A DNA stretch of 64,000 nucleotides from Myxococcota bacterium (GTDB taxonomy: Bacteria; Myxococcota_A; UBA796; UBA2385): the NCBI GenBank assembly GCA_044344255.1, contig JBIJDH010000002.1, positions 160,001 through 224,000 of the forward strand, written 5' to 3'. Numbering within the stretch: position 1 is the first letter of the stretch; each line of letters begins with the position of its first letter. Shown here one piece after another: positions 1 through 64,000 of this stretch. The position numbers and the translations under genes were made by a program. Below the pieces are notes generated by a model. It was not told the DNA's origin. It saw only the letters and a program-made list of their open reading frames with translations, and ran no database searches.

Positions 1-381
1 GGCGGTGACCGGCGCTGAGGGGCCGCCGCCCGCCATGCTCTCGGCGAGGATGGCCTGCTCAGCGCTCTCGGCGGGGGCCTCGCCCTCTCGACGACGGCGA
101 AGGGCTCGCCCGTCCCGCTCGCTTCGCAGCGAAGTGGACGGGCGGCTGCGGGCAGGCTCGGCGTTCGGCGCGGCGCTCGGCGCGGGTTGTTCACCGGAGG
201 GCGTGGCGTTGGGGTCGGCGTGCCAACGGTCGGCCTGCTTCCGGTTCGAATTCTGCGGGTTTGTGTTCTCGGAATTCGCGGGCCGAGGGTTCGAGCTCTG
301 GGAGCCTGAGCTCTGGGAGCCCGAGCTCCGAGACTCCGGCCTCCCTGACTCAACCTTGCTGCCACGGGACGATGCGCTCAC
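1..381 (-). CDS. N-terminal fragment of a protein running off the left edge (Ser/Pro/Asn-rich low-complexity start); product unknown
   Basis: Minus-strand GTG at 381, preceded by AGGAG at 6 nt spacing; open frame VSASSRGSKVESGRPES...APVTA continues to position 1. Not in the ORF track because there is no stop in the window. Confidence 0.55.
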   Translation of the reverse strand, partial: MSASSRGSKVESGRPESRSSGSQSSGSQSSNPRPANSENTNPQNSNRKQADRWHADPNATPSGEQPAPSAAPNAEPARSRPSTSLRSERDGRALRRRREGEAPAESAEQAILAESMAGGGPSAPVTA

Positions 382-505
382 GGGGATCTCCTGACGGGCG
401 GCCCCGGTAACCGGTCCCGGCGGCGGGCGAGGCAGGCCGGAATTGTCAGCAGTGTAGGGCTGACCTGTTTCGGGCTGGGCAAGGTCGTTGGGAGGTCTTA
501 TCAGT

Positions 506-535
506 GCAGGGTGCGAAATTGATTTCGCACCCTGC
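506..535. promoter_or_regulatory. Perfect 14-bp inverted repeat in a divergent intergenic region (candidate operator or hairpin)
   Basis: GCAGGGTGCGAAAT-TG-ATTTCGCACCCTGC; the two arms are exact reverse complements. Confidence 0.6.
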
Positions 536-601
536 GTAGGGGATGACCCGGTCCCTCGTCAGCGGGAGCCGCTCGGTGGCGCTCGGGAACAGGAAGGTCG
601 C

Positions 602-772
602 ATGTTGGTGCTCACGCAGAAGGAAGGCGAGGTCCTCCAAGTGGGGCCGGATGTCCGGATCCTCATCAAGCGAGTGAAGGGCAACTGGGTGCGCCTGTGT
701 ATCGAGGCGCCGCGGGACGTCGTCCTGCAGCGTCACGCCGCTCCAGAGCCAGAGGTGGTGTACCAGCGTTAG
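602..772 (+). CDS. csrA: Carbon storage regulator CsrA/RsmA-family RNA-binding protein (divergent)
   Basis: MLVLTQKEGEVLQVGPDVRILIKRVKGNWVRLCIEAPRDVVLQR matches the CsrA pattern MLILTR..GE...IGD.V...V..V.GNQVRIG..AP..V.V.R; AGGAAGG upstream. Confidence 0.85.
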   Translation: MLVLTQKEGEVLQVGPDVRILIKRVKGNWVRLCIEAPRDVVLQRHAAPEPEVVYQR

Positions 773-816
773 TCGAGCGGCTCCGCCGGGCCAGCCCGGC
801 GCGGTCGGGAGGAGCG

Positions 817-1920
817 GTGTCCGCGGAGCACGACGAACGATTGGCGCCCTACGACTACGCTCTCCCCGAGGCGCTGGTCGCGCGGTACCCAGCTCCGCGG
901 CGGGAGGACGCTCGGCTGATGGTCCTCCGCGGCGGCCGGCGTTCGCCTTGCGAGCCCGCTGAGCATCGGCGGGTCTTCGATCTCCCGGGCCTCCTCCTCC
1001 CCGGTGACCTCCTCGTCGTCAATGACACGAGGGTGCTCCCGGCCCGCCTCGGCGCGCGGCGGCGTTCAGGGGGGAGCGTCGAGCTCTTCGTCCTGGAGCC
1101 ACACGGGGCGGTGGCTCGCTGTCTCCTCCGACCCGGGCGTCGTCTCTCCGCGGGAGAGCGGCTGAAGCTCGAGCGGGCAGAGGGAGGTGCGGTCGAGGGC
1201 CCGTCGGCCGAGGGCGGAGCCGCCTCGGTCGAGCGTTGGGTCGAGCTGCTCTCCCTTCATGAGGACGGGAGCTGGGATGTGGCCTTTGACCGCCCCGTCA
1301 GCGAGGTCATGGAGGAGCTCGGGGCGATGCCGCTGCCGCCCTACCTCGGCCGACCGGCCGAGCGGCTGGACCGGGACCGCTATCAGACGGTGTACGCCGG
1401 TCCGAGCGGCGCGGTGGCGGCTCCGACGGCAGGGCTCCACCTGTCCGCCGAGGTGCTCGCAGCCCTACACGCCCGCGGCGTCGCGCTGGCGCGGGTGACT
1501 TTGCACGTGGGTGCGGGCACCTTTCGAAACCTCCGGCCGGCGGACCTCGACGCGGGCGAGCTGCACCCCGAACGATGGTCGATCCCCGTCGAGACCGCGG
1601 CCGCCATCACCACCGCCCAGGCGCGGGGCGGCCGGGTGGTCGCGGTGGGCACGACGACCACCCGGACGTTGGAGAGCGCGGCCGACGAGCGCGGCCGGAT
1701 CGAGGCCGGCGAAGGGGAGACTCGGATCTTCATTCGAGAGGGGCACCGCTTTCGGGTTGTGGGCGGGCTGCTCACCAACCTCCACCTCCCCAAGAGCTCG
1801 TTGTTGATGTTGGTGGCGGCCTTCGCGGGCCGAGCGCGGGTGATGGGTGCCTATGGGGTAGCGGTGGAGGAGGGGTATCGGTTCTTTAGCTACGGAGACG
1901 CCATGCTCCTCCTGCCCTGA
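817..1920 (+). CDS. queA: S-adenosylmethionine:tRNA ribosyltransferase-isomerase
   Basis: YDYALPEALVA, LVVNDTRV, PLPPY, YQTVYA, AAPTAGLH, TLHVGAGTF, AVGTT, YRFFSYGDAM motifs; start at GTG 817 is approximate. Confidence 0.95.
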   Translation: MSAEHDERLAPYDYALPEALVARYPAPRREDARLMVLRGGRRSPCEPAEHRRVFDLPGLLLPGDLLVVNDTRVLPARLGARRRSGGSVELFVLEPHGAVARCLLRPGRRLSAGERLKLERAEGGAVEGPSAEGGAASVERWVELLSLHEDGSWDVAFDRPVSEVMEELGAMPLPPYLGRPAERLDRDRYQTVYAGPSGAVAAPTAGLHLSAEVLAALHARGVALARVTLHVGAGTFRNLRPADLDAGELHPERWSIPVETAAAITTAQARGGRVVAVGTTTTRTLESAADERGRIEAGEGETRIFIREGHRFRVVGGLLTNLHLPKSSLLMLVAAFAGRARVMGAYGVAVEEGYRFFSYGDAMLLLP

Positions 1921-3117
<1,197 letters not shown>

Positions 3118-3154
3118 AGGTCTGATCGAAGCGGCGCCTCAGGCCGGAGACATC

Positions 3155-3505
3155 ATGGAGAGCATCGCCCAAGCCCAGACCACCGAGACCACGGGGGCGT
3201 CCGCCGACGCGCCTGCGGGTGGACCCATGTCCAACCCGCTGGTCATGGTCCCCTTGATGATCCTCATCTTCTACTTCTTCATCATCCGTCCCCAGCGGAC
3301 GGAGCAGAAGCAGCACGAGACGATGATCGCCGGCCTCCAGAAGGGTGACCGGGTGGCGACCTCGAGTGGCCTTCATGGGCGGATCCACGAGGTGAAGGAC
3401 GGAGAGGTCCACCTCGACATCGCCGAGAAGGTGCGGGTCACGATGGACAAGGCGGCGATCAAGCGCAAGCTGCCGGCGGCCCTCTCTGACAACAAGGAGG
3501 GTTGA
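3155..3505 (+). CDS. yajC: Preprotein translocase subunit YajC
   Basis: TM helix plus FYFFIIRPQ and LQKGDRVATSSGLHG; canonical tgt-yajC-secDF order. Confidence 0.95.
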   Translation: MESIAQAQTTETTGASADAPAGGPMSNPLVMVPLMILIFYFFIIRPQRTEQKQHETMIAGLQKGDRVATSSGLHGRIHEVKDGEVHLDIAEKVRVTMDKAAIKRKLPAALSDNKEG

Positions 3506-3508
3506 ACC

Positions 3509-5302
3509 ATGTCCGGCAGCTGGTGGACACGGGCGATGATCACGCTCCTCGCCTTCCTCTGGTCGATCTGGACCCTCGTCCCGAGCTTCCTCGACCAGTC
3601 CGCGATGGACCGCTTCAACGATCAGGCCGCTCAGGCAGAGGCCGCCGCGTCCGGACAGGACGCCGCCGCAGCCGCCGAGGTGCCTTGGTGGTTCCCCTAC
3701 ATGTCGAAGGCCCGCATCACCTTCGGCCTCGACCTGCAGGGCGGGATCGACCTCACCCTGAACGTGGACGTGGACGAGGCGCTGGCCTCGAGCGTGCAGC
3801 GCGACATCAAGCCCATCCTCGACACCGCGGAGAAGGAGGGGGTCCGCTTGGCCGAGGTGACTCGCGCCCGCGGTGAGCCCACCCTGCTGATCCTGCCCGG
3901 GGAGGGCACCACGCTCGTCGGCATCCAGGACCTGCTGAAGAAGCAGTACTCCGGCTACGAGTACGTCGAGACCCGCTCTTTGGATGGGAAGGATCGTTTT
4001 GCCTTCACCGTGACCTCCGAGCAGGCCGCTATCGTGAAGAAGCGGGCCGTCGAGCAGGCTCGCGAGACCCTGATGAACCGCATCGACGAGACCGGCGTAA
4101 AAGAGCCGAGCATCGTCCTCCGGGGTGAGAGCCAGATCAACGTCCAGCTTCCGGGCATCGACAACATCGAGCAGGCGACGCAGGCCATCGGGCAAGCCGC
4201 GGTCCTCGAGTTCATGCTGGTCGATGAAGACGTGATGCGCGGCGCCAACATCGGGCGCATCGTTCAGTCGGCGAAGGACAAGGCCCCCCCGGAGGCCGCC
4301 GCGGACGATGACCTGCTGACCGAGTGGCTGGTCGGACAGGGCCTCATCCCCGCGACCGACCGGGTGCTGTTCGAGTACGTCGAGCAGGTCGTGGACGGCA
4401 AGAAGATCAAGGTGCGGGACTGGGAGCAGGGCGTTTACGTCGTCAAGAGCGACGTCATCCTCACCGGCGACGACATCAACAACGCGCAAGTCGGCTGGAA
4501 TCAATACAACGAGCCCTACGTGTCGCTCGACTTCAAGCCGCGCGGCTCCCAGGTCTTCTGCGATGTCACCACCGAGAATGTGCGTCGGCGCTTCGCCATT
4601 GTCCTCGATGGTCAGGTCCGTTCGGCCCCGAACATCCGCGAGAAGATCTGCGGGGGGCGCGCCAGCATCGAGATGGGCACGCAAGACGCGCAGGCGTCGA
4701 TGAAGGAGGCTCAGGTCCTCTCCCTGGTGTTGCGCACCGGCGCCTTGCCGGCCCCCGTCCAGATCGGTCAGATCCAGGTGGTGGGCGCGAGCCTGGGCGC
4801 TGACGCGGTCCGCTCCGGCGTGCTCGCGGCGGCCTTCGGTTCGGCCATCGTCGTCTTCTACATGATCTTCTACTACCGGCTCTCGGGTGTGCTCTCGGTC
4901 GTCGCGCTGACGCTCAACGTGTTGATGAACATGGCCTTGCTGGCGATGGCCGGCGCGACCTTGACGCTCCCCGGGTTCTGCGGGATCGCGCTCACCGTCG
5001 CGATGGCGGTCGATTGCAACATCATCATCTACGAGCGGATCCGCGAGGAGATGCGAATCGGCAAGAACTCACGGGCCGCCGCTGACACCGGCTTTGACCG
5101 CGCGCTCTGGGCCATCCTCGACGGCCACATCACGATGTTCATCTCGGGTGTGGTGCTCTACACTTACGGCTCCGGTCCCATCAAGGGCTTTGCCGTGACG
5201 CTCATGATCGGCATCGTCACTACTTTGTTCACGGGCGTGATGTCTTCACGCGTGTTGATGGAGTGGGTGACCCGCCGGTCCACTGGCCGTCTCTCCATCT
5301 GA
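3509..5302 (+). CDS. secD: Protein translocase subunit SecD
   Basis: GLDLQGG, NRID..GV.EP, LRTGALPAP, TLTLPG, DCNIIIYERIREE, GPIKGFAVTL. Confidence 0.97.
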   Translation: MSGSWWTRAMITLLAFLWSIWTLVPSFLDQSAMDRFNDQAAQAEAAASGQDAAAAAEVPWWFPYMSKARITFGLDLQGGIDLTLNVDVDEALASSVQRDIKPILDTAEKEGVRLAEVTRARGEPTLLILPGEGTTLVGIQDLLKKQYSGYEYVETRSLDGKDRFAFTVTSEQAAIVKKRAVEQARETLMNRIDETGVKEPSIVLRGESQINVQLPGIDNIEQATQAIGQAAVLEFMLVDEDVMRGANIGRIVQSAKDKAPPEAAADDDLLTEWLVGQGLIPATDRVLFEYVEQVVDGKKIKVRDWEQGVYVVKSDVILTGDDINNAQVGWNQYNEPYVSLDFKPRGSQVFCDVTTENVRRRFAIVLDGQVRSAPNIREKICGGRASIEMGTQDAQASMKEAQVLSLVLRTGALPAPVQIGQIQVVGASLGADAVRSGVLAAAFGSAIVVFYMIFYYRLSGVLSVVALTLNVLMNMALLAMAGATLTLPGFCGIALTVAMAVDCNIIIYERIREEMRIGKNSRAAADTGFDRALWAILDGHITMFISGVVLYTYGSGPIKGFAVTLMIGIVTTLFTGVMSSRVLMEWVTRRSTGRLSI

Positions 5303-5328
5303 AGTACGGTAGACACGGAGCTCTTGTC

Positions 5329-6573
5329 ATGATCGAAATGATCAAGCCCGGCACCCAGATTGACTTCGTCGGCTGGCGGCGGTTCTGGGCCATCTTCTCC
5401 TTTGTCGCCGTGATCTTTGGTCTCTCGCTCTTCATCTTCAAGGGGCCGCGCTGGAGCATCGAGTTCACCGGTGGCACCGAGGTCCAGCTGGACTTCGATT
5501 CGGCGATCGAGATCGGTGAGTTCAGAGACTCGCTCGAGACCCTGGGAATCTCCTCGGACTCCATTCAGCAGGTCGGTAAGGATGAGGATGGCGTCTACGT
5601 CGTCCGCATCCAGGACCCCACCTTCGGCACCGAGGCGCTTCGTCAGCAGGTCGAGTCGGCCCTGAAGGCCAAGTTCGGCGACACCTGGATTCAAGACGTT
5701 GTCTTCGACGCCCAGGTGGGCGCCCGGATGACCATCCGCTACGCCGGTGATCGTGTGAAGGTCGAGGACGTCGCGGCGGCGGTGGCGTCGGTGCCGAACG
5801 CCTCTGTTCAGGACGCGCCGGACGACAACACCGTCTACGTGAAGCTCGGCGGGCTGGCCTCGGAGATCGAGCGCACCATCCGCGGCTCGCTCACCGGTCA
5901 TGAGTTCAAGGTCACCGCCGTGAACTCGGTGGGCCCGAAGGTCGGTGGAGATCTGCGCACGAAGGGAATCTTCTCGATCGCGATCACCATCCTCCTCATC
6001 GTGGTCTACATCGCGTTCCGCTTTGAGCTGGCGTATGCGCCGGGGGCCATCTTGTGCCTCGTGCACGACGTCGCGCTCACGGTCGGCGTGTTCATCGTGC
6101 TCGACAAGGAGTTCAACACCTCCTTCATCGCGGCCTTGCTGACGATCATCGGGTACTCGCTGAACGACACGATCGTCATCTACGACCGAATCCGGGAGAA
6201 CTCCCGTCGGTACCGCCGGAAGGATCTCGGCCAGCTCATCAATGATTCGATCAATGAGACCCTGACCCGCACGATCTCCACCTCGCTCGTGACCGTGTTG
6301 GCGATGCTCGCCTTCCTCTTCGAGGGTGGCCAGGTCATCCAGGACTTCGCGCTCGCTATCACCCTCGGCGTCTTCTTCGGCACCTACTCCACCATCTACG
6401 TCGCCACGCCGACCGTGCTCCTCCTCCAGGAGTACAAGCCCTTGTTGGACAAGTGGTTCGGCTTCGCCAAGGTGGCGCCCGAGGTCGCGACCGCTGGGGC
6501 GGGGGCAGCCGGCGGGCGTCGGCGAAGGGAGTCTGCGGAGCCTGAGCTGGGCGCAGATGGTGAGGAGCCCTGA
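5329..6573 (+). CDS. secF: Protein translocase subunit SecF
   Basis: IDF, SIEFTGGT, VGPKVG, YIAFRF, HD, IGYSLNDTIVIYDRIREN, GTYSTIYVA. Confidence 0.96.
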   Translation: MIEMIKPGTQIDFVGWRRFWAIFSFVAVIFGLSLFIFKGPRWSIEFTGGTEVQLDFDSAIEIGEFRDSLETLGISSDSIQQVGKDEDGVYVVRIQDPTFGTEALRQQVESALKAKFGDTWIQDVVFDAQVGARMTIRYAGDRVKVEDVAAAVASVPNASVQDAPDDNTVYVKLGGLASEIERTIRGSLTGHEFKVTAVNSVGPKVGGDLRTKGIFSIAITILLIVVYIAFRFELAYAPGAILCLVHDVALTVGVFIVLDKEFNTSFIAALLTIIGYSLNDTIVIYDRIRENSRRYRRKDLGQLINDSINETLTRTISTSLVTVLAMLAFLFEGGQVIQDFALAITLGVFFGTYSTIYVATPTVLLLQEYKPLLDKWFGFAKVAPEVATAGAGAAGGRRRRESAEPELGADGEEP

Positions 6574-6588
6574 GGGGGAGGAGGTTCG

Positions 6589-6897
6589 ATGACGCGGTCT
6601 GAGCTGGTGGAGAGCCTGTCGAACCACCTGGTCCAGCCGACCTCGACGGTCGAGGCCGTGGTGGACACGGTCTTCGCCCAGATGCGAGAGGCGCTCGTTG
6701 AGGGCGGTCGGGTGGAGATCCGCGGCTTCGGCTCCTTTCAGACCAAGGACTACCCCGCCTATCGGGGGAGGAACCCGCGGACCGGCCGCCCCCTGGATGT
6801 CGCGGAGAAGCGGCTCCCCGTCTTTCGGGCGGGCAAGGAGCTTCGGGAGCGCCTCGAGCAGGAGCCCCTCTCGCCGATGACGGAGCCGAACCCATGA
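6589..6897 (+). CDS. ihfB: Integration host factor beta / HU-family DNA-binding protein
   Basis: MTRSELV, RVEIRGFGSF, GRNPRTG, F.AGKELRER. Confidence 0.85.
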   Translation: MTRSELVESLSNHLVQPTSTVEAVVDTVFAQMREALVEGGRVEIRGFGSFQTKDYPAYRGRNPRTGRPLDVAEKRLPVFRAGKELRERLEQEPLSPMTEPNP

Positions 6898-7469
6898 GCC
6901 GCCGACGAACAGGTGGGCTCCTCGTCTCCGGCGCCCTCGCTGGCCTCCTCTGGAGCCCTGCCGGTGTGGCCGCGACCTACCTCAACGGTGTTCGGGCCGA
7001 TGGCCTGAGCAACCTGGAGCTCAAGGACGTCGACGTCCGGGTGGACAAGGATGGCAACATCTGGATCGACGCTCCCCAATACAAGGTGGAGGTGGAAGCC
7101 GGCTCCGGCAGCCGCCGCGCTGATCCCCCGGTTGCGGCGGGTCGATATTGGATCGTGAGCGAAGATGTGGGCTCGTCGGGGCAGGCCATCGAGGTGCTGA
7201 TCAACGGCGGCCTCGTGCGGGTGTTCCGATCGGGGGAGGCGCAGCTCGTCCTCGATCTGGCGCCGTACCTCAAACATGGCCTCAACACCGTGCTCTTCGT
7301 GCCCCGCGCCGATGCCGCCGGAGCCGCGGGCTCGGTCTTCCTCCACGTGGGCACCGGCACCAGCCAGGCCGGCACCCTGCTCCTGGATCAGGCGCTGATT
7401 CGGTTCTCCCGTCGGGCCGACGCGCCCCCGGGTTCGGCCAACCAGTCCTTTGAGCTCCAGGTCCCTTAG
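6894..7469 (+). CDS. Secreted hypothetical protein (beta-rich)
   Basis: Signal peptide ending in GVAA; ATGA overlap with ihfB; coding-like GC3. Confidence 0.75.
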   Translation: MSRRRTGGLLVSGALAGLLWSPAGVAATYLNGVRADGLSNLELKDVDVRVDKDGNIWIDAPQYKVEVEAGSGSRRADPPVAAGRYWIVSEDVGSSGQAIEVLINGGLVRVFRSGEAQLVLDLAPYLKHGLNTVLFVPRADAAGAAGSVFLHVGTGTSQAGTLLLDQALIRFSRRADAPPGSANQSFELQVP

Positions 7470-7496
7470 GCAACCGCACCCGCGAGAGGCCCCACC

Positions 7497-8903
7497 ATGT
7501 CGACCGCCTACACCCAGCCAGAGATCAGCGAGGGTGCCTCCCTGATCGTCGGGCGCCGCACCTACGTCCTCGACACCAATGTGCTGCTCTACGATCCAAA
7601 CGCGATCAACGTCTTCAAGGAGCATGTGCTGGTCATCCCGATCATCGTGATCGAGGAGATCGACAAGTTCAAGAAGGACCTGAACGAGACGGGCCGAAAC
7701 GCGCGCGCCGTCTCGCGCCGCCTCGATGACCTCCGCGCCGCGGGCAGCCTCTCCACGGGGGTGCCCCTCCCGAACGGCGGCCTCCTCCGCGTCGAGATGC
7801 CGCATGAGGACACGATCCTCCCCGACGGCTTCGGACCCCGCAGCAACGACAACATCATCCTGTCGACGGTGCTCGACCTCTCGAGGCGGGAGGGGCGAGA
7901 CCGGGTCGTCTTTGTCACCCGCGACACCAACATGCGCATCAAGGCCGATGCGCTCGGAATCTCCGTCGAGGACTACGAGCACGCACACATCAGCGTCGAC
8001 GAGAACTACACCGGCGTGATGGAGCGGGTCCTCTCTTCGAGCCGCCTGCAGGAGCTGTACACGAAGACCAGCATCCCCCTCGAAGAGGGAGAGGCCGCTG
8101 AGCTCGGGGTCTTCCCCAACCAGTTCCTCGTCTTGCACGCTCAGGACAACCCGGCTCAGACCGCCCTTGCTCGTTATGATCACCGAAAGGCGAGGATCAA
8201 GCTGGTGGGTCGCCACAAGGAGGGGGTCTGGGGAATCTTCGCGCGAAACAAGGAGCAGCTCTTCGCGTTGGAGCTCCTGCTCGATGACAGCGTCTCGCTG
8301 GTCACCCTCGACGGCATGGCCGGCACCGGCAAGACCTTGCTCGCGATCGCCTGCGGGCTGCGCATGGTGACCGATGAGAGCCGGTACCGGCGCCTCGTGG
8401 TGAGCCGACCGATCTTCCCGATGGGGCGCGATCTCGGCTTCCTCCCCGGGGACATCTCCGAGAAGCTCAACCCCTGGATGAAGCCGATCTACGACAACCT
8501 CGAGCTGCTCACCGGCTCCGCCGAGACCGAGGAGCGGCCGAACAAGCGGAGCGGGCCGCAGCAGCCTCCGGGCTACCAGGCCTTGATGGATCAGGGGATG
8601 ATCGAGGTCGAGCCGCTCACCTACATCCGCGGGCGGTCGATACCTCGCCAGTACCTCGTGGTCGACGAGGCCCAGAATCTCACGCCCCATGAGGTCAAGA
8701 CGGTGATCACCCGCGCGGGGGAGGGCACCAAGATCGTGCTCACCGGCGATCCGTACCAGATCGACAACCCCTACGTGGACGCCATGTCGAACGGCCTGAC
8801 CTACGTGGTGGAGCGCATGAAGCAGAGCGCCGTCGCAGGGCACGTCACCCTTCGGAAGGGGGAGCGCTCCGAGCTCGCCGAGCTCGCGGCGAGGATGCTC
8901 TGA
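7497..8903 (+). CDS. phoH2: PIN-domain + PhoH ATPase (PhoH2 / YlaK type)
   Basis: N-terminal PIN motif YVLDTNVLL...NDN.IL...VTRDTNMRIKA; Walker A GMAGTGKT; DEAQN; GDPYQID. Confidence 0.92.
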   Translation: MSTAYTQPEISEGASLIVGRRTYVLDTNVLLYDPNAINVFKEHVLVIPIIVIEEIDKFKKDLNETGRNARAVSRRLDDLRAAGSLSTGVPLPNGGLLRVEMPHEDTILPDGFGPRSNDNIILSTVLDLSRREGRDRVVFVTRDTNMRIKADALGISVEDYEHAHISVDENYTGVMERVLSSSRLQELYTKTSIPLEEGEAAELGVFPNQFLVLHAQDNPAQTALARYDHRKARIKLVGRHKEGVWGIFARNKEQLFALELLLDDSVSLVTLDGMAGTGKTLLAIACGLRMVTDESRYRRLVVSRPIFPMGRDLGFLPGDISEKLNPWMKPIYDNLELLTGSAETEERPNKRSGPQQPPGYQALMDQGMIEVEPLTYIRGRSIPRQYLVVDEAQNLTPHEVKTVITRAGEGTKIVLTGDPYQIDNPYVDAMSNGLTYVVERMKQSAVAGHVTLRKGERSELAELAARML

Positions 8904-8904
8904 C

Positions 8905-9705
8905 ATGGCCGGTGGGGCGGGCGCGCAACAGCTTGAAGGGCGAAATGTGGTGGTGGAGGCTCTGGAGCGCCGCCGCCGCCGGGTGATTCGGGTGCTGCTG
9001 GACGATCGCGCCAAGCCGGATCCGAAGGTCGCGCACCTCTTGGAGCTGGCCTCGGCGGCGCGGGTGGAGGTTCGACGGGTACCGCGGGGCGAGCTCGATC
9101 GGATGAGCCTCACCGGCGTGCACAACGGGGTCATCGCGCTGGTGGATCCGCTGCCCGAATGGAGCGTGGCCGGCTTGCTCGAGTCCCTGGAGCGGGAAGG
9201 CAAAGATCCCTTCCTCGTGCTCGTGGACGAGATCCAGTATGAGCACAACCTCGGCGCCGTTCTCCGGAGCGCGCTGGGCGCCGGCGTTGACGGGCTGGTG
9301 ATCCCGGTCCAACGCGGCAAGGGCATCACACCGGTGGTCCAGCGCGTAGCGATGGGGGCCGCCGAGGTCGTACCCGTCGTGCGCGAGGGCCTGTCTTCGG
9401 CCCTGGCCACCCTCCGTCGCGCGGGCATCCGGATCGTGGGCGCCGACATGGGGGGCGATCCGTGCTGGTCGGTGCCGCTGACGGGCCCCATCGCGCTCGT
9501 GCTCGGGGGGGAGGACAAGGGCCTCAGCTCTACCCTCCGTTCCCGCTGTGACAGCATCGCCGCCGTCCCGCTCGGCGGCGGTCTGGAGTCGCTGAACGTG
9601 AGCGTCACCGCCGGGATCCTCATGTTCGAGAAGCGCCGGCAGGAGCTCGCGCTCGCCGCAGGCGTTTCTCGCCCCTGGATGGGACCGCCTCCGTCTGGGG
9701 GTTAG
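8905..9705 (+). CDS. rlmB: 23S rRNA Gm2251 2'-O-methyltransferase (TrmH/SpoU family)
   Basis: GRNVV.EAL, HNGVIA, HNLGAVLRSA, LGGEDKGL, ESLNVSV. Confidence 0.88.
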   Translation: MAGGAGAQQLEGRNVVVEALERRRRRVIRVLLDDRAKPDPKVAHLLELASAARVEVRRVPRGELDRMSLTGVHNGVIALVDPLPEWSVAGLLESLEREGKDPFLVLVDEIQYEHNLGAVLRSALGAGVDGLVIPVQRGKGITPVVQRVAMGAAEVVPVVREGLSSALATLRRAGIRIVGADMGGDPCWSVPLTGPIALVLGGEDKGLSSTLRSRCDSIAAVPLGGGLESLNVSVTAGILMFEKRRQELALAAGVSRPWMGPPPSGG

Positions 9706-9725
9706 GCACCCGCCGAGGTGGATCG

Positions 9726-11474
9726 TTGGGCTACCAGTCTCTCGCCGGTGTGCTGCTCCTGGCGCTGCTCGTCTTCATACACGAGCTCGGCCACTACTTG
9801 GTGGCCAAGGCCTGTGGGGTTCAGGTCACGGTCTTCTCGATCGGGATGGGGCCGCGCGTCTTCGGCTTCGTGCGAGGGGGCACCGACTATCGGCTCTCCG
9901 CCTTCCCGTTCGGCGGCTACGTAAAGCTGGCGGGCGCCGACCCCTTCGCCTTCACGGAGGATGAAGGCGAGTCCCTCGAAGACCCTCGCACATCCTTCCT
10001 GCTCCGGCCGGTGTGGCAGCGCATCGCGGTCATCGCGGCGGGGCCCGTCTTCAACCTGCTGCTGCCCTTCGTCGTCTTCACGGCGGTGTTGATGGCGGGT
10101 GAGCCCCAGCCGGCGGCGGAGGTGGGGCGGATCTACCCCCGCACTGTGGCGGAGTCCGCGGGCCTGCGCCCAGGTGACCGCATCACCGCGCTCAACGGTG
10201 AGCCGGTAGTCTCCTGGATGCACCTCGCTCGGCTCGTGGGTGAGCGGGGTGCGGGCGCGGTCGAGCTCGACGTCTTCCGGCCCCTCGTCCCCGGCTCGAC
10301 GCCGGAGGAGGCGGCGGGAGAGCGGCTCGGGCTGAGCCTCTCGATCACCACCCCGTTGGACCCCGACTCCGGTGACCTCTCTGCTGCGCTGGGGGTCGGC
10401 TACTACCGACCTGCCCCGGTGGTCGGCCTCGATGACCCTGCGTCCCCCGCCAGCCGAGCGGGCCTGAAGGGCGGCGACCTCATCCAGATGGTCGGGGACG
10501 TCGCCGTCACGGACTGGCTCCAGTTGGACGCCGCGATCGCGCGCTCCAGCGGGCCCTGGGCCCTGAAGGTGCGGCGAGGCGAGGAGACCCTCGACCTCCA
10601 GGTCGGCGTGGATCCGGCCTGGGCGCCCCGGCTCGTAGAGGGGGGCATCGCAGGTCCGGCGGTGTCGATCGGCCTCTTCCCCCAGACCCTCTTCGTCGGG
10701 GAGGTCTCCGAGACGGTCGACCCGGAGCACAAGCTCATCCCCGACCTCACCCTGGCCTCGGAGCCCTCGCCAGCGCGCCTCGCGGGGGTCCTCGCCGGAG
10801 ATCGGTTCCTGCGCATCGACGGAGAGGGCATCCGGGCTTGGGGGGATGTTCAGCGCACGGTCCGCGCGACGATGGAGGGCACCGGCGTCGGCGCCACGGC
10901 CCGCCCCGTGGCCTTGGAGGTCGTGCGGGCCGGCCAGGTGCTCTCGCTCACGCTCACCCCACGGGTGATCGAGCTCACCGACGAGATGAGCCGCTACGAG
11001 CGACGGCCAATCCTCGGTGTCTTCAGCGCCGGCTACGAGGTGGGAGGGGCCAGCGTCCGCTACTACTACGGCTTCTTCGAGGCCTTCGCGAAGGCCACCG
11101 ATCAGACCGTCTCCATCGTTCGGAGCATCCTGGAGCAGCTCGGCATGCTCATCACCGGCCGGGCCTCGATGGAGCGCTCCTTCGCGGGGCCCATCGAGAT
11201 GATGCGGCAGGCTGGCTATGCCGCCGAGGCGGGCATCTTCAGCTACGCGCGGCTGATGGGAATGCTCTCGATCTCGCTGGGCGTGATGAACCTGCTGCCG
11301 GTGCCCGTCCTGGATGGCGGGCAGCTGCTCTTCTTCATCATCGAGGCCATCCGCGGTCGCCCGGTCTCCTTGCGCCTCCGCGAGCGGGCCCTGCAGGTCG
11401 GCGTAATCTTCCTGCTCCTGCTCATGATGTTCGTCGTCGTGCTCGATGTGCGGAGGTGTGTCGGTGCCGACTGA
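9726..11474 (+). CDS. rseP: RIP metalloprotease RseP (M50) with multiple PDZ domains
   Basis: HELGH zinc motif, FSIGMGP, GGYVKL, AGPVFN, NLLPVPVLDGG; three GL/GV..GD PDZ-like segments. Confidence 0.95.
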   Translation: MGYQSLAGVLLLALLVFIHELGHYLVAKACGVQVTVFSIGMGPRVFGFVRGGTDYRLSAFPFGGYVKLAGADPFAFTEDEGESLEDPRTSFLLRPVWQRIAVIAAGPVFNLLLPFVVFTAVLMAGEPQPAAEVGRIYPRTVAESAGLRPGDRITALNGEPVVSWMHLARLVGERGAGAVELDVFRPLVPGSTPEEAAGERLGLSLSITTPLDPDSGDLSAALGVGYYRPAPVVGLDDPASPASRAGLKGGDLIQMVGDVAVTDWLQLDAAIARSSGPWALKVRRGEETLDLQVGVDPAWAPRLVEGGIAGPAVSIGLFPQTLFVGEVSETVDPEHKLIPDLTLASEPSPARLAGVLAGDRFLRIDGEGIRAWGDVQRTVRATMEGTGVGATARPVALEVVRAGQVLSLTLTPRVIELTDEMSRYERRPILGVFSAGYEVGGASVRYYYGFFEAFAKATDQTVSIVRSILEQLGMLITGRASMERSFAGPIEMMRQAGYAAEAGIFSYARLMGMLSISLGVMNLLPVPVLDGGQLLFFIIEAIRGRPVSLRLRERALQVGVIFLLLLMMFVVVLDVRRCVGAD

Positions 11475-12174
11475 GCGGAGGTGGTGCTTGGGCATCGACA
11501 CGGCGGGCCCGGTGGTCGGTGTGGCCCTGTGGTGGGCGGGTGAGCCCGAGCCGGCCTTCGAGCGCACGGAGCGGGTGGCGCGGGGGGCGGACGGGCTGCT
11601 CGTCCCCTGGATCGCGGCCGCCCTCGCTCAGGTGGATGACGATGGGGATCTCGGTGCGGGGCGGGGGTTGGTGGCGGTCTCCGCCGGCCCGGGGGCCTTC
11701 ACCGGGCTCCGGGTGGGGCTCGCCTTGGCGATGGGCCTCGGCGTCGCGCGGCGGCTCGAGGTCGTGCCTGTCTCTTCGCTCGCGGCCCGGGCCGCGATGG
11801 TCGGAGCGCCGGTGCTGGTCCTCCTCGATGCGCGGAAGGACCGTGTCTATGCAGGCGCCTACACCTTCCTCGACGGTCTACCCCAGCTGGAGGGAGTGGA
11901 GCAGGACGTGAGCCTCGCCGAGGTCCTGCCCGCCGCGCCCTTCCGGTGTGTGGGGGAGGGCGCTGTCGTGTATCGGGCGCAGATCGAGGCCGCGGGCGGG
12001 GAGGTGGTCCCTGCGGCCGATCGGTGCCCCGCCGCCGCGTTGGCCGCGCTCGGGCTCCGGCTCCCCGCCTCCTGCCGAGTGAGCCCGGCGGCCGTGAGCC
12101 CACACTACATCCGCCCGGCTGACATCACCCCGCCCCGGGGCGGCGGCCCGGCGGGCGCCTTCCCGGTCGGATAA
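11464..12174 (+). CDS. tsaB: tRNA t6A biosynthesis protein TsaB
   Basis: LGIDTA, GPGAFTGLRVG, LDARK, PHYIR. Confidence 0.9.
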   Translation: MPTERRWCLGIDTAGPVVGVALWWAGEPEPAFERTERVARGADGLLVPWIAAALAQVDDDGDLGAGRGLVAVSAGPGAFTGLRVGLALAMGLGVARRLEVVPVSSLAARAAMVGAPVLVLLDARKDRVYAGAYTFLDGLPQLEGVEQDVSLAEVLPAAPFRCVGEGAVVYRAQIEAAGGEVVPAADRCPAAALAALGLRLPASCRVSPAAVSPHYIRPADITPPRGGGPAGAFPVG

Positions 12175-12215
12175 GGGGCCCGGCTCCTCCCACCGTGGGG
12201 GGGGCAGGAGAGGGA

Positions 12216-13256
12216 ATGTCTGACCAAGAGCTGGCGAGCCCCACGCAGGGCGAGCCGTCGTACACCGTCGCAGTGCTCGGGGCGACCGGCGCGGTCGGTC
12301 AGGATCTGCTGCGGGCCCTCGGTCGGAGCGGCCTCTCCATCGGTGAGCTGCGCCTGATGGCCGGCCCGGGCAGCCGAGGCACCTCGGTCGAGGTGGACGA
12401 CAAGGCGCACCGCGTCCACGCGCTCCCCGCCGAGCCGGAGTCGAGCACCCTCTTCGAGGGCGTGCAGATCGCCTTCCTCTGCTTGCCCCCCGACGTGGCG
12501 CGCGCCCAGGCGCGGTCCCTCGCGGACCGCGGGATCCTGGTGATCGACCTCAGCGGCGTGTCCGCCGGGGAGGCGCCGATCACCCTCGCCGGCGTGTCCG
12601 AGCTGCCCTCGGAGATCCCCGACGCCGGTCGCCTGTTGGTCGCCCCCTCGGCGCCCGCGGCGGTCCTGGCCACCGTCCTGGGTGCGCTTCGCGGTCTCGG
12701 GGTCAGCGGCTGTCGCGGCACGATCCTGCAGTCCGCCGGAGCAGCGGGCAAGGCGGGCGTCGAGGAGCTCTCCCAGCAGGTGGTCGCCCTCTTCAATCAA
12801 GGGGAGCCCCCGCGCAAGGTCTTCCCGGGCGGGCTCGCCTTCGATCTGATCGGCCAGAGCGGCTCTCTCATCGAGGGCTGGACCAGCGGTGAGCGTCGGA
12901 TCGCCGAAGAGGTGGCCCTGCTCACCGGCCTGCCGGCTACCGAGATCGGCCTCACGCTCATCACCGTGCCGCTCTTCGCCGGCCTCTCCGTCTCCATCCA
13001 TGTACGCTTCGACGAGGAGGTGGGCCTGGACGACGTCCTCGCGGCCCTCGGCGACTCCCCCTCCTTGCGGGTGGGCGATCCGGTGCCCGGGCCGCGGCGC
13101 GTGGTCGGCAAGGGGGCGGTGCACGTCGGTCGGGTCCGCCTCGATCCCGCTGGAGACGGCATCCACCTCTGGGCGGTGGCCGATAATCTTCGCTTTGGCG
13201 CCTCGGCCAGCGCGATCGGCCTCGCCCTCGCCGCGATCGAGGCGGGCTGGCTGTGA
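12216..13256 (+). CDS. Aspartate-semialdehyde dehydrogenase-like protein lacking the catalytic residues (Usg-like)
   Basis: VAVLGATGAVG, VIDLS, QSAGAAGKAGVEEL, LAFDLI, VGRVR, DNLRFGA; the NPNC region reads APSAP. Confidence 0.85.
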   Translation: MSDQELASPTQGEPSYTVAVLGATGAVGQDLLRALGRSGLSIGELRLMAGPGSRGTSVEVDDKAHRVHALPAEPESSTLFEGVQIAFLCLPPDVARAQARSLADRGILVIDLSGVSAGEAPITLAGVSELPSEIPDAGRLLVAPSAPAAVLATVLGALRGLGVSGCRGTILQSAGAAGKAGVEELSQQVVALFNQGEPPRKVFPGGLAFDLIGQSGSLIEGWTSGERRIAEEVALLTGLPATEIGLTLITVPLFAGLSVSIHVRFDEEVGLDDVLAALGDSPSLRVGDPVPGPRRVVGKGAVHVGRVRLDPAGDGIHLWAVADNLRFGASASAIGLALAAIEAGWL

Positions 13257-13347
13257 GCCGCCTCGCCCCCCGGGCCCTCGCGCGGCCAGCTGTGACAGCC
13301 TGACAATCTCGCCTTGACGGCGCGGTCGAACACGACGGGATCGTTGC

Positions 13348-13363
13348 TGGCACGATGCCTGCA
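13348..13363 (+). promoter_or_regulatory. sigma54 (-24/-12) promoter
   Basis: TGGCACGATGCCTGCA with GG-N10-GC spacing, about 40 nt upstream of ATG 13403. Confidence 0.7.
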
Positions 13364-13402
13364 TCCTCCTCTCGGTGGGCGAACCGGCCCCTTGGGAACT
13401 CG

Positions 13403-15886
13403 ATGCTCCTGCTCCTCCTCCTGCCCTCCGTGTTCGCCGCTGATCCGTCGGTGAAGGCCGCGTTCACCCTCGGCGCGGACCCTGTCGACCTCGGCAGCCT
13501 CGCGGGCGGCGGTTCCCTCCCTCGCTGGGTCGGCGCGCGGACGGCCGGAGACTGGGTGGACCTCTTCGACACCCTGACCTGGGACGATCCCGTCTCGGTC
13601 TCCGTCGGCTGCGAGGGAGGGGAGGGGCCGGACGGCCACGCGGGCGGGGTGGCCTTCACCGGCTCGGACGTCTCACCTCGGCTGTGGACGGGCTGCGCCG
13701 ACGGTACGGTGCGCTGGTTCGATCGCAGCGCCGGGCTCTGGTCCGAGACCGGCAGCGTGAGCGCGGCCTCCAACGGCATCTACGGCCTCTTCAGCCCCGA
13801 TGGCGCCTCGATCTTCGGGGTCTCGGGCCCCTCTTCGGCGCCGGTGCTCTTCGAGCTCGATCCCGACTCTGGCGCCGTCACCACCCTCGCGGCGCTCAGC
13901 TACAGCGGCTTCACGGACCTCTCGGGAGACCTCTCTTACTTGCTCGTCGGCCAGGGCTCGGAGGGGGTGGCCGCCCTCTCGTACGCGGGCGGCACGGGCA
14001 ACCAGGGGATCGGGAGCGGGGTCACGGTCCGAGACCTCCTCGTCCCCACGAACGAGCTCTACTTGCTCGCCGGGGGAGAGGCGGGGGTGCTTCGGTTCTT
14101 CCCGACCGAGACCAGCGGCAGCAACCTGACCGTCCTCTCGAACGACCCCAGCGACGCCGCGGCCCTCTCCCTCCACGACGCGAGCACCCTCCTCGTCGCC
14201 GATGACGGCGCGGCCGATCTCATCGGCTACGCCTACTCGAGCGGCAGCCTGACCGGGGAGGAGCTCTTCTCCTTGGCGTACCCCGGGAGCGGCGACGTGG
14301 TCGAGCTCGTCGGTGGCTCGGGCTACACGGTGGGGGCGGCGCTGACAGGGGACGGCAACGACAACTTGTGGGTGATCACCGACAAGCCGTGGGTTGAGGC
14401 CGAGGTCGACTCCCTGTCTGCGGACGCCGGCGGCACGGTGAACCTGAGCTTCCAGTCCGATGAGACGGGCACGTGGTCGATCTACGGCCTCGACGCCTCG
14501 GGGGCTCGGCTCAGCGACACCGCCCTCGCGACGGGTGATCTCGGCGACACTCTCAGCGGCACGGCGGCCGTGGTCCTCGATCCCACCCTCTTCCTGACCG
14601 ACACGCCGGGGCCGGACGGCACGACCACCTATTACCTCCAAGTGGAGGTCACGGGGTCGGGGGAGCGGGTCGGCGCCGACGCGGTCTCGCTGTCGGTCGG
14701 TGGAGATCCGACCCGACCCGAGATCGAGCTCGCCTTCGGGGAGGAGCGCCTCATCGTCGATGCCACCGCCGAAAACACGGTGCGCTTCGAGGTCTACGTC
14801 ACCCGAAAGGAGGACGAGGCCGAATTCACGCCCTTCCTCGAAGAGTGTGGGGCGGGCGGCTCCGACACCGGCGCGGCCTCGGACTGTGGCCCCACCTTCA
14901 GCGTCGACGGCGACGACGCAGCCGAATACCCGAAGAGCCAAGAGGTCGAAGTGGGGAGCGCCGTGCGCTTCACCGTCGCGCCCCTCGAGAATGACCACGA
15001 ATACTGCGTCGCCGTACGCGGCTTCGGATCAGATGGACAGGAGAGCCCCATGAGCGAGATCCTCTGTGAGATCCCCCGCAAGACGTACACCTTCGAGGAG
15101 CGCACCGGCGGCGCCCCTGGCTGGTGCGGCGCTCCCCTCCCAGTCTCCGGTCTGGCCGCCGCCGCTGGTGTCGCGCTCGCGGTGTCGCGTCGTCGGCGCC
15201 GCGCCGCCGCGGGCCTCGGCCTGCTCGCCCTGATCGGCCTCACCACCTCCTCCGCCCCAGCGGCCGCCGCCGACAAGTCGGTGTTGGGTGACAAGTTCGA
15301 CAGTCACTCGAATTTCCAGATTCGGTACGGCAGCGCCAGCTTTGATGATCCGGACGTCACCGCCGGCCTGGAGGACGACTCCAACCGGATGTTGTGGCTC
15401 GAGGGCGGCCCGCACATCATCAAGTACTTCGAGCCCACGCTGGCCTTCGGCTTCATGCAGGGCGCTGGAATGCAGACCGACTCCAAGGGCATCCTGTCGG
15501 GCGACTTCGACACCCTCACCGTCTTCCCGATCGCGCTCAAGGCCACCGGGCGGCTGGACGTGCTCGACGACCAGATCCTCGTCCCCTACTTTGGGCTCGG
15601 CCTCGACTACTGGCTGGTGCGCACCCACTCCGCCACCGACGGCAGCGACGACACCAACACCGGCGGCCGCTACGGCTGGTCTTGGGCTTGGGGGGGGCAG
15701 CTCCTCCTCAACAACCTCGAGCCCGAGCGGGCGAGCCTCCTCCAGGCTCGCTCTGGCATCGAGAGCGTGTACGCGACCTTCGAGTACCGCCGCCAGGACG
15801 TGGGCACGATGCAGTTCGAGCGGGACGGGAAGGGCGTCGTGCTCACCGGAGACGAGCTCACCTTCGGCCTGAAGTTCGACTACTGA
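13403..15886 (+). CDS. Large exported protein: beta-propeller/Ig-like region, FN3 domain, internal MYXO-CTERM-like segment, second signal-like segment and C-terminal outer-membrane beta-barrel
   Basis: Short signal MLLLLLLPSVFAA; FN3-like LENDHEYCVAVRGF...ESPMS; GWCG-hydrophobic-RRRRR at 15119-15202; alternating-strand C-terminal part ending LTFGLKFDY. Confidence 0.8.
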   Translation: MLLLLLLPSVFAADPSVKAAFTLGADPVDLGSLAGGGSLPRWVGARTAGDWVDLFDTLTWDDPVSVSVGCEGGEGPDGHAGGVAFTGSDVSPRLWTGCADGTVRWFDRSAGLWSETGSVSAASNGIYGLFSPDGASIFGVSGPSSAPVLFELDPDSGAVTTLAALSYSGFTDLSGDLSYLLVGQGSEGVAALSYAGGTGNQGIGSGVTVRDLLVPTNELYLLAGGEAGVLRFFPTETSGSNLTVLSNDPSDAAALSLHDASTLLVADDGAADLIGYAYSSGSLTGEELFSLAYPGSGDVVELVGGSGYTVGAALTGDGNDNLWVITDKPWVEAEVDSLSADAGGTVNLSFQSDETGTWSIYGLDASGARLSDTALATGDLGDTLSGTAAVVLDPTLFLTDTPGPDGTTTYYLQVEVTGSGERVGADAVSLSVGGDPTRPEIELAFGEERLIVDATAENTVRFEVYVTRKEDEAEFTPFLEECGAGGSDTGAASDCGPTFSVDGDDAAEYPKSQEVEVGSAVRFTVAPLENDHEYCVAVRGFGSDGQESPMSEILCEIPRKTYTFEERTGGAPGWCGAPLPVSGLAAAAGVALAVSRRRRRAAAGLGLLALIGLTTSSAPAAAADKSVLGDKFDSHSNFQIRYGSASFDDPDVTAGLEDDSNRMLWLEGGPHIIKYFEPTLAFGFMQGAGMQTDSKGILSGDFDTLTVFPIALKATGRLDVLDDQILVPYFGLGLDYWLVRTHSATDGSDDTNTGGRYGWSWAWGGQLLLNNLEPERASLLQARSGIESVYATFEYRRQDVGTMQFERDGKGVVLTGDELTFGLKFDY

Positions 15887-15915
15887 GCGAGGCTGGGCGA
15901 GCGCCAGGAGCGCCT

Positions 15916-16755
15916 GTGCTGCCGACGGGCGCCGTTGCCCGGGGGGGCGGGCCGGCCGGCGGGCAGGCCTGGCGGCTCGATCTCGCCTGGAACGGTGCGC
16001 GTTACTGCGGCTGGCAGCGGCAGGCCAACGGTCGGTCAGTGCAGCAGGTGCTGGAAGAGGCGCTCTGCACCCTGTTTGGCGGAGAGGTGATCGCCGCCAA
16101 GGCCACCGGGCGCACCGACGCTGGCGTGCACGCTGCCCAGCAGGTGGTGGGCTTCTGCGCCTGGACCCCCCGCAGCGCGGAGGCGGTGCAGCGAGGCCTA
16201 AACGCGCTCCTCCCCGACGACATCTGCTGCCTCGCCGCGGCCCACGCTCCGTCGAATTTCGACCCGCGGGGATGGACGCTCCGCAAGCAGTACCGCTACC
16301 GCCTGTTGCTCCGCGAGGCGCGTTGCCCGTTCCGTGATCCCTTCGTGTGGCAGCTCCGCGCGGCGGTCGATCGCGGGCGGATCGCCGCGGCGGCGCCTGC
16401 GCTGGTGGGCCGCCATGACTTCTCGAGCTTCCGCGCCACGGGCTGCGGGGCCCTCCACCCGGTCCGCCAGGTGGAGTCGGTGACCATCACCGACGCGGAC
16501 GACGAGCTTCAGCTCGACTTTGTCGGCAACGGCTTCCTTCGTCACCAAGTGCGCATCATGGTCGGCACCTTGGTGGAGATCGGTCGGGGTCGCCTGCCGC
16601 TCGACGCTCTTCCGAGCATCCTCGAGGCCCGCGACCGCAAGCGAGCCGGCCCAACGGCGCCCCCGCAGGGCCTGTGTCTACACTCGGTCACCCTCGGGGA
16701 GGGGCCTCGCGTCGTCTTCGACCTGGCGGATGCCGAGCTCGAAGACGAGGGCTGA
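15916..16755 (+). CDS. truA: tRNA pseudouridine(38-40) synthase
   Basis: Y.GWQRQ, GRTDAGVHA, G.HDFSSF, GFLRHQVRIMVG, AGPTAPPQGL; AGGAG before GTG 15916. Confidence 0.94.
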   Translation: MLPTGAVARGGGPAGGQAWRLDLAWNGARYCGWQRQANGRSVQQVLEEALCTLFGGEVIAAKATGRTDAGVHAAQQVVGFCAWTPRSAEAVQRGLNALLPDDICCLAAAHAPSNFDPRGWTLRKQYRYRLLLREARCPFRDPFVWQLRAAVDRGRIAAAAPALVGRHDFSSFRATGCGALHPVRQVESVTITDADDELQLDFVGNGFLRHQVRIMVGTLVEIGRGRLPLDALPSILEARDRKRAGPTAPPQGLCLHSVTLGEGPRVVFDLADAELEDEG

Positions 16756-16838
16756 CGCTCGAAGGCGATGCCGACCGAGGCCGGGCGGGACCCAGAGGGG
16801 GAGGGGATCGCGGGTGAGGAGCCCCACCCGCGGGTGCG

Positions 16839-17132
16839 CTACCAGTCTTCTTCTTCGCCCTCGGGGGACTCCTCTTCGTCTTCGAAGGCGTCCTCCTCTT
16901 CGTCGAGATCGATGTCCTCATCCGGCTCATCGAGGTCGGGGACCATCTCCTTGGCGCTGGGGCGGTTCGTCTTGTACCGGGCCATCACCGCGACGCGGGG
17001 ATCGGGGGCCGGGTCTTCGCGCTGGTCGGCGTTGCACTTGGGGCAGACCGGCTCCGGCTTGTTGAGGTCGTAGAACTTGCAGCTACAGTTGAAGCAAGTG
17101 TACCGACGGCCCAGGCGGGCTTTGTCCTGCAT
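16839..17132 (-). CDS. FYDLN acid domain zinc-ribbon protein (TIGR02300-like)
   Basis: LGRRYTCFNCSCKFYDLNKPEPVCPKC followed by an acidic tail. Confidence 0.9.
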   Translation of the reverse strand: MQDKARLGRRYTCFNCSCKFYDLNKPEPVCPKCNADQREDPAPDPRVAVMARYKTNRPSAKEMVPDLDEPDEDIDLDEEEDAFEDEEESPEGEEEDW

Positions 17133-17309
17133 GACGGGGTCCTGGTCGGAGGTGAGCGGACAGAGCGCGCGCGGGCGCCGGGTCCGGGTCGCGATCGGGG
17201 GGAATAAGGGGCGCACTGGATACCACGGCCGCACGTTGAGTCAAGGCGGCGAGGTGAAGGGCCGCGGGGCCCGACCGATGGGAGCGGCATTGCGAGCGGC
17301 GGCCCCTGC

Positions 17310-17338
17310 TTGACATCACCCTCCGGGCACACTAATCA
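17310..17338 (+). promoter_or_regulatory. Probable sigma70 promoter of rplM-rpsI
   Basis: Perfect TTGACA at 17310-17315; only a weak -10 (ACTAAT/TAATCA) at 15-17 nt spacing. Confidence 0.4.
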
Positions 17339-17531
17339 GCGCCGTCCTTCGGTTGGGGGCACCTCTTCCGCGTCCAGCGGATCAATTGGGCCGCCTATCG
17401 GTAGATCCGTGGCCTTGTCCCCGAATTCTCTCCCGAAGCCCGGGTCGCTCGTCGCCCAGTGGTTGACGAATGGCGAACCCCGGGTGATGTGGCTGCGCTT
17501 CGATACCCCCTGAATTCTCCTGGTGACCCTC

Positions 17532-17966
17532 ATGAGCTCTACCATCGCCAAGCCGGCCGACGTCCAGCACGGCTGGTTCGTCATTGACGCCGAGAACGAG
17601 ACCCTTGGCCGCCTCGCCTCCCGCATCGCCGTTGTCCTGCGGGGCAAGCACAAGCCGACCTTCACTCCCCACGTGGACAGCGGTGACTTCGTCATCGTCG
17701 TCAACGTCGAGAAGGTCCAGCTCACGGGTCGCAAGCTCGATCAGAAGTTCTACCATGCCTACTCGGGCTACCCGAGCGGTCTCCGCAGCCGCAACGCCCG
17801 CGAGCTGTTGAGCACCTACCCGGAGCGGGTCCTTGAGCACGCCATCCGCGGCATGCTCCCGAAGAACCGCCTCGCCCGGCAGGTGATCAAGAAGCTGAAG
17901 CTCTACGCTGGGCCCAGCCACCCGCACGTGGCTCAACAGCCCCAGCCCTTCCCCTCCTACGTCTGA
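17532..17966 (+). CDS. rplM: 50S ribosomal protein L13
   Basis: [43 protein letters not shown]. Confidence 0.98.
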
Positions 17967-17990
17967 CACCCGGTCCAGGACGGCGCAATC

Positions 17991-18386
17991 ATGGCCAACA
18001 TCACCCAGTACTACGGCACCGGTCGCCGCAAGACGGCGGTCGCTCGCGTCTTCCTTCGGCCCGGTCACGGCAAGATCGTCGTGAACCACAAGCCCTTCGA
18101 GACCTACTTCGAGCGCGAGAGCAGCAAGCTGATCATCCGTCAGCCGCTGGAGCTCACCGGCTCGGGTGTCTCCTTTGACATCGTCGTCAACGTGAACGGT
18201 GGTGGCAAGTCGGGCCAGGCCGGCGCGGTCCGCCTCGGGATCGCCCGCGCGCTGATCGAGTCCAACCCGTCGCTCCGCGGCGTCCTCAAGGCGAACGGCC
18301 TCCTCACCCGCGACTCCCGTAAGGTCGAGCGGAAGAAGTACGGTCAGCCTGGCGCCCGTAAGCGCTTCCAGTTCAGCAAGCGCTAG
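17991..18386 (+). CDS. rpsI: 30S ribosomal protein S9
   Basis: [29 protein letters not shown]. Confidence 0.98.
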
Positions 18387-18436
18387 TCTCTTCGGGGGGT
18401 GGTTCGAGCTTCGACTGGAGCCGCCCTCCTGCTCTG

Positions 18437-18467
18437 GGCCCTGCGATATTCGCAGGGCCTGCTTTTT
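18437..18467 (+). terminator. Rho-independent terminator after rpsI
   Basis: GGCCCTGCGA-TAT-TCGCAGGGCC 10-bp stem followed by TGCTTTTT. Confidence 0.8.
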
Positions 18468-18547
18468 GGTGCCCCGCGGCCTCTCGTGGGGCCCACTTCG
18501 GCAGGAGCCGCGCCGCTCAGTGGCGCGCGATCGGCCGGGGAGGAGCG

Positions 18548-19312
18548 GTGCCGCAGTCGGACCCAACGGCCATCGCCGTGATCCCGGCGCGATACGGCTC
18601 GCAGCGCCTGCCGGGGAAGGCGCTCGCGGATGTCGCGGGCCGTCCGCTGGTGGTCCGTGTCCTGGAGCGCGCCCGTCGCTGTCGGCGGCTCCACCAGATC
18701 GTCGTCGCGACGGATGACACCCGCATCTTCGAGGCCGTGCGCGCGGCGGGGGGCGAGGCCCGCTGGACCCGCGCCGACCACAGCTCTGGCACCGATCGGG
18801 TGGCCGAGGTGGTCGCATCCTTCCCAGAAGACCGCCTCGTGGTGAACATCCAGGGTGATGAGCCCCTGTTGAACCCCGCCGCTGTGGACGCGCTGATCGA
18901 CGCCTATGAGCCCGACGGGCCCGGCATCCTCACCGCGAGCGCGGCCTTCGAGGGTGACCCCTCCGATGCGTCTCGCGTGAAGGTCGTCACCGACGCGGCC
19001 GGGCGGGCCCTCTACTTCTCTCGCGCCCCGATCCCGGTGGGCGGCCCCTATCGGCTCCATGTCGGCCTCTACGCCTTTCGGGCTGGCACCCTCCGCGCCC
19101 TCGCCGCCCTCCCGGTCGGCGCGTTGGAGCGTTCGGAGCGCCTGGAGCAGCTCCGCTGGTTGGAGGCGGGCTACGCCATCCGGGTGGTGCCGGTCGAGAG
19201 CGGGGGGCCGTCGGTGGACACCGCGGCCGACCTCGAGCGGGTGCGTGCGCTCTTTCTGGCGGCCGAGCTGGCCCCGTCTCCCTTGGCTACCCTCCATCCT
19301 CCTCCGAGGTGA
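18548..19312 (+). CDS. kdsB: 3-deoxy-manno-octulosonate cytidylyltransferase
   Basis: VIPARYGSQRLPGK, VATDD, SGTDR, VNIQGDEP, LYFSRAPIP, LEQLRWL. Confidence 0.95.
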   Translation: MPQSDPTAIAVIPARYGSQRLPGKALADVAGRPLVVRVLERARRCRRLHQIVVATDDTRIFEAVRAAGGEARWTRADHSSGTDRVAEVVASFPEDRLVVNIQGDEPLLNPAAVDALIDAYEPDGPGILTASAAFEGDPSDASRVKVVTDAAGRALYFSRAPIPVGGPYRLHVGLYAFRAGTLRALAALPVGALERSERLEQLRWLEAGYAIRVVPVESGGPSVDTAADLERVRALFLAAELAPSPLATLHPPPR

Positions 19313-19315
19313 CTC

Positions 19316-20943
<1,628 letters not shown>

Positions 20944-20947
<4 letters not shown>

Positions 20948-21585
20948 TCTGGCTGCTGCTCGCGTGCGCGGGCGCGGCGCCGCCGCCCTCCGCGGCGACC
21001 GTGCCCGCTGTGGCGGCTGGGGCGGTCGCAGAGGCGGTGCCGGCCGAGCCCAGGGCCGTCTTCGAGGGGGTGGAGCTGGCGCTGCCCGGGCGCCTCGTGG
21101 CTCAGGCGAGCACCCTCACCGTGGGTCGAAGCGGGGAGGGGGCCGCGGAGGCCGTGGCCGCGGCCGTGCAGACGGCTCCGGCCCGGGGGGAGGAGCCGCC
21201 GCCGCCGCTCAACATCGCCGCGGCCCGCTCCGATTGGGACTTCGCCGCCCGGCGGGTGCGCTTCGAAGGGGAGGTGGTGGCCACGCGTGGTGAGGTCACC
21301 CTCCGCTGCGATCGGCTGCTGGTCACCTTCTCCACCCCTGAGCAGGTCGAGCTGGCCACGGCCTCGGGCCACGTGGTGGTCGAGCGGGGGGCGCGCTCGG
21401 CCCGCGGAGCCCAGGCTGTGCTCGACGCCCGAACCGGGCAGGTGGTGCTCACTGGGGCCCCCGAGCTCTCCGAGGGTAGAAACCGGATGTCGGGAGAGCG
21501 AATCGTCCTCTGGCTCGACGACGAGCGGGTCGAGTGTGAGCGCTGCCAGCTGCGGGTCGACGGTGCCAGCTTCAAGCGCCCCTGA
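20944..21585 (+). CDS. lptA: LptA/OstA-family beta-jellyroll protein with lipobox and extra N-terminal strands
   Basis: LNIAA..., [37 protein letters not shown]; directly upstream of lptB; starts MIWLLLAC. Confidence 0.75.
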
Positions 21586-21592
21586 GCCCGCG

Positions 21593-22324
21593 GTGGAGGG
21601 GGAGGGCCTGCGAGGGCGCGGCCTGCGGCGCGTCCACGGCGGGCGAGCGGTGCTCGCCGGTCTCGACCTCCTCGTGCGGCCGGGGGAGGTGCTCGGCCTC
21701 CTCGGGCCGAACGGCGCTGGCAAGACCACCTGCTTTCGCATCCTGGCCGGCCTCGACGAGGCCGACGCCGGCGCCGTGACCCTCGACGGGCTCCCCCTCG
21801 ACGGGCTCCCCCTCTGGCGGCGGGTGCGGGCCGGCCTCGGCTACCTCGCGCAGGAGCCGTCGGTCTTCCGCGATCTGAGCGTCGAGGACAACCTCCGCGT
21901 CCCCCTCGAGGCGCGGGGAGCGGGTGTGGGTGAGGCCGAAGGGCTGCTCGATCAGCTCGGCCTCCTCCCGCTGCGGCGCGCGCGGGCCGGCACGCTCTCC
22001 GGCGGCGAGCGACGGCGCCTCGAGATCGCGCGCAGCCTCGCCGCCCGGCCCCGGGTGCTGCTGCTCGATGAGCCTTTCGCTGGTGTGGATCCCGTGGCCG
22101 TCGCGGTGCTCCAGCGCCACATCCGGGGCCTGGCCGCCGCTGGCATCGGCGTGCTGCTCACCGATCACGCGGTCCATGAGGCCCTCCACATCTGCGACGC
22201 CGCCATCCTGCTCGACGCGGGGCAGGCGATGGTGCGGGGCAGCCCCGAGGCGGTCGCGGCCGATCCCTTCGCGCGCGCACGCTACCTCGGCCCGGACTTC
22301 CGCCTCCGCCGCTCCGACCGGTGA
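21593..22324 (+). CDS. lptB: LPS export ABC ATPase LptB
   Basis: GLLGPNGAGKTT, GYLAQEPSVFR, LSGGERRRLEIAR, LDEPFAGVDP, LTDH, YLG.DF; lptA-lptB-rpoN context. Confidence 0.93.
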   Translation: MEGEGLRGRGLRRVHGGRAVLAGLDLLVRPGEVLGLLGPNGAGKTTCFRILAGLDEADAGAVTLDGLPLDGLPLWRRVRAGLGYLAQEPSVFRDLSVEDNLRVPLEARGAGVGEAEGLLDQLGLLPLRRARAGTLSGGERRRLEIARSLAARPRVLLLDEPFAGVDPVAVAVLQRHIRGLAAAGIGVLLTDHAVHEALHICDAAILLDAGQAMVRGSPEAVAADPFARARYLGPDFRLRRSDR

Positions 22325-22336
22325 TCTGGTTTTTCC

Positions 22337-22352
22337 TGCAAGCCTCGTGCCA
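22337..22352 (-). promoter_or_regulatory. Inverted consensus sigma54 binding site upstream of rpoN
   Basis: The minus strand reads TGGCACGAGGCTTGCA, an exact fit to TGGCACG-N4-TTGCW. Confidence 0.75.
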
Positions 22353-22376
22353 CGCGTCGAGGGGAAGCGGTATGAT
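22347..22376 (+). promoter_or_regulatory. Putative sigma70-type rpoN promoter
   Basis: -10 TATGAT at 22371-22376; weak -35 GTGCCA at 22347-22352 (18-nt spacer). Confidence 0.45.
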
Positions 22377-22466
22377 CCCAGTGTCCCCTTCAGGCTGTCA
22401 CAGCCCTCGTCTCGACGCGCTCTCGGAACCTCGACGCCTCGAGGTTTGAACGCAGGATCCCGCCTC

Positions 22467-23933
22467 ATGTCCCAGCGCCTCGGCCTCGGTCAGCACCTCA
22501 AGCAGACCCAGAACCTCGTCCTCACCCAGCAGATGCAGCAGGCGATCAAGATCCTGCAGCTCAACCACCTGGAGCTGATCAACGAGATCCAAGAGGAGCT
22601 CTCCCAGAACCCGACCCTCGAAGAGGCGAGCACCAGCCAGACCACCGAGTACGACGAAGGGCAGGCCTCCCTGGAGCGGGGCGCGGCCGCACAAGCGGAG
22701 GACGTGGTCGATCAGAACAACGGCAGCACCGAGGCCCCCGGCGGGGAGCGCGACTGGGGCCAGCTCCTCCAAGAGCAAGGGAGCGCCCCCGGCGACTTCA
22801 AGAACGCCGCTGGGCCGAGCCCCTTCGATGACCTGCCCTCCATCGATCAGACGCTGGCGGCCTCAGAGAGCCTCTCCCAGCACCTCATCGCGCAGATCGG
22901 CACCGTGAGCTGCCGCTCGGAGGTCCGTCAGGCCTGTGTGGCCATCGTGCTCAACCTGGACGGTCGGGGTTGGCTCGAGATGTCCCTGGAAGAGGTGGCG
23001 ACGGAGGCCGAGGTCAGCCTGGAGGACGCCCAGGATGCCCTGGACATTGTCCAGTCCCTCGATCCGATCGGCTGCGGCGCTCGCTCGCTGGTGGAGTGCC
23101 TCTGCGTGCAGGCCGCGCTGCTCTGGCCGGAGGACCCCTCTTTCGCCCGAATCATCACCCACCACCTCTCAGACCTGCAAGCCCGAAACTACCCGTCCAT
23201 CGGCCGGGCCATGGACATGCACCTCGAAGATGTGGTCGAATACCACAAGATGATCCAGACCCTCGAGCCCTGGCCGGGTCGGCCCTACGGCGAGCCCCCC
23301 AACCCCTACATCACGCCGGATGTAGAGGTGGTCAAGATGGGCGGCCGCTGGCAGATCCGCCAAAATGAGGACGGTCTCCCTCGGCTTCGGGTCAGCCCGT
23401 ACTACCGTGGTGTGCTTCAGGACGGGGGCTCCACCCGCGAAGAGAAGAAGTTCATCAAGGAGCGGCTAGAGGCCGCAGAGTTCCTGATCAAGAGCATCTA
23501 CCAGCGGCAGAGCACCATCCAGAAGGTCATGAACGTGATCTTGGAGCGGCAGGAGGGCTTCTTCGATCGAGGCCCCGAGCAGCTTCGACCGATGATCCTG
23601 CGAAATGTGGCCGAAGAGATCGGCGTCCACGAGAGCACGGTCTCCCGGGCCACATCAAACAAGTATGTGCTTACACCGCATGGGATCTTCGAGCTCAAGT
23701 ACTTCTTTGACGCCGCCATCCAACGGACTCACGGGGAAGACCTTGCCGGCGAGGCGGTCCGTGAAAAGCTTAGGAAGCTGATACAAGAGGAGGATAGGAA
23801 GAACCCACTGTCAGACGAAGCGCTCGTTCAACTGCTGACGAAACAAAACGTCAAGATCGCCCGTCGAACGGTCGCAAAGTACCGCGATCAAATGGGAATC
23901 TTGCCGTCGAGTCAGCGGAAGCAGATGTTCTAA
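22467..23933 (+). CDS. rpoN: RNA polymerase sigma-54 factor
   Basis: Q-rich region I (QQMQQAIKILQL), HESTVSRATSNKY, RpoN box ARRTVAKYR. Confidence 0.98.
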   Translation: MSQRLGLGQHLKQTQNLVLTQQMQQAIKILQLNHLELINEIQEELSQNPTLEEASTSQTTEYDEGQASLERGAAAQAEDVVDQNNGSTEAPGGERDWGQLLQEQGSAPGDFKNAAGPSPFDDLPSIDQTLAASESLSQHLIAQIGTVSCRSEVRQACVAIVLNLDGRGWLEMSLEEVATEAEVSLEDAQDALDIVQSLDPIGCGARSLVECLCVQAALLWPEDPSFARIITHHLSDLQARNYPSIGRAMDMHLEDVVEYHKMIQTLEPWPGRPYGEPPNPYITPDVEVVKMGGRWQIRQNEDGLPRLRVSPYYRGVLQDGGSTREEKKFIKERLEAAEFLIKSIYQRQSTIQKVMNVILERQEGFFDRGPEQLRPMILRNVAEEIGVHESTVSRATSNKYVLTPHGIFELKYFFDAAIQRTHGEDLAGEAVREKLRKLIQEEDRKNPLSDEALVQLLTKQNVKIARRTVAKYRDQMGILPSSQRKQMF

Positions 23934-23984
23934 TCGAGGGTCAATCCGGCCCGCCAGCAAGGTAACTACCGAGGGAGTCAAGCG

Positions 23985-24323
23985 ATGAGCCTGGAGATCA
24001 CCTTTCGTCACATGGAACCCAGTGATGCGGTCCGCGAGCGTGCCGAGAAGAAGTTCAAGAAGGTGGCCAAGCACTTGCGTCCCCCGATCGAAGGCCACCT
24101 CGTCGTCAAGGTGGAGAAGCACCGCCACAGCGCCGAGCTCACGGTTTCGGGCGGCGGGGAGCACTTCAGCGCGCACGACGTGACGGAAGACCTCTACGCC
24201 ACGATCGACACCGTGATGGAGAAGGTCGAGCGGGCGGTGCAGCGCGCCAAGGAGCGCCACATCGATCAGGCGCACCACGTCCCCGACCCGCTGCTCGTCG
24301 ACGGCTTCACGTCGTCGAAGTAG
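23985..24323 (+). CDS. hpf: Ribosome hibernation promoting factor (short HPF/RaiA)
   Basis: ITFRHM, DLYATID...KVER; directly downstream of rpoN. Confidence 0.92.
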   Translation: MSLEITFRHMEPSDAVRERAEKKFKKVAKHLRPPIEGHLVVKVEKHRHSAELTVSGGGEHFSAHDVTEDLYATIDTVMEKVERAVQRAKERHIDQAHHVPDPLLVDGFTSSK

Positions 24324-24331
24324 GCGCCACG

Positions 24332-24371
24332 GGCGATCCCGGGCGGGCCGCAGGGCCGCCCGGGGCTCGCC
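24332..24371. terminator. GC-rich hairpin between the convergent hpf and TSP3 genes
   Basis: GGCGA..CCCGGGCG(G)GCC-GCAG-GGCCGCCCGGG..TCGCC; no U-tract. Confidence 0.45.
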
Positions 24372-24383
24372 GAGCCACGGGGC

Positions 24384-25586
24384 TCAGCGGCGGCGGCGGC
24401 TGACCAGGCCGAGCAGGGCGATCAAGACGAGCCCGCTCGCCTCCACCGGCACGGCGGCGCAGCGGCTGCCACCGCCCCGCAGGTAGGGGTTCAGGTCGCA
24501 CTTGTCGCCGATGCCGTCCCCGTCGCGGTCCAGCTGGGAGGGGTTTGGCTCCAGCGGGCAGTTGTCGCAGACGTCGCCGATGCGGTCGCCGTCGGAGTCG
24601 ATCTTGTCGAGCTCCTTTACATTGGGGCACAAGTCGCAGGCGTCGCCGTTGCCGTCGAGGTCGCTGTCCTCTTGGAAGCCGTTCGGCGTCTCGACGCAGT
24701 TGTCGCAGCTGTCGCCGACCAGGTCTTCGTCGGTGTCGATCTGGTCTGGGTCGGCCGCCGTGGGGCAGATGTCGCAGAGGTCGCCGACGCCGTCCTGATC
24801 AGAGTCGGACTGGTCTTCGTTGAAGTCGTAGGGACAGTTGTCGCAGACGTCGCCGAGGCCGTCCCCGTCGAGGTCACCCTGGTCGATGTTGGTGACCTCG
24901 GGGCAGTTGTCACACTCGTCTCCGACCTCATCGGCGTCGATGTCGGCCTGGTCGTCATTCTCGGTGACGGGGCAGTTGTCGCACTGGTCGCCCACGAGGT
25001 CGTAGTCGGTGTCGTCTTGCGAGGGGTTGAATTCCTCGGGACAGTTGTCGCAGGCGTCACCGAGCTCATCTTCGTCGCTGTCGAGCTGGTCTTCGTTGGC
25101 GACGTAGATGCAGTTGTCGCAGTAGTCCCCGAGCGTGTCGTCGTCGTGGTTCTCTTGCTGGTTGTTGGAGACGGTCGGGCAGTTGTCGCAGGGGTCACCG
25201 ACGTCGTCGCAGTCATCGTCCCGCTGATCGGGGTTGTAGTCCTCGGGGCAATTGTCACACTTGAGGATGCCCATGACGTCTGGGTAGGTGGCGTCCTCCG
25301 GATACTGTACGGTGCCGGACGAGAGCCCGTCGCCGTCCCCGTCGTACATCGACACCGGGAACTGACAACCGTACGACCAGTAGTCGTAGTAATAGTCAGC
25401 GTTGGGGTATGGGTTCCCGTCCTCGTCCACCTGCTCGAGGCACTCGGGATCGGTCAGATCGACCGGCCGTTCGTCCACCACGTCGATCGTGTTGCAGTTC
25501 AGATCCTGCTGCAGGTCGTTGTAGCAGGCGTCCTGCGCGAAGGCCGAAGAGCCGAGGAGGAGGCTGAGGAGGGTCAGGATCGTCAT
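24384..25586 (-). CDS. Thrombospondin type-3 repeat surface protein with MYXO-CTERM-like tail
   Basis: Signal peptide; 11 CDxC repeats of about 23 aa (DxDxDxxGDxCDNCP); C-terminus GGGSRC-hydrophobic-RRRR. Confidence 0.92.
   Translation of the reverse strand: MTILTLLSLLLGSSAFAQDACYNDLQQDLNCNTIDVVDERPVDLTDPECLEQVDEDGNPYPNADYYYDYWSYGCQFPVSMYDGDGDGLSSGTVQYPEDATYPDVMGILKCDNCPEDYNPDQRDDDCDDVGDPCDNCPTVSNNQQENHDDDTLGDYCDNCIYVANEDQLDSDEDELGDACDNCPEEFNPSQDDTDYDLVGDQCDNCPVTENDDQADIDADEVGDECDNCPEVTNIDQGDLDGDGLGDVCDNCPYDFNEDQSDSDQDGVGDLCDICPTAADPDQIDTDEDLVGDSCDNCVETPNGFQEDSDLDGNGDACDLCPNVKELDKIDSDGDRIGDVCDNCPLEPNPSQLDRDGDGIGDKCDLNPYLRGGGSRCAAVPVEASGLVLIALLGLVSRRRR
24495..25259 (-). repeat. Coding tandem TSP3 calcium-binding repeats (about 69 bp period)
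   Basis: Recurring gcagttgtcgca-type units on the + strand. Confidence 0.85.
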
Positions 25587-27268
25587 GGGCCGTTCCCTGG
25601 GGGTGGCGCTGCGGGTGTGCCGCCGCTGGGCTGCTTCTCGCTGGGGATCTCGACCGGTTCATCCTCCTCGAGGAAGGCGTTCAGGTCGAGGGGGTCTCCC
25701 GGCTTGGCCTTCGGCTTCTCCTTGGGGGGGAGCGGCGGCGGCGGCGGCGGGTTGATGATGGTGGCGGGGTCGCCGCTCCAGGGGAGACGTACGTTTTCGC
25801 GGAGGGGAGGGGGCGTGTCGCCCATCTCGTACTGCTTGATGATGTCGAACTCGACCCGCCGGTTCGTCGCGAGGCTGGCCTCGTCGCCGCCGCCGATGCT
25901 GGGCACCGTCTCGCCCATGCCGCGGTAGCTGATGCGGTCTGGGTGGACGCCCACGCGGATGAGCTCCTCCCAGACCGCGCGGGCGCGGCGGATGGAGAGG
26001 TCGTAGTTGTAGACGAAGCTGCCCTCTTCGCTGGCGTGCCCCTCGACCACCACGTGGGCGATCTGCCAGTTCTTGTCCATGAGGTCGGCGACGTAGCGGA
26101 GGGTCGGCAGCGAGGCCGGCAGGATCCGTTCGGTGTTGAACTCGAACTGGATGGGGTCGCGGATGACGATCTGCTCGCCCTTGACCTTGGCGAGCTCCTC
26201 CTCTCCCCACTTCTCCTCGACCGGCGGCGGCTCGGGGGGAGGGTTGCGCGGCGGAGGGGCCTCCTCGGGGACCTCGGTGACCACGATGCGCGGCGGCGGC
26301 TCGGCCGGCGGCTTGTGGTGGATCCAGGTCAGGCCCACCATCGCGCGGAGGCCCGTGGTGCCGTAGCCGTCGGCTACGCCCTTCCCGACGCCGGCGTCGA
26401 TGAGCAGGTCTCGGCTCGGCCAGATCTGGAGGCTGGAGGTGAGCTCCGCCGGGTTCTCCGCCCCTGCGAGGCCGATGAAGCCCAGGCCGCCACGGGTGAT
26501 CAGGCCAGCGCCCACCGAGGCCCGCTCGGGCCAGACGTTGTAGCGGACGCCGAGGCCGGTCACGAGCTCGGAGCCGAGGGTGAAGTCGGCCGGGGTCTCG
26601 ACGGGGGGCCGAGCGGTGAAGTTGACGTCGGCCAGGATGTCGAAGAGGCGAATGCGGCCCATCATCAAGGGGCCGGCGATCACGCGGGGCGTGTCCTCTC
26701 CCATCCAGGCCTGCTTGGTGCCGGAAGGGAAGGCGCCGTCGGCGCGGAGCGTCAGCCAGAAGCCCTTGGTCAGGGTGCGCGGGCGCACGAGGCCGAGGCG
26801 GAAGCCTGCGACCACGTCGCCGGCGACGGGCCCGTCGTGGGCGAACTGGTCTACATCGCTGCCCCACTGGAGCGCCACCGGGTACATCACCCGCATCGAG
26901 GCGAACCGCCCGAAGTCCCAAGCGCCGCCGATCTGGAGGGTCTGGCGGTTGCTCACCACCGGGCCGATCTCCTCGGGGTTGCGGTCGCGGAGCTCATAGA
27001 GGATGAGCGGGTCCTTCTCGTACTGGGTGAGCCCGCCGATGCGGAAGGTCCCCCCGTCGATCACCGGGCTGTCAATGCCGGGCAGCGACAGGTAGGACCA
27101 GGTGGGGCGAACGAGCTCGATGTCGGCCGAGGTGCCGGCGGCGCGCGCGTCGGGGGCCCAGCCGAGGAGCCCGAGGGCGCCGAGGGTGCCCCACGCGGCG
27201 AGGCTGCCCCACGCGGCGAGGCGCGGAGGGGTGCGGGAGCTGGATGGGGCGGTCGGGCGGCGGGTCAT
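25583..27268 (-). CDS. Outer-membrane beta-barrel + Pro linker + OmpA peptidoglycan-binding domain (TraB-like architecture)
   Basis: N-terminal barrel-like strands (QYEKDPL..., GDVVAGFR, GLRAMVGLTW); OmpA motifs IQFEFN, VEGHAS, NYDLSIRRA, GMGE, NRRVEF. Confidence 0.88.
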   Translation of the reverse strand: MTRRPTAPSSSRTPPRLAAWGSLAAWGTLGALGLLGWAPDARAAGTSADIELVRPTWSYLSLPGIDSPVIDGGTFRIGGLTQYEKDPLILYELRDRNPEEIGPVVSNRQTLQIGGAWDFGRFASMRVMYPVALQWGSDVDQFAHDGPVAGDVVAGFRLGLVRPRTLTKGFWLTLRADGAFPSGTKQAWMGEDTPRVIAGPLMMGRIRLFDILADVNFTARPPVETPADFTLGSELVTGLGVRYNVWPERASVGAGLITRGGLGFIGLAGAENPAELTSSLQIWPSRDLLIDAGVGKGVADGYGTTGLRAMVGLTWIHHKPPAEPPPRIVVTEVPEEAPPPRNPPPEPPPVEEKWGEEELAKVKGEQIVIRDPIQFEFNTERILPASLPTLRYVADLMDKNWQIAHVVVEGHASEEGSFVYNYDLSIRRARAVWEELIRVGVHPDRISYRGMGETVPSIGGGDEASLATNRRVEFDIIKQYEMGDTPPPLRENVRLPWSGDPATIINPPPPPPLPPKEKPKAKPGDPLDLNAFLEEDEPVEIPSEKQPSGGTPAAPPPGNGP

Positions 27269-28134
27269 CGGCCACCTCCCTGGCCTGAAGAGGCGGGCGG
27301 CGCGGCGGTGGCCGGCGCGGAGGGGGGCTCAGCGGGGGCGGCCCCGGCGGCAGGGGGCGACTCGGCGGCAGGGGGCGACTCGGCGGCGGGCGAGGCGACG
27401 GGGCCGGGCGCCGGCGGGGCCTCGGGGGCCGCGCTCGTGGAGCGCGCCTGTTCGAGGCCGAGATCGACGAAGAGCTGTCGGTTGAAGGCGCCGGAGAGCT
27501 CCTCGGCGGTGCCCTCGTCGTAGTAGTTGTTGGGGATGGCCTGCCGCTCGACGAGGCCGCGGTGTGTCATCGGCGTCGCGCCGAGCACGAAGCCGCCGGT
27601 GGCCGCGATGGCGAGGGTGGTCCAGGTCCGATCGAGGTTTCGGGAAGACTCGCCGGACCGCATCGTGAAGAGGGGCACCGGGCTCAGCGCGAGGAGGCCG
27701 ATGCCGGTCCATCGGAGGACGCGGCCTCGTTTCACGGCGCGATCCCGCTCCTCGGTGATGCGGGCGCTGACCTCGTCATCATGCACCAGCTCGGCGAAGC
27801 GGCGCGCGGTGATGGGGTTGCCGACCCCGTCCAACACGGCCCAGCGCGACTGGTCGAAGCTGCCGGGGACGGGCTTGTGCTCCTCGACGCGGAGCTTCTG
27901 GAGCTGGAAGCGGGCCTCCAGCTCGGCGAGCCGGGGGTCCTCCGCGACCTGAACGGCCGGCGGGGGCAAGGTGACCCGAATCGGGGCCAAATCCTTCGCG
28001 ACGTCCTTCGCGGCGTCGCCTGGGACGTCGGTCGGGGCGTCCTTCGAAGCTTCAATTTGGGTGGTCTCCGGCGTGCTCGCGGGTGGACTCGCCTCTCCCG
28101 CGGCCAGAGCGCCGGACACCAGCAACAACCACAT
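27265..28134 (-). CDS. Exported/membrane hypothetical protein
   Basis: Short signal MWLLLVSGALA, two hydrophobic segments, Pro/Ala tail; stop overlaps the start of the OmpA gene. Confidence 0.7.
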   Translation of the reverse strand: MWLLLVSGALAAGEASPPASTPETTQIEASKDAPTDVPGDAAKDVAKDLAPIRVTLPPPAVQVAEDPRLAELEARFQLQKLRVEEHKPVPGSFDQSRWAVLDGVGNPITARRFAELVHDDEVSARITEERDRAVKRGRVLRWTGIGLLALSPVPLFTMRSGESSRNLDRTWTTLAIAATGGFVLGATPMTHRGLVERQAIPNNYYDEGTAEELSGAFNRQLFVDLGLEQARSTSAAPEAPPAPGPVASPAAESPPAAESPPAAGAAPAEPPSAPATAAPPASSGQGGGR

Positions 28135-28233
28135 CAGCTTCCTCCGGGCGGCGCGACTGCGGACACCGAGGGGCACCCGACCCCGGCCCAGGATAACCAA
28201 CCCGCCCTGGCTTCGCTGGCATGAGGTGCACGC

Positions 28234-29106
28234 ATGTCTGGATTCGCTCCCTCTTCATCGGTCCGCCCCTCGCGGGCGGTGGTTCCAGCATGGGCCGCCC
28301 TGATCGGCCTCTGCAGCCTCTTTGCGCTCGCCTGCTCCGGTGACGGTGGGAAGGCTGGGGGCGACGGCGGGGGCGGTGACGGCTCCTCGACCCCCCCCGA
28401 CGACACCGGCGGCGGCGACGGGACGGACGGCGGCACCGCCCTCGATCCCGTCTGCACCGAGGCCACCGAGCCGGCCTGTGTAGACGCGATGATCCTCGAC
28501 CTCTCGCTCCACGACGACAAGGTGAGCGAGGGAGAGGTGGTCACCACCGCGGACGGCGCCGACTTCCTCACCCTCGTGGACGCCACGGCTGGGGGCTACA
28601 ACGCCTACACCCGCAACGCCTGGACGTACGTGAAGTTCACCCCCGAGGGTGCCGTTCGGGTGGACATCGACGACGAGACGGCCCTCGAGAGCCTGGACTG
28701 GGACCTCTCCCTCCGTCGGTACCTGATCCGCATGAACAGCGGGGTCTCCGGCCCCTCCTGCGTGGGAGCCGCCTCCCTCACAGACGTCGAGTATGAAGAC
28801 GTCACCGAGATCCCCACGGGGGTCACCTACGACGTCGAAGACTTCTACGACGAGGCCTGTGACCTCCGGGGCGACCAATCCGGCCTCCCCGACAGCCCAG
28901 ACGTTCAGCTCGGGGACTGGTGGAAATACAAGGGCCAGTGTGTGGCGACCACCGGTGTGCCCCATCTGATCCAGCTCGCCGACGGGCACATCCTCAAATT
29001 GAGAGTTGAGGCCTACTATGGCTCCGGCCAGGAGGACTGCAACGCGAGCGGCAAGACGGGGGAAGACTCCGCGATGATCTCCCTTCGCTGGCAGATGCTG
29101 AATTGA
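28234..29106 (+). CDS. HmuY-family (heme/metal-scavenging-like) lipoprotein
   Basis: Lipobox LACS; VDATAGG, WTYVKF, WDLSLRRY.IRMNSGVSG, LADGHILKL.V.AYY resemble the HmuY pattern. Confidence 0.7.
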   Translation: MSGFAPSSSVRPSRAVVPAWAALIGLCSLFALACSGDGGKAGGDGGGGDGSSTPPDDTGGGDGTDGGTALDPVCTEATEPACVDAMILDLSLHDDKVSEGEVVTTADGADFLTLVDATAGGYNAYTRNAWTYVKFTPEGAVRVDIDDETALESLDWDLSLRRYLIRMNSGVSGPSCVGAASLTDVEYEDVTEIPTGVTYDVEDFYDEACDLRGDQSGLPDSPDVQLGDWWKYKGQCVATTGVPHLIQLADGHILKLRVEAYYGSGQEDCNASGKTGEDSAMISLRWQMLN

Positions 29107-30581
29107 TCGCGCTGCTGTTGGGTTTCGTCTCGTCTGCGGCGGCCGCCCGACCGGACTCGGGCAGCGGCATGTTTGCCTTTGACGCAGCGGATGAGCTGGC
29201 CTGGGTCGAAGGGCCGGAGGGGCGGGTGCGCGTCACCTACAGCCTCTCGGGGCCGAACCAGACCCTCCTCGCCGACGACGATGGCTCCGGCTCCCCGGAC
29301 TACGCCGAGGATGTGGCCGCCTCCGCCGAGGCCGTGCTCGACTTCTACGCCGAGCTCGGCTTCCTCCGGCCCCTGTCCGAGGCCGACATGGGGCTCGGGG
29401 AGCTCGGCGGCAGCGGCGCCTTCGACTTCTACCTGCTTGACTTCGGCGGGTCGGCCGACGGCCAGTTCGTGACCGACACCTGCTCCGGCGGGCGCTGCTC
29501 GGGCTTCATGAACATGGAGAACGACTTCGCGGGCTACGGCTACAGCTCTCTCGCTGTCGCCATCCGCGTGCTGACGAGCCACGAGCTCTTTCATGCGGTG
29601 CAGGCCGCCTACAACGGCACCCAGGCCGCTTGGCTGAGCGAGGGCACGGCGGTCTGGGCCGAGTACCAGTACGACCCCGGCACGGAGGACTTCATCAGCC
29701 TCTGTGGGAGCTATCTGGCGGAGACCACCCGCTCCCTCGACTCCCCTCCGGCGGGCTCGGTCACGGGCTGGTCGTACGGGACCGCCCTCTTCTTCCAATT
29801 CCTGACGGAGCGTTACGCGCCGGGCGTGATCGTGGCCCTCGAGGAGGCGATGGAGGGGCGCGCGGCGGAGGGTGAGATCGCCGCGATCACCGACGTGCTC
29901 GCCGATTGGGGGACGGATTGGGCTACGGAGTGGCCGGTCTTCGCGCGGTGGAACCTCGCCGTGGGCAGCAGGGCCGGTGTGGCGGAGAGCTACCCCTTCG
30001 CGGCCTCCCTTCGAAAGATCGTCGAGGAGGCCGAGGGGAGCGAGATCGTCGATGACAACCGCTTCTACCCCCTCGCCGCCACCTACTTCCGCCTCGACCA
30101 CGCAGGCGGCCCGCTCTTCCTCGGCACCGCCGAGGACGCGGCCGGACTCGTCTTCACGGTACACCCCGTCGTCGATGGTGGTGACGACGGCCCGGTCGCC
30201 GACGCCATCGCCACCTGGGCCCCTGCCGGCCCCGAGACCCTCGAGCTCGGTGAGCAGCCGGCGGGGGGCTACTGGCTGGTCGGGAGCTACCCGGCGGTGG
30301 CCGATCAGAGCGTCAAGGTGCTCTTCTGCTTCGGTGGAGAGGCCGCCCTGGAGGCCTGCGCGGCCGGCCCCGTAGACTCCGGCGACCCCGCGGACAGCGG
30401 CGAGCCCGATGACACGGCGGGCGGGGAGGCCCCCGGGACGGGCGGAGAGGCTGACGAGGGGAAGGGCTGCGGCTGCGCCAGCGCCAAGCGCGCCGGTTCA
30501 GCGGCCAGCGGGCTCACGCTCCTGCTCAGCCTGGGCCTCGCGCTCGGCGCACGTAGGCGGCCCAGTCCTCCGGCGTGTTGA
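29103..30581 (+). CDS. Zinc metalloprotease-like surface protein with MYXO-CTERM-like tail
   Basis: HELFHAVQ plus downstream WLSEGTAVW (gluzincin-type); tail GKGCGC-hydrophobic-RRR; TTGA overlap with the HmuY-like gene. Confidence 0.85.
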   Translation: MIALLLGFVSSAAAARPDSGSGMFAFDAADELAWVEGPEGRVRVTYSLSGPNQTLLADDDGSGSPDYAEDVAASAEAVLDFYAELGFLRPLSEADMGLGELGGSGAFDFYLLDFGGSADGQFVTDTCSGGRCSGFMNMENDFAGYGYSSLAVAIRVLTSHELFHAVQAAYNGTQAAWLSEGTAVWAEYQYDPGTEDFISLCGSYLAETTRSLDSPPAGSVTGWSYGTALFFQFLTERYAPGVIVALEEAMEGRAAEGEIAAITDVLADWGTDWATEWPVFARWNLAVGSRAGVAESYPFAASLRKIVEEAEGSEIVDDNRFYPLAATYFRLDHAGGPLFLGTAEDAAGLVFTVHPVVDGGDDGPVADAIATWAPAGPETLELGEQPAGGYWLVGSYPAVADQSVKVLFCFGGEAALEACAAGPVDSGDPADSGEPDDTAGGEAPGTGGEADEGKGCGCASAKRAGSAASGLTLLLSLGLALGARRRPSPPAC

Positions 30582-31185
30582 GGTTGAGGGCGAGGTCCGG
30601 CCAGTCCACCGGCGCTCGCCGCGCCTCGGTGAGCGCCTGCTGGAGCGTGCCCTGCCGCAGCGCCTCCCGGGTCTCTCCCACCCGCACCCACACGGGATGA
30701 CCGGGCAGGCCCTCCCAGGTCGGGACGGCCGGAGCCCCACCGGAGAGCAGCGCCGCGAGCGCGGTGGCGGGCGCAGGGGCGACGTCGACCGGCGTGAGGA
30801 GGGCGGTGGCGTCGGCTGGGAGATCGGCGAGGGCCCGCTGCAAGGACTCCCGCGGCCCCGTGGTCGCCCAGTCGGGGTTGAGGACGATCGAGGGGGATAG
30901 ATCACAGGGCGCGAGCGCGCCGAAGGCCGCGAGGTAACGCTCCGCCTCGGCGCCGAGGACCACCCGGAGGGCGCGGGCGGCGGGGCGGAGCGCCCGGAGG
31001 TGGTGTTCGATCAGCGGCCGACCGTCGAGCCGCAGCAAGCCCTTCGGGCTCCCCATGCGCCGCGAGCCTCCTGCGGCGAGGATGATGGCCACGTCGGCGC
31101 GGAGGCCCTCTGCGATGGGGGTGTCCAGTAGGCCCCCCCGGTCGAATGCGCCACTGGTCAAGGCTCGGAGCCTCCCTCCGCCCAT
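30526..31185 (-). CDS. MobA/MocA-like NTP transferase
   Basis: ILAAGGSRRMGSPKGLL, NPDW..G..ESL, TPVD, GHPV, NLNTPED; start uncertain. Confidence 0.85.
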   Translation of the reverse strand: MGGGRLRALTSGAFDRGGLLDTPIAEGLRADVAIILAAGGSRRMGSPKGLLRLDGRPLIEHHLRALRPAARALRVVLGAEAERYLAAFGALAPCDLSPSIVLNPDWATTGPRESLQRALADLPADATALLTPVDVAPAPATALAALLSGGAPAVPTWEGLPGHPVWVRVGETREALRQGTLQQALTEARRAPVDWPDLALNLNTPEDWAAYVRRARGPG

Positions 31186-31199
31186 GTTACCGCTGGCGG

Positions 31200-32093
31200 A
31201 TGAACGTACCCTCCCAGGCCGCGAGGCGCCGCGCCCTCCCTGTCGCGGTCGGGCTGAGCGTCGGCCTCGGCGCGGTCGCCGCTGGCTGTGTGGGGCGGAG
31301 CGGCCGCGAGGTGCCCCAGCCTGCTCCCGTCCGCTACCACGTGTCGGTCCAGGCTCAGTTTGAGACCAGCGGCCAGGACGGCGAAGGCGCAGCCTTGAGC
31401 GCCCTCCAGGGCCTCGGCTCCCGCGCCGAGGCGCTCGAGCTGGACTTGTCGCTCCGCTGGGCGCGTGAGTACCGCGACGGCTCGGAGGGCCTGCTCGTGG
31501 CCTTTGATCGCGCGGCCGGGACCGCGCGGGGCCCCGAGGGCGAACGGCGCATCGATCCCCACCCCCTGCAGGGTCGGAGCGTGGAGCTGCGCCGCTTCCC
31601 CGACGGGGAGCTGCTGCGGGTCGGGCTGCTCGAACACGTGGCCGGCGGCGATCGAGGTGGGGAGCTCTGGGCGCCGGTCCTCGCGGCCTTGAGCCCGCGC
31701 CCCCCCGACATCCGTGGCGAGGGGGAGCACGCCGCCCGGACGGCGCGCTGGCCGCTCTTCCTCAACCCCGGGCGCGGGGCCTGGGAGACGATCGACGCCG
31801 ACTGGACCCTCCTCCCCATGGCACGGATCGGCTCAGACCGATGCTGGAACCTCCGCTACGCCGGTGACTGGCGCACCGAAGGGGGAGACGCCGCCGCGTC
31901 GCCGAGCCTGGTCATCCGCGCCCAAGGGCGGGCCGAGGGCGAGGTGTGGATCTCGCGCGCGGACCACGGTCTCGTGCGCCACACGCTGCGCTGGAGCCGT
32001 CGCCTCCACCTGCCGCTCTCCGTGGGAGCGGGGGCGGGCGGCGCCATCGACCAGACGCAGACCTACACCGCGGTCCTGGAGCGCAGCCCATGA
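31200..32093 (+). CDS. Hypothetical lipoprotein
   Basis: RRR-hydrophobic-AAGC lipobox; beta-rich; ATGA coupling to the next gene. Confidence 0.7.
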   Translation: MNVPSQAARRRALPVAVGLSVGLGAVAAGCVGRSGREVPQPAPVRYHVSVQAQFETSGQDGEGAALSALQGLGSRAEALELDLSLRWAREYRDGSEGLLVAFDRAAGTARGPEGERRIDPHPLQGRSVELRRFPDGELLRVGLLEHVAGGDRGGELWAPVLAALSPRPPDIRGEGEHAARTARWPLFLNPGRGAWETIDADWTLLPMARIGSDRCWNLRYAGDWRTEGGDAAASPSLVIRAQGRAEGEVWISRADHGLVRHTLRWSRRLHLPLSVGAGAGGAIDQTQTYTAVLERSP

Positions 32094-32557
32094 TCGGCCT
32101 CATCTTCCTGGTCGCCGCCGGGCCGGCCCTCCCAGACGACGCGCCGCTGCCGCGGTACCTCGACGATCGGCGGGTCTCGGCGGTTATCCGCGCGGCGCTG
32201 CCTGCGGCCACGGCCTGCGGGGCCTCTGCCCCTGGGGCGGTGGAGCTCGAGCTGCGGGTCGGCGCCGAGGGGGGCGTGTTGGGCGTCGGGCCCCCCGAGG
32301 TCCCCGCGTGCTGGGTCGAGGCCGCCCGTGGCTGGATCTTCCCCGCCCATGATGACGACCCGGTGATGATCCGGGTGCGGCTGGCCTCTGTCACAGGGGA
32401 AGCGCCGGTGCTCTTGGAGTCCGTTGTGCTCCCTCGCGACGTGGGCCCCCTGTTCCTGTATCTTCCTTCGGATCTGGACCCCGAGCGCCGAGCGGCGATC
32501 GACGCGCTGCTCGGCTTCGGCGGCGCAGCCGCGCAGGCTCCGGGCTCCGCGCGGTAG
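32090..32557 (+). CDS. Small exported protein with a TonB-C / AgmX-C-terminal-like domain
   Basis: C...GAVELELRVGAEGGV...ACWVEAARGWIFP pattern; short signal peptide. Confidence 0.55.
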   Translation: MIGLIFLVAAGPALPDDAPLPRYLDDRRVSAVIRAALPAATACGASAPGAVELELRVGAEGGVLGVGPPEVPACWVEAARGWIFPAHDDDPVMIRVRLASVTGEAPVLLESVVLPRDVGPLFLYLPSDLDPERRAAIDALLGFGGAAAQAPGSAR

Positions 32558-32580
32558 ACTCGGCTCGAAGAGGGTGCTTG

Positions 32581-35500
32581 ATGGAAAGCGGCTACGACAT
32601 CGAAGAGCGGTTGAAGGTGCTGATCTCGGGGTGTACCTGGGTCCGCGAGGTCAGCCGAGCGGTCCAATTGGTGCCGGGCCTCGCCGACGATCTGCCGCCG
32701 CTCTGCAGCCTGCCGGGCGCGCAGGGTGAGCCCACCTCGCTGATCCCGATGCCGGCGTCGGCCGATCTCTTCACCGCGCTCGGGCTCGTGATGAAGCGAG
32801 AGCTGGAGCGCGCCATCAAGGGAGAGCCGAGCCCGCGGCCCGAGGAGCTTCCGGTCGCGGACCTCGCCGCTGATCCGCTGGTCATCGAGCTCGTCCGCGA
32901 GATGCTGGAGTGTTCCTGGCCAGGGCTCCGCGCTCGGTCGGTGCCTGCCCTCGCGCTCGGCTGGGCGGCGCCCCGCCTCATCTCTGGGCGCGCGGGAGAG
33001 GTCCCCGGCCCCTCCAAGGAGACCGCTCGCCACCTGGATGAGCTGGCGCAGCAGATGGGCAAGCTCCACCTCACCGAGCGGGGCCCGTTGCTGCACCGCC
33101 TCGGCTGGGCGATCTCCGGTCGATACGCGGCGGCCCTCACCTTCGCCTGCCGGGCCAACCCGCGGACCCAGACCGGCGGGCTCGCTCGTCAGCTCCTGCC
33201 GAACCCGCTCGTGCTCGCCTTCCCCCGCGGGAGCGTCGAAGGGGGGCCCAACCTCGATCTGGTCGCCGCCTTCCTCGGCCTCTCGCTCGATCAGGGCCTG
33301 CTCCAGCAGCTGGAGGCGGTCACCCGCCTCGCGCTCCAAACCTCCAAGGCTCGCGTGGAGAAGGGCAAGGGTGAGGCGGTGGATCTGGCCCTCCAAGCCC
33401 TACTCCCACAGGATGGGTCGGCCGGGGATCCCTGGGTGGTGCTGCTCCACCCGCTGGCCGGCCCCTTCCTCATCTCCGGCCTCCCCAGCCTCGTGACCAT
33501 GAAGGAGGTGACCGCGGCGGGCGTACCGAAGGAGGTGGCCAAGAGCTTCGGGGATCGCACCGCGATCCGCGCGCTGCTGGCGGCCTGGTCCGAGCTCTCG
33601 CAGGCCGTGCTGCGCTGGGACGTGCTGGCGTCGATCTGCGATCGGGTGCTGCCGATCCGCTTCGAGGGCAACCGCTGGGTGGGGCCGTCGGGCCCCCTCC
33701 CGCAGGACGCACGGTGGGCCTTCGGCTTGCCTCGCGCCTCCGCCGCCTCCAACGAGGGCCATGTGGTGGCGGTGCGCCTCGGCCCCCTCCGGCTGGCCGT
33801 CTCGGAGGCTGCGCGGAGCAAGGGGATCAAGGGGTCGAGCGGCGCGGCCTGGCGCTGCTGGAGCGAGCTCACCGCCCGGGCCGGCGCGCTGATGGACAGC
33901 GTCATCGCCGATCACGGCGTCGCTGTCTTCCCCTCCGCCGCCGCTGCCTTCTCGTTCGCGCGCGCGGCTCGGAGTCGCCTCGGCGGCGGGCGGGAGCTCC
34001 CGCTCGGACCCCTCCAGCAGCCGATGAGCCTCCCGAGCGGCATCATCCCGCCCATCGGCATCGCGAGCGGCGAGGTGCTGGGCGGGCACGACGGGGAGAC
34101 GGCCTCCTTCGGCGGTCGGGCGGTCGCCGAGGCGATCTTCCTGGCTGGAAATGGTCGTGTGGACCGCATCGCAGACGACCCCTTCGGGGTTCGACGGGTG
34201 GGCTACGGAGGAGCGGGCCTCGGCAATGACGGTGTCGCCGCCTCGCGTGCCTTCCTCGCGGCGCTGCTCTCTGGGGTGGAGCGCGCGGGCACCGCCCTTC
34301 ACCGCGCCGGGGAGACCACCCGGGTGGCGGGCGTGGCCGCGGACTTCACGAGCTGGCCGGTCCCCGCATGGTGGGAGATCGGCGAAGAGGTCGTGATGGC
34401 CCTGCCGCTGGAGGCCGGATCGGCTCAGGGGCCGGTTGAGCTGGCCTTCCTGACCCGCGACACCTTCACCGAGCTGGCGCGGGCAGACGCGGATCGAGCG
34501 CGTCGCTCCCCCAGCGCTGCGTCGGCCGCCGGTCGCCCCGCTCCGGGCGCCCCGGAGGGTCTCCCGCCCAGCCGCTCCTTCGTGGGAGGCACCTCCGCCC
34601 CGCCCGCCGCGCCGGAGCCCACCTCGGTCGCCCCTCGGGGGCCTGCCCCGGCGGGCTCACTCGCGGAGCCCGCCGCCCGCGTCTCCGCGCCGATGACCCT
34701 CGACGACTTCGAGGATGATGACTCGGCCGGGCCGCTGATCACCACCGCCGCGAAGGGCCACTCTCGGGTGGGCCTCGGCAGCTTCGGCGGCGCCTCGCTG
34801 ATGCCTCCGCCCGCCTCGACGCCCAAGGTCGCCCCGCCCGCGACGCTCTCGCCATTCGCCCCGCCGACCCCGCCGACCCCGCCGACCCCGCCGACCCCAC
34901 CCGCGCCGTCGACACCCCCCGCGCCGCCGACCCCGCCGGCGGCGGCTCCGAGGCCGGCCCCCGCCGCCGATCCCTTCGGCGCATCACCCCCGAAGGGGCC
35001 TCCGCTGAGCGATCCTTTCAGCGCGGCCCCGACGAAGCCCGTCCCGCCCAGCGATCCCTTCGGAGCTGCCCCGACGCGTTCGGTCCCGCTCTCCGATCCC
35101 TTTGGCGCGGCGCCCTCGAAGGCTTCGACCCCATCGCCCTCGCCCGCCGATCCGTTCGGCGCCTCTTCCTCCCCCGCTGCCGCGAGCTCCGGGGTCAGCG
35201 ATCCCTTCGGCGCCCCGTCGGCGCGGCCTGCGGCGCCCTCAGCGAGCGCAGGTCCAGGCCTGGTCGACCCCTTCGCCCTCGGCTTCGGCGATGATCCGGA
35301 GCCGGTGGGTCAGCAGGGCGATCCGCGCCCCCGCGTCGGCTCGCTCGCCTTGCTCGAGGATGGCCCGACGGAGGCGCCATCGGGGCCTCGGACTTCGGCG
35401 CCGATGATCTTCGAGGATGACCTCACGGAGGAGGAGACCGACTCACAGGACATGGTCGCCCCCGAGGTGGAGGTGAACGACGACTGGGAAGAAGAGAGCT

Positions 35501-36363
35501 CGGACGAGGACTCCTGGCTCGACGAGGCCGGAGATCCCGTACAATGGAGGAAGGACAAGCCCGTCCCCAGCAGCCACACGCCCTCGCCCCTGCCCTCCTT
35601 GCCGGAGCGGGGCCGGGGCGCCTCGGAGCCGCGCGATCGCGCCGATCATGCGCGCCGGCCTTCGCCGATGGACGACGTCGAGCTGTCTCAGCTCGGCCCG
35701 ATCGGGGAGGAGGACGAGCCAGAGCTGGGCTTCGCCTTCGACGAGCTCGAGCCGGCTGGGGACAGCTTCGGAGACGGCATCCCGCGCTTCCCGTCCCTGG
35801 ATGGTCCCAGCGCGCCCTCCGACGCGCAACCCGGAGCCTTCGATCTGAGCGGTCCGAACGAGCTCTCCGATCTGGGCGGCTTCGCGATGTGGTCGGACCT
35901 GCCGTCGGTCGAGCCCACGCCTCTGCCCGCCGCGACCACCCGCTCCACCGCGGCGCCGCCGCCCGTGGCCACCACGGCGCCCGCGCCACTCGCGCCGCCA
36001 ATCGCGCCGCCCGCGCCCACCGCGCCGCCCGTGGCCCCCGCGCCCACCGCGGCGCCGTCCCGCCCGAGCCGCCCGGATCCGATGGTGGCTGAGCTCGTCC
36101 GTCTGCTCAAGGGCTACGTCGTCAAGACCGACGGCGGCGCCGTGATCCTCGGCCTGCGGGACGGGAGCCTCCTCCGCGACGCGCACACCTACCCCGGGGA
36201 TGCGGGACACCTCAAGGCATATCGAGGCTTCCTGAAGGACAAGATCGCCGAAGGCTTCATCCCGCAGACCGACCGCACCCTGCCCGCCGGGCCTGTCCAG
36301 GGCCTCAGCGACATTCAGCCGACCCTGATCGAACAGGCCTACCGGGAGATCAAGAACGGATGA
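32581..36363 (+). CDS. Large hypothetical protein: N-terminal globular region with a degenerate class III cyclase-like domain, long Pro/acidic DPF-repeat linker and small C-terminal domain
   Basis: 1260-aa ORF with coding GC3; DHGVAVF...IGIASGEV...GRAVAEA..LA pattern; seven clustered DPF motifs. Confidence 0.75.
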   Translation: MESGYDIEERLKVLISGCTWVREVSRAVQLVPGLADDLPPLCSLPGAQGEPTSLIPMPASADLFTALGLVMKRELERAIKGEPSPRPEELPVADLAADPLVIELVREMLECSWPGLRARSVPALALGWAAPRLISGRAGEVPGPSKETARHLDELAQQMGKLHLTERGPLLHRLGWAISGRYAAALTFACRANPRTQTGGLARQLLPNPLVLAFPRGSVEGGPNLDLVAAFLGLSLDQGLLQQLEAVTRLALQTSKARVEKGKGEAVDLALQALLPQDGSAGDPWVVLLHPLAGPFLISGLPSLVTMKEVTAAGVPKEVAKSFGDRTAIRALLAAWSELSQAVLRWDVLASICDRVLPIRFEGNRWVGPSGPLPQDARWAFGLPRASAASNEGHVVAVRLGPLRLAVSEAARSKGIKGSSGAAWRCWSELTARAGALMDSVIADHGVAVFPSAAAAFSFARAARSRLGGGRELPLGPLQQPMSLPSGIIPPIGIASGEVLGGHDGETASFGGRAVAEAIFLAGNGRVDRIADDPFGVRRVGYGGAGLGNDGVAASRAFLAALLSGVERAGTALHRAGETTRVAGVAADFTSWPVPAWWEIGEEVVMALPLEAGSAQGPVELAFLTRDTFTELARADADRARRSPSAASAAGRPAPGAPEGLPPSRSFVGGTSAPPAAPEPTSVAPRGPAPAGSLAEPAARVSAPMTLDDFEDDDSAGPLITTAAKGHSRVGLGSFGGASLMPPPASTPKVAPPATLSPFAPPTPPTPPTPPTPPAPSTPPAPPTPPAAAPRPAPAADPFGASPPKGPPLSDPFSAAPTKPVPPSDPFGAAPTRSVPLSDPFGAAPSKASTPSPSPADPFGASSSPAAASSGVSDPFGAPSARPAAPSASAGPGLVDPFALGFGDDPEPVGQQGDPRPRVGSLALLEDGPTEAPSGPRTSAPMIFEDDLTEEETDSQDMVAPEVEVNDDWEEESSDEDSWLDEAGDPVQWRKDKPVPSSHTPSPLPSLPERGRGASEPRDRADHARRPSPMDDVELSQLGPIGEEDEPELGFAFDELEPAGDSFGDGIPRFPSLDGPSAPSDAQPGAFDLSGPNELSDLGGFAMWSDLPSVEPTPLPAATTRSTAAPPPVATTAPAPLAPPIAPPAPTAPPVAPAPTAAPSRPSRPDPMVAELVRLLKGYVVKTDGGAVILGLRDGSLLRDAHTYPGDAGHLKAYRGFLKDKIAEGFIPQTDRTLPAGPVQGLSDIQPTLIEQAYREIKNG

Positions 36364-36869
36364 GCGATCCACGATCCACCGCCCGCTCGTCCTCGGCGCG
36401 ATCGCCATCCCTCGGCGGGCTGGTCCTCGTCGCGCCGCTCGCCGTCGCCGTCGCCTGCGGGAAGGCGGCTGACGACACGGGCGCGCCGCCCCCCGAGGTC
36501 GCGGGGAACTACCAGGTCTTCCCGACGGGCACGGTCGGCTGCGAGGAGGGCGACTCCGTCCTGATCACGGATTGGGCCGAGGGCCCGCTTGTGATCGAGG
36601 GTCCCGCCGGATCGCTGCGCTTTGACTTTGGGGAGGACTATGCCTTCGACGGATATGTCGGCGGCGACGCCCGCTTCCGCTTCAGCGGGGAGGCCACCTC
36701 GCTCGCCTCTCACCTCGACATAGACGGGTCTGGAACCTTCGAGAATGTGGGCGGGTACTGGAAGATCGACGGACAGTTCGACGCCGTGGTCGATGAGGAC
36801 GGCCTGTCCTCGAATGACTGCACGCTGACCGTCACCTTCGAGGCGACGGAGCTCCACGCCGAGCCCTGA
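36360..36869 (+). CDS. Hypothetical lipoprotein
   Basis: Lipobox AVAC, DDTG linker, two further Cys; ATGA overlap. Confidence 0.75.
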   Translation: MSDPRSTARSSSARSPSLGGLVLVAPLAVAVACGKAADDTGAPPPEVAGNYQVFPTGTVGCEEGDSVLITDWAEGPLVIEGPAGSLRFDFGEDYAFDGYVGGDARFRFSGEATSLASHLDIDGSGTFENVGGYWKIDGQFDAVVDEDGLSSNDCTLTVTFEATELHAEP

Positions 36870-37084
36870 GGGGGGGCTTCGCCGGGGGCTCATGGTGGGG
36901 CTCGTTTCGGCGGTCGGGACCCGTCGCCATCGAGATGGAAACCGGCTACACGGTCTCATTCTTCCAGCAGGCCCCGCTTCGGGGGGGCGCCGGGACGGCC
37001 AGATGCCATCCGAAGCGCCTTCGGGCTGAACGTGGCACACGTCGGCTTCGCGGCGACCTTCGAGCTGGGCAAAAAGGTGCGGTG

Positions 37085-37606
37085 ATGAAGCTCTATCGGT
37101 CCAAGATCCCAGAGATCGCCCGCGCGGTCATCCAAAATCTCTGTCACGACGGCGCGCTTGAGGTCGCGCCGGAGAACCGGCCCGAGGCCGAGCTCGACCT
37201 CACCGCGGTGATGGAAGAGTACCTCCGCCGGGACGCCGAGCTTCGGGAGCGCGTGCGCGAGCACATGGAGCTCCAGAACATCGCGTACGACCGCTACGGC
37301 AAGGTGCGGGCGCAGATGGCCGAGGAGTGGGGCCACCCCACCGGAGAAGACGTCGAGCGTTTCTTGGCCCGGCAGTTCGTCGAGAACTTCATGATCTCTC
37401 GCTTCGTCGAAGAGGTCTTCGCCGAAGACAAGGACATCTACAAGGCCATGCTCGAGATCTTGCGCAAGCATGATGTAGACGAGCGGGCGATCCGCGATGA
37501 GGCCTTGGAGAAGATCAAGAACATCGCCGAGGGCACTGTGGAGTACGAGATCGCGCTCTCGCGCGCGATCAAGGACGTCAAGAAGCGCCACGGCCTCATT
37601 TCCTGA
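37085..37606 (+). CDS. DUF507-family protein
   Basis: MKLYRSKIPEIAR...EAELDL.AVMEEYL...FVEEVFAED pattern of deltaproteobacterial DUF507. Confidence 0.75.
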   Translation: MKLYRSKIPEIARAVIQNLCHDGALEVAPENRPEAELDLTAVMEEYLRRDAELRERVREHMELQNIAYDRYGKVRAQMAEEWGHPTGEDVERFLARQFVENFMISRFVEEVFAEDKDIYKAMLEILRKHDVDERAIRDEALEKIKNIAEGTVEYEIALSRAIKDVKKRHGLIS

Positions 37607-37663
37607 GCTGGGCGTGAAGGGTCCTGAGCCGGGCGTGAAGGGTCCTGAGCCGGGCGTGAAGGG
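37601..37663 (+). repeat. 3 x 21-bp tandem repeat spanning a stop/start junction
   Basis: TCCTGAGC(T/C)GGGCGTGAAGGG three times. Confidence 0.95.
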
Positions 37664-38336
37664 CTTGGGGTGCCGCCTTCGCCGAGCCGGCCTCGGCCTG
37701 TGGCTCGGTGGAGCCGCGCTGCTGTTCCCCGCCTGTGATGAGCCCGCACCCTCGGCGGAGCGCCAGGCCGTCGAGCTCGCGAAGAAGGCGCCACCGCCGC
37801 CGCGGGCCTCCACGCTGCCGGCCGGCGCGGTCGAGATCAAGCTCGCCTGGACGCGAGTGGGGCGCACCCATCAGTCCTTCTTTGGCGTCTCCACCTTCGT
37901 CGACGCCCTCTCCGTCGGGCTGACCGGCCTCGTCCGCTCGCCGGCCACCCTGCAGATCCGCTACGACGAGGCGACGGCCAAGGGGCAGATCCACCTCTCG
38001 GCCCCCGCGGGCGCGCTGCGGGTGGCGCCGAAGCGGCAGGGCGCGCGGGTCGATCTCCAGCCGCTGAGCCCGGTCCTCGAAGCCCTCGCCGCCTACCGCG
38101 CCGAGGTGTCCGGGCGCTACGACCTTCGCATCCTCAACTTCCACACCGGGATCGAGGCCGAGGGAGGCGGCCATCGCTGCGTCGTCGGGGTGCCTGAGGT
38201 CGGCGCCGGGGACGGCCGCGTCGTCTCGCCCTGCGTCGAGTTTGACGGCGTCGTGCTCTGCGGGGAGCCATCGGCGGAGGGGGTCACCTTCCCGGTAGAG
38301 CGCGCCGCCGAGCTCGCGGCCTGCTTCGGGGCGTAG
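37656..38336 (+). CDS. Hypothetical lipoprotein
   Basis: RLRR-hydrophobic-FPAC lipobox; alternative in-frame GTG starts at 37614 and 37635 inside the repeat. Confidence 0.7.
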   Translation: MKGLGCRLRRAGLGLWLGGAALLFPACDEPAPSAERQAVELAKKAPPPPRASTLPAGAVEIKLAWTRVGRTHQSFFGVSTFVDALSVGLTGLVRSPATLQIRYDEATAKGQIHLSAPAGALRVAPKRQGARVDLQPLSPVLEALAAYRAEVSGRYDLRILNFHTGIEAEGGGHRCVVGVPEVGAGDGRVVSPCVEFDGVVLCGEPSAEGVTFPVERAAELAACFGA

Positions 38337-38348
38337 CGCGCGGCGGCC

Positions 38349-38996
38349 TCAAGGGGCCTGACCGATCACGACATACTGCCGCGGCAGCGCCTCGGTGGCG
38401 ATCCAGGTGGTGAAGCCGGCCGCGCGGAGCTCGGCCACGACCGCTTCGGCGGACAGGCGGTGCTCCTTCGGGGGACCCTCTTCGGACTCGAGGGTGTAGT
38501 CGACCACCACGAGGCGGCCGCCACCCTTGAGGGCGGCCCTGAGCTTGGGGGTGTAGGCGGCGCGGTCGCTCAGGTGGTGCCAGGTGTTGACCACGAGGAC
38601 GCGGTCTGCCGAGCCGGGCTCGAGGCCGGGGGCGTCGGTGGGGATGAGGCGGGCCTGGGCGCTGGGGAGCGCCTCGCGCTGGATGCGGTCGTTCATCCAC
38701 TGCACGAGGGTGGGCTCGATGTCGAGGCCCCAGGTGGCGCCCCCGGCGCCGACGGCCGCGGCGAGGTGGGGGAGGAAGTATCCGGTGCCTGCGCCGAGGT
38801 CGGCCACGGTCATGCCGGGCTGGAGCTCCATCAGCGCGATGACCTCGGCGGGCCGCTGCCAGCCGTCGCGGTCGGGGGCGTCAAAGCGCGCGGCCCACGC
38901 GGCGGCGTCCCCGAAGGAGCGGGGCATCCCTGGCGGCCGATGGGCGTCGCAGGCGAGGAGGAGGCTGAGGGCGACGGCGGAGGGGAGGTGTCGCAC
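38349..38996 (-). CDS. Class I SAM-dependent methyltransferase with lipoprotein signal
   Basis: LLLAC lipobox; RDGWQRP, VADLGAGTGYF, LDIE, NTWHH. Confidence 0.88.
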   Translation of the reverse strand: MRHLPSAVALSLLLACDAHRPPGMPRSFGDAAAWAARFDAPDRDGWQRPAEVIALMELQPGMTVADLGAGTGYFLPHLAAAVGAGGATWGLDIEPTLVQWMNDRIQREALPSAQARLIPTDAPGLEPGSADRVLVVNTWHHLSDRAAYTPKLRAALKGGGRLVVVDYTLESEEGPPKEHRLSAEAVVAELRAAGFTTWIATEALPRQYVVIGQAP

Positions 38997-39090
38997 GGGA
39001 GGGTCCAGTGGGCGAGGGCGGGCGGCCGGGGGTAACGTGGCGACTGGGTGGCGGCGTGGAGAGGCGGGCCGGGGCCGACCCCTCTGGCGC

Positions 39091-40305
39091 TCATGGCGGG
39101 TCGGCCGGCGGCTCGGTGTCCGTCGGCGGCGCTGTTTCGGGCCCCGGCTCGAAGCCCGGCATCGGCTCCACGCCGGCCACGCGCTCCCCTGCTGCGGCTC
39201 GCGTGAGGCGCTCCGCGAGGTCGACCAGGGCGACGTTGGGGTGCAGCGAGCGCCCCTCGATGCCCCAGAGGCGAAAGGAGCAGAAGAGGCCCGCGGCGGG
39301 GTACCAGGTGAAGAGGTCTCCGGTGAAGGCGGTCAAGCGATAGCGGGCGCCCCGCTCGAGGTCGATGAGCTGGAGCTCGGGGTCGCGGTGCTGAGGGGCC
39401 TCCCCGGCGCGGAGGCCCTGGAGCCAGGCCTCCGCCCGGGCCCGCTCCGCCTCCCGCTCGGCGGGGGGGAGGCCGCGCCAGGCGGCCTCATCGAAGACGC
39501 TGCGCGCCGGCCCCTCGAGCTCGACGGCGACGTAGCGGCCGCCCGGGTGCAGGACGGCCCGGTCGGCGCCGGGGAGCCGGAGGCGGCTCTGACCCGTGGA
39601 CAGGTCGAAGAGCTCGACGCCGCCTTCATCCGACAGGGCGACGAGGCCCGCTGACGCCACCACGCTCATCCGCCCGACGGGGCTCTGCCGCCAGGGCAGG
39701 GCCGGGGCCTCCGTGCCGGTGTCAAGGTTGAGCTGGTAGGGTCGGCGGAGGCCCTCGGCGTCGAGGGCGGTGAAGAGCAGGTCCTGGTCGGTGAGGCCGA
39801 GCTGGAGATCGGTCGGCTCGCCGTGGGTGAGGGGCAGGACGTGGAGGGCGCCGCCGCCGCGGTCGTGGAGGGCCAGCCGCCCACGCGGGGCGCCCTCGGG
39901 TTCGCTTGGACCGAGGGTGTCGCTGCCCGTTCGCAGGGGGAGGATGAGGCGGCCCCCGCGCTGCCAGGCGCCGCCGGGGGCGGGGACGTTGAGCGGCTCG
40001 AGCTCGATGCGTCGCTCCGCGGCGCGGAGCACGTGGGCGCCGCCGGGCAGCAGGAAGTAGAGGTCGAGGCCGTCGGGTGACCAGGCCAGGTCAAGGAACT
40101 CGTTGGCGCCGCACGACTCGAAGACGAGCTGGAGGTTGTGGCGCTGCGCCAGGGCCTCTGCTTCGCCGGCCTCGCAGCGCTCTCGTGCGCCCTCCGCTCG
40201 AGGCGACGGCGAGGCGGGCGGGGGCGTTTCACAGCCGACGACGCTGATCCCGATGAGCAGGGCCACCCCGAGGGCGCGGAGCCCCCCGGACGCGGCGGCG
40301 CACAC
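39091..40305 (-). CDS. Lipoprotein with TolB-like beta-propeller
   Basis: VVGC lipobox; AWSPDG and HPGGRYVA propeller motifs; GTG start 5 nt after the M23 stop. Confidence 0.7.
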   Translation of the reverse strand: MCAAASGGLRALGVALLIGISVVGCETPPPASPSPRAEGARERCEAGEAEALAQRHNLQLVFESCGANEFLDLAWSPDGLDLYFLLPGGAHVLRAAERRIELEPLNVPAPGGAWQRGGRLILPLRTGSDTLGPSEPEGAPRGRLALHDRGGGALHVLPLTHGEPTDLQLGLTDQDLLFTALDAEGLRRPYQLNLDTGTEAPALPWRQSPVGRMSVVASAGLVALSDEGGVELFDLSTGQSRLRLPGADRAVLHPGGRYVAVELEGPARSVFDEAAWRGLPPAEREAERARAEAWLQGLRAGEAPQHRDPELQLIDLERGARYRLTAFTGDLFTWYPAAGLFCSFRLWGIEGRSLHPNVALVDLAERLTRAAAGERVAGVEPMPGFEPGPETAPPTDTEPPADPP

Positions 40306-40310
40306 CGGCG

Positions 40311-41597
40311 TCAGTCGCCCGCCGTGGCGTCGGCGACGGGGTCGGTCGGCTCGGGGGCGTCGAGGCGGGCGAGGGCGCGGTCGCGCTCGGCCTGGAAGCG
40401 GGTGAGCTCGCCGCCGTTGAGCTGCTCCTCGTTCGGGAGGGTGATGGTCATCGGGTTGACGATCTGGCCCTTCACCCAGAGCTGGTAGTGCAGGTGGGGG
40501 CCGGTGGAGAGGCCGGTGGAGCCCACGTAGCCGATGATCTGGCCCTGCTTGACCTTCTGCCCTCGCTTCACGGCGATTCGGCTCAGGTGCGAGTACGAGC
40601 TCTCGTAGGGCCCGTTGTGCTGCAGCTTGACGTGGTTGCCGTGGCCGCCGGAGCGCCCGGCGCTCTCCACGAGGGCGTCGCCGACCGCGTGCACGGGCGT
40701 GCCGGTGGGGGCGCCGAAGTCGACCCCCATGTGCGGCCGGGCCTTCTTGAGGATCGGGTGAAAGCGCTTGGGGTTGAAGCCGCTCGTGACGCGGAGGAGC
40801 TCGAGGGGAGAGCGCAGCACGGCCTTCCGGCGGGCGGCGCCCGTGGCGTCGAAGTAGCCCACGGCGCCGTCGTCGCGGACGAAGCGGAAGGCGAGCCAGT
40901 CCTTGCCGGCGTTGGTGAAGCGCACGGCGGCCGGCGCGCCGAGGCGCACCAGGGCGCCGTCCTTCCATTGCTCCTCGACGACGATGCGAGCCCGATCTCC
41001 AGACCGCACCTCGGTGTTGAAGTCGATGTCGTACTGGAAGACGCGGGCGAGGGCGGCGATGTCAGCGGGGCGCAGGCCGGCGTCGAGGGCAGCCTGCCAG
41101 AGCGAGGAGCGCACCTCGAATTCGCGGGTGCCTTCGCGGAGGTCGTAGGTGATGACCTCGAGCGAGGCGCTCCAGCCGGCGCCCTCCTTCTTCAGGTGGA
41201 GGGTGCGGGAGTCGTCGAGGGCGTAGCGGAGCTCGGTGGGGGTGGGCTCAGCGGGGTCGACGTAGAAGGAGAGGATCTCGCCGGCCCGGAGGCGGTTGAG
41301 GTCGGTGTGGGGCAGCGCCAGGGCGCGGAGGGCGCTGGCGTCGAGCCCGCGGTCGGCCAGGATCTCGGACAGCGTCTCCCCGCGGCGGATCAGGTGGTCT
41401 TCCCAGGCGGGGGCGGGGGGCTCAACCACCTCGGCCTCGGCGGCCTCCGCGGCGGCCAGGGCCTCCGCTTCGGCCTCGGCCTCCTCCGCCTCGGCGGCGA
41501 TCCGGGCGATGCGCGAGGCGCGTCGCTCGGCCGCGAAGGCCACGAGGCCCAGCGAGCAGAGGAACAGGATGCTGACCAGGACGCGGGGGGATCGCAT
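40311..41597 (-). CDS. M23 peptidoglycan DD-endopeptidase (MepM-like, LysM/OapA-type N-terminus)
   Basis: IRRGETLS; HMGVDF (HxxxD), YSHL, STGPHLHY. Confidence 0.93.
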   Translation of the reverse strand: MRSPRVLVSILFLCSLGLVAFAAERRASRIARIAAEAEEAEAEAEALAAAEAAEAEVVEPPAPAWEDHLIRRGETLSEILADRGLDASALRALALPHTDLNRLRAGEILSFYVDPAEPTPTELRYALDDSRTLHLKKEGAGWSASLEVITYDLREGTREFEVRSSLWQAALDAGLRPADIAALARVFQYDIDFNTEVRSGDRARIVVEEQWKDGALVRLGAPAAVRFTNAGKDWLAFRFVRDDGAVGYFDATGAARRKAVLRSPLELLRVTSGFNPKRFHPILKKARPHMGVDFGAPTGTPVHAVGDALVESAGRSGGHGNHVKLQHNGPYESSYSHLSRIAVKRGQKVKQGQIIGYVGSTGLSTGPHLHYQLWVKGQIVNPMTITLPNEEQLNGGELTRFQAERDRALARLDAPEPTDPVADATAGD

Positions 41598-41632
41598 GGC
41601 GGGGTCTTCGGGCGTCGGAGGCCCGGCAGGGA

Positions 41633-43120
41633 TCAGCGCGCGACGAGGTAGATGACGACGATCGCCGCGATGGCCACGAGGCCGAATCCGATGCCGAGCA
41701 GGGCGCCCTGGAGGATGGTGGTGAGGAGGGAGGTCTGCTGCGGCCGTTTGGGCGGCGCAGGCGGAGGCGGGAGGATCGGCGCTGGGGTGGCGGCGATGGG
41801 AGCCACAGTGCGAACGGCTGGCGTCGCGGAGGTGGTCGGAGCCGGAGGGGGGGGGGCGTGTGGCGGGGGCGCTTGGGGCGGCAGGGCTTTGGGCGGCGGA
41901 GCCTGGGGGAGCGGGGCCTTGTAGGGCGGAGCCTGGGGGACCGGGGCCCTCTGGGGCGGAGCCGGCGCCGCCGGGAGGGGAGGGGCCGCCGCCGGGCCGG
42001 CGGAGGGTGCTGGCCGCCTCGGCGCCGCGGCCGGGAGCGGCATCGCGGTGACCCGCGTCAGGGGCTCGTCATCGGGGGGAAGCGGAGGCAGGGAGGCGGG
42101 GCCGCTGGGGCGACCGCGGGTAAAGGCCGAGGGGGCGCTCGATGAGCTCACCTGCCCCGTTTCGGGTGAGTCGGCAACTGACGCGAGGATGCGGATGTTC
42201 CGCCCGGCGAGCTTGTTGCTGTCCGCCACGGGCCCGCGCCCGCGTAAGGACTCCGCGACGGCGCCGCGGGCCCAGGACTTGAGCCCCGGGCCCCCCGAGT
42301 TGTCCGCGACGTCCTGCAGCCGCCGCTCGGCCTCGGCGGAGTCGGGGCGGTCGCCGGGGTTCCACTGCAACATCGACCAGAGCACGGGCACCAGCGCCGG
42401 GTGGGTGGCCTGGAGCTGGTCGAGGCGAGCCTTCACCCGCCGCTCATGGGAGTCCTGGCGCACCTTCGGCTGGCCGAAGGGCTCGCCGGTCGCGATCTGC
42501 CAGAGCGTCAGCCCGAGCCCATAGACGTCGACCTGGGGCGACACCTCACCGGTGACGATGTACTCGGGGGCCATGTAGTTGAGGGTGCCGAGCACCATCT
42601 GGCCGGTGAAGCTCTCGCGGGCGTCAAAGCGGGCGCGGGCCACCCCGAAGTCGAGCAGCTTCACGGTGCCGGTGGCGGTCACCATGATGTTGGCCGGCTT
42701 CACGTCGCGGTGGATGACGTTGAGCGGCTGACCGGAGGTGGGGTGGCGGGCGTTGTGGGCGCGGGAGAGCGCGCCGGCCACGATGGCGCCGACCTCCGCC
42801 AGCGCCCGCGGCGTGGGGGAGCGACCGTCCTTCTGGAGAGACTCGAGGTCAACCCCCTCGATGTACTCCATCACCACGGCGTCGGCGCCCTCGATCTGGA
42901 CCATGTCCAGCACCTCGAGGATGGCGTCATCGTGCAGCAGCCCGAGGAGGCGCGCCTCATCGCGGAAGCGGGTGAGGAACATCTCCGTGTCGGGTCGATC
43001 GCGGAGCAGCACCTTCACGGCGACAGAACGACGGAAGTTCTGCCCGCTCACGAGCTCGGCGAGGTAGACCGTACCGAAGGCGCCGGCGCCAATCGGTCGG
43101 ATGAAGCTGAGCGACCGCAT
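41633..43120 (-). CDS. Membrane-anchored Ser/Thr protein kinase
   Basis: IGAGAFGTVY, VAVK, HRDVKPAN, DFG, YMAPE; Pro-rich linker; C-terminal TM helix. Confidence 0.95.
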   Translation of the reverse strand: MRSLSFIRPIGAGAFGTVYLAELVSGQNFRRSVAVKVLLRDRPDTEMFLTRFRDEARLLGLLHDDAILEVLDMVQIEGADAVVMEYIEGVDLESLQKDGRSPTPRALAEVGAIVAGALSRAHNARHPTSGQPLNVIHRDVKPANIMVTATGTVKLLDFGVARARFDARESFTGQMVLGTLNYMAPEYIVTGEVSPQVDVYGLGLTLWQIATGEPFGQPKVRQDSHERRVKARLDQLQATHPALVPVLWSMLQWNPGDRPDSAEAERRLQDVADNSGGPGLKSWARGAVAESLRGRGPVADSNKLAGRNIRILASVADSPETGQVSSSSAPSAFTRGRPSGPASLPPLPPDDEPLTRVTAMPLPAAAPRRPAPSAGPAAAPPLPAAPAPPQRAPVPQAPPYKAPLPQAPPPKALPPQAPPPHAPPPPAPTTSATPAVRTVAPIAATPAPILPPPPAPPKRPQQTSLLTTILQGALLGIGFGLVAIAAIVVIYLVAR

Positions 43121-43175
43121 CAACGCGCACCATAGCACGTCACCCCTGGCGAGGCTCCGCTGCCCCGGGTTGGGC

Positions 43176-43595
43176 TCAGGCTCGGCGGCGCCGGCCGAAG
43201 AGGGCGCTCATCGCCAGGACCGTGAGGCCGAAGGAGGCCTCCGCCCCCGTCGCGAGGCCGCAGCGCGGCTCGTCTGCGGGGGAAGGGGAGGGGGAAGGCG
43301 GCGTGGCCGAGGAGGCGGGGGCCTCTCCCGAGCCCGAGGTGGGCGGGGTGGAGGAGACGGTCACGTCACCGCCCTCCACGCAGAGGGTGCACGCGTAATC
43401 CACCGAGCCCGGCGGGGTGCCATGACTGTAGTCGAGCCGGCTGCAGGTGGAGGCCGCGCAGGCCCCGGCGGTGCCCGCTTCGGTCTGGCAGGCCTCGCCA
43501 GCCACCTTGCCGTCACACTGGGCGCGGTTCGGCGGCGGGACGTCCGCGGAGGCGGGATGGACGGCGAGCAGGAGGGTCAGGAAGAGGGCGTTCAC
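43176..43595 (-). CDS. Small Cys-rich surface protein with MYXO-CTERM-like tail
   Basis: Signal ending ASA-DVPPP; six Cys in the mature domain; Ser/Pro linker; RCG-hydrophobic-RRRR. Confidence 0.8.
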   Translation of the reverse strand: MNALFLTLLLAVHPASADVPPPNRAQCDGKVAGEACQTEAGTAGACAASTCSRLDYSHGTPPGSVDYACTLCVEGGDVTVSSTPPTSGSGEAPASSATPPSPSPSPADEPRCGLATGAEASFGLTVLAMSALFGRRRRA

Positions 43596-43673
43596 GCGGA
43601 CTCCGCACGGGCACAGAGAACTTAGCACGCGGGCCGGTTTGGCCTCACCGGTCTGACCGGCCTCGCCTTGGCC

Positions 43674-44204
43674 TCACTCGTCGATCGGCGTCATCCAGAC
43701 CGTCTCGGGGGAGAGGCCGAGGCTGGCGAGGGCCCGCCCGTACCGCTCGGGGAGGGGGACCTCGAAGACGAGCGCGGCGTCTACATCGGCGTAGATCCAC
43801 GACCCCCGCTCGATCTCCTCGTCGAGCTGTCCGGGCCCCCAACCCGCGTAGCCGAGGCAGAGGTGGAAGCGCTCCGTGCCCTGGAGGAGCGCGGTGAGGC
43901 GATCGGCGGACAGGGAGACCGCCACGCGGTCGCCCAGCGTCCAACCCTCGTCGTCGGCGGCCTCACCGCGCCAGAGCACGAAGCCGGTGCCCTTGCCGAC
44001 CGGCCCGCCCCACCAGGTCGGGGCGTCCCCGCGCTCAGGGCGCGGCAAGCTCATGCCCTCGGCGACGGCGCCGAGGGAGGCGGGCCCGTCGCGGTTGATC
44101 ACGAGGCCGAGCGCGCCGTCTTCGTCGTGCTGGCAGAGGAGGATGACCGTCCGCTCGAAATTGGGATCCCGCATCTGCGGCGAAGAGATGAGGAGGCCGG
44201 TCAT
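43674..44204 (-). CDS. algH: YqgE/AlgH family protein
   Basis: LLISSP.M.DPNFERTV, GALGLVINR, GGPV, LGYAGW.PGQL..EI. Confidence 0.92.
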   Translation of the reverse strand: MTGLLISSPQMRDPNFERTVILLCQHDEDGALGLVINRDGPASLGAVAEGMSLPRPERGDAPTWWGGPVGKGTGFVLWRGEAADDEGWTLGDRVAVSLSADRLTALLQGTERFHLCLGYAGWGPGQLDEEIERGSWIYADVDAALVFEVPLPERYGRALASLGLSPETVWMTPIDE

Positions 44205-44211
44205 GAGGGGC

Positions 44212-45483
44212 TCAACCCGAGGCGCCGTAGTCGCGCAGGGGCTCGGTGCGGGGCGGCTTGCCCTCGGTGATGACCTCCTCGGTGATCACCACCTCGCGCA
44301 GGTTGTCCTGGCTCGGGACCTCGTACATCACGTCGAGCATCATCGTCTCGATGATGGTGCGGAGGCCGCGGGCCCCCGTCTTCCGCTGCACCGCCTTGCG
44401 GGCGATGGCGCGGAGGGCCTCGTCGGTGAAGCTCAGCTTCACCTTCTCGAACTTGAAGAGCTTCTGGTACTGCTTGATGATCGAGTTCTTGGGCTCGGAG
44501 AGGATCGTGACCAGATCATCTTCTCCGAGCGGCTCAAGCACGGCCAGCACCGGCAGTCGGCCGATGAACTCGGGGATGAGGCCGAAGCGCTCGAGGTCCT
44601 CCGGCGTGGTGCGGCGGAGGAGGTTCTTCTTGTCTTTCTCGACCTGCTCGGGGTTGGCGTCGGCCTCCTGGTTGAAGCCGACCGTCTTCTTGCCCGTGCG
44701 GTGCTCGATGATTCGCTGGATACCCTCGAAGCTCCCGCCGCAGATGAACAGGATGTTCGAGGTGTCGATGTGCAGGTGCTCCTGGTTGGGCGTGCGCTTG
44801 TTGCCCTTGACCTGGATGCTGGCGTGGGTGCCTTCGATGATCTTCAGCAGAGCCTGCTGCACACCCTCGCCGGAGACGTCTCGGCTGACCGAGCTCGTGT
44901 ACGACTTCTTGGCGAGCTTGTCGATCTCGTCGATGTAGACGATGCCGCGGATGGTGCGCTCGACGTTGTTCCCGCTCGCCTGGTACAGGTTGAGGATGAT
45001 GTTCTCGACGTCCTCGCCCACGTAGCCAGCCTCGGTCAGCGTGGTGGCGTCGGCGACGACGAAGGGCACGTCGAGCAGGCGAGCGAGGGTCTGGGCGATG
45101 AGCGTCTTGCCCGTGCCGGTGGGCCCGATGAGCAGCACGTTCGACTTCTGGATCTCGACCTCGTTCGTCTGGCCCTCCGTCTTCTGGTTCACTTCGAGGC
45201 GCTTGTAGTGATTGTACACGGCGACCGCGATCTTCCGCTTCGCCTGGTCTTGGCCGATGATGTACTGATCGAGGAAGGCCTTGATACGGGCGGGCGGCGG
45301 CACCTTGGCGCTGCCCCACGCGATCGGCTTCGGCTGGTTGTTCTCCCGGATGATGTCCAGGCACAGTCGAATGCACTCCGAACAGATGTAGACGTTCGGG
45401 CCTGCGATGATCTTGTCCACCTCCCGCTGCGGCTTGTGGCAGAAGGAACAGGCGAGGCCGGAGGGCGTGGAGTACTTGGGCAT
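44212..45483 (-). CDS. clpX: ATP-dependent Clp protease ATP-binding subunit
   Basis: CSFC...ICSEC zinc finger, [41 protein letters not shown] loop, GARGLR. Confidence 0.97.
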
Positions 45484-45703
45484 CAGGGACCCGGGGGCCT
45501 TGGGCGCGAGGTTCGGGGGCGAGCGTGGGGCTGGCGTGCTCGGGAGCGTCGGGGGAGGTATCATCGAATCGCTCGGCCTCCCAGCCTCCGGGCTGCGGAG
45601 GGGTCGGCTTCGGACCCCCTCCGGGGGCCGCCAAAGCCCCAGCTTCGCCCGCCTGCTCCTCCACTCCCTCGGGTCCAGCGACCCCTGCAGAGGGTCCCGG
45701 CCG

Positions 45704-46927
45704 ATGTCATCCTCGACGCCCTATGTCGGCGACTACTACGACACCCTCGGCGTGGCCCGTGACGCCAGCGCCGAGGAGATCAAGAAGGCCTTCCGCAAGC
45801 TGGCCCGAGAGTGCCACCCCGACGTCGCGGGCGACAATGCGGCCACCACCGCCCGCTTCAACAAGGTTCGGGAGGCGTATGAAGAGCTGATCGACCCCAC
45901 CCGGCGGGCCCGCTACGACCGGCGCAACCAGCCGCGGGCCCCCCGCTCGCCCACCCCGGACGGCCTCCACCGCATGGCTGGGGGCTTCTATTACAAGACG
46001 GGCAGCCCCCACGGCACCGCCGGTCGCCCGGGGGGCAAGGGGAGCCCGAAGGGAAACCACCTCGACCTCGAGGACATCTTCGGCGACTTCGGCGGCAGCG
46101 ACTTCGGCTTTGGGGACAAGATGCACGCTGCCGCGGGCGGGGCCCCGCGCAGCGCCACCCCGCCGGCCGGCGCCGAGCGGCGGCCGGAGGGCTGGGGCCC
46201 CGCCGATCCCAGCGCCACGGGCCCCGCCGGCCCCGCCGGTCCGCATGGCCGCAGCGCCCCCGAGCGCGGCCCGGCGGCGCGGCAGGCGGGCCGCGACATC
46301 GCGCTCACCGTCGATGTCCCCGCCGCCATCGCCGCCCGCGGCGGCACCGTGACCCTGCACTACCCGCGGCTCCGCCTCGGCGAGGACGGTCAGAACCTCT
46401 TCCGCTACGAAGAGCTCCACGACCTCCGCGTGCCCCCGGGCACCCGCCACGGCGAGTCCCTGCGGGTCGAGAAGTACGGGGACGCGGGCAACGACGGCAC
46501 CTTCGGTGACCTCGTCTGTGACATCCGTCTCGTCGGCGTGGCGCCGCCCCCGGTGGCCGGCTTTCAGTCGGCCGACGTCCGCACCCCCCGCGCGTCGCCT
46601 CCGCCCCCCGCGGCGGCCCCCCCCTCCGCGGGGCCGGGGCCCGAGGCGGCGGTGGTCCTCGTGCCGATCGGCGTCGCAGAGGCCCTGCTCGGCGGGCGCA
46701 TCGAGGTCGAGACCCCCGCCGGTCGGGTGCGGGTGAGCATCCCCCCCTGCACCTCCTCCGGCACCCGCCTCCGCCTGCGCGGCAAGGGCGCGGGCGGAGC
46801 CGACGTCCTCGCTGAGCTCCGCATCGTGGTGCCGAAGCGTCTCGATGACGAGAGCCGCGACCTCATCGAGCGCTTCGCGGCCCTCAACCCTGACTATGTG
46901 GGCGCCGTCGAGCCTCCCGTCCGGTGA
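45704..46927 (+). CDS. DnaJ-class co-chaperone without zinc finger (CbpA-like)
   Basis: [17 protein letters not shown], two C-terminal DnaJ_C repeats (VPPGT..G, EALLGG, LRLRGKG). Confidence 0.9.
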
Positions 46928-47814
46928 GGCACAAGGCGCAGCCGCTCGACGGTGCCCGCGGTCGCGGTCGCGCCTACACCCCGGCCCGGGCCTGGTGGGA
47001 GAGCTGGATGGGCCCCCTCTTTGGCGAGGGCTGGCCGGCTCGTTGGTGGTCGGCCCTGCCGGGGGCCCTCCGGGTGGACACGCTGTCCGTAGACCTCCCT
47101 TGCCTGCCGCCCGGCTGCCCGCCCCTTCGGATCGGGTTCGCCTCCGATCTGCACCTGGGGCCCACCACCAGCCCGGCGCTGCTGGCTCGGGCCCAGGCGA
47201 TCCTGGCCGAGGCGGGCCTCGATCTGCTCCTGTTGGGCGGTGACTTTGTCTTTCTGGAGGCCACCGAGGTGAAGGCGGCGGCCTTGGCGGCTTGGGTCGA
47301 GGGCATCCCCGCGCGCTGGAAGATGGCGGTGCTGGGCAACCACGATCTGTGGACCCGCCACGATCGATTGGAGGCGGCCCTCGAGGCGGTGGGGGTAGAG
47401 TGGATCATCAACCGCGGCCGCCCGCTCGACGGTGAGCACCGCGCCATCGGTGTCTTCGGCCTGGACGACCCCTGGACGGGCGAACCGGATCCGGCCGCAG
47501 CCCTGGCCGGTGTGGCACAGTGCTCGGTCCGCATCGGCCTCGTTCATGCCCCCGACGGCCTGCCCCTGCTGCCGCCCGGGGTCGCCACGGTCCTGTTCTC
47601 TGGGCACACCCACGGCGGCCAGCTCGCCCTGCCGGGCGGTGTGCCGCTCTATGTTCCCGGGCTGGCGGGGCAGCGCTGGCCCTGGGGCCGCCACGAGGTC
47701 GATGGGACCACGCTGCTCGTCTCCCGGGGCCTGGGCGGAGTGGAGATCCCGATGCGCCTGTTCGCGCCGCCCGATGTGTGGGTGGTCAACCTGCTGCCGC
47801 GCGCGGCTGCGTAG
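46924..47814 (+). CDS. Calcineurin-like metallophosphoesterase (YkuE/YaeI type)
   Basis: SDLH, GGDF, GNHD, HAPD, SGHTHGGQ, VSRGLG. Confidence 0.92.
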   Translation: MRHKAQPLDGARGRGRAYTPARAWWESWMGPLFGEGWPARWWSALPGALRVDTLSVDLPCLPPGCPPLRIGFASDLHLGPTTSPALLARAQAILAEAGLDLLLLGGDFVFLEATEVKAAALAAWVEGIPARWKMAVLGNHDLWTRHDRLEAALEAVGVEWIINRGRPLDGEHRAIGVFGLDDPWTGEPDPAAALAGVAQCSVRIGLVHAPDGLPLLPPGVATVLFSGHTHGGQLALPGGVPLYVPGLAGQRWPWGRHEVDGTTLLVSRGLGGVEIPMRLFAPPDVWVVNLLPRAAA

Positions 47815-47819
47815 ATGTG

Positions 47820-48014
47820 TCAACCGGTCACGCCGCTACTCTCGATGAGGGCCCAACCGTGGACCTTCGCGCCGAAGCGGGTGGGCCGCTCGGCGAGGAG
47901 GTTGAGGGAGGCCTGGCAGTCGTCGTCGGAGTGGAAGATCGGCGCGCGGCGGGCGCTCCGGTTTAGGACGGGATGGCGGGCGTGCTCGTCGGCGAGGCGC
48001 GGCGAGCGAGGCAT
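47820..48014 (-). pseudogene. Truncated RAYT / IS200-like (Y1 HUH) transposase remnant
   Basis: MPRSPRL....ARHPVLNRSARRAPIFHSDDDC...LNLL.....RFGAKVHGWALI matches the Y1_Tnp N-terminus (H.V.NRG..R..IF..D.D...FL..L....RF...VH.Y.LM.NH.H) but breaks off just before the HUH motif. Confidence 0.7.
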
Positions 48015-48042
48015 GGGGGGAGGGTGGCGTGGTGGCGAGAAC

Positions 48043-48073
48043 GGGCAAAGGGCAAAGGGCAAAGCCTGGCACC
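48043..48073 (+). repeat. GGGCAAA x3 followed by GCCTGGCACC, just upstream of the transposase remnant
   Basis: Directly visible heptamer tandem repeat. Confidence 0.7.
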
Positions 48074-48075
48074 GC

Positions 48076-48744
48076 GATATCGGCGGGAGCCTCGAGCTGG
48101 ACTCGAACAGCTCCTTCCAGGCGACCCTCTGCGACTTCGGCTCCTCGACCACGAGCACCGAGAACACGGGCACCGACCTCCTGCTCGATTCTGCGTATCT
48201 CCCCTACGAGTATGACGAGGACGCGACCTTCACCTGCACAGACACCTACTGTGGGACCAAGACCACGAGCGCCTTCGGTGGCACCACCACCACCGCCTCG
48301 GCGAGCAGTGGGGCGCGGGGCAACATCGTGCTGGCGACGAAGAGCGCCACCATCGGGGGCTTCACGATGTACCTCGACCCGCCGAGCGCTTCGTGCAGCC
48401 TGACCTCCTACGTCCTCTCGGCCTCCTCCCTCAGCGGCACCTGGCGGGTGGACGACGCCTACGCCGATACCTTCGGCAGCACCGCGGGTAAGTACTACAC
48501 CGGCTTCGCCGGGGGCGTCGCCGTGGAGGTCGGTCGGTACTACGCCTTCGTCATGGGCTGGAGCTGCACCTCGGGCGTGACCTACGCGAGCAACAGCGCG
48601 GGGGCCTCCTCGCTCGACGCCGGCTTCGGCACCACCGCCGGTTACTGGTCGGACAGCACCTTCACGGGCTACTCGGGCACCACCGCCTCCTTCGCGAGCT
48701 CGAGCAGCACCCGGTATGGGATGACGGTCACCTGGTCGCATTGA
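48076..48744 (+). pseudogene. Headless C-terminal fragment of a Ser/Thr/Gly-rich extracellular protein
   Basis: Strong coding bias (DIGGSLELDS...YGMTVTWSH) with no plausible start, RBS or signal peptide; the frame upstream runs through the transposase scar. Confidence 0.6.
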
Positions 48745-48777
48745 GTGGGATGGAGCGGCGCCGCCCGGTTGGATCGG

Positions 48778-48786
48778 TGCTACCTT
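48778..48786 (+). promoter_or_regulatory. Extended -10 element suggesting a leaderless transcript
   Basis: TG-C-TACCTT ending 6 nt before the A of ATG 48793; no SD sequence. Confidence 0.4.
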
Positions 48787-48792
48787 GTCCCG

Positions 48793-49152
48793 ATGCGCAC
48801 GATCGGATCGGTCCCCGCCGAGCTCCTCGCCTCCCTCGGCGGCGCGCGCCTGCCGACCCTCGAGAAGGTGGTGCGCTGGGTGGCCCCCCTCGGCGGTGAC
48901 ATCGTCGACATCGTCGTCCAGGACGAGTTCACGCACGACGTGGTCGTCGAGGTGGGCGGGGCCTTCCTGGTTTACGACACCACCTGACTGGGGGCGGTCA
49001 CCGCGGTCGCGGTGTGGGCGGAGCGGCCGAGCGCCGCGAGGATGCTCGCAGACCGGGTGGAGCGGGGCTGGTGGCCCAGAGAATCTCCCGTCGCGGTTGG
49101 GCCGAAGATCCTCGGCTTCGCGGCGTGCTTGGAGACGGGGGACTGTCCGTAG
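48793..49152 (+). CDS. Candidate selenoprotein, 119 aa, in-frame TGA (Sec) at codon 65
   Basis: Frame reads ...QDEFTHDVVVEVGGAFLVYDTT-TGA-LGAVTAVAVWAERPSAARMLADRVERGWWPRESPVAVGPKILGFAACLETGDCP-TAG; SECIS-like hairpin immediately 3' of the TGA. Confidence 0.65.
48999..49014 (+). promoter_or_regulatory. Bacterial SECIS-like hairpin
   Basis: CACCGC-GGTC-GCGGTG starting 11 nt after TGA 48985-48987. Confidence 0.6.
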
Positions 49153-49222
49153 GTCGGCGCGGTCCGCCGACCCCCCACTCCACCAGGAATCGGTCTCAAC
49201 CAGAAGTCGGTGCCATTTGGGC

Positions 49223-50926
49223 TCAGTAGTAGGTGACCGTTCCCCCGATGTTCTCAACGCCAACCTCGGCCAACCACCGCTCCACCTCGGCGTCTTCGAG
49301 GGCCCAGTTGCTCGTGATCTGCACGTCGCTGCCGATCGACTGAATGCCGTCGATTGCCGACAGATCGGTGAGAACATCGTTCCCATGAAGCACCAGGTGG
49401 GCGTCGAGGCTGGTCAGGCTCTCCAGGCCGGCGAGCGTCTCGATTTTGCTGCAGTTGTCTACTTGGACGGAGATCGTATGGGTGATCGGGCCCATTCCGA
49501 CCAGATTGACGAGCTTCGAGTCCCTGTAGAGGCTGAGGACGCCGACCTCGGTGAGGGATCCGAGCCCCTCCAAGGAGCGGATGCCCCTCATGTCCCAGAT
49601 GTCGAGCGAGCCCCCTACCCGTTGGAGACCGCTCAGGCCCGACAGGTCGGTGACCCGGTTCATGCCCGAGAGGTAGAGGTCGCCGGTGACCTCGCTCAAT
49701 TGTTCAAAGCCGGAGAGGGTGGTCGGGCTCGTGGAGTTGACGATGCTGATAGAGCCCGCGCTCCGGAGTGAGCTCAGTCCGGAGAAGTCGGTGATCTCGT
49801 GGTTGAGGTCATCCAGCCAGAGCAGGCCGCCCACCGACTCGAGCTGGGAGAGGGGGGAGAGATCGGTGACCGCGGGCAGCATGAAGTAGAGGTCTCCACC
49901 GAGAGAGACGAGGCCGGACAGGAAGTCAACATTGTCGAGGCCGGGGAGGTCCAGCTTGAGTCCTCCAGAAGGGGCGGTCAGGCTGGAGAGGTCGATGGAG
50001 AGGGCCTCCAACCTGTCGGTGGGCCAGGTGTCGAGGTGCAGGGTGCCGCCCACCTCCTCCAGGCTCCGGAGATCGAGCGTCGAGGTCCCATCGTAGAGGG
50101 TGAGCCAGAGGTCACCCCCGATGGACTCGAGGGAGTGCAGATCGACGAGCTCTGCGCCCGAGGTGCTCAGCCACATGTCGGTCCCGACCGTCCGAAGCGA
50201 GCCGAAGTCCATCAAGCTCCCGTTGCTGGGACAGTCCTGAGCGTAGAGGTAGCCCCCGAGCTCCTCCAGGGCGGGGAATCCTTGTAAGGTGGGCCACCCA
50301 TTTTCATAGATGGAGATGGCCCAGCTGACCCGTCGTAGGTTGGCGAGCCCGTCCAGATTGTCGAGGCCGCTGTTGTTGTTCACGAATACGGATCCGCTTA
50401 CTTCGACCAGGCAGGCGAGCTCATCAAGGTCCCCCAGCGAAGTGTCCTGGATCATCAGGTCTCCATGGATACGATCATAGGTGGAGCAGAGCTCCTCCAT
50501 GCCGTCCACCGTCCTGATCGAGACATCCCCATCGAAGGTCCCTCCTGTGCAGACCGGGTCCACATCGTCGCAGTCCTGCGCGATGCCATCCCCGCAGGGG
50601 TCGAAGGCCTCCGGGTGGGTGGAGGGTTCTGTGTCATCACAGTCGGTCGCGTCGGCTACGGTGTAGTGCGGCTGCACGCAAGACGTGGTGGAGACATTGA
50701 CGTCACCGTATCCATCGTCATCGGCGTCCGCGTACCAGATGGACGGGTCGATACAGTCACCTGTATCATCGGCGTCGCCGGTTCCCGAGTCAGCCCCGCT
50801 GTCTTCACTCCCTCCCTCGGTGTCCCCGGCGGTGTCGTCTGAGGAGGTGGTGGGAGGCCTGCCTTCCTCTTTGTCTCCACAGGCGATGAGCAAGAGGAGG
50901 GAGAGGGTGGCGGATGTCCGCGACAT
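49223..50926 (-). CDS. Lipoprotein with a Cys/Asp metal-binding repeat and receptor-L-domain / LRR-like repeats
   Basis: LLIAC lipobox; WYADADDDGYGD...DCDD...DCDD motif; many L.GL..L..VGG.L.I repeats; visibly lower GC3 than its neighbours. Confidence 0.85.
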   Translation of the reverse strand: MSRTSATLSLLLLIACGDKEEGRPPTTSSDDTAGDTEGGSEDSGADSGTGDADDTGDCIDPSIWYADADDDGYGDVNVSTTSCVQPHYTVADATDCDDTEPSTHPEAFDPCGDGIAQDCDDVDPVCTGGTFDGDVSIRTVDGMEELCSTYDRIHGDLMIQDTSLGDLDELACLVEVSGSVFVNNNSGLDNLDGLANLRRVSWAISIYENGWPTLQGFPALEELGGYLYAQDCPSNGSLMDFGSLRTVGTDMWLSTSGAELVDLHSLESIGGDLWLTLYDGTSTLDLRSLEEVGGTLHLDTWPTDRLEALSIDLSSLTAPSGGLKLDLPGLDNVDFLSGLVSLGGDLYFMLPAVTDLSPLSQLESVGGLLWLDDLNHEITDFSGLSSLRSAGSISIVNSTSPTTLSGFEQLSEVTGDLYLSGMNRVTDLSGLSGLQRVGGSLDIWDMRGIRSLEGLGSLTEVGVLSLYRDSKLVNLVGMGPITHTISVQVDNCSKIETLAGLESLTSLDAHLVLHGNDVLTDLSAIDGIQSIGSDVQITSNWALEDAEVERWLAEVGVENIGGTVTYY

Positions 50927-51073
50927 GCAGCGCTCCAGGGCTCCCCTTCGAAGTAACTCAGGTTGTCTCGGCCTCGAGCAAAATCCTATCGCGGTGGTAG
51001 GGCATACGCGATCTCAGGCACCCCGTGGATGGGGAGCCGACCACGGCATCCGGGTCCCCCGTCATCGGGGTCA

Positions 51074-51388
51074 TCATCGCTCGAGATGGTCGCCCTCGAC
51101 CAGCCAGCGCCGCTCGGCCCAGAAGGTCCCGCCCGGCACGAGGGAGGCGACGAGCCAGCCCGCGCTGCGCTGCAGCCCCCAGCCGGCCTCGAAGTGGACA
51201 CGGGCGAGGCCCAGCACAAAGGCCATGAAGAAGATCCCGTGCAGCCAGCCGGCCAGGGGGATGAAGCGCGGATCGTGGAAGAGGTACTTGAGCGGCATCG
51301 CGACGCCGAAGAGGATCAGCGTCGTGACCCCCTCCGCGCGGGCGAGCCAGCGAAACCAGCGGGCGGTGAAGGGTCCAAGCGCGGTCAT
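51074..51388 (-). CDS. DUF3817-family membrane protein
   Basis: FRWLARAEG.T..ILFGVAMPLKY, G.LHG, ASLVP.GTF..ER. Confidence 0.8.
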   Translation of the reverse strand: MTALGPFTARWFRWLARAEGVTTLILFGVAMPLKYLFHDPRFIPLAGWLHGIFFMAFVLGLARVHFEAGWGLQRSAGWLVASLVPGGTFWAERRWLVEGDHLER

Positions 51389-51476
51389 GGGAGCGGCTAA
51401 CCGGGGAGGGCGGCGCTCGCCCCGCGCGTTCGCGCTGGACCCGCCGGAGCGCGCCTCTCGCCGCCCTCAACCCCGG

Positions 51477-53873
<2,397 letters not shown>

Positions 53874-54013
53874 GACCCGCCTCGTAGCGCGATGGGGCCC
53901 GGGCGGGTAGGGCGGTCCTGTCGGCAGGCCCTCCACGGGCTGCGGACCCTCCCGGGAAGGCTCGGCGATGACGCAGGAGACGGGGGAGCCCGGCACCCCC
54001 GAGGACGGTGGCC

Positions 54014-57000
54014 ATGGAACTGCCCGCTCGCTTCGGGAAGTACGAGCTCATCGAGCACCTGGCGACCGGCGGAATGGCGGAGGTCTTCCTCGCGCGGAGC
54101 TTCGGGGTCGAGGGCTTCGAGAAGCGCCTCGTCATCAAGCGCATCCTCCCGGCGCTGTCGCGGGCGCGTCACTTCATCTCGCTGTTCATCCAGGAGGCGA
54201 GGGTCACGGCGGGGCTGTCGCACCCGAACATCGTGCAGTTCTACGAGCTCGGCAAGGTGGGCGACGAGCACTACATCGCGATGGAGCACATCCACGGCCG
54301 TGACCTCACGCAGACCAACCGGGCCCTGCGGCGAGAGGGGCGGCGGATGCCCGTGGCGCTCGCCGTCTATGTCGTGGCCAAGCTGCTGCGCGGCCTCGGC
54401 TACGCGCACTCTCACACCGACGCCCGCGGGCGCCCGCTGCGGCTCGTCCACCGCGACGTGAGCCCCCACAACGTCCTCCTCAGCTTTCAGGGCGAGGTCA
54501 AGCTCTTTGACTTCGGCATCGCGCGCCTCTTCTCGGACGGGGCCGACCCTGACCTCGCCCCCGCGCCCGGGCGGGCGGGCGGCAAGTTCGCCTACATGTC
54601 GCCCGAGCAGGCCGCCGGGCGGCCGATCGACCGCCGGAGCGACATCTACGCCGCGGGCATCGTCCTCTACGAGCTGCTCGTCGGTCACCGGCTCTTCCAG
54701 GACCCCGATCCCGAGGAGAAGCTGCGCCGGGTGCTGGCCGCCGACGTGACCGATCCGCGGGTCGAGGTGCCCGAGATCCCGGACGGTCTCTGGGCGATCC
54801 TCAAGCGCCTGCTGGCCCGCGATCCCGACGACCGGCCGGCCCGGGCCGAGCTCGCCGAAGAGGAGCTCCTGGGCTTCCTCTACTCGGAGGGCATGCGGGC
54901 CGACGCCGCCGGGATGGTGGCGCTGCTCGGGGAGCTGTTCCCCGAGGCCTCGGCCGACCGCCGCAGCAGCCTCGACCTCGAGGGGCTCGCCGCCGACCTC
55001 GGCCGCCTGCGGGTGCGCCCGGAGGAGCCCACCGAGCCCACCGGCTCCGACGAGAGCGCCGCCCCGCGCCCGGCGGGCATGCAGGCCCTCTCCCTCGGCG
55101 GCACAGCCGGAGAACGAAAGCCCATCTTCGCGCTCGTGGCCGAGGTCCTGGGCTTCACCGACCTCCCCGGGGGCGGCGAGCCCGAGCAGATCGTCCGCCG
55201 GCACCTCCGCTTCCTCCGGCGCATCCGATCCACCGTCGAGCGCTTCGGCGGGCGGGTGGAGCACTTCCAGGACGACACCCTGATCATCTTCTTCGGCGTG
55301 CCGCGGGCCACGGAGAATGACCTCGAGCGCTCGCTCGCCGCCGCCACCGCCCTGCACCGGGCCACGCGCCGGATGACCCGCGAGGGCCTGCCGGTGAGCC
55401 TCGGCATCGGGATCCATCGGGGCGAGGTGACGGTGGCCGGCGGCCCCCACAAGGCGCACCACCGCTACCTCGCGCAGGGCGACACGATGAAGCTCGCCCG
55501 TCGCCTCTGCTTCGAGGCCGAGGCGGGGCAGACCCTCGTGAGCGACCGGGTGGCCGCGCTCGCCGGCGACCGCTTCCGCTTCGGCGTCGGCCCCGACCTG
55601 CGTCTCAAGGGGCACCCGGGTCAGCGGCGCTCCTTTCTCCTGCTGGGCCCGCGTCACCGCGAGCTGCCGACGGGCGGCGCCTGGCTCCCGCGCAGCGCCG
55701 AGCTCGACGTGCTGCGCGAGGCCCTCGAGTGCCTCGCCCGGGAGCGCGGCGGCGTCGTCCTGGTGAGCGGCCCCACCGGCAGCGGGAAGTCGCGGCTGGT
55801 GCGCGAGCTCATGGGCCTCGCCCGCCTCCGCAGCGTGCCCCTCTACGCCGGCCGGGCCCTCCCCTACGAGGGCGATCGCCCGCTCGCCCCCTTCCGCGAG
55901 CTGGTGGGCAGCGTGCTCGGCGTCGAGTCGGGGGACGCGCCGGCCACCTTACGCGAGCGGCTCCTTCGCCTCGGTCAGCTCCACCTCTCGGAGTCCGAGC
56001 GCGGCACCATCGCCGCCCTCTTCGCCGTGGATCTGCAAGGGAGGCCCCCGGAGACCAGCGAGGACGCCGTCTTCCGGGCCGCCGCCGCCCTCGTGCTGGG
56101 CCTCGCCGAGGAGGGCCCCGTCCTGCTGGTGATGGAGGACGTGCACAACCTCGATCCCCTCGAGCAGCGCCTCCTCGGTCATGTGGTGCGCGTGTCCGCG
56201 GCCCGCCCCGTGCTCTTCCTCTTCACCGCCCGAGACGCCACGGCGCCCACCGGGGTGCGAGCCGACTGGGAGATCGCGCTCGGGCGGCTCGATCGGGCGG
56301 CGTTGGCCGAGCTCGTCCGGGAGCGGGTGGGCGCGGAGCAGGTGGGCGCCCCCCTCCTCGCCCTGGTGGACCGCACCGCCGAGGGCAACCCCCTCTACGT
56401 CGAGGCCGTGCTCGGCGCCCTCACCCAGGCGGGGCGCATCCACGTCGAGGGCGGGGTGGCCGAGCTCGTAGACCCCTCCCGGGATCCGCAGCTCCCGCCG
56501 GACATCGAGGGCCTGATCTCGGCCCGCATCGACGCCCTCGATCCCGTGGCGAAGGGCACCCTGCAGCTCTCCGCCACCCTCGGCATGAGCTTCCCGCCGG
56601 ATCTGCTGGCCGCTTGTCTCGGGCAGCTCGAGATCGAGGCCACCCTGCGGCCGCTCGAGCAGGCCGGGCTCATCAACCGCGACGAGTCGGGCAGCGAGGA
56701 GCGCTGCACCTTCAGCAGCTCGCTGGTCTGGGAGGTGGTGCGGCGCTCCATCCTCGGCATGCGGCGCCGCGACCTCCACCGGGTGGTGGCCGACGGCATC
56801 GAGCGCCTCTACGCCGATCGCCTCGACCTCCACCGCCAGGTGCTGGCCCGCCACTGCGCCGCCGGGGGGCGTTACCTCGACGCCGCCCGGCACGCCGAGC
56901 AGGCGGGGATCCACCTCCACAGCCAGCAGCTCGTCGAGCAGGCGGCCACCTGCTGGGACAAGGGCATCTCCTGGGTGGAGGACGCCCGGGCGAGCGGGGA

Positions 57001-58081
57001 GCGAGAGGGGGCCACCACCGAGCTCGAGATCAACCTCCGCCTCCGCGCCGGCGCGGCCTGGGCCCTCGTGGGCGCCTCGCGGCCGGCCGAGATGCACCTG
57101 CAGGTCGCCCTCGACCTCGCCGCTGAGGTGGGGGACACCGAGGTGGAGGCCCGCGCCGAGCTCGAGCTCGGCCGGCTCTACCGCAACCAGGGTCAGCTCG
57201 TGCCCGCGGGCGCGCACCTCGACAGCGCGCACGCGCTGGCGATCTGCGCCATCGAGGAGGGCACCGGCGCCCAGGTCTGGGCTCGAACCGTCGCCGTGGA
57301 GGCCTTGGAGTCCCTCGGGCGGCTCTGCCACGAGCTCGGCGAGCACGCCAAGGCCGCCGCTCACTTCGAGGAGGCGCGGGCGCGGGCCGGCGACGATGAC
57401 CGACTCGCCACCCGCGCGCTGCTCGGCCTCGCCGCCTGGCCGATCCGCCGGGAGGACGAAGCCGCCGCGCTCGCCCTGCTCGAGGAGGCCCTGCGCCGCT
57501 CCCGCCGCTCGCGGGACCGCATCCTCATCGGTCGGGTCATCAACAACATTGGGATCGTGCACCACGGGGCGGGCCGCTACGACGCGGCGCTCGACTGCTT
57601 CCGCGAGGCGCTGGAGCTGCGGCAGGGCCTCGGCTACCGGCAGGGCATGGTGGTCAACCTGCACAACATCGGCGACACCCACACCCGCCGCGGCGAGCCC
57701 GGGCGGGCCTGGGCGGCCTTCACCCAGAGCCGCGATCTCGCGCAGCAGATGGGCTGGGAGCCGGGCGTCCTGATGAGCGCCGCGTGGCTGTCCTTCCTCG
57801 AGGCCGAGCGGATGCGCGAAGACGCGGGGGAGGGTGTGGTCTCGATGGGGGGGAGCCTCCAGGCCGGCCGGATCCGCGAGGCCGCGGCGCGCGCCGAGGC
57901 CCTGGGCGATCCAGAGACGGGGCTCACCGCCCGCTGGCTGCTCGGTCGCCTGCTCATCGCCGAGGGGCGGCGTGGGGAGGCCCGGACGGCGCTGTTAGAC
58001 GCCCGGGCGCGCGCCCTCCGCCTCGAGGCCCGCGGCCTCCTCCGGGACGTCGAGGACGCCCTCTCCCGCCTGGACACCTGA
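54014..58081 (+). CDS. Ser/Thr kinase - class III cyclase-like - STAND/AAA ATPase - TPR multidomain protein
   Basis: GGMAEVF, HRDVSPHN, DFG, YMSPEQ; EVLGFT...IGIHRGEV...GDT; Walker A GPTGSGKS, Walker B VMEDVH, EGNPLY; TPRs (NNIGIVH, HNIGD). Confidence 0.92.
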   Translation: MELPARFGKYELIEHLATGGMAEVFLARSFGVEGFEKRLVIKRILPALSRARHFISLFIQEARVTAGLSHPNIVQFYELGKVGDEHYIAMEHIHGRDLTQTNRALRREGRRMPVALAVYVVAKLLRGLGYAHSHTDARGRPLRLVHRDVSPHNVLLSFQGEVKLFDFGIARLFSDGADPDLAPAPGRAGGKFAYMSPEQAAGRPIDRRSDIYAAGIVLYELLVGHRLFQDPDPEEKLRRVLAADVTDPRVEVPEIPDGLWAILKRLLARDPDDRPARAELAEEELLGFLYSEGMRADAAGMVALLGELFPEASADRRSSLDLEGLAADLGRLRVRPEEPTEPTGSDESAAPRPAGMQALSLGGTAGERKPIFALVAEVLGFTDLPGGGEPEQIVRRHLRFLRRIRSTVERFGGRVEHFQDDTLIIFFGVPRATENDLERSLAAATALHRATRRMTREGLPVSLGIGIHRGEVTVAGGPHKAHHRYLAQGDTMKLARRLCFEAEAGQTLVSDRVAALAGDRFRFGVGPDLRLKGHPGQRRSFLLLGPRHRELPTGGAWLPRSAELDVLREALECLARERGGVVLVSGPTGSGKSRLVRELMGLARLRSVPLYAGRALPYEGDRPLAPFRELVGSVLGVESGDAPATLRERLLRLGQLHLSESERGTIAALFAVDLQGRPPETSEDAVFRAAAALVLGLAEEGPVLLVMEDVHNLDPLEQRLLGHVVRVSAARPVLFLFTARDATAPTGVRADWEIALGRLDRAALAELVRERVGAEQVGAPLLALVDRTAEGNPLYVEAVLGALTQAGRIHVEGGVAELVDPSRDPQLPPDIEGLISARIDALDPVAKGTLQLSATLGMSFPPDLLAACLGQLEIEATLRPLEQAGLINRDESGSEERCTFSSSLVWEVVRRSILGMRRRDLHRVVADGIERLYADRLDLHRQVLARHCAAGGRYLDAARHAEQAGIHLHSQQLVEQAATCWDKGISWVEDARASGEREGATTELEINLRLRAGAAWALVGASRPAEMHLQVALDLAAEVGDTEVEARAELELGRLYRNQGQLVPAGAHLDSAHALAICAIEEGTGAQVWARTVAVEALESLGRLCHELGEHAKAAAHFEEARARAGDDDRLATRALLGLAAWPIRREDEAAALALLEEALRRSRRSRDRILIGRVINNIGIVHHGAGRYDAALDCFREALELRQGLGYRQGMVVNLHNIGDTHTRRGEPGRAWAAFTQSRDLAQQMGWEPGVLMSAAWLSFLEAERMREDAGEGVVSMGGSLQAGRIREAAARAEALGDPETGLTARWLLGRLLIAEGRRGEARTALLDARARALRLEARGLLRDVEDALSRLDT

Positions 58082-58106
58082 ACCCTCGCCCGCCTGAGGT
58101 GCCCCC

Positions 58107-58958
58107 GTGCTCGCCGCGACAGTCTGGTCTCTCTGGGCGCTCTCCGGCTGTGGGGGCCCCGCTCCGGCACCCTCCGTGGACGCGGTGGCGCTCGGGCCGC
58201 CGCCGGAGCACCGCGTGTTCCCGAGCGCCGCGGCGGCGGTCTCGGCGCTGCTCCAAGAGAAGCCGCGGGTCATCGGGGTGGGTGAGCTGCACAGCCTGAA
58301 CGAGGGCCCGGCCATCCGGAGCACCCTCGTGCGCTTTCGGGAGGAGCTCCTCCCCGTGCTGGCGCCGGTGACCACTGATCTGGTCATCGAGACCTGGCGG
58401 GTGACCGGCCGCTGCGGGGCAGAAGAGGCGGTGGTGGCCGCGCAGGTGCAGGTCGAGACGAAGCGGCCCGAGGTGGTCAAGAGCGAGGTGCTGCTGCTCG
58501 CCGAGGCCGCGCTGGCCTTGGGGGTGCAGCCCCACGACATCACCTTCACCTGCGAAGAGCACGCCGCCTTCCTCGACGCCGCCGGGCAGCTCCAGATGGA
58601 GCCGCTCTTGTTGCAGGTCACGCGAAAGCTCGGGGAGTACGAGCAGAAGGCCCTCGACACCCCCACCGCCTCGCTGGTCATCTACGGGGGGGCGCTGCAC
58701 AACAACCTCATCCCGATGGAGGGCTTCGAGGCCTACAGCTACGCACTGCCGCTCCGTGAGGCGGCCGGCACCGCCTACATCGAGCTCGACCTGTACGCGC
58801 CCGAGCAGCTCCGCGCCAAGGACACGATGGTCGAGCCCGCCTGGGCGCCCCTCATCGACCTCGCCGGCCCCGGCCGCGCCGTGCTCGTGACCCGCGGCCC
58901 CGGCAGCTACGTGCTGCTGCTCGACAGCCCGCCCGTCGCGCCCGCCGCCTCCCCCTGA
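58107..58958 (+). CDS. Hypothetical lipoprotein
   Basis: LSGC lipobox; conserved-looking GELH and YGGALHN motifs. Confidence 0.72.
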   Translation: MLAATVWSLWALSGCGGPAPAPSVDAVALGPPPEHRVFPSAAAAVSALLQEKPRVIGVGELHSLNEGPAIRSTLVRFREELLPVLAPVTTDLVIETWRVTGRCGAEEAVVAAQVQVETKRPEVVKSEVLLLAEAALALGVQPHDITFTCEEHAAFLDAAGQLQMEPLLLQVTRKLGEYEQKALDTPTASLVIYGGALHNNLIPMEGFEAYSYALPLREAAGTAYIELDLYAPEQLRAKDTMVEPAWAPLIDLAGPGRAVLVTRGPGSYVLLLDSPPVAPAASP

Positions 58959-58970
58959 CCGCCGGGGGCC

Positions 58971-59684
58971 TCAGTGGCCGCCCAGGTACGCCTTGCGCAC
59001 CTCGTCGCTGGCGGCGAGCGTGTGGGCCTCGCCGGAGAGCGCGACACGGCCGACGTCGAGCACGTAGCCGTAGCGGGCCGCCTTGAGCGCCATCCGCGCG
59101 TTCTGCTCGACGAGCAGGATGGTGGTGCCGGCCTCGTTGATCTCCCGGATGACCTTGAAGATCACCTGCACGATCTGGGGCGCGAGGCCGAGCGAGGGCT
59201 CGTCGAGGAGCAGGAGGCGGGGCCGCGCGAGGTAGGCGCGGGCGATGGCCAGCATCTGCTGCTCGCCGCCGGAGAGGGTGCCGGCGTTCTGCTGGAGGCG
59301 CTCGCGGAGGCGGGGGAAGAGCTGGAGGGCCCGCTCGCGGTCGAGCGCGATGCCCTGCTTGTCTCGGCGGGCGAAGGCGCCGATGTCCATGTTCTCGCTG
59401 ACGCTGAGGTTGGCGAAGATGCCGCGGCCCTCCGGCGCGTGGGCGATGCCGAGCGCGACCACGTCATGCGGCGCCCGGCCGCCGATCGAGGCGCCGTCGA
59501 AGCGGATGCTCCCGCCTGACGGTTTGACGAGGCCCGAGATGGCCCGGAGCGTCGTGCTCTTGCCGGCCCCGTTGCCCCCGATGAGGGTGACGATGGTGCC
59601 GGCCTCGACGTCGAGTGAGACGCCGTGCAGGGCCTGGATGGCCCCATAGTGGACGGTGAGGTCGCGGATCTCCAAGAGCGCCAT
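58971..59684 (-). CDS. livF: Branched-chain amino acid ABC ATPase
   Basis: GGNGAGKST, PEGRGIF, LSGGEQQMLA, LDEPSLGLAP, VEQNA. Confidence 0.95.
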   Translation of the reverse strand: MALLEIRDLTVHYGAIQALHGVSLDVEAGTIVTLIGGNGAGKSTTLRAISGLVKPSGGSIRFDGASIGGRAPHDVVALGIAHAPEGRGIFANLSVSENMDIGAFARRDKQGIALDRERALQLFPRLRERLQQNAGTLSGGEQQMLAIARAYLARPRLLLLDEPSLGLAPQIVQVIFKVIREINEAGTTILLVEQNARMALKAARYGYVLDVGRVALSGEAHTLAASDEVRKAYLGGH

Positions 59685-60494
59685 TCAGCCCCCCTCGCCG
59701 TCGTCAGTGCCGAGGTAGGCCTCGATGACCGCAGGGTCCTGCTGGACCGCGGTGGGATCCCCCGCGGCGATGACCTCGCCGTGGTCGAGGACCGTGATGT
59801 GCTCGCAGATGCTCATCACGAGCCCCATGTCGTGCTCGATCAGCAAGATGGTGAGGCCAAAGCGGTCTCGGATCGAGCGGATCAGGCCGGACAGCTCCAC
59901 CTTCTCGCCGCTGTTCATGCCGGCGGCGGGCTCGTCGAGGAGCAGCACCTTCGGGCGGGTGGCCAGCGCACGGGCGATCTCGAGGCGGCGCTGGTCGCCG
60001 TAGGGGAGGTTTCGGGCCTGCTCGTCTGCGCGGTCCGAGAGGCCGAAGATCTCGAGCAGGGCGTGGGCCTCCTCGGTGATCGCCCGCTCTTCGCCGAACC
60101 AGCCGGCCGTGCGCAGCAGGGCGGAGAGCGTGGAGCTCTTCGTGCGGTGGTGCGCGGCGATGCGCACGTTGTCGAGGACGGAGAGCTCGCCGAAGAGGCG
60201 GATGTTCTGGAAGGTGCGCGCGAGGCCAGCGGCGGCGATGCGGTTCGGGCGGAGGCCGTTCAAGCGCCGCCCGTCGAGGGAGATGTCGCCGCTGTCCGCC
60301 TGGTACACCCCGGTGATGAGGTTGAAGACCGTCGTCTTCCCGGCCCCGTTCGGGCCGATGAGCCCGTGCAGCCCGCCCTTCGGCAGGGCGAGGCGGAAGT
60401 CGGAGACGGCCTTGAGCCCCCCGAAGGAGATGCTCACGCCCGAGACGTCGAGCAGGGGCTGGGGCTGGGGCTGCTGAGGCGCGGCGTCGCTCAT
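59685..60494 (-). CDS. livG: Branched-chain amino acid ABC ATPase
   Basis: FGGLKAV, GPNGAGKTT, RTFQNIRLF, LPYGDQRRLEIARAL, DEPAAG, EHDM. Confidence 0.95.
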   Translation of the reverse strand: MSDAAPQQPQPQPLLDVSGVSISFGGLKAVSDFRLALPKGGLHGLIGPNGAGKTTVFNLITGVYQADSGDISLDGRRLNGLRPNRIAAAGLARTFQNIRLFGELSVLDNVRIAAHHRTKSSTLSALLRTAGWFGEERAITEEAHALLEIFGLSDRADEQARNLPYGDQRRLEIARALATRPKVLLLDEPAAGMNSGEKVELSGLIRSIRDRFGLTILLIEHDMGLVMSICEHITVLDHGEVIAAGDPTAVQQDPAVIEAYLGTDDGEGG

Positions 60495-61603
60495 GCGCCC
60501 CTCCGGAACCACGTGCGCAGCGGGCCCATCTCCCAGACCTCCCGCACGCCGAAGATGCCCTGGGGGCGCCAGATCATCATCAGGATCAAGGTGAGCGCGT
60601 AGGCGATCATCCGGTAGTCCGAGAAGGAGCGGAGCAGCTCCGGCAGGACCGTGAGGACGGTGGCCGCGACCACCGTGCCGGAGATGGAGCCCATGCCGCC
60701 GAGCACCACCATGATCACGATCTCGAAGGACTTCTGGAAGCCGAGCTCGCGGGGGTTCAGGGTGGTGCCGACCTCGTGGGCGAAGAGCGCCCCGGCGACG
60801 CCGGCGAAGAAGGCGGCGTAGACGAAGGCCCGAACCTTGAGCTGGGTGGTGGGCACCCCCATCGCCTCGGCGGCGATCTCGTCCTCGCGGATCGAGAGCA
60901 AGGCCCGGCCGTGGGTGGACTCCTTCAGCCGCACGCTCGTCAGCACCACGACGACCACCGCGAGCCAGGCCCAGAAGAGGTTGGTGTAGAAGGGGATGCC
61001 GCCGAAGCCGAGCGAGCCGCCGAGGTGTGTGGCGAGGTCGGGGATCGACATCTCGCGGATCGCGGCGGCGTTGTCAGCCTCCGAGCCCACGAAGACGACG
61101 TCATCGGAGCGCTGCACGATGACCCGGAAGATCTCGCCGAAGCCGAGGGTGACGATGGCGAGGTAGTCGCCGCGCAGGCGGAGCGAGGGCAGGCCGACGA
61201 GGAGCCCGGCCAGCCCCGCCGCCACCCCGCCGAGGAGGGATCCGGCGACGAAGAGCAGCGAGCCCGACGTAAAGAGGCCCTCCTGCGCCACCGCGCTCCC
61301 GAAGAGGCGGTAGCTGCCGTAGTAGGTGACGGCCCCGGCCACGTAGCCGCCCACCGCCATGAAGCCGGCGTGCCCGATCGAGAACTGTCCGGTGAAGCCG
61401 TTGACGAGGTTGAGCGAGACGGCGAGCACGATGTTGATGCCCACGTCGGTGAGCACCTTGGCGTAGTAGCCGCCGAGGCTGGGCCCGACGGCCTGGAGCA
61501 GCGCCGCGAGGCCGATTCCGAGGACGAGCGGGGCGAGGCCGCGCAGCGTCGCGGTGGCGACGGAGGGCGCGAGGGCGGCGCTCCGTTCGGAGAGGTCGCG
61601 CAT
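60491..61603 (-). CDS. livM: Branched-chain amino acid ABC permease
   Basis: SLNLVNGFTGQFSIGHAGF, LRLRGDYLAIVTLGFGEI, IREDEIAA, VVLGGMGS. Confidence 0.95.
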   Translation of the reverse strand: MRDLSERSAALAPSVATATLRGLAPLVLGIGLAALLQAVGPSLGGYYAKVLTDVGINIVLAVSLNLVNGFTGQFSIGHAGFMAVGGYVAGAVTYYGSYRLFGSAVAQEGLFTSGSLLFVAGSLLGGVAAGLAGLLVGLPSLRLRGDYLAIVTLGFGEIFRVIVQRSDDVVFVGSEADNAAAIREMSIPDLATHLGGSLGFGGIPFYTNLFWAWLAVVVVVLTSVRLKESTHGRALLSIREDEIAAEAMGVPTTQLKVRAFVYAAFFAGVAGALFAHEVGTTLNPRELGFQKSFEIVIMVVLGGMGSISGTVVAATVLTVLPELLRSFSDYRMIAYALTLILMMIWRPQGIFGVREVWEMGPLRTWFRRGA

Positions 61604-62529
61604 CAGACCTTCTCCATCACCGCCCGCCCGAGCAGCCCTTGAGGCCGGAACAGGAGGACGAGGATGAGCAAGCAGAACACGTAGACGTCGCGGAGGTGAG
61701 GGGAGAGGTAGGCGGCGCCGAACATCTCGATCAGGCCGATGAGCAGGCCCCCCATCATCGCCCCGCGCAGGTTGCCGATGCCGCCGACCACCGCGGCCAC
61801 GAAGGCCTTGAGGCCGAGGAGGATCCAGGTCGGGTGCGCCGACTGGTTGATGCCCGGGTACTTCGCCGCCGTGAGGAAGCCTGCAGCGGCGGCCAGCGCC
61901 GAGCCGACGACAAAGGTGAAGGAGATCACGCGGTCGACGGGGATGCCCATCAGCGCGGCGGTGCGGGTGTCGTAGCTGACCGCGCGCATCGCGAGGCCGA
62001 GGCGGGTGTTGTGGATGATCCACTCGAGCGCCGCCATCAGGGCGAGGGCGACGCCCACGACGAGCACGTCTACGAGCTGGACCTGGACCCCCGCCACTTC
62101 GAAGAGGCTGGCCTCGGGGAGGAGGGTGGGCATCCGCTGGGGCTGCGCGCCGAAGGCGACCGGGAGCTGCCCGGTGTTCTCGATGAACAGGGAGACGCCG
62201 ATCGCGGTGATGAGCACGTTGATGCGGGGTGCGCCGCGCAGCGGACGGTAGGCGAGGCGCTCGATGATGAAGCCGAGGAGGCCGCAGATCGCCATCGAGC
62301 CGAAGAGCACGAAGACCCCGGCCCAGGCCGGCGGCGCGGCGTCGACCATGGCCCAGCCCATCGCCGAGGCGATGGCCCAGCTCACCCAGGCCCCCAGCAT
62401 GAACACGTCGCTGTGGGCGAAGTTGATGAAGCGGAGGATGCCGTAGACCATCGTGTAGCCGAGCGCGATGAGCGCGTAGAGGCTACCGACGGCCACGCCG
62501 TCCATCAGGGTCTGGAGGAGCTTGGTCAC
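61603..62529 (-). CDS. livH: Branched-chain amino acid ABC permease
   Basis: YALIALGYTMVYGILRFINFAH, ERLAYRPLR, KAFVAAVVGGIG. Confidence 0.95.
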   Translation of the reverse strand: MTKLLQTLMDGVAVGSLYALIALGYTMVYGILRFINFAHSDVFMLGAWVSWAIASAMGWAMVDAAPPAWAGVFVLFGSMAICGLLGFIIERLAYRPLRGAPRINVLITAIGVSLFIENTGQLPVAFGAQPQRMPTLLPEASLFEVAGVQVQLVDVLVVGVALALMAALEWIIHNTRLGLAMRAVSYDTRTAALMGIPVDRVISFTFVVGSALAAAAGFLTAAKYPGINQSAHPTWILLGLKAFVAAVVGGIGNLRGAMMGGLLIGLIEMFGAAYLSPHLRDVYVFCLLILVLLFRPQGLLGRAVMEKV

Positions 62530-62544
62530 GCGGGCGCCCCGAGG

Positions 62545-63855
62545 CTAGTGGGCCGGACCCGTGCTGCCGGCGGCGGGCGCGGCGGCTCCCTCCGCAGGCG
62601 CGGCGGTCGGCGTGGGGGCCGGGGCGGCGTTCGGCGGGTTGACGATGCCCACGAAGGTGGGCTTGCCACCCTTCATCTGGAGCATCACGGCCGGCTTCTG
62701 GGCGTTGCGCTCGGCGTCGATCGAGATGACGCCGGTGACCCCGTGGAAGTCCTTGGTCTCGGCGAGGGCCTTGGCGACGGCCTTGCCGTCGGTCGAGCCG
62801 GCCCGCTGGATGGCGTCGACGGTGATGCGGGTGGCGTCGTAGCCGAGCGCGCCCATGCCGTCGGGGATGCGGCCGTACTTGGCCTGGTACTTCTTGACGA
62901 ACTCGGCGACCTCGGGGCGGGTGTCCTCGGGGGCGTAGTGGTTCGAGTAGTAGCCGCCCTCGATCGCCGCGCCGCCGATCTCGGCGAGCTTGGGGGAGTC
63001 CCAGCCGTCGCCGCCGAGGAGCACGGCGTCAATGCCGAGCTTCTTGGCCTGGATCGCGATGTTTCCGACGTCGGTGTAGTAGCCCGGGATGAAGAGCGCC
63101 TGGGGCTTGGTGTCCCGGATGCTCGTGAGCTGGGCGCTGAAGTCTTGGTCACCGGCGGAGTAGGCCTGCTCGGTGGTCACCTTGCCGCCCTTGGCCACGA
63201 GCGCCTTGGCAAAGTCGTCCTTGAGGCCCTTCGAATAGGCGCTGGCCTGATCGTAGAGCACCGCGACGTTGTTGAGCTTGAGCGTCTCGGTGGCGAAGGC
63301 GGCCACCACGTAGCCCTGGAAGGGGTCAATGAAGCAGACCCGGAACACCATGTCGCCGATCTGGGTGACCGAGGGGTTGGTGCTGGCGGGGCTCACCATC
63401 GGCACGCCGTACTGCTGGGCCACGCGCCCGCCGGCGAGGGAGAGCGAGGAGGCGACCTCGCCCAAGATGGCCACGACCTTGTCGTCGGTGATGAGGCGGG
63501 TGACCGCGGTGCCGGCCTCCTGCGTCTTGCCCTGGGTGTCGTAGAGCTTGACGTCGACCTTCTTGCCAAGCACGCCGCCCGCGGCGTTGATCTCTTCGAG
63601 GGCCAGCATCACGCCCTCGTGGGTGCCCTGGCCGAAGGTGGCCTCCGCGCCGGTCATCGAGCCGTACTCTCCGAGCAGCACGACATCGGAGGCCGCTGCC
63701 GGGGGTGGCGTGGCCGGACCGCCCTTGGTCTCGGGGGCCGCGCCACCGCCACAGGCGGAGAGCCCGCAGGTGACGAGGACCAGGGCCGCCCCGAGGGCGG
63801 AGAGGGTGGTGCGCCGGCTGGCGCCGTTGGCGGAGAGACAGGACAGCAAGCCCAT
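62545..63855 (-). CDS. livK: Branched-chain amino acid ABC substrate-binding lipoprotein
   Basis: LSAC lipobox; SMTG..ATFG, EINAAGGVLG, FRVCFIDPFQG, LGGDGWD, GVTG.I. Confidence 0.92.
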   Translation of the reverse strand: MGLLSCLSANGASRRTTLSALGAALVLVTCGLSACGGGAAPETKGGPATPPPAAASDVVLLGEYGSMTGAEATFGQGTHEGVMLALEEINAAGGVLGKKVDVKLYDTQGKTQEAGTAVTRLITDDKVVAILGEVASSLSLAGGRVAQQYGVPMVSPASTNPSVTQIGDMVFRVCFIDPFQGYVVAAFATETLKLNNVAVLYDQASAYSKGLKDDFAKALVAKGGKVTTEQAYSAGDQDFSAQLTSIRDTKPQALFIPGYYTDVGNIAIQAKKLGIDAVLLGGDGWDSPKLAEIGGAAIEGGYYSNHYAPEDTRPEVAEFVKKYQAKYGRIPDGMGALGYDATRITVDAIQRAGSTDGKAVAKALAETKDFHGVTGVISIDAERNAQKPAVMLQMKGGKPTFVGIVNPPNAAPAPTPTAAPAEGAAAPAAGSTGPAH

Positions 63856-64000
63856 GCGGTTGACCTCGGAGAGTCGGCCCCCTAGCGGGCGCTTCGCGAC
63901 CCGTCAACAGCAGATCCGCCTGGAATCGAGATAGCCGGGGCGGTTCGGCCCTGCGCCACGGGGCCCGCCGGTGATAGGGCCCGTTGGATGTCGCCCTCCG

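Follow-up and report, generated by a model that had tools for sequence, protein, structure and literature searches.

We describe a small gene of a Myxococcota bacterium in which, with a probability that we put at about 0.95, an in-frame TGA is decoded as selenocysteine (Sec) in a SelB-dependent manner within a 119-residue protein, insertion in vivo being what we infer from comparison of sequences. The gene belongs to an apparently uncatalogued selenoprotein family with canonical decoding and two alternative positions of its SECIS element. The continuous frame, the Sec/Cys codon column, a SECIS under selection and the presence of the Sec machinery are all established by comparison among homologues and their genomes. 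In the mechanism that we propose, a leaderless, stand-alone transcript would be read from the ATG; at UGA-65, SelB sitting on a stem-loop 11 nt downstream would deliver Sec-tRNA(Sec) to the ribosome, and translation would go on to the TAG to yield a 119-residue selenoprotein.

The gene, its transcript and its homologues

The gene lies in a stretch of 64,000 nt (hereafter the window), and its features are collected in Table 1. From the ATG at 48793 the frame runs through LVYDTT to the TGA and continues for 54 sense codons up to a TAG at 49150-49152, with U as residue 65, as the original prediction of one 119-residue protein extending past the TGA had it. That prediction also claimed a genome-like GC3 bias behind the TGA, and the values are indeed similar on both sides (0.95 on the 5' side, 0.89 on the 3' side), the long overlapping ORFs and frames having a GC3 of 0.57-0.64 and low-complexity translations. 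The host genome carries a single copy. By inspection, the protein has neither a signal peptide nor a lipobox. Its flanks in the window are an upstream ORF without assignment and a downstream convergent repeat protein (49223-50926, minus strand), which has 567 residues, looks secreted and combines a MopE-type putative metal-binding motif with receptor-L/LRR repeats; it is not a conserved neighbour of the selenoprotein family. Elsewhere in the window, 45407-47814 (+), 51477-53996 (-) and 54008-58081 (+) hold DnaJ-domain, metallophosphoesterase, Lon protease and Ser/Thr kinase-cyclase-AAA-TPR fusion genes, all ordinary for the phylum. Across the family, gene neighbours recur among close kin only, and 115 representative neighbours fall into unrelated Pfam families.

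Table 1 Coordinates of the predicted selenoprotein gene and its features within the window
Feature	Position	Strand	Remarks
Extended -10-like element TG-C-TACCTT, putative leaderless-type promoter	48778..48786	+	6 nt before ATG; TAnnnT conserved
Predicted selenoprotein gene	48793..49152	+	119 residues, ~12.6 kDa, pI 4.7; AlphaFold2-modelled
QDEFTHD motif, residues 43-49, in the predicted beta1-beta2 loop	48919..48939	+	D44 and D49 invariant; aligns with QGEFHHD of the sister family
In-frame TGA, predicted selenocysteine 65, D-T-T-U-L-G	48985..48987	+	Codon column in 174 loci and sister-family Cys
Bacterial SECIS, register A, 6-bp stem CACCGC-GGTC-GCGGTG, GGUC loop at 49005-49008	48999..49014	+	5-bp core kept in 69/69 non-Ser homologues
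Cys112 of G-[HFY]-A-A-C, putative partner of Sec65	49126..49128	+	Present in 158/171 homologues
Cys118, lineage-specific, no family trait	49144..49146	+	C-x5-C in 4/80 and 8/171 homologues

The leaderless transcript originally suggested from the -10-like element is supported for part of the family: of 104 loci whose ATG is plausible, 36 have TAnnnT at a distance of 5-8 nt upstream of it (24 at exactly 6 nt), compared with 2-9 of 104 in five control windows, and Shine-Dalgarno-like words were seen in 14 of these 104 loci. The element was, however, missed by a sigma-70 consensus scan of the window, in which neither a canonical promoter nor a terminator turned up. For a related Myxococcus strain, raw RNA reads (one study, two runs) were compared with homologue L034. 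In run X22, both halves were covered without a break at a depth of 30-39 versus 6-10 by orientation, with about 15 on either side of the gene, while depths in X20 were 37-48 versus 22-30; eight RNA molecules have an end within the gene, 20 nt from the predicted start. Sense transcription across both halves is probable in that strain, which says nothing on read-through.

Among 174 homologous loci from Myxococcota, Acidobacteriota and metagenomes, the codon column is TGA in 172 and TGC in two; the frame past the column runs for at least 49 codons in every locus, and between codons -25 and +48 none of them has a stop codon other than the TGA of the column. Some duplicates are present in this set, in which 146 distinct 39-mers flank the TGA. 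A scan of 185,579 species genomes yielded 104 relatives, from Myxococcaceae including Myxococcus xanthus, Kofleriaceae, Polyangia, Pyrinomonadaceae and other Acidobacteriota; the best-scoring 80 of the 104 were kept and comprise 79 TGA loci and one TGC locus, with a continuation of 49-99 codons that is conserved in sequence. The best 80 of 421 metagenome relatives gave the same numbers (79 TGA, one TGC). Since best-scoring loci favour cases with both halves, these counts leave decayed copies among the rest possible. Furthermore, 14 parsed TGA loci, the window gene among them, came from a sample of 301 genomes of the window's phylum, and ten carriers in a 201-genome sample of Acidobacteriota had nine TGA and one TGT. 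The Cys codons are TGC in L022 and L210 and TGT in L223. In viral contigs, none of 46 pattern matches was confirmed.

That homologues should be conserved on both sides of the TGA, with TGA or Cys at the column in DNA, had been set beforehand as a test able to refute the prediction, and the 172 plus 2 of 174 loci came out in its favour. A pseudogene created by a nonsense mutation peculiar to this strain, which has the stop codon itself on its side and nothing else, was already ruled out by this homologue set and is next to impossible: the same TGA recurs in two phyla among proteins that are 37-73% identical, residues downstream of it are conserved, and synonymous sites are under constraint.

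The pooled database matches (165 distinct proteins) mirror how such genes are annotated, as they consist of 102 N-terminal halves ending at the stop, 27 C-terminal halves and 36 spanning proteins, in keeping with the earlier expectation that standard annotation would yield a stub. The many halves are also what one would see if the locus held two small genes, with a 64-residue N-terminal product and a 50-residue C-terminal one initiated within the gene at GTG or CTG, or if the TGA were a true stop followed by a conserved downstream element. We consider this highly improbable, for a single codon separates the two halves in every case and both share one frame, the Cys forms found in nature are undivided proteins, the related Cys-only family described below is one chain, and the break would fall inside a beta-hairpin of a single, confidently modelled domain.

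Several loci deserve a remark of their own. Two records, L003:3001-3351 (a MAG labelled Klebsiella pneumoniae) and L063:2929-3309 (Comamonas sp.), nest within Myxococcota and are probably mis-binned or mislabelled. Three near-identical copies, L014, L018 and L020, lie on separate contigs of one genome, two with identical flanks, and reflect either duplication or assembly redundancy. On a FastTree tree of 105 rows, the distribution of Cys forms takes eight changes, at least three of them forced by well-supported branches, although the few alignment columns make the tree a rough guide only; such scattered Cys forms would fit, as expected, repeated exchange of Sec for Cys.

A SECIS hairpin in two registers

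The original prediction placed a stem-loop 11 nt after the TGA. Folded alone, this hairpin has an energy of -9.3 kcal/mol. When the 51 nt starting at the TGA are folded, however, another structure has the lowest energy (z = 0.07), and 541 of 5744 GC-rich in-frame TGAs of the host genome also satisfy a loose rule for such hairpins, so that the hairpin alone is weak evidence and its reality rests on comparative data. Within the ensemble of 60 nt its pair probability is 0.01, as other folds outcompete it, and with nt 13-36 alone it rises to 0.85-1.0; the ribosome would cover the first bases downstream of the UGA. A search of Rfam with window positions 48000-50000 gave no match, and a generic SECIS scan of the whole host genome was too unspecific to list its selenoproteome.

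In 80 aligned sequences the stem carries 29 double-sided changes, compared with 15.3 ± 2.7 in shuffles (0/500 reaching this value). Yet in the same mixed alignment pairing amounts to only 69%, and a hairpin slid by -3 covaries better than the predicted one (0.173 versus 0.153), both because the family uses two hairpin registers. Counting the U of UGA as nt 1, register A, found with Ala or Val at codon +8, pairs nt 15/16-20 with 25-29/30 around the loops GGUC (49 sequences), AGUU (19) or GGUU (1), whereas register B, found with Ser at codon +8, pairs nt 21/22-26 with 32-36/37 around a loop that is mostly CGUGU (66/77). The hairpin as first drawn therefore stands for register A members, but about half of the family uses the shifted register B.

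A full stem in one register was found in 145 of the 146 distinct TGA-flanking sequences, and in both registers in none. The five-pair core of register A occurs in all 69 non-Ser sequences, where a codon-matched null (synonymous codons resampled from the same genes, 2000 rounds) gives 29.6 ± 4.2 with a maximum of 43; that of register B occurs in 76 of 77 Ser sequences, for which the null is 18.6 ± 3.8 with a maximum of 33. As the sequences are related, such counts are not independent trials. Covariation is seen at synonymous sites, pair 18-27 being GC in 59, CG in seven and AU in three sequences and pair 21-24 being GC in 49 and AU in 19. The first 80 loci served to define the registers, and all 75 new sequences held out from that definition fit one of them; with the origin shifted by whole codons, only 0-11 of 147-163 sequences fit. 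In a later Acidobacteriota set, six of seven parsed TGA loci fit a register and one did not. On the tree, the register must have changed at least three times. The claim of a stem-loop at 11 nt that covaries in homologues has thus been upheld far above the codon-matched null, and on these comparative grounds we hold that the hairpin is a real SECIS.

This element can be compared with known ones. The consensus bSECIS has a loop of 3-9 nt, a G in the first two loop positions, a distance of 16-37 nt from the UGA and an energy of at most -7.5 kcal/mol (PMC13188914); both registers conform, with loops 17 nt (A) or 23 nt (B) from the UGA, and the loop G is followed by G or U as in that model (PMC13188914). 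For Escherichia coli fdhF, the stem spans nt 15-31 with U17, G23 and U24 as key bases (PMC8659212). The two systems are alike in the UGA at a Cys-equivalent column, the 11-nt spacer and the SelA, SelB, SelC and SelD of the host (PMC8659212). Of the fdhF likeness claimed originally, the start at nt 15 stood; the GU of the window's hairpin is at G22/U23 instead of G23/U24, there is no bulged U17, and the registers of the family are tied to Ala or Ser at codon +8.

Selenocysteine machinery and companion selenoproteins

The genes selA, selB, selC and selD, whose presence had been proposed as a check, were all found in the host genome, selA, selB and selD above curated cut-offs and the tRNA-Sec with anticodon TCA. 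Among 50 carrier genomes tested, corresponding to 50 of the 80 genome-scan loci, 49 have a selA match, 48 of them above the cut-off and one in three pieces; selB, selC and selD were looked for in five to six carriers each. Further Acidobacteriota carriers have selA in nine of nine cases. In the phylum sample, selA is present in 188 of 301 genomes overall and in all 15 TGA carriers, of which 11 belong to the window's class, whose members almost all have selA; beyond this class the figures are 4/4 for carriers versus 131/242. Two large families without selA (0/26 and 0/18) have no TGA form. None of the refutations named with the claim that UGA is decoded as Sec was borne out.

One carrier, the MAG G024, lacks matches to selA and selB as well as a tRNA-Sec that passes the cut-off, which could speak for reading of UGA as Trp or Cys through a changed code or a suppressor tRNA. 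The residues at the column in the 36 spanning database proteins (C 15, W 9, R 3, S 3, P 2, one each of L, G and H, and one gap) seem to point the same way, nine of them being Trp. We nonetheless regard such a reading as very unlikely. A changed code is excluded because 171 of 174 loci encode the conserved Trp75 by TGG, and none by TGA, and because the terminal stop of the same genes is TGA in 109 of 174. Furthermore, the only alternatives seen in DNA are TGC and TGT, and the hairpin is degraded in two of the three Cys-codon loci (loop AGUA in L022, broken stem in L223). The selD of G024 has an in-frame TGA itself, which suggests an incomplete assembly. Of the Trp proteins, the only one traced (P0011) is an exact code-4 translation of the TGA locus L038 (2923-3282) and reads past the terminal TGA too; code 4 had been chosen by gene callers, which turns both the Sec codon and the terminal TGA into Trp, and entries of this kind mimic Trp homologues. 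A single base separates TGA from codons for each of W, R, S, L and G, so that sequence errors or decay are plausible sources of these residues.

With decoding of the TGA as Sec as the preferred reading, a further comparison is offered by other selenoprotein genes, since both loop types recur in those of known type in the same host lineages. The strict form of register A occurs at nine of 161,710 TGAs of the host genome; one of these is the window gene and another a thioredoxin-like gene with the motif F-A-T-W-U-P-A-C, in which GGUC occupies the identical nt 21-24. This gene (contig C18 of the host genome G000, minus strand, TGA at 62252, outside the window) encodes a second selenoprotein of the host. 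Its formate dehydrogenase alpha gene (L215, G000:C54:29849-31120, minus strand) has an in-frame TGA in C-N-R-T-U-H-A-P and a GGUC-containing hairpin, with GGUC at nt 22-25 after the TGA. The SelD of the host is a Cys form located at the end of a 793-codon frame (L084). Register B-like hairpins were found in SelW-like genes: CxxU genes of four Myxococcaceae genomes form a 7-bp stem around a CGUGC loop, and one from a Kofleriaceae genome has the loop CGGGC. These SelW/Rdx-like C-x-x-U genes (L247-L251, from Myxococcus, Pyxidicoccus and a Kofleriaceae genome) have the 7-bp stem 21 nt after the UGA.

In M. xanthus AM003 and the complete genome of Corallococcus exercitus, SelD is a Cys form, and their molybdopterin and AhpC/TSA matches showed no TGA; the SelW-like selenoprotein is present in M. 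xanthus and has no match in C. exercitus. The notion that our protein might be the only selenoprotein of M. xanthus was rejected, as the SelW-like CxxU gene is also there. From the four families checked in the two species, which do not amount to a census, this protein would be one of few Sec users there.

Novelty, predicted fold and possible function

The original prediction recognised no classical selenoprotein family in this gene, and none was matched: Pfam, NCBIfam 20.0 and PHROGs hold no family for the query, and among 87 aligned members nothing recurred in Pfam or NCBIfam and no match fell below E 0.008, while the same library search recognised SelW-like and FdhA proteins as positive controls. 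One homologue matched pPIWI_RE_Y (PADLOC/Pfam) at E 0.008-0.03 through an unrelated N-terminal stretch, and this candidate was rejected. Neither D-T-T-U-L-G nor QDEFTHD matches a motif listed for the 119 prokaryotic selenoprotein families in Table 1 of a 2026 review (PMC13188914), which includes the families of Haft and Tolstoy 2025 (PMC13188914). New families found by deep-Sep come from other lineages, as far as the available part of that report goes (PMC12013277), and BSepDB searches known families only (PMC13326102); the motifs are absent from the part of its supplement before Table S2. Searches of the literature on Myxococcota selenoproteins, on families new since 2021 and for both motifs found no description among the matches listed. 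Unvalidated new candidates from groundwater genomes were reported by Deng et al. 2026, as cited in PMC13188914, and the family could be among them. It resembles the 119 catalogued families in being small, with a single Sec, Cys homologues and a probable redox or metal-linked role (PMC13188914).

AlphaFold2, run on an 87-row alignment with U as C, gave a confident model (pLDDT 96.8, pTM 0.89; pLDDT above 90 for 115 of 119 residues) with helices at 9-14 and 23-33, strands at 36-42, 47-54, 57-64 and 68-75, and helices at 81-90 and 109-115. The predicted fold is a compact alpha/beta domain in which a four-stranded meander lies between helices, apparently not a thioredoxin fold, whereas catalogued families are mostly of thioredoxin fold with UxxC or CxxU (PMC13188914). 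In the model, Sec65 occupies the turn between beta3 and beta4 (T-T-U-L-G-A-V), and no UxxC, CxxU or TxxU stands at the start of a helix; the meander topology would place Sec65 next to the acidic Q43-D49 loop, on the same edge. Foldseek returned no match at E <= 0.001 in the PDB or among viral models, the VIA-align matches listed include neither a thioredoxin nor a MerB fold, sequence searches of the PDB with the profiles of this and the sister family gave best E values of 1 and 0.38, and in the ESM Atlas the best scores of a natural Cys homologue and a sister protein were 0.78 and 0.77, below lead level. The best structural neighbour is OsmE (4dm5_A; Z 6.6, below the tool's caution level of 8; rmsd 2.7 Å), and a possible likeness to the small alpha-beta domains of OsmE, BamE and BLIP lies in this superposition of 79 residues; identity is 5%, and those are secreted lipoproteins, whereas inspection of this protein showed neither signal nor lipobox. 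For the sister-family model, the Z towards OsmE/BamE/BLIP-like domains is only 3.9.

This sister family is Cys-only, about 147 residues long, and has the motifs H-W-x-Q-G-E-F-H-H-D, T-N-C-N-G-G, R-C-P and H-W-F-D-P-C. HHalign relates it to the Sec family with a probability of 97% (E 9e-11, 79 columns), and the invariant Cys of its T-N-C-N-G-G aligns with the Sec column. A joint alignment shows no exception at D49, the Sec/Cys column, P79 and R88, and in it Cys112 corresponds, across a gap, to the cysteine of F-D-P-C. The sister model folds confidently with the same order of secondary structure and, as in the Sec family, no conserved operon was seen; the sister family differs in having no TGA at the column, additional Cys and His and, at its C-terminus, an extension with R-Q-R-G-G-G-W. 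With at least 1594 clusters, it is unnamed or 'hypothetical' in all 120 listed members and has no Pfam or NCBIfam model and no fold match, and its loci and proteins (L101-L134, P0167-P0286) are worth study in their own right. It occurs in 18 of the 301 genomes of the phylum sample, 13 of these 18 without selA, and together with the Sec form in none, where about one overlap is expected by chance. A search for fusions was uninformative, as its six longer matches all belong to the sister family and several look like read-through or frameshift artefacts.

What the protein does can be approached through Sec chemistry and the conserved residues. In the Sec family, D44, D49, G67, P79, W93 and G108 are invariant. 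The original prediction suggested that the C-terminal pair C-x5-C-P could be resolving residues of a small redox or metal-binding protein. Of the two cysteines, residue 112, the first, turned out to be a feature of the family, though some TGA-bearing members do without it and at least eight have no Cys in their last 30 residues; residue 118, the second, is not, and the pair as such fails as a family trait. A selenol/thiol redox centre in which Sec65 is the nucleophile, normally but not necessarily resolved by Cys112, has about even odds in our view. A less probable alternative is that Sec65 together with D44, E45, H48, D49, D62 and C112 binds a metal or metalloid without selenenylsulfide cycling, in the style of MerB-like or metal-binding selenoproteins. 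The invariant or near-invariant acidic residues beside Sec speak for such a site, as does the invariant His/Cys/Asp set of the sister family (H38, H45, H46, D47, C68, C92, H113 and C118 in 46 aligned members); eight of 171 homologues, though, carry I, L or N instead of His48, and no metal-resistance or transport genes recur among the 115 neighbour proteins. A predicted homodimer with zinc, computed for natural homologues, scored 0.02 and speaks neither for nor against such a site. Catalysis by a non-redox nucleophile seems doubtful and ranks last, behind the redox centre and the metal or metalloid site; this ranking has less support than the decoding of TGA as Sec. A divergent clade (L092, L094-L097 and L099) with D-T-T-U-N-A is without His48 and mostly without Cys112 and has kept the TGA and the register-A SECIS; its U-N matches the C-N of the sister family.

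Carriers of the Sec family are, as we take them to be, largely aerobic soil and freshwater bacteria. New selenoprotein families have been linked mainly to low-oxygen life in reviews (PMC9312934), and the occurrence of this one in largely aerobic lineages stands in contrast to that link. Its description adds a selenoprotein family unrelated by sequence, motif or detectable fold to those catalogued, whose genes annotation splits. As it occurs in M. xanthus, a genetically tractable aerobe, Sec insertion and function are directly testable, and the sister family offers a route to function without selenium expression. The two interchangeable registers, each matching other selenoprotein genes of its host, constitute a natural experiment on the way in which SelB specificity may shape protein sequence. 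Taken together, we tentatively suggest, at slightly less than even odds, that the protein founds a hitherto undescribed superfamily that has its own fold, and that the Sec and Cys-only branches of this superfamily would carry out a new, non-thioredoxin-like selenium/thiol chemistry in aerobic Myxococcota and Acidobacteriota; that it would be among the few genes keeping the Sec machinery under selection in those myxobacteria in which SelD and formate dehydrogenase are Cys forms; and that its SECIS may have shifted between two positions several times through Ala/Ser exchange at codon +8, to suit the loop preferred by the SelB of the host.
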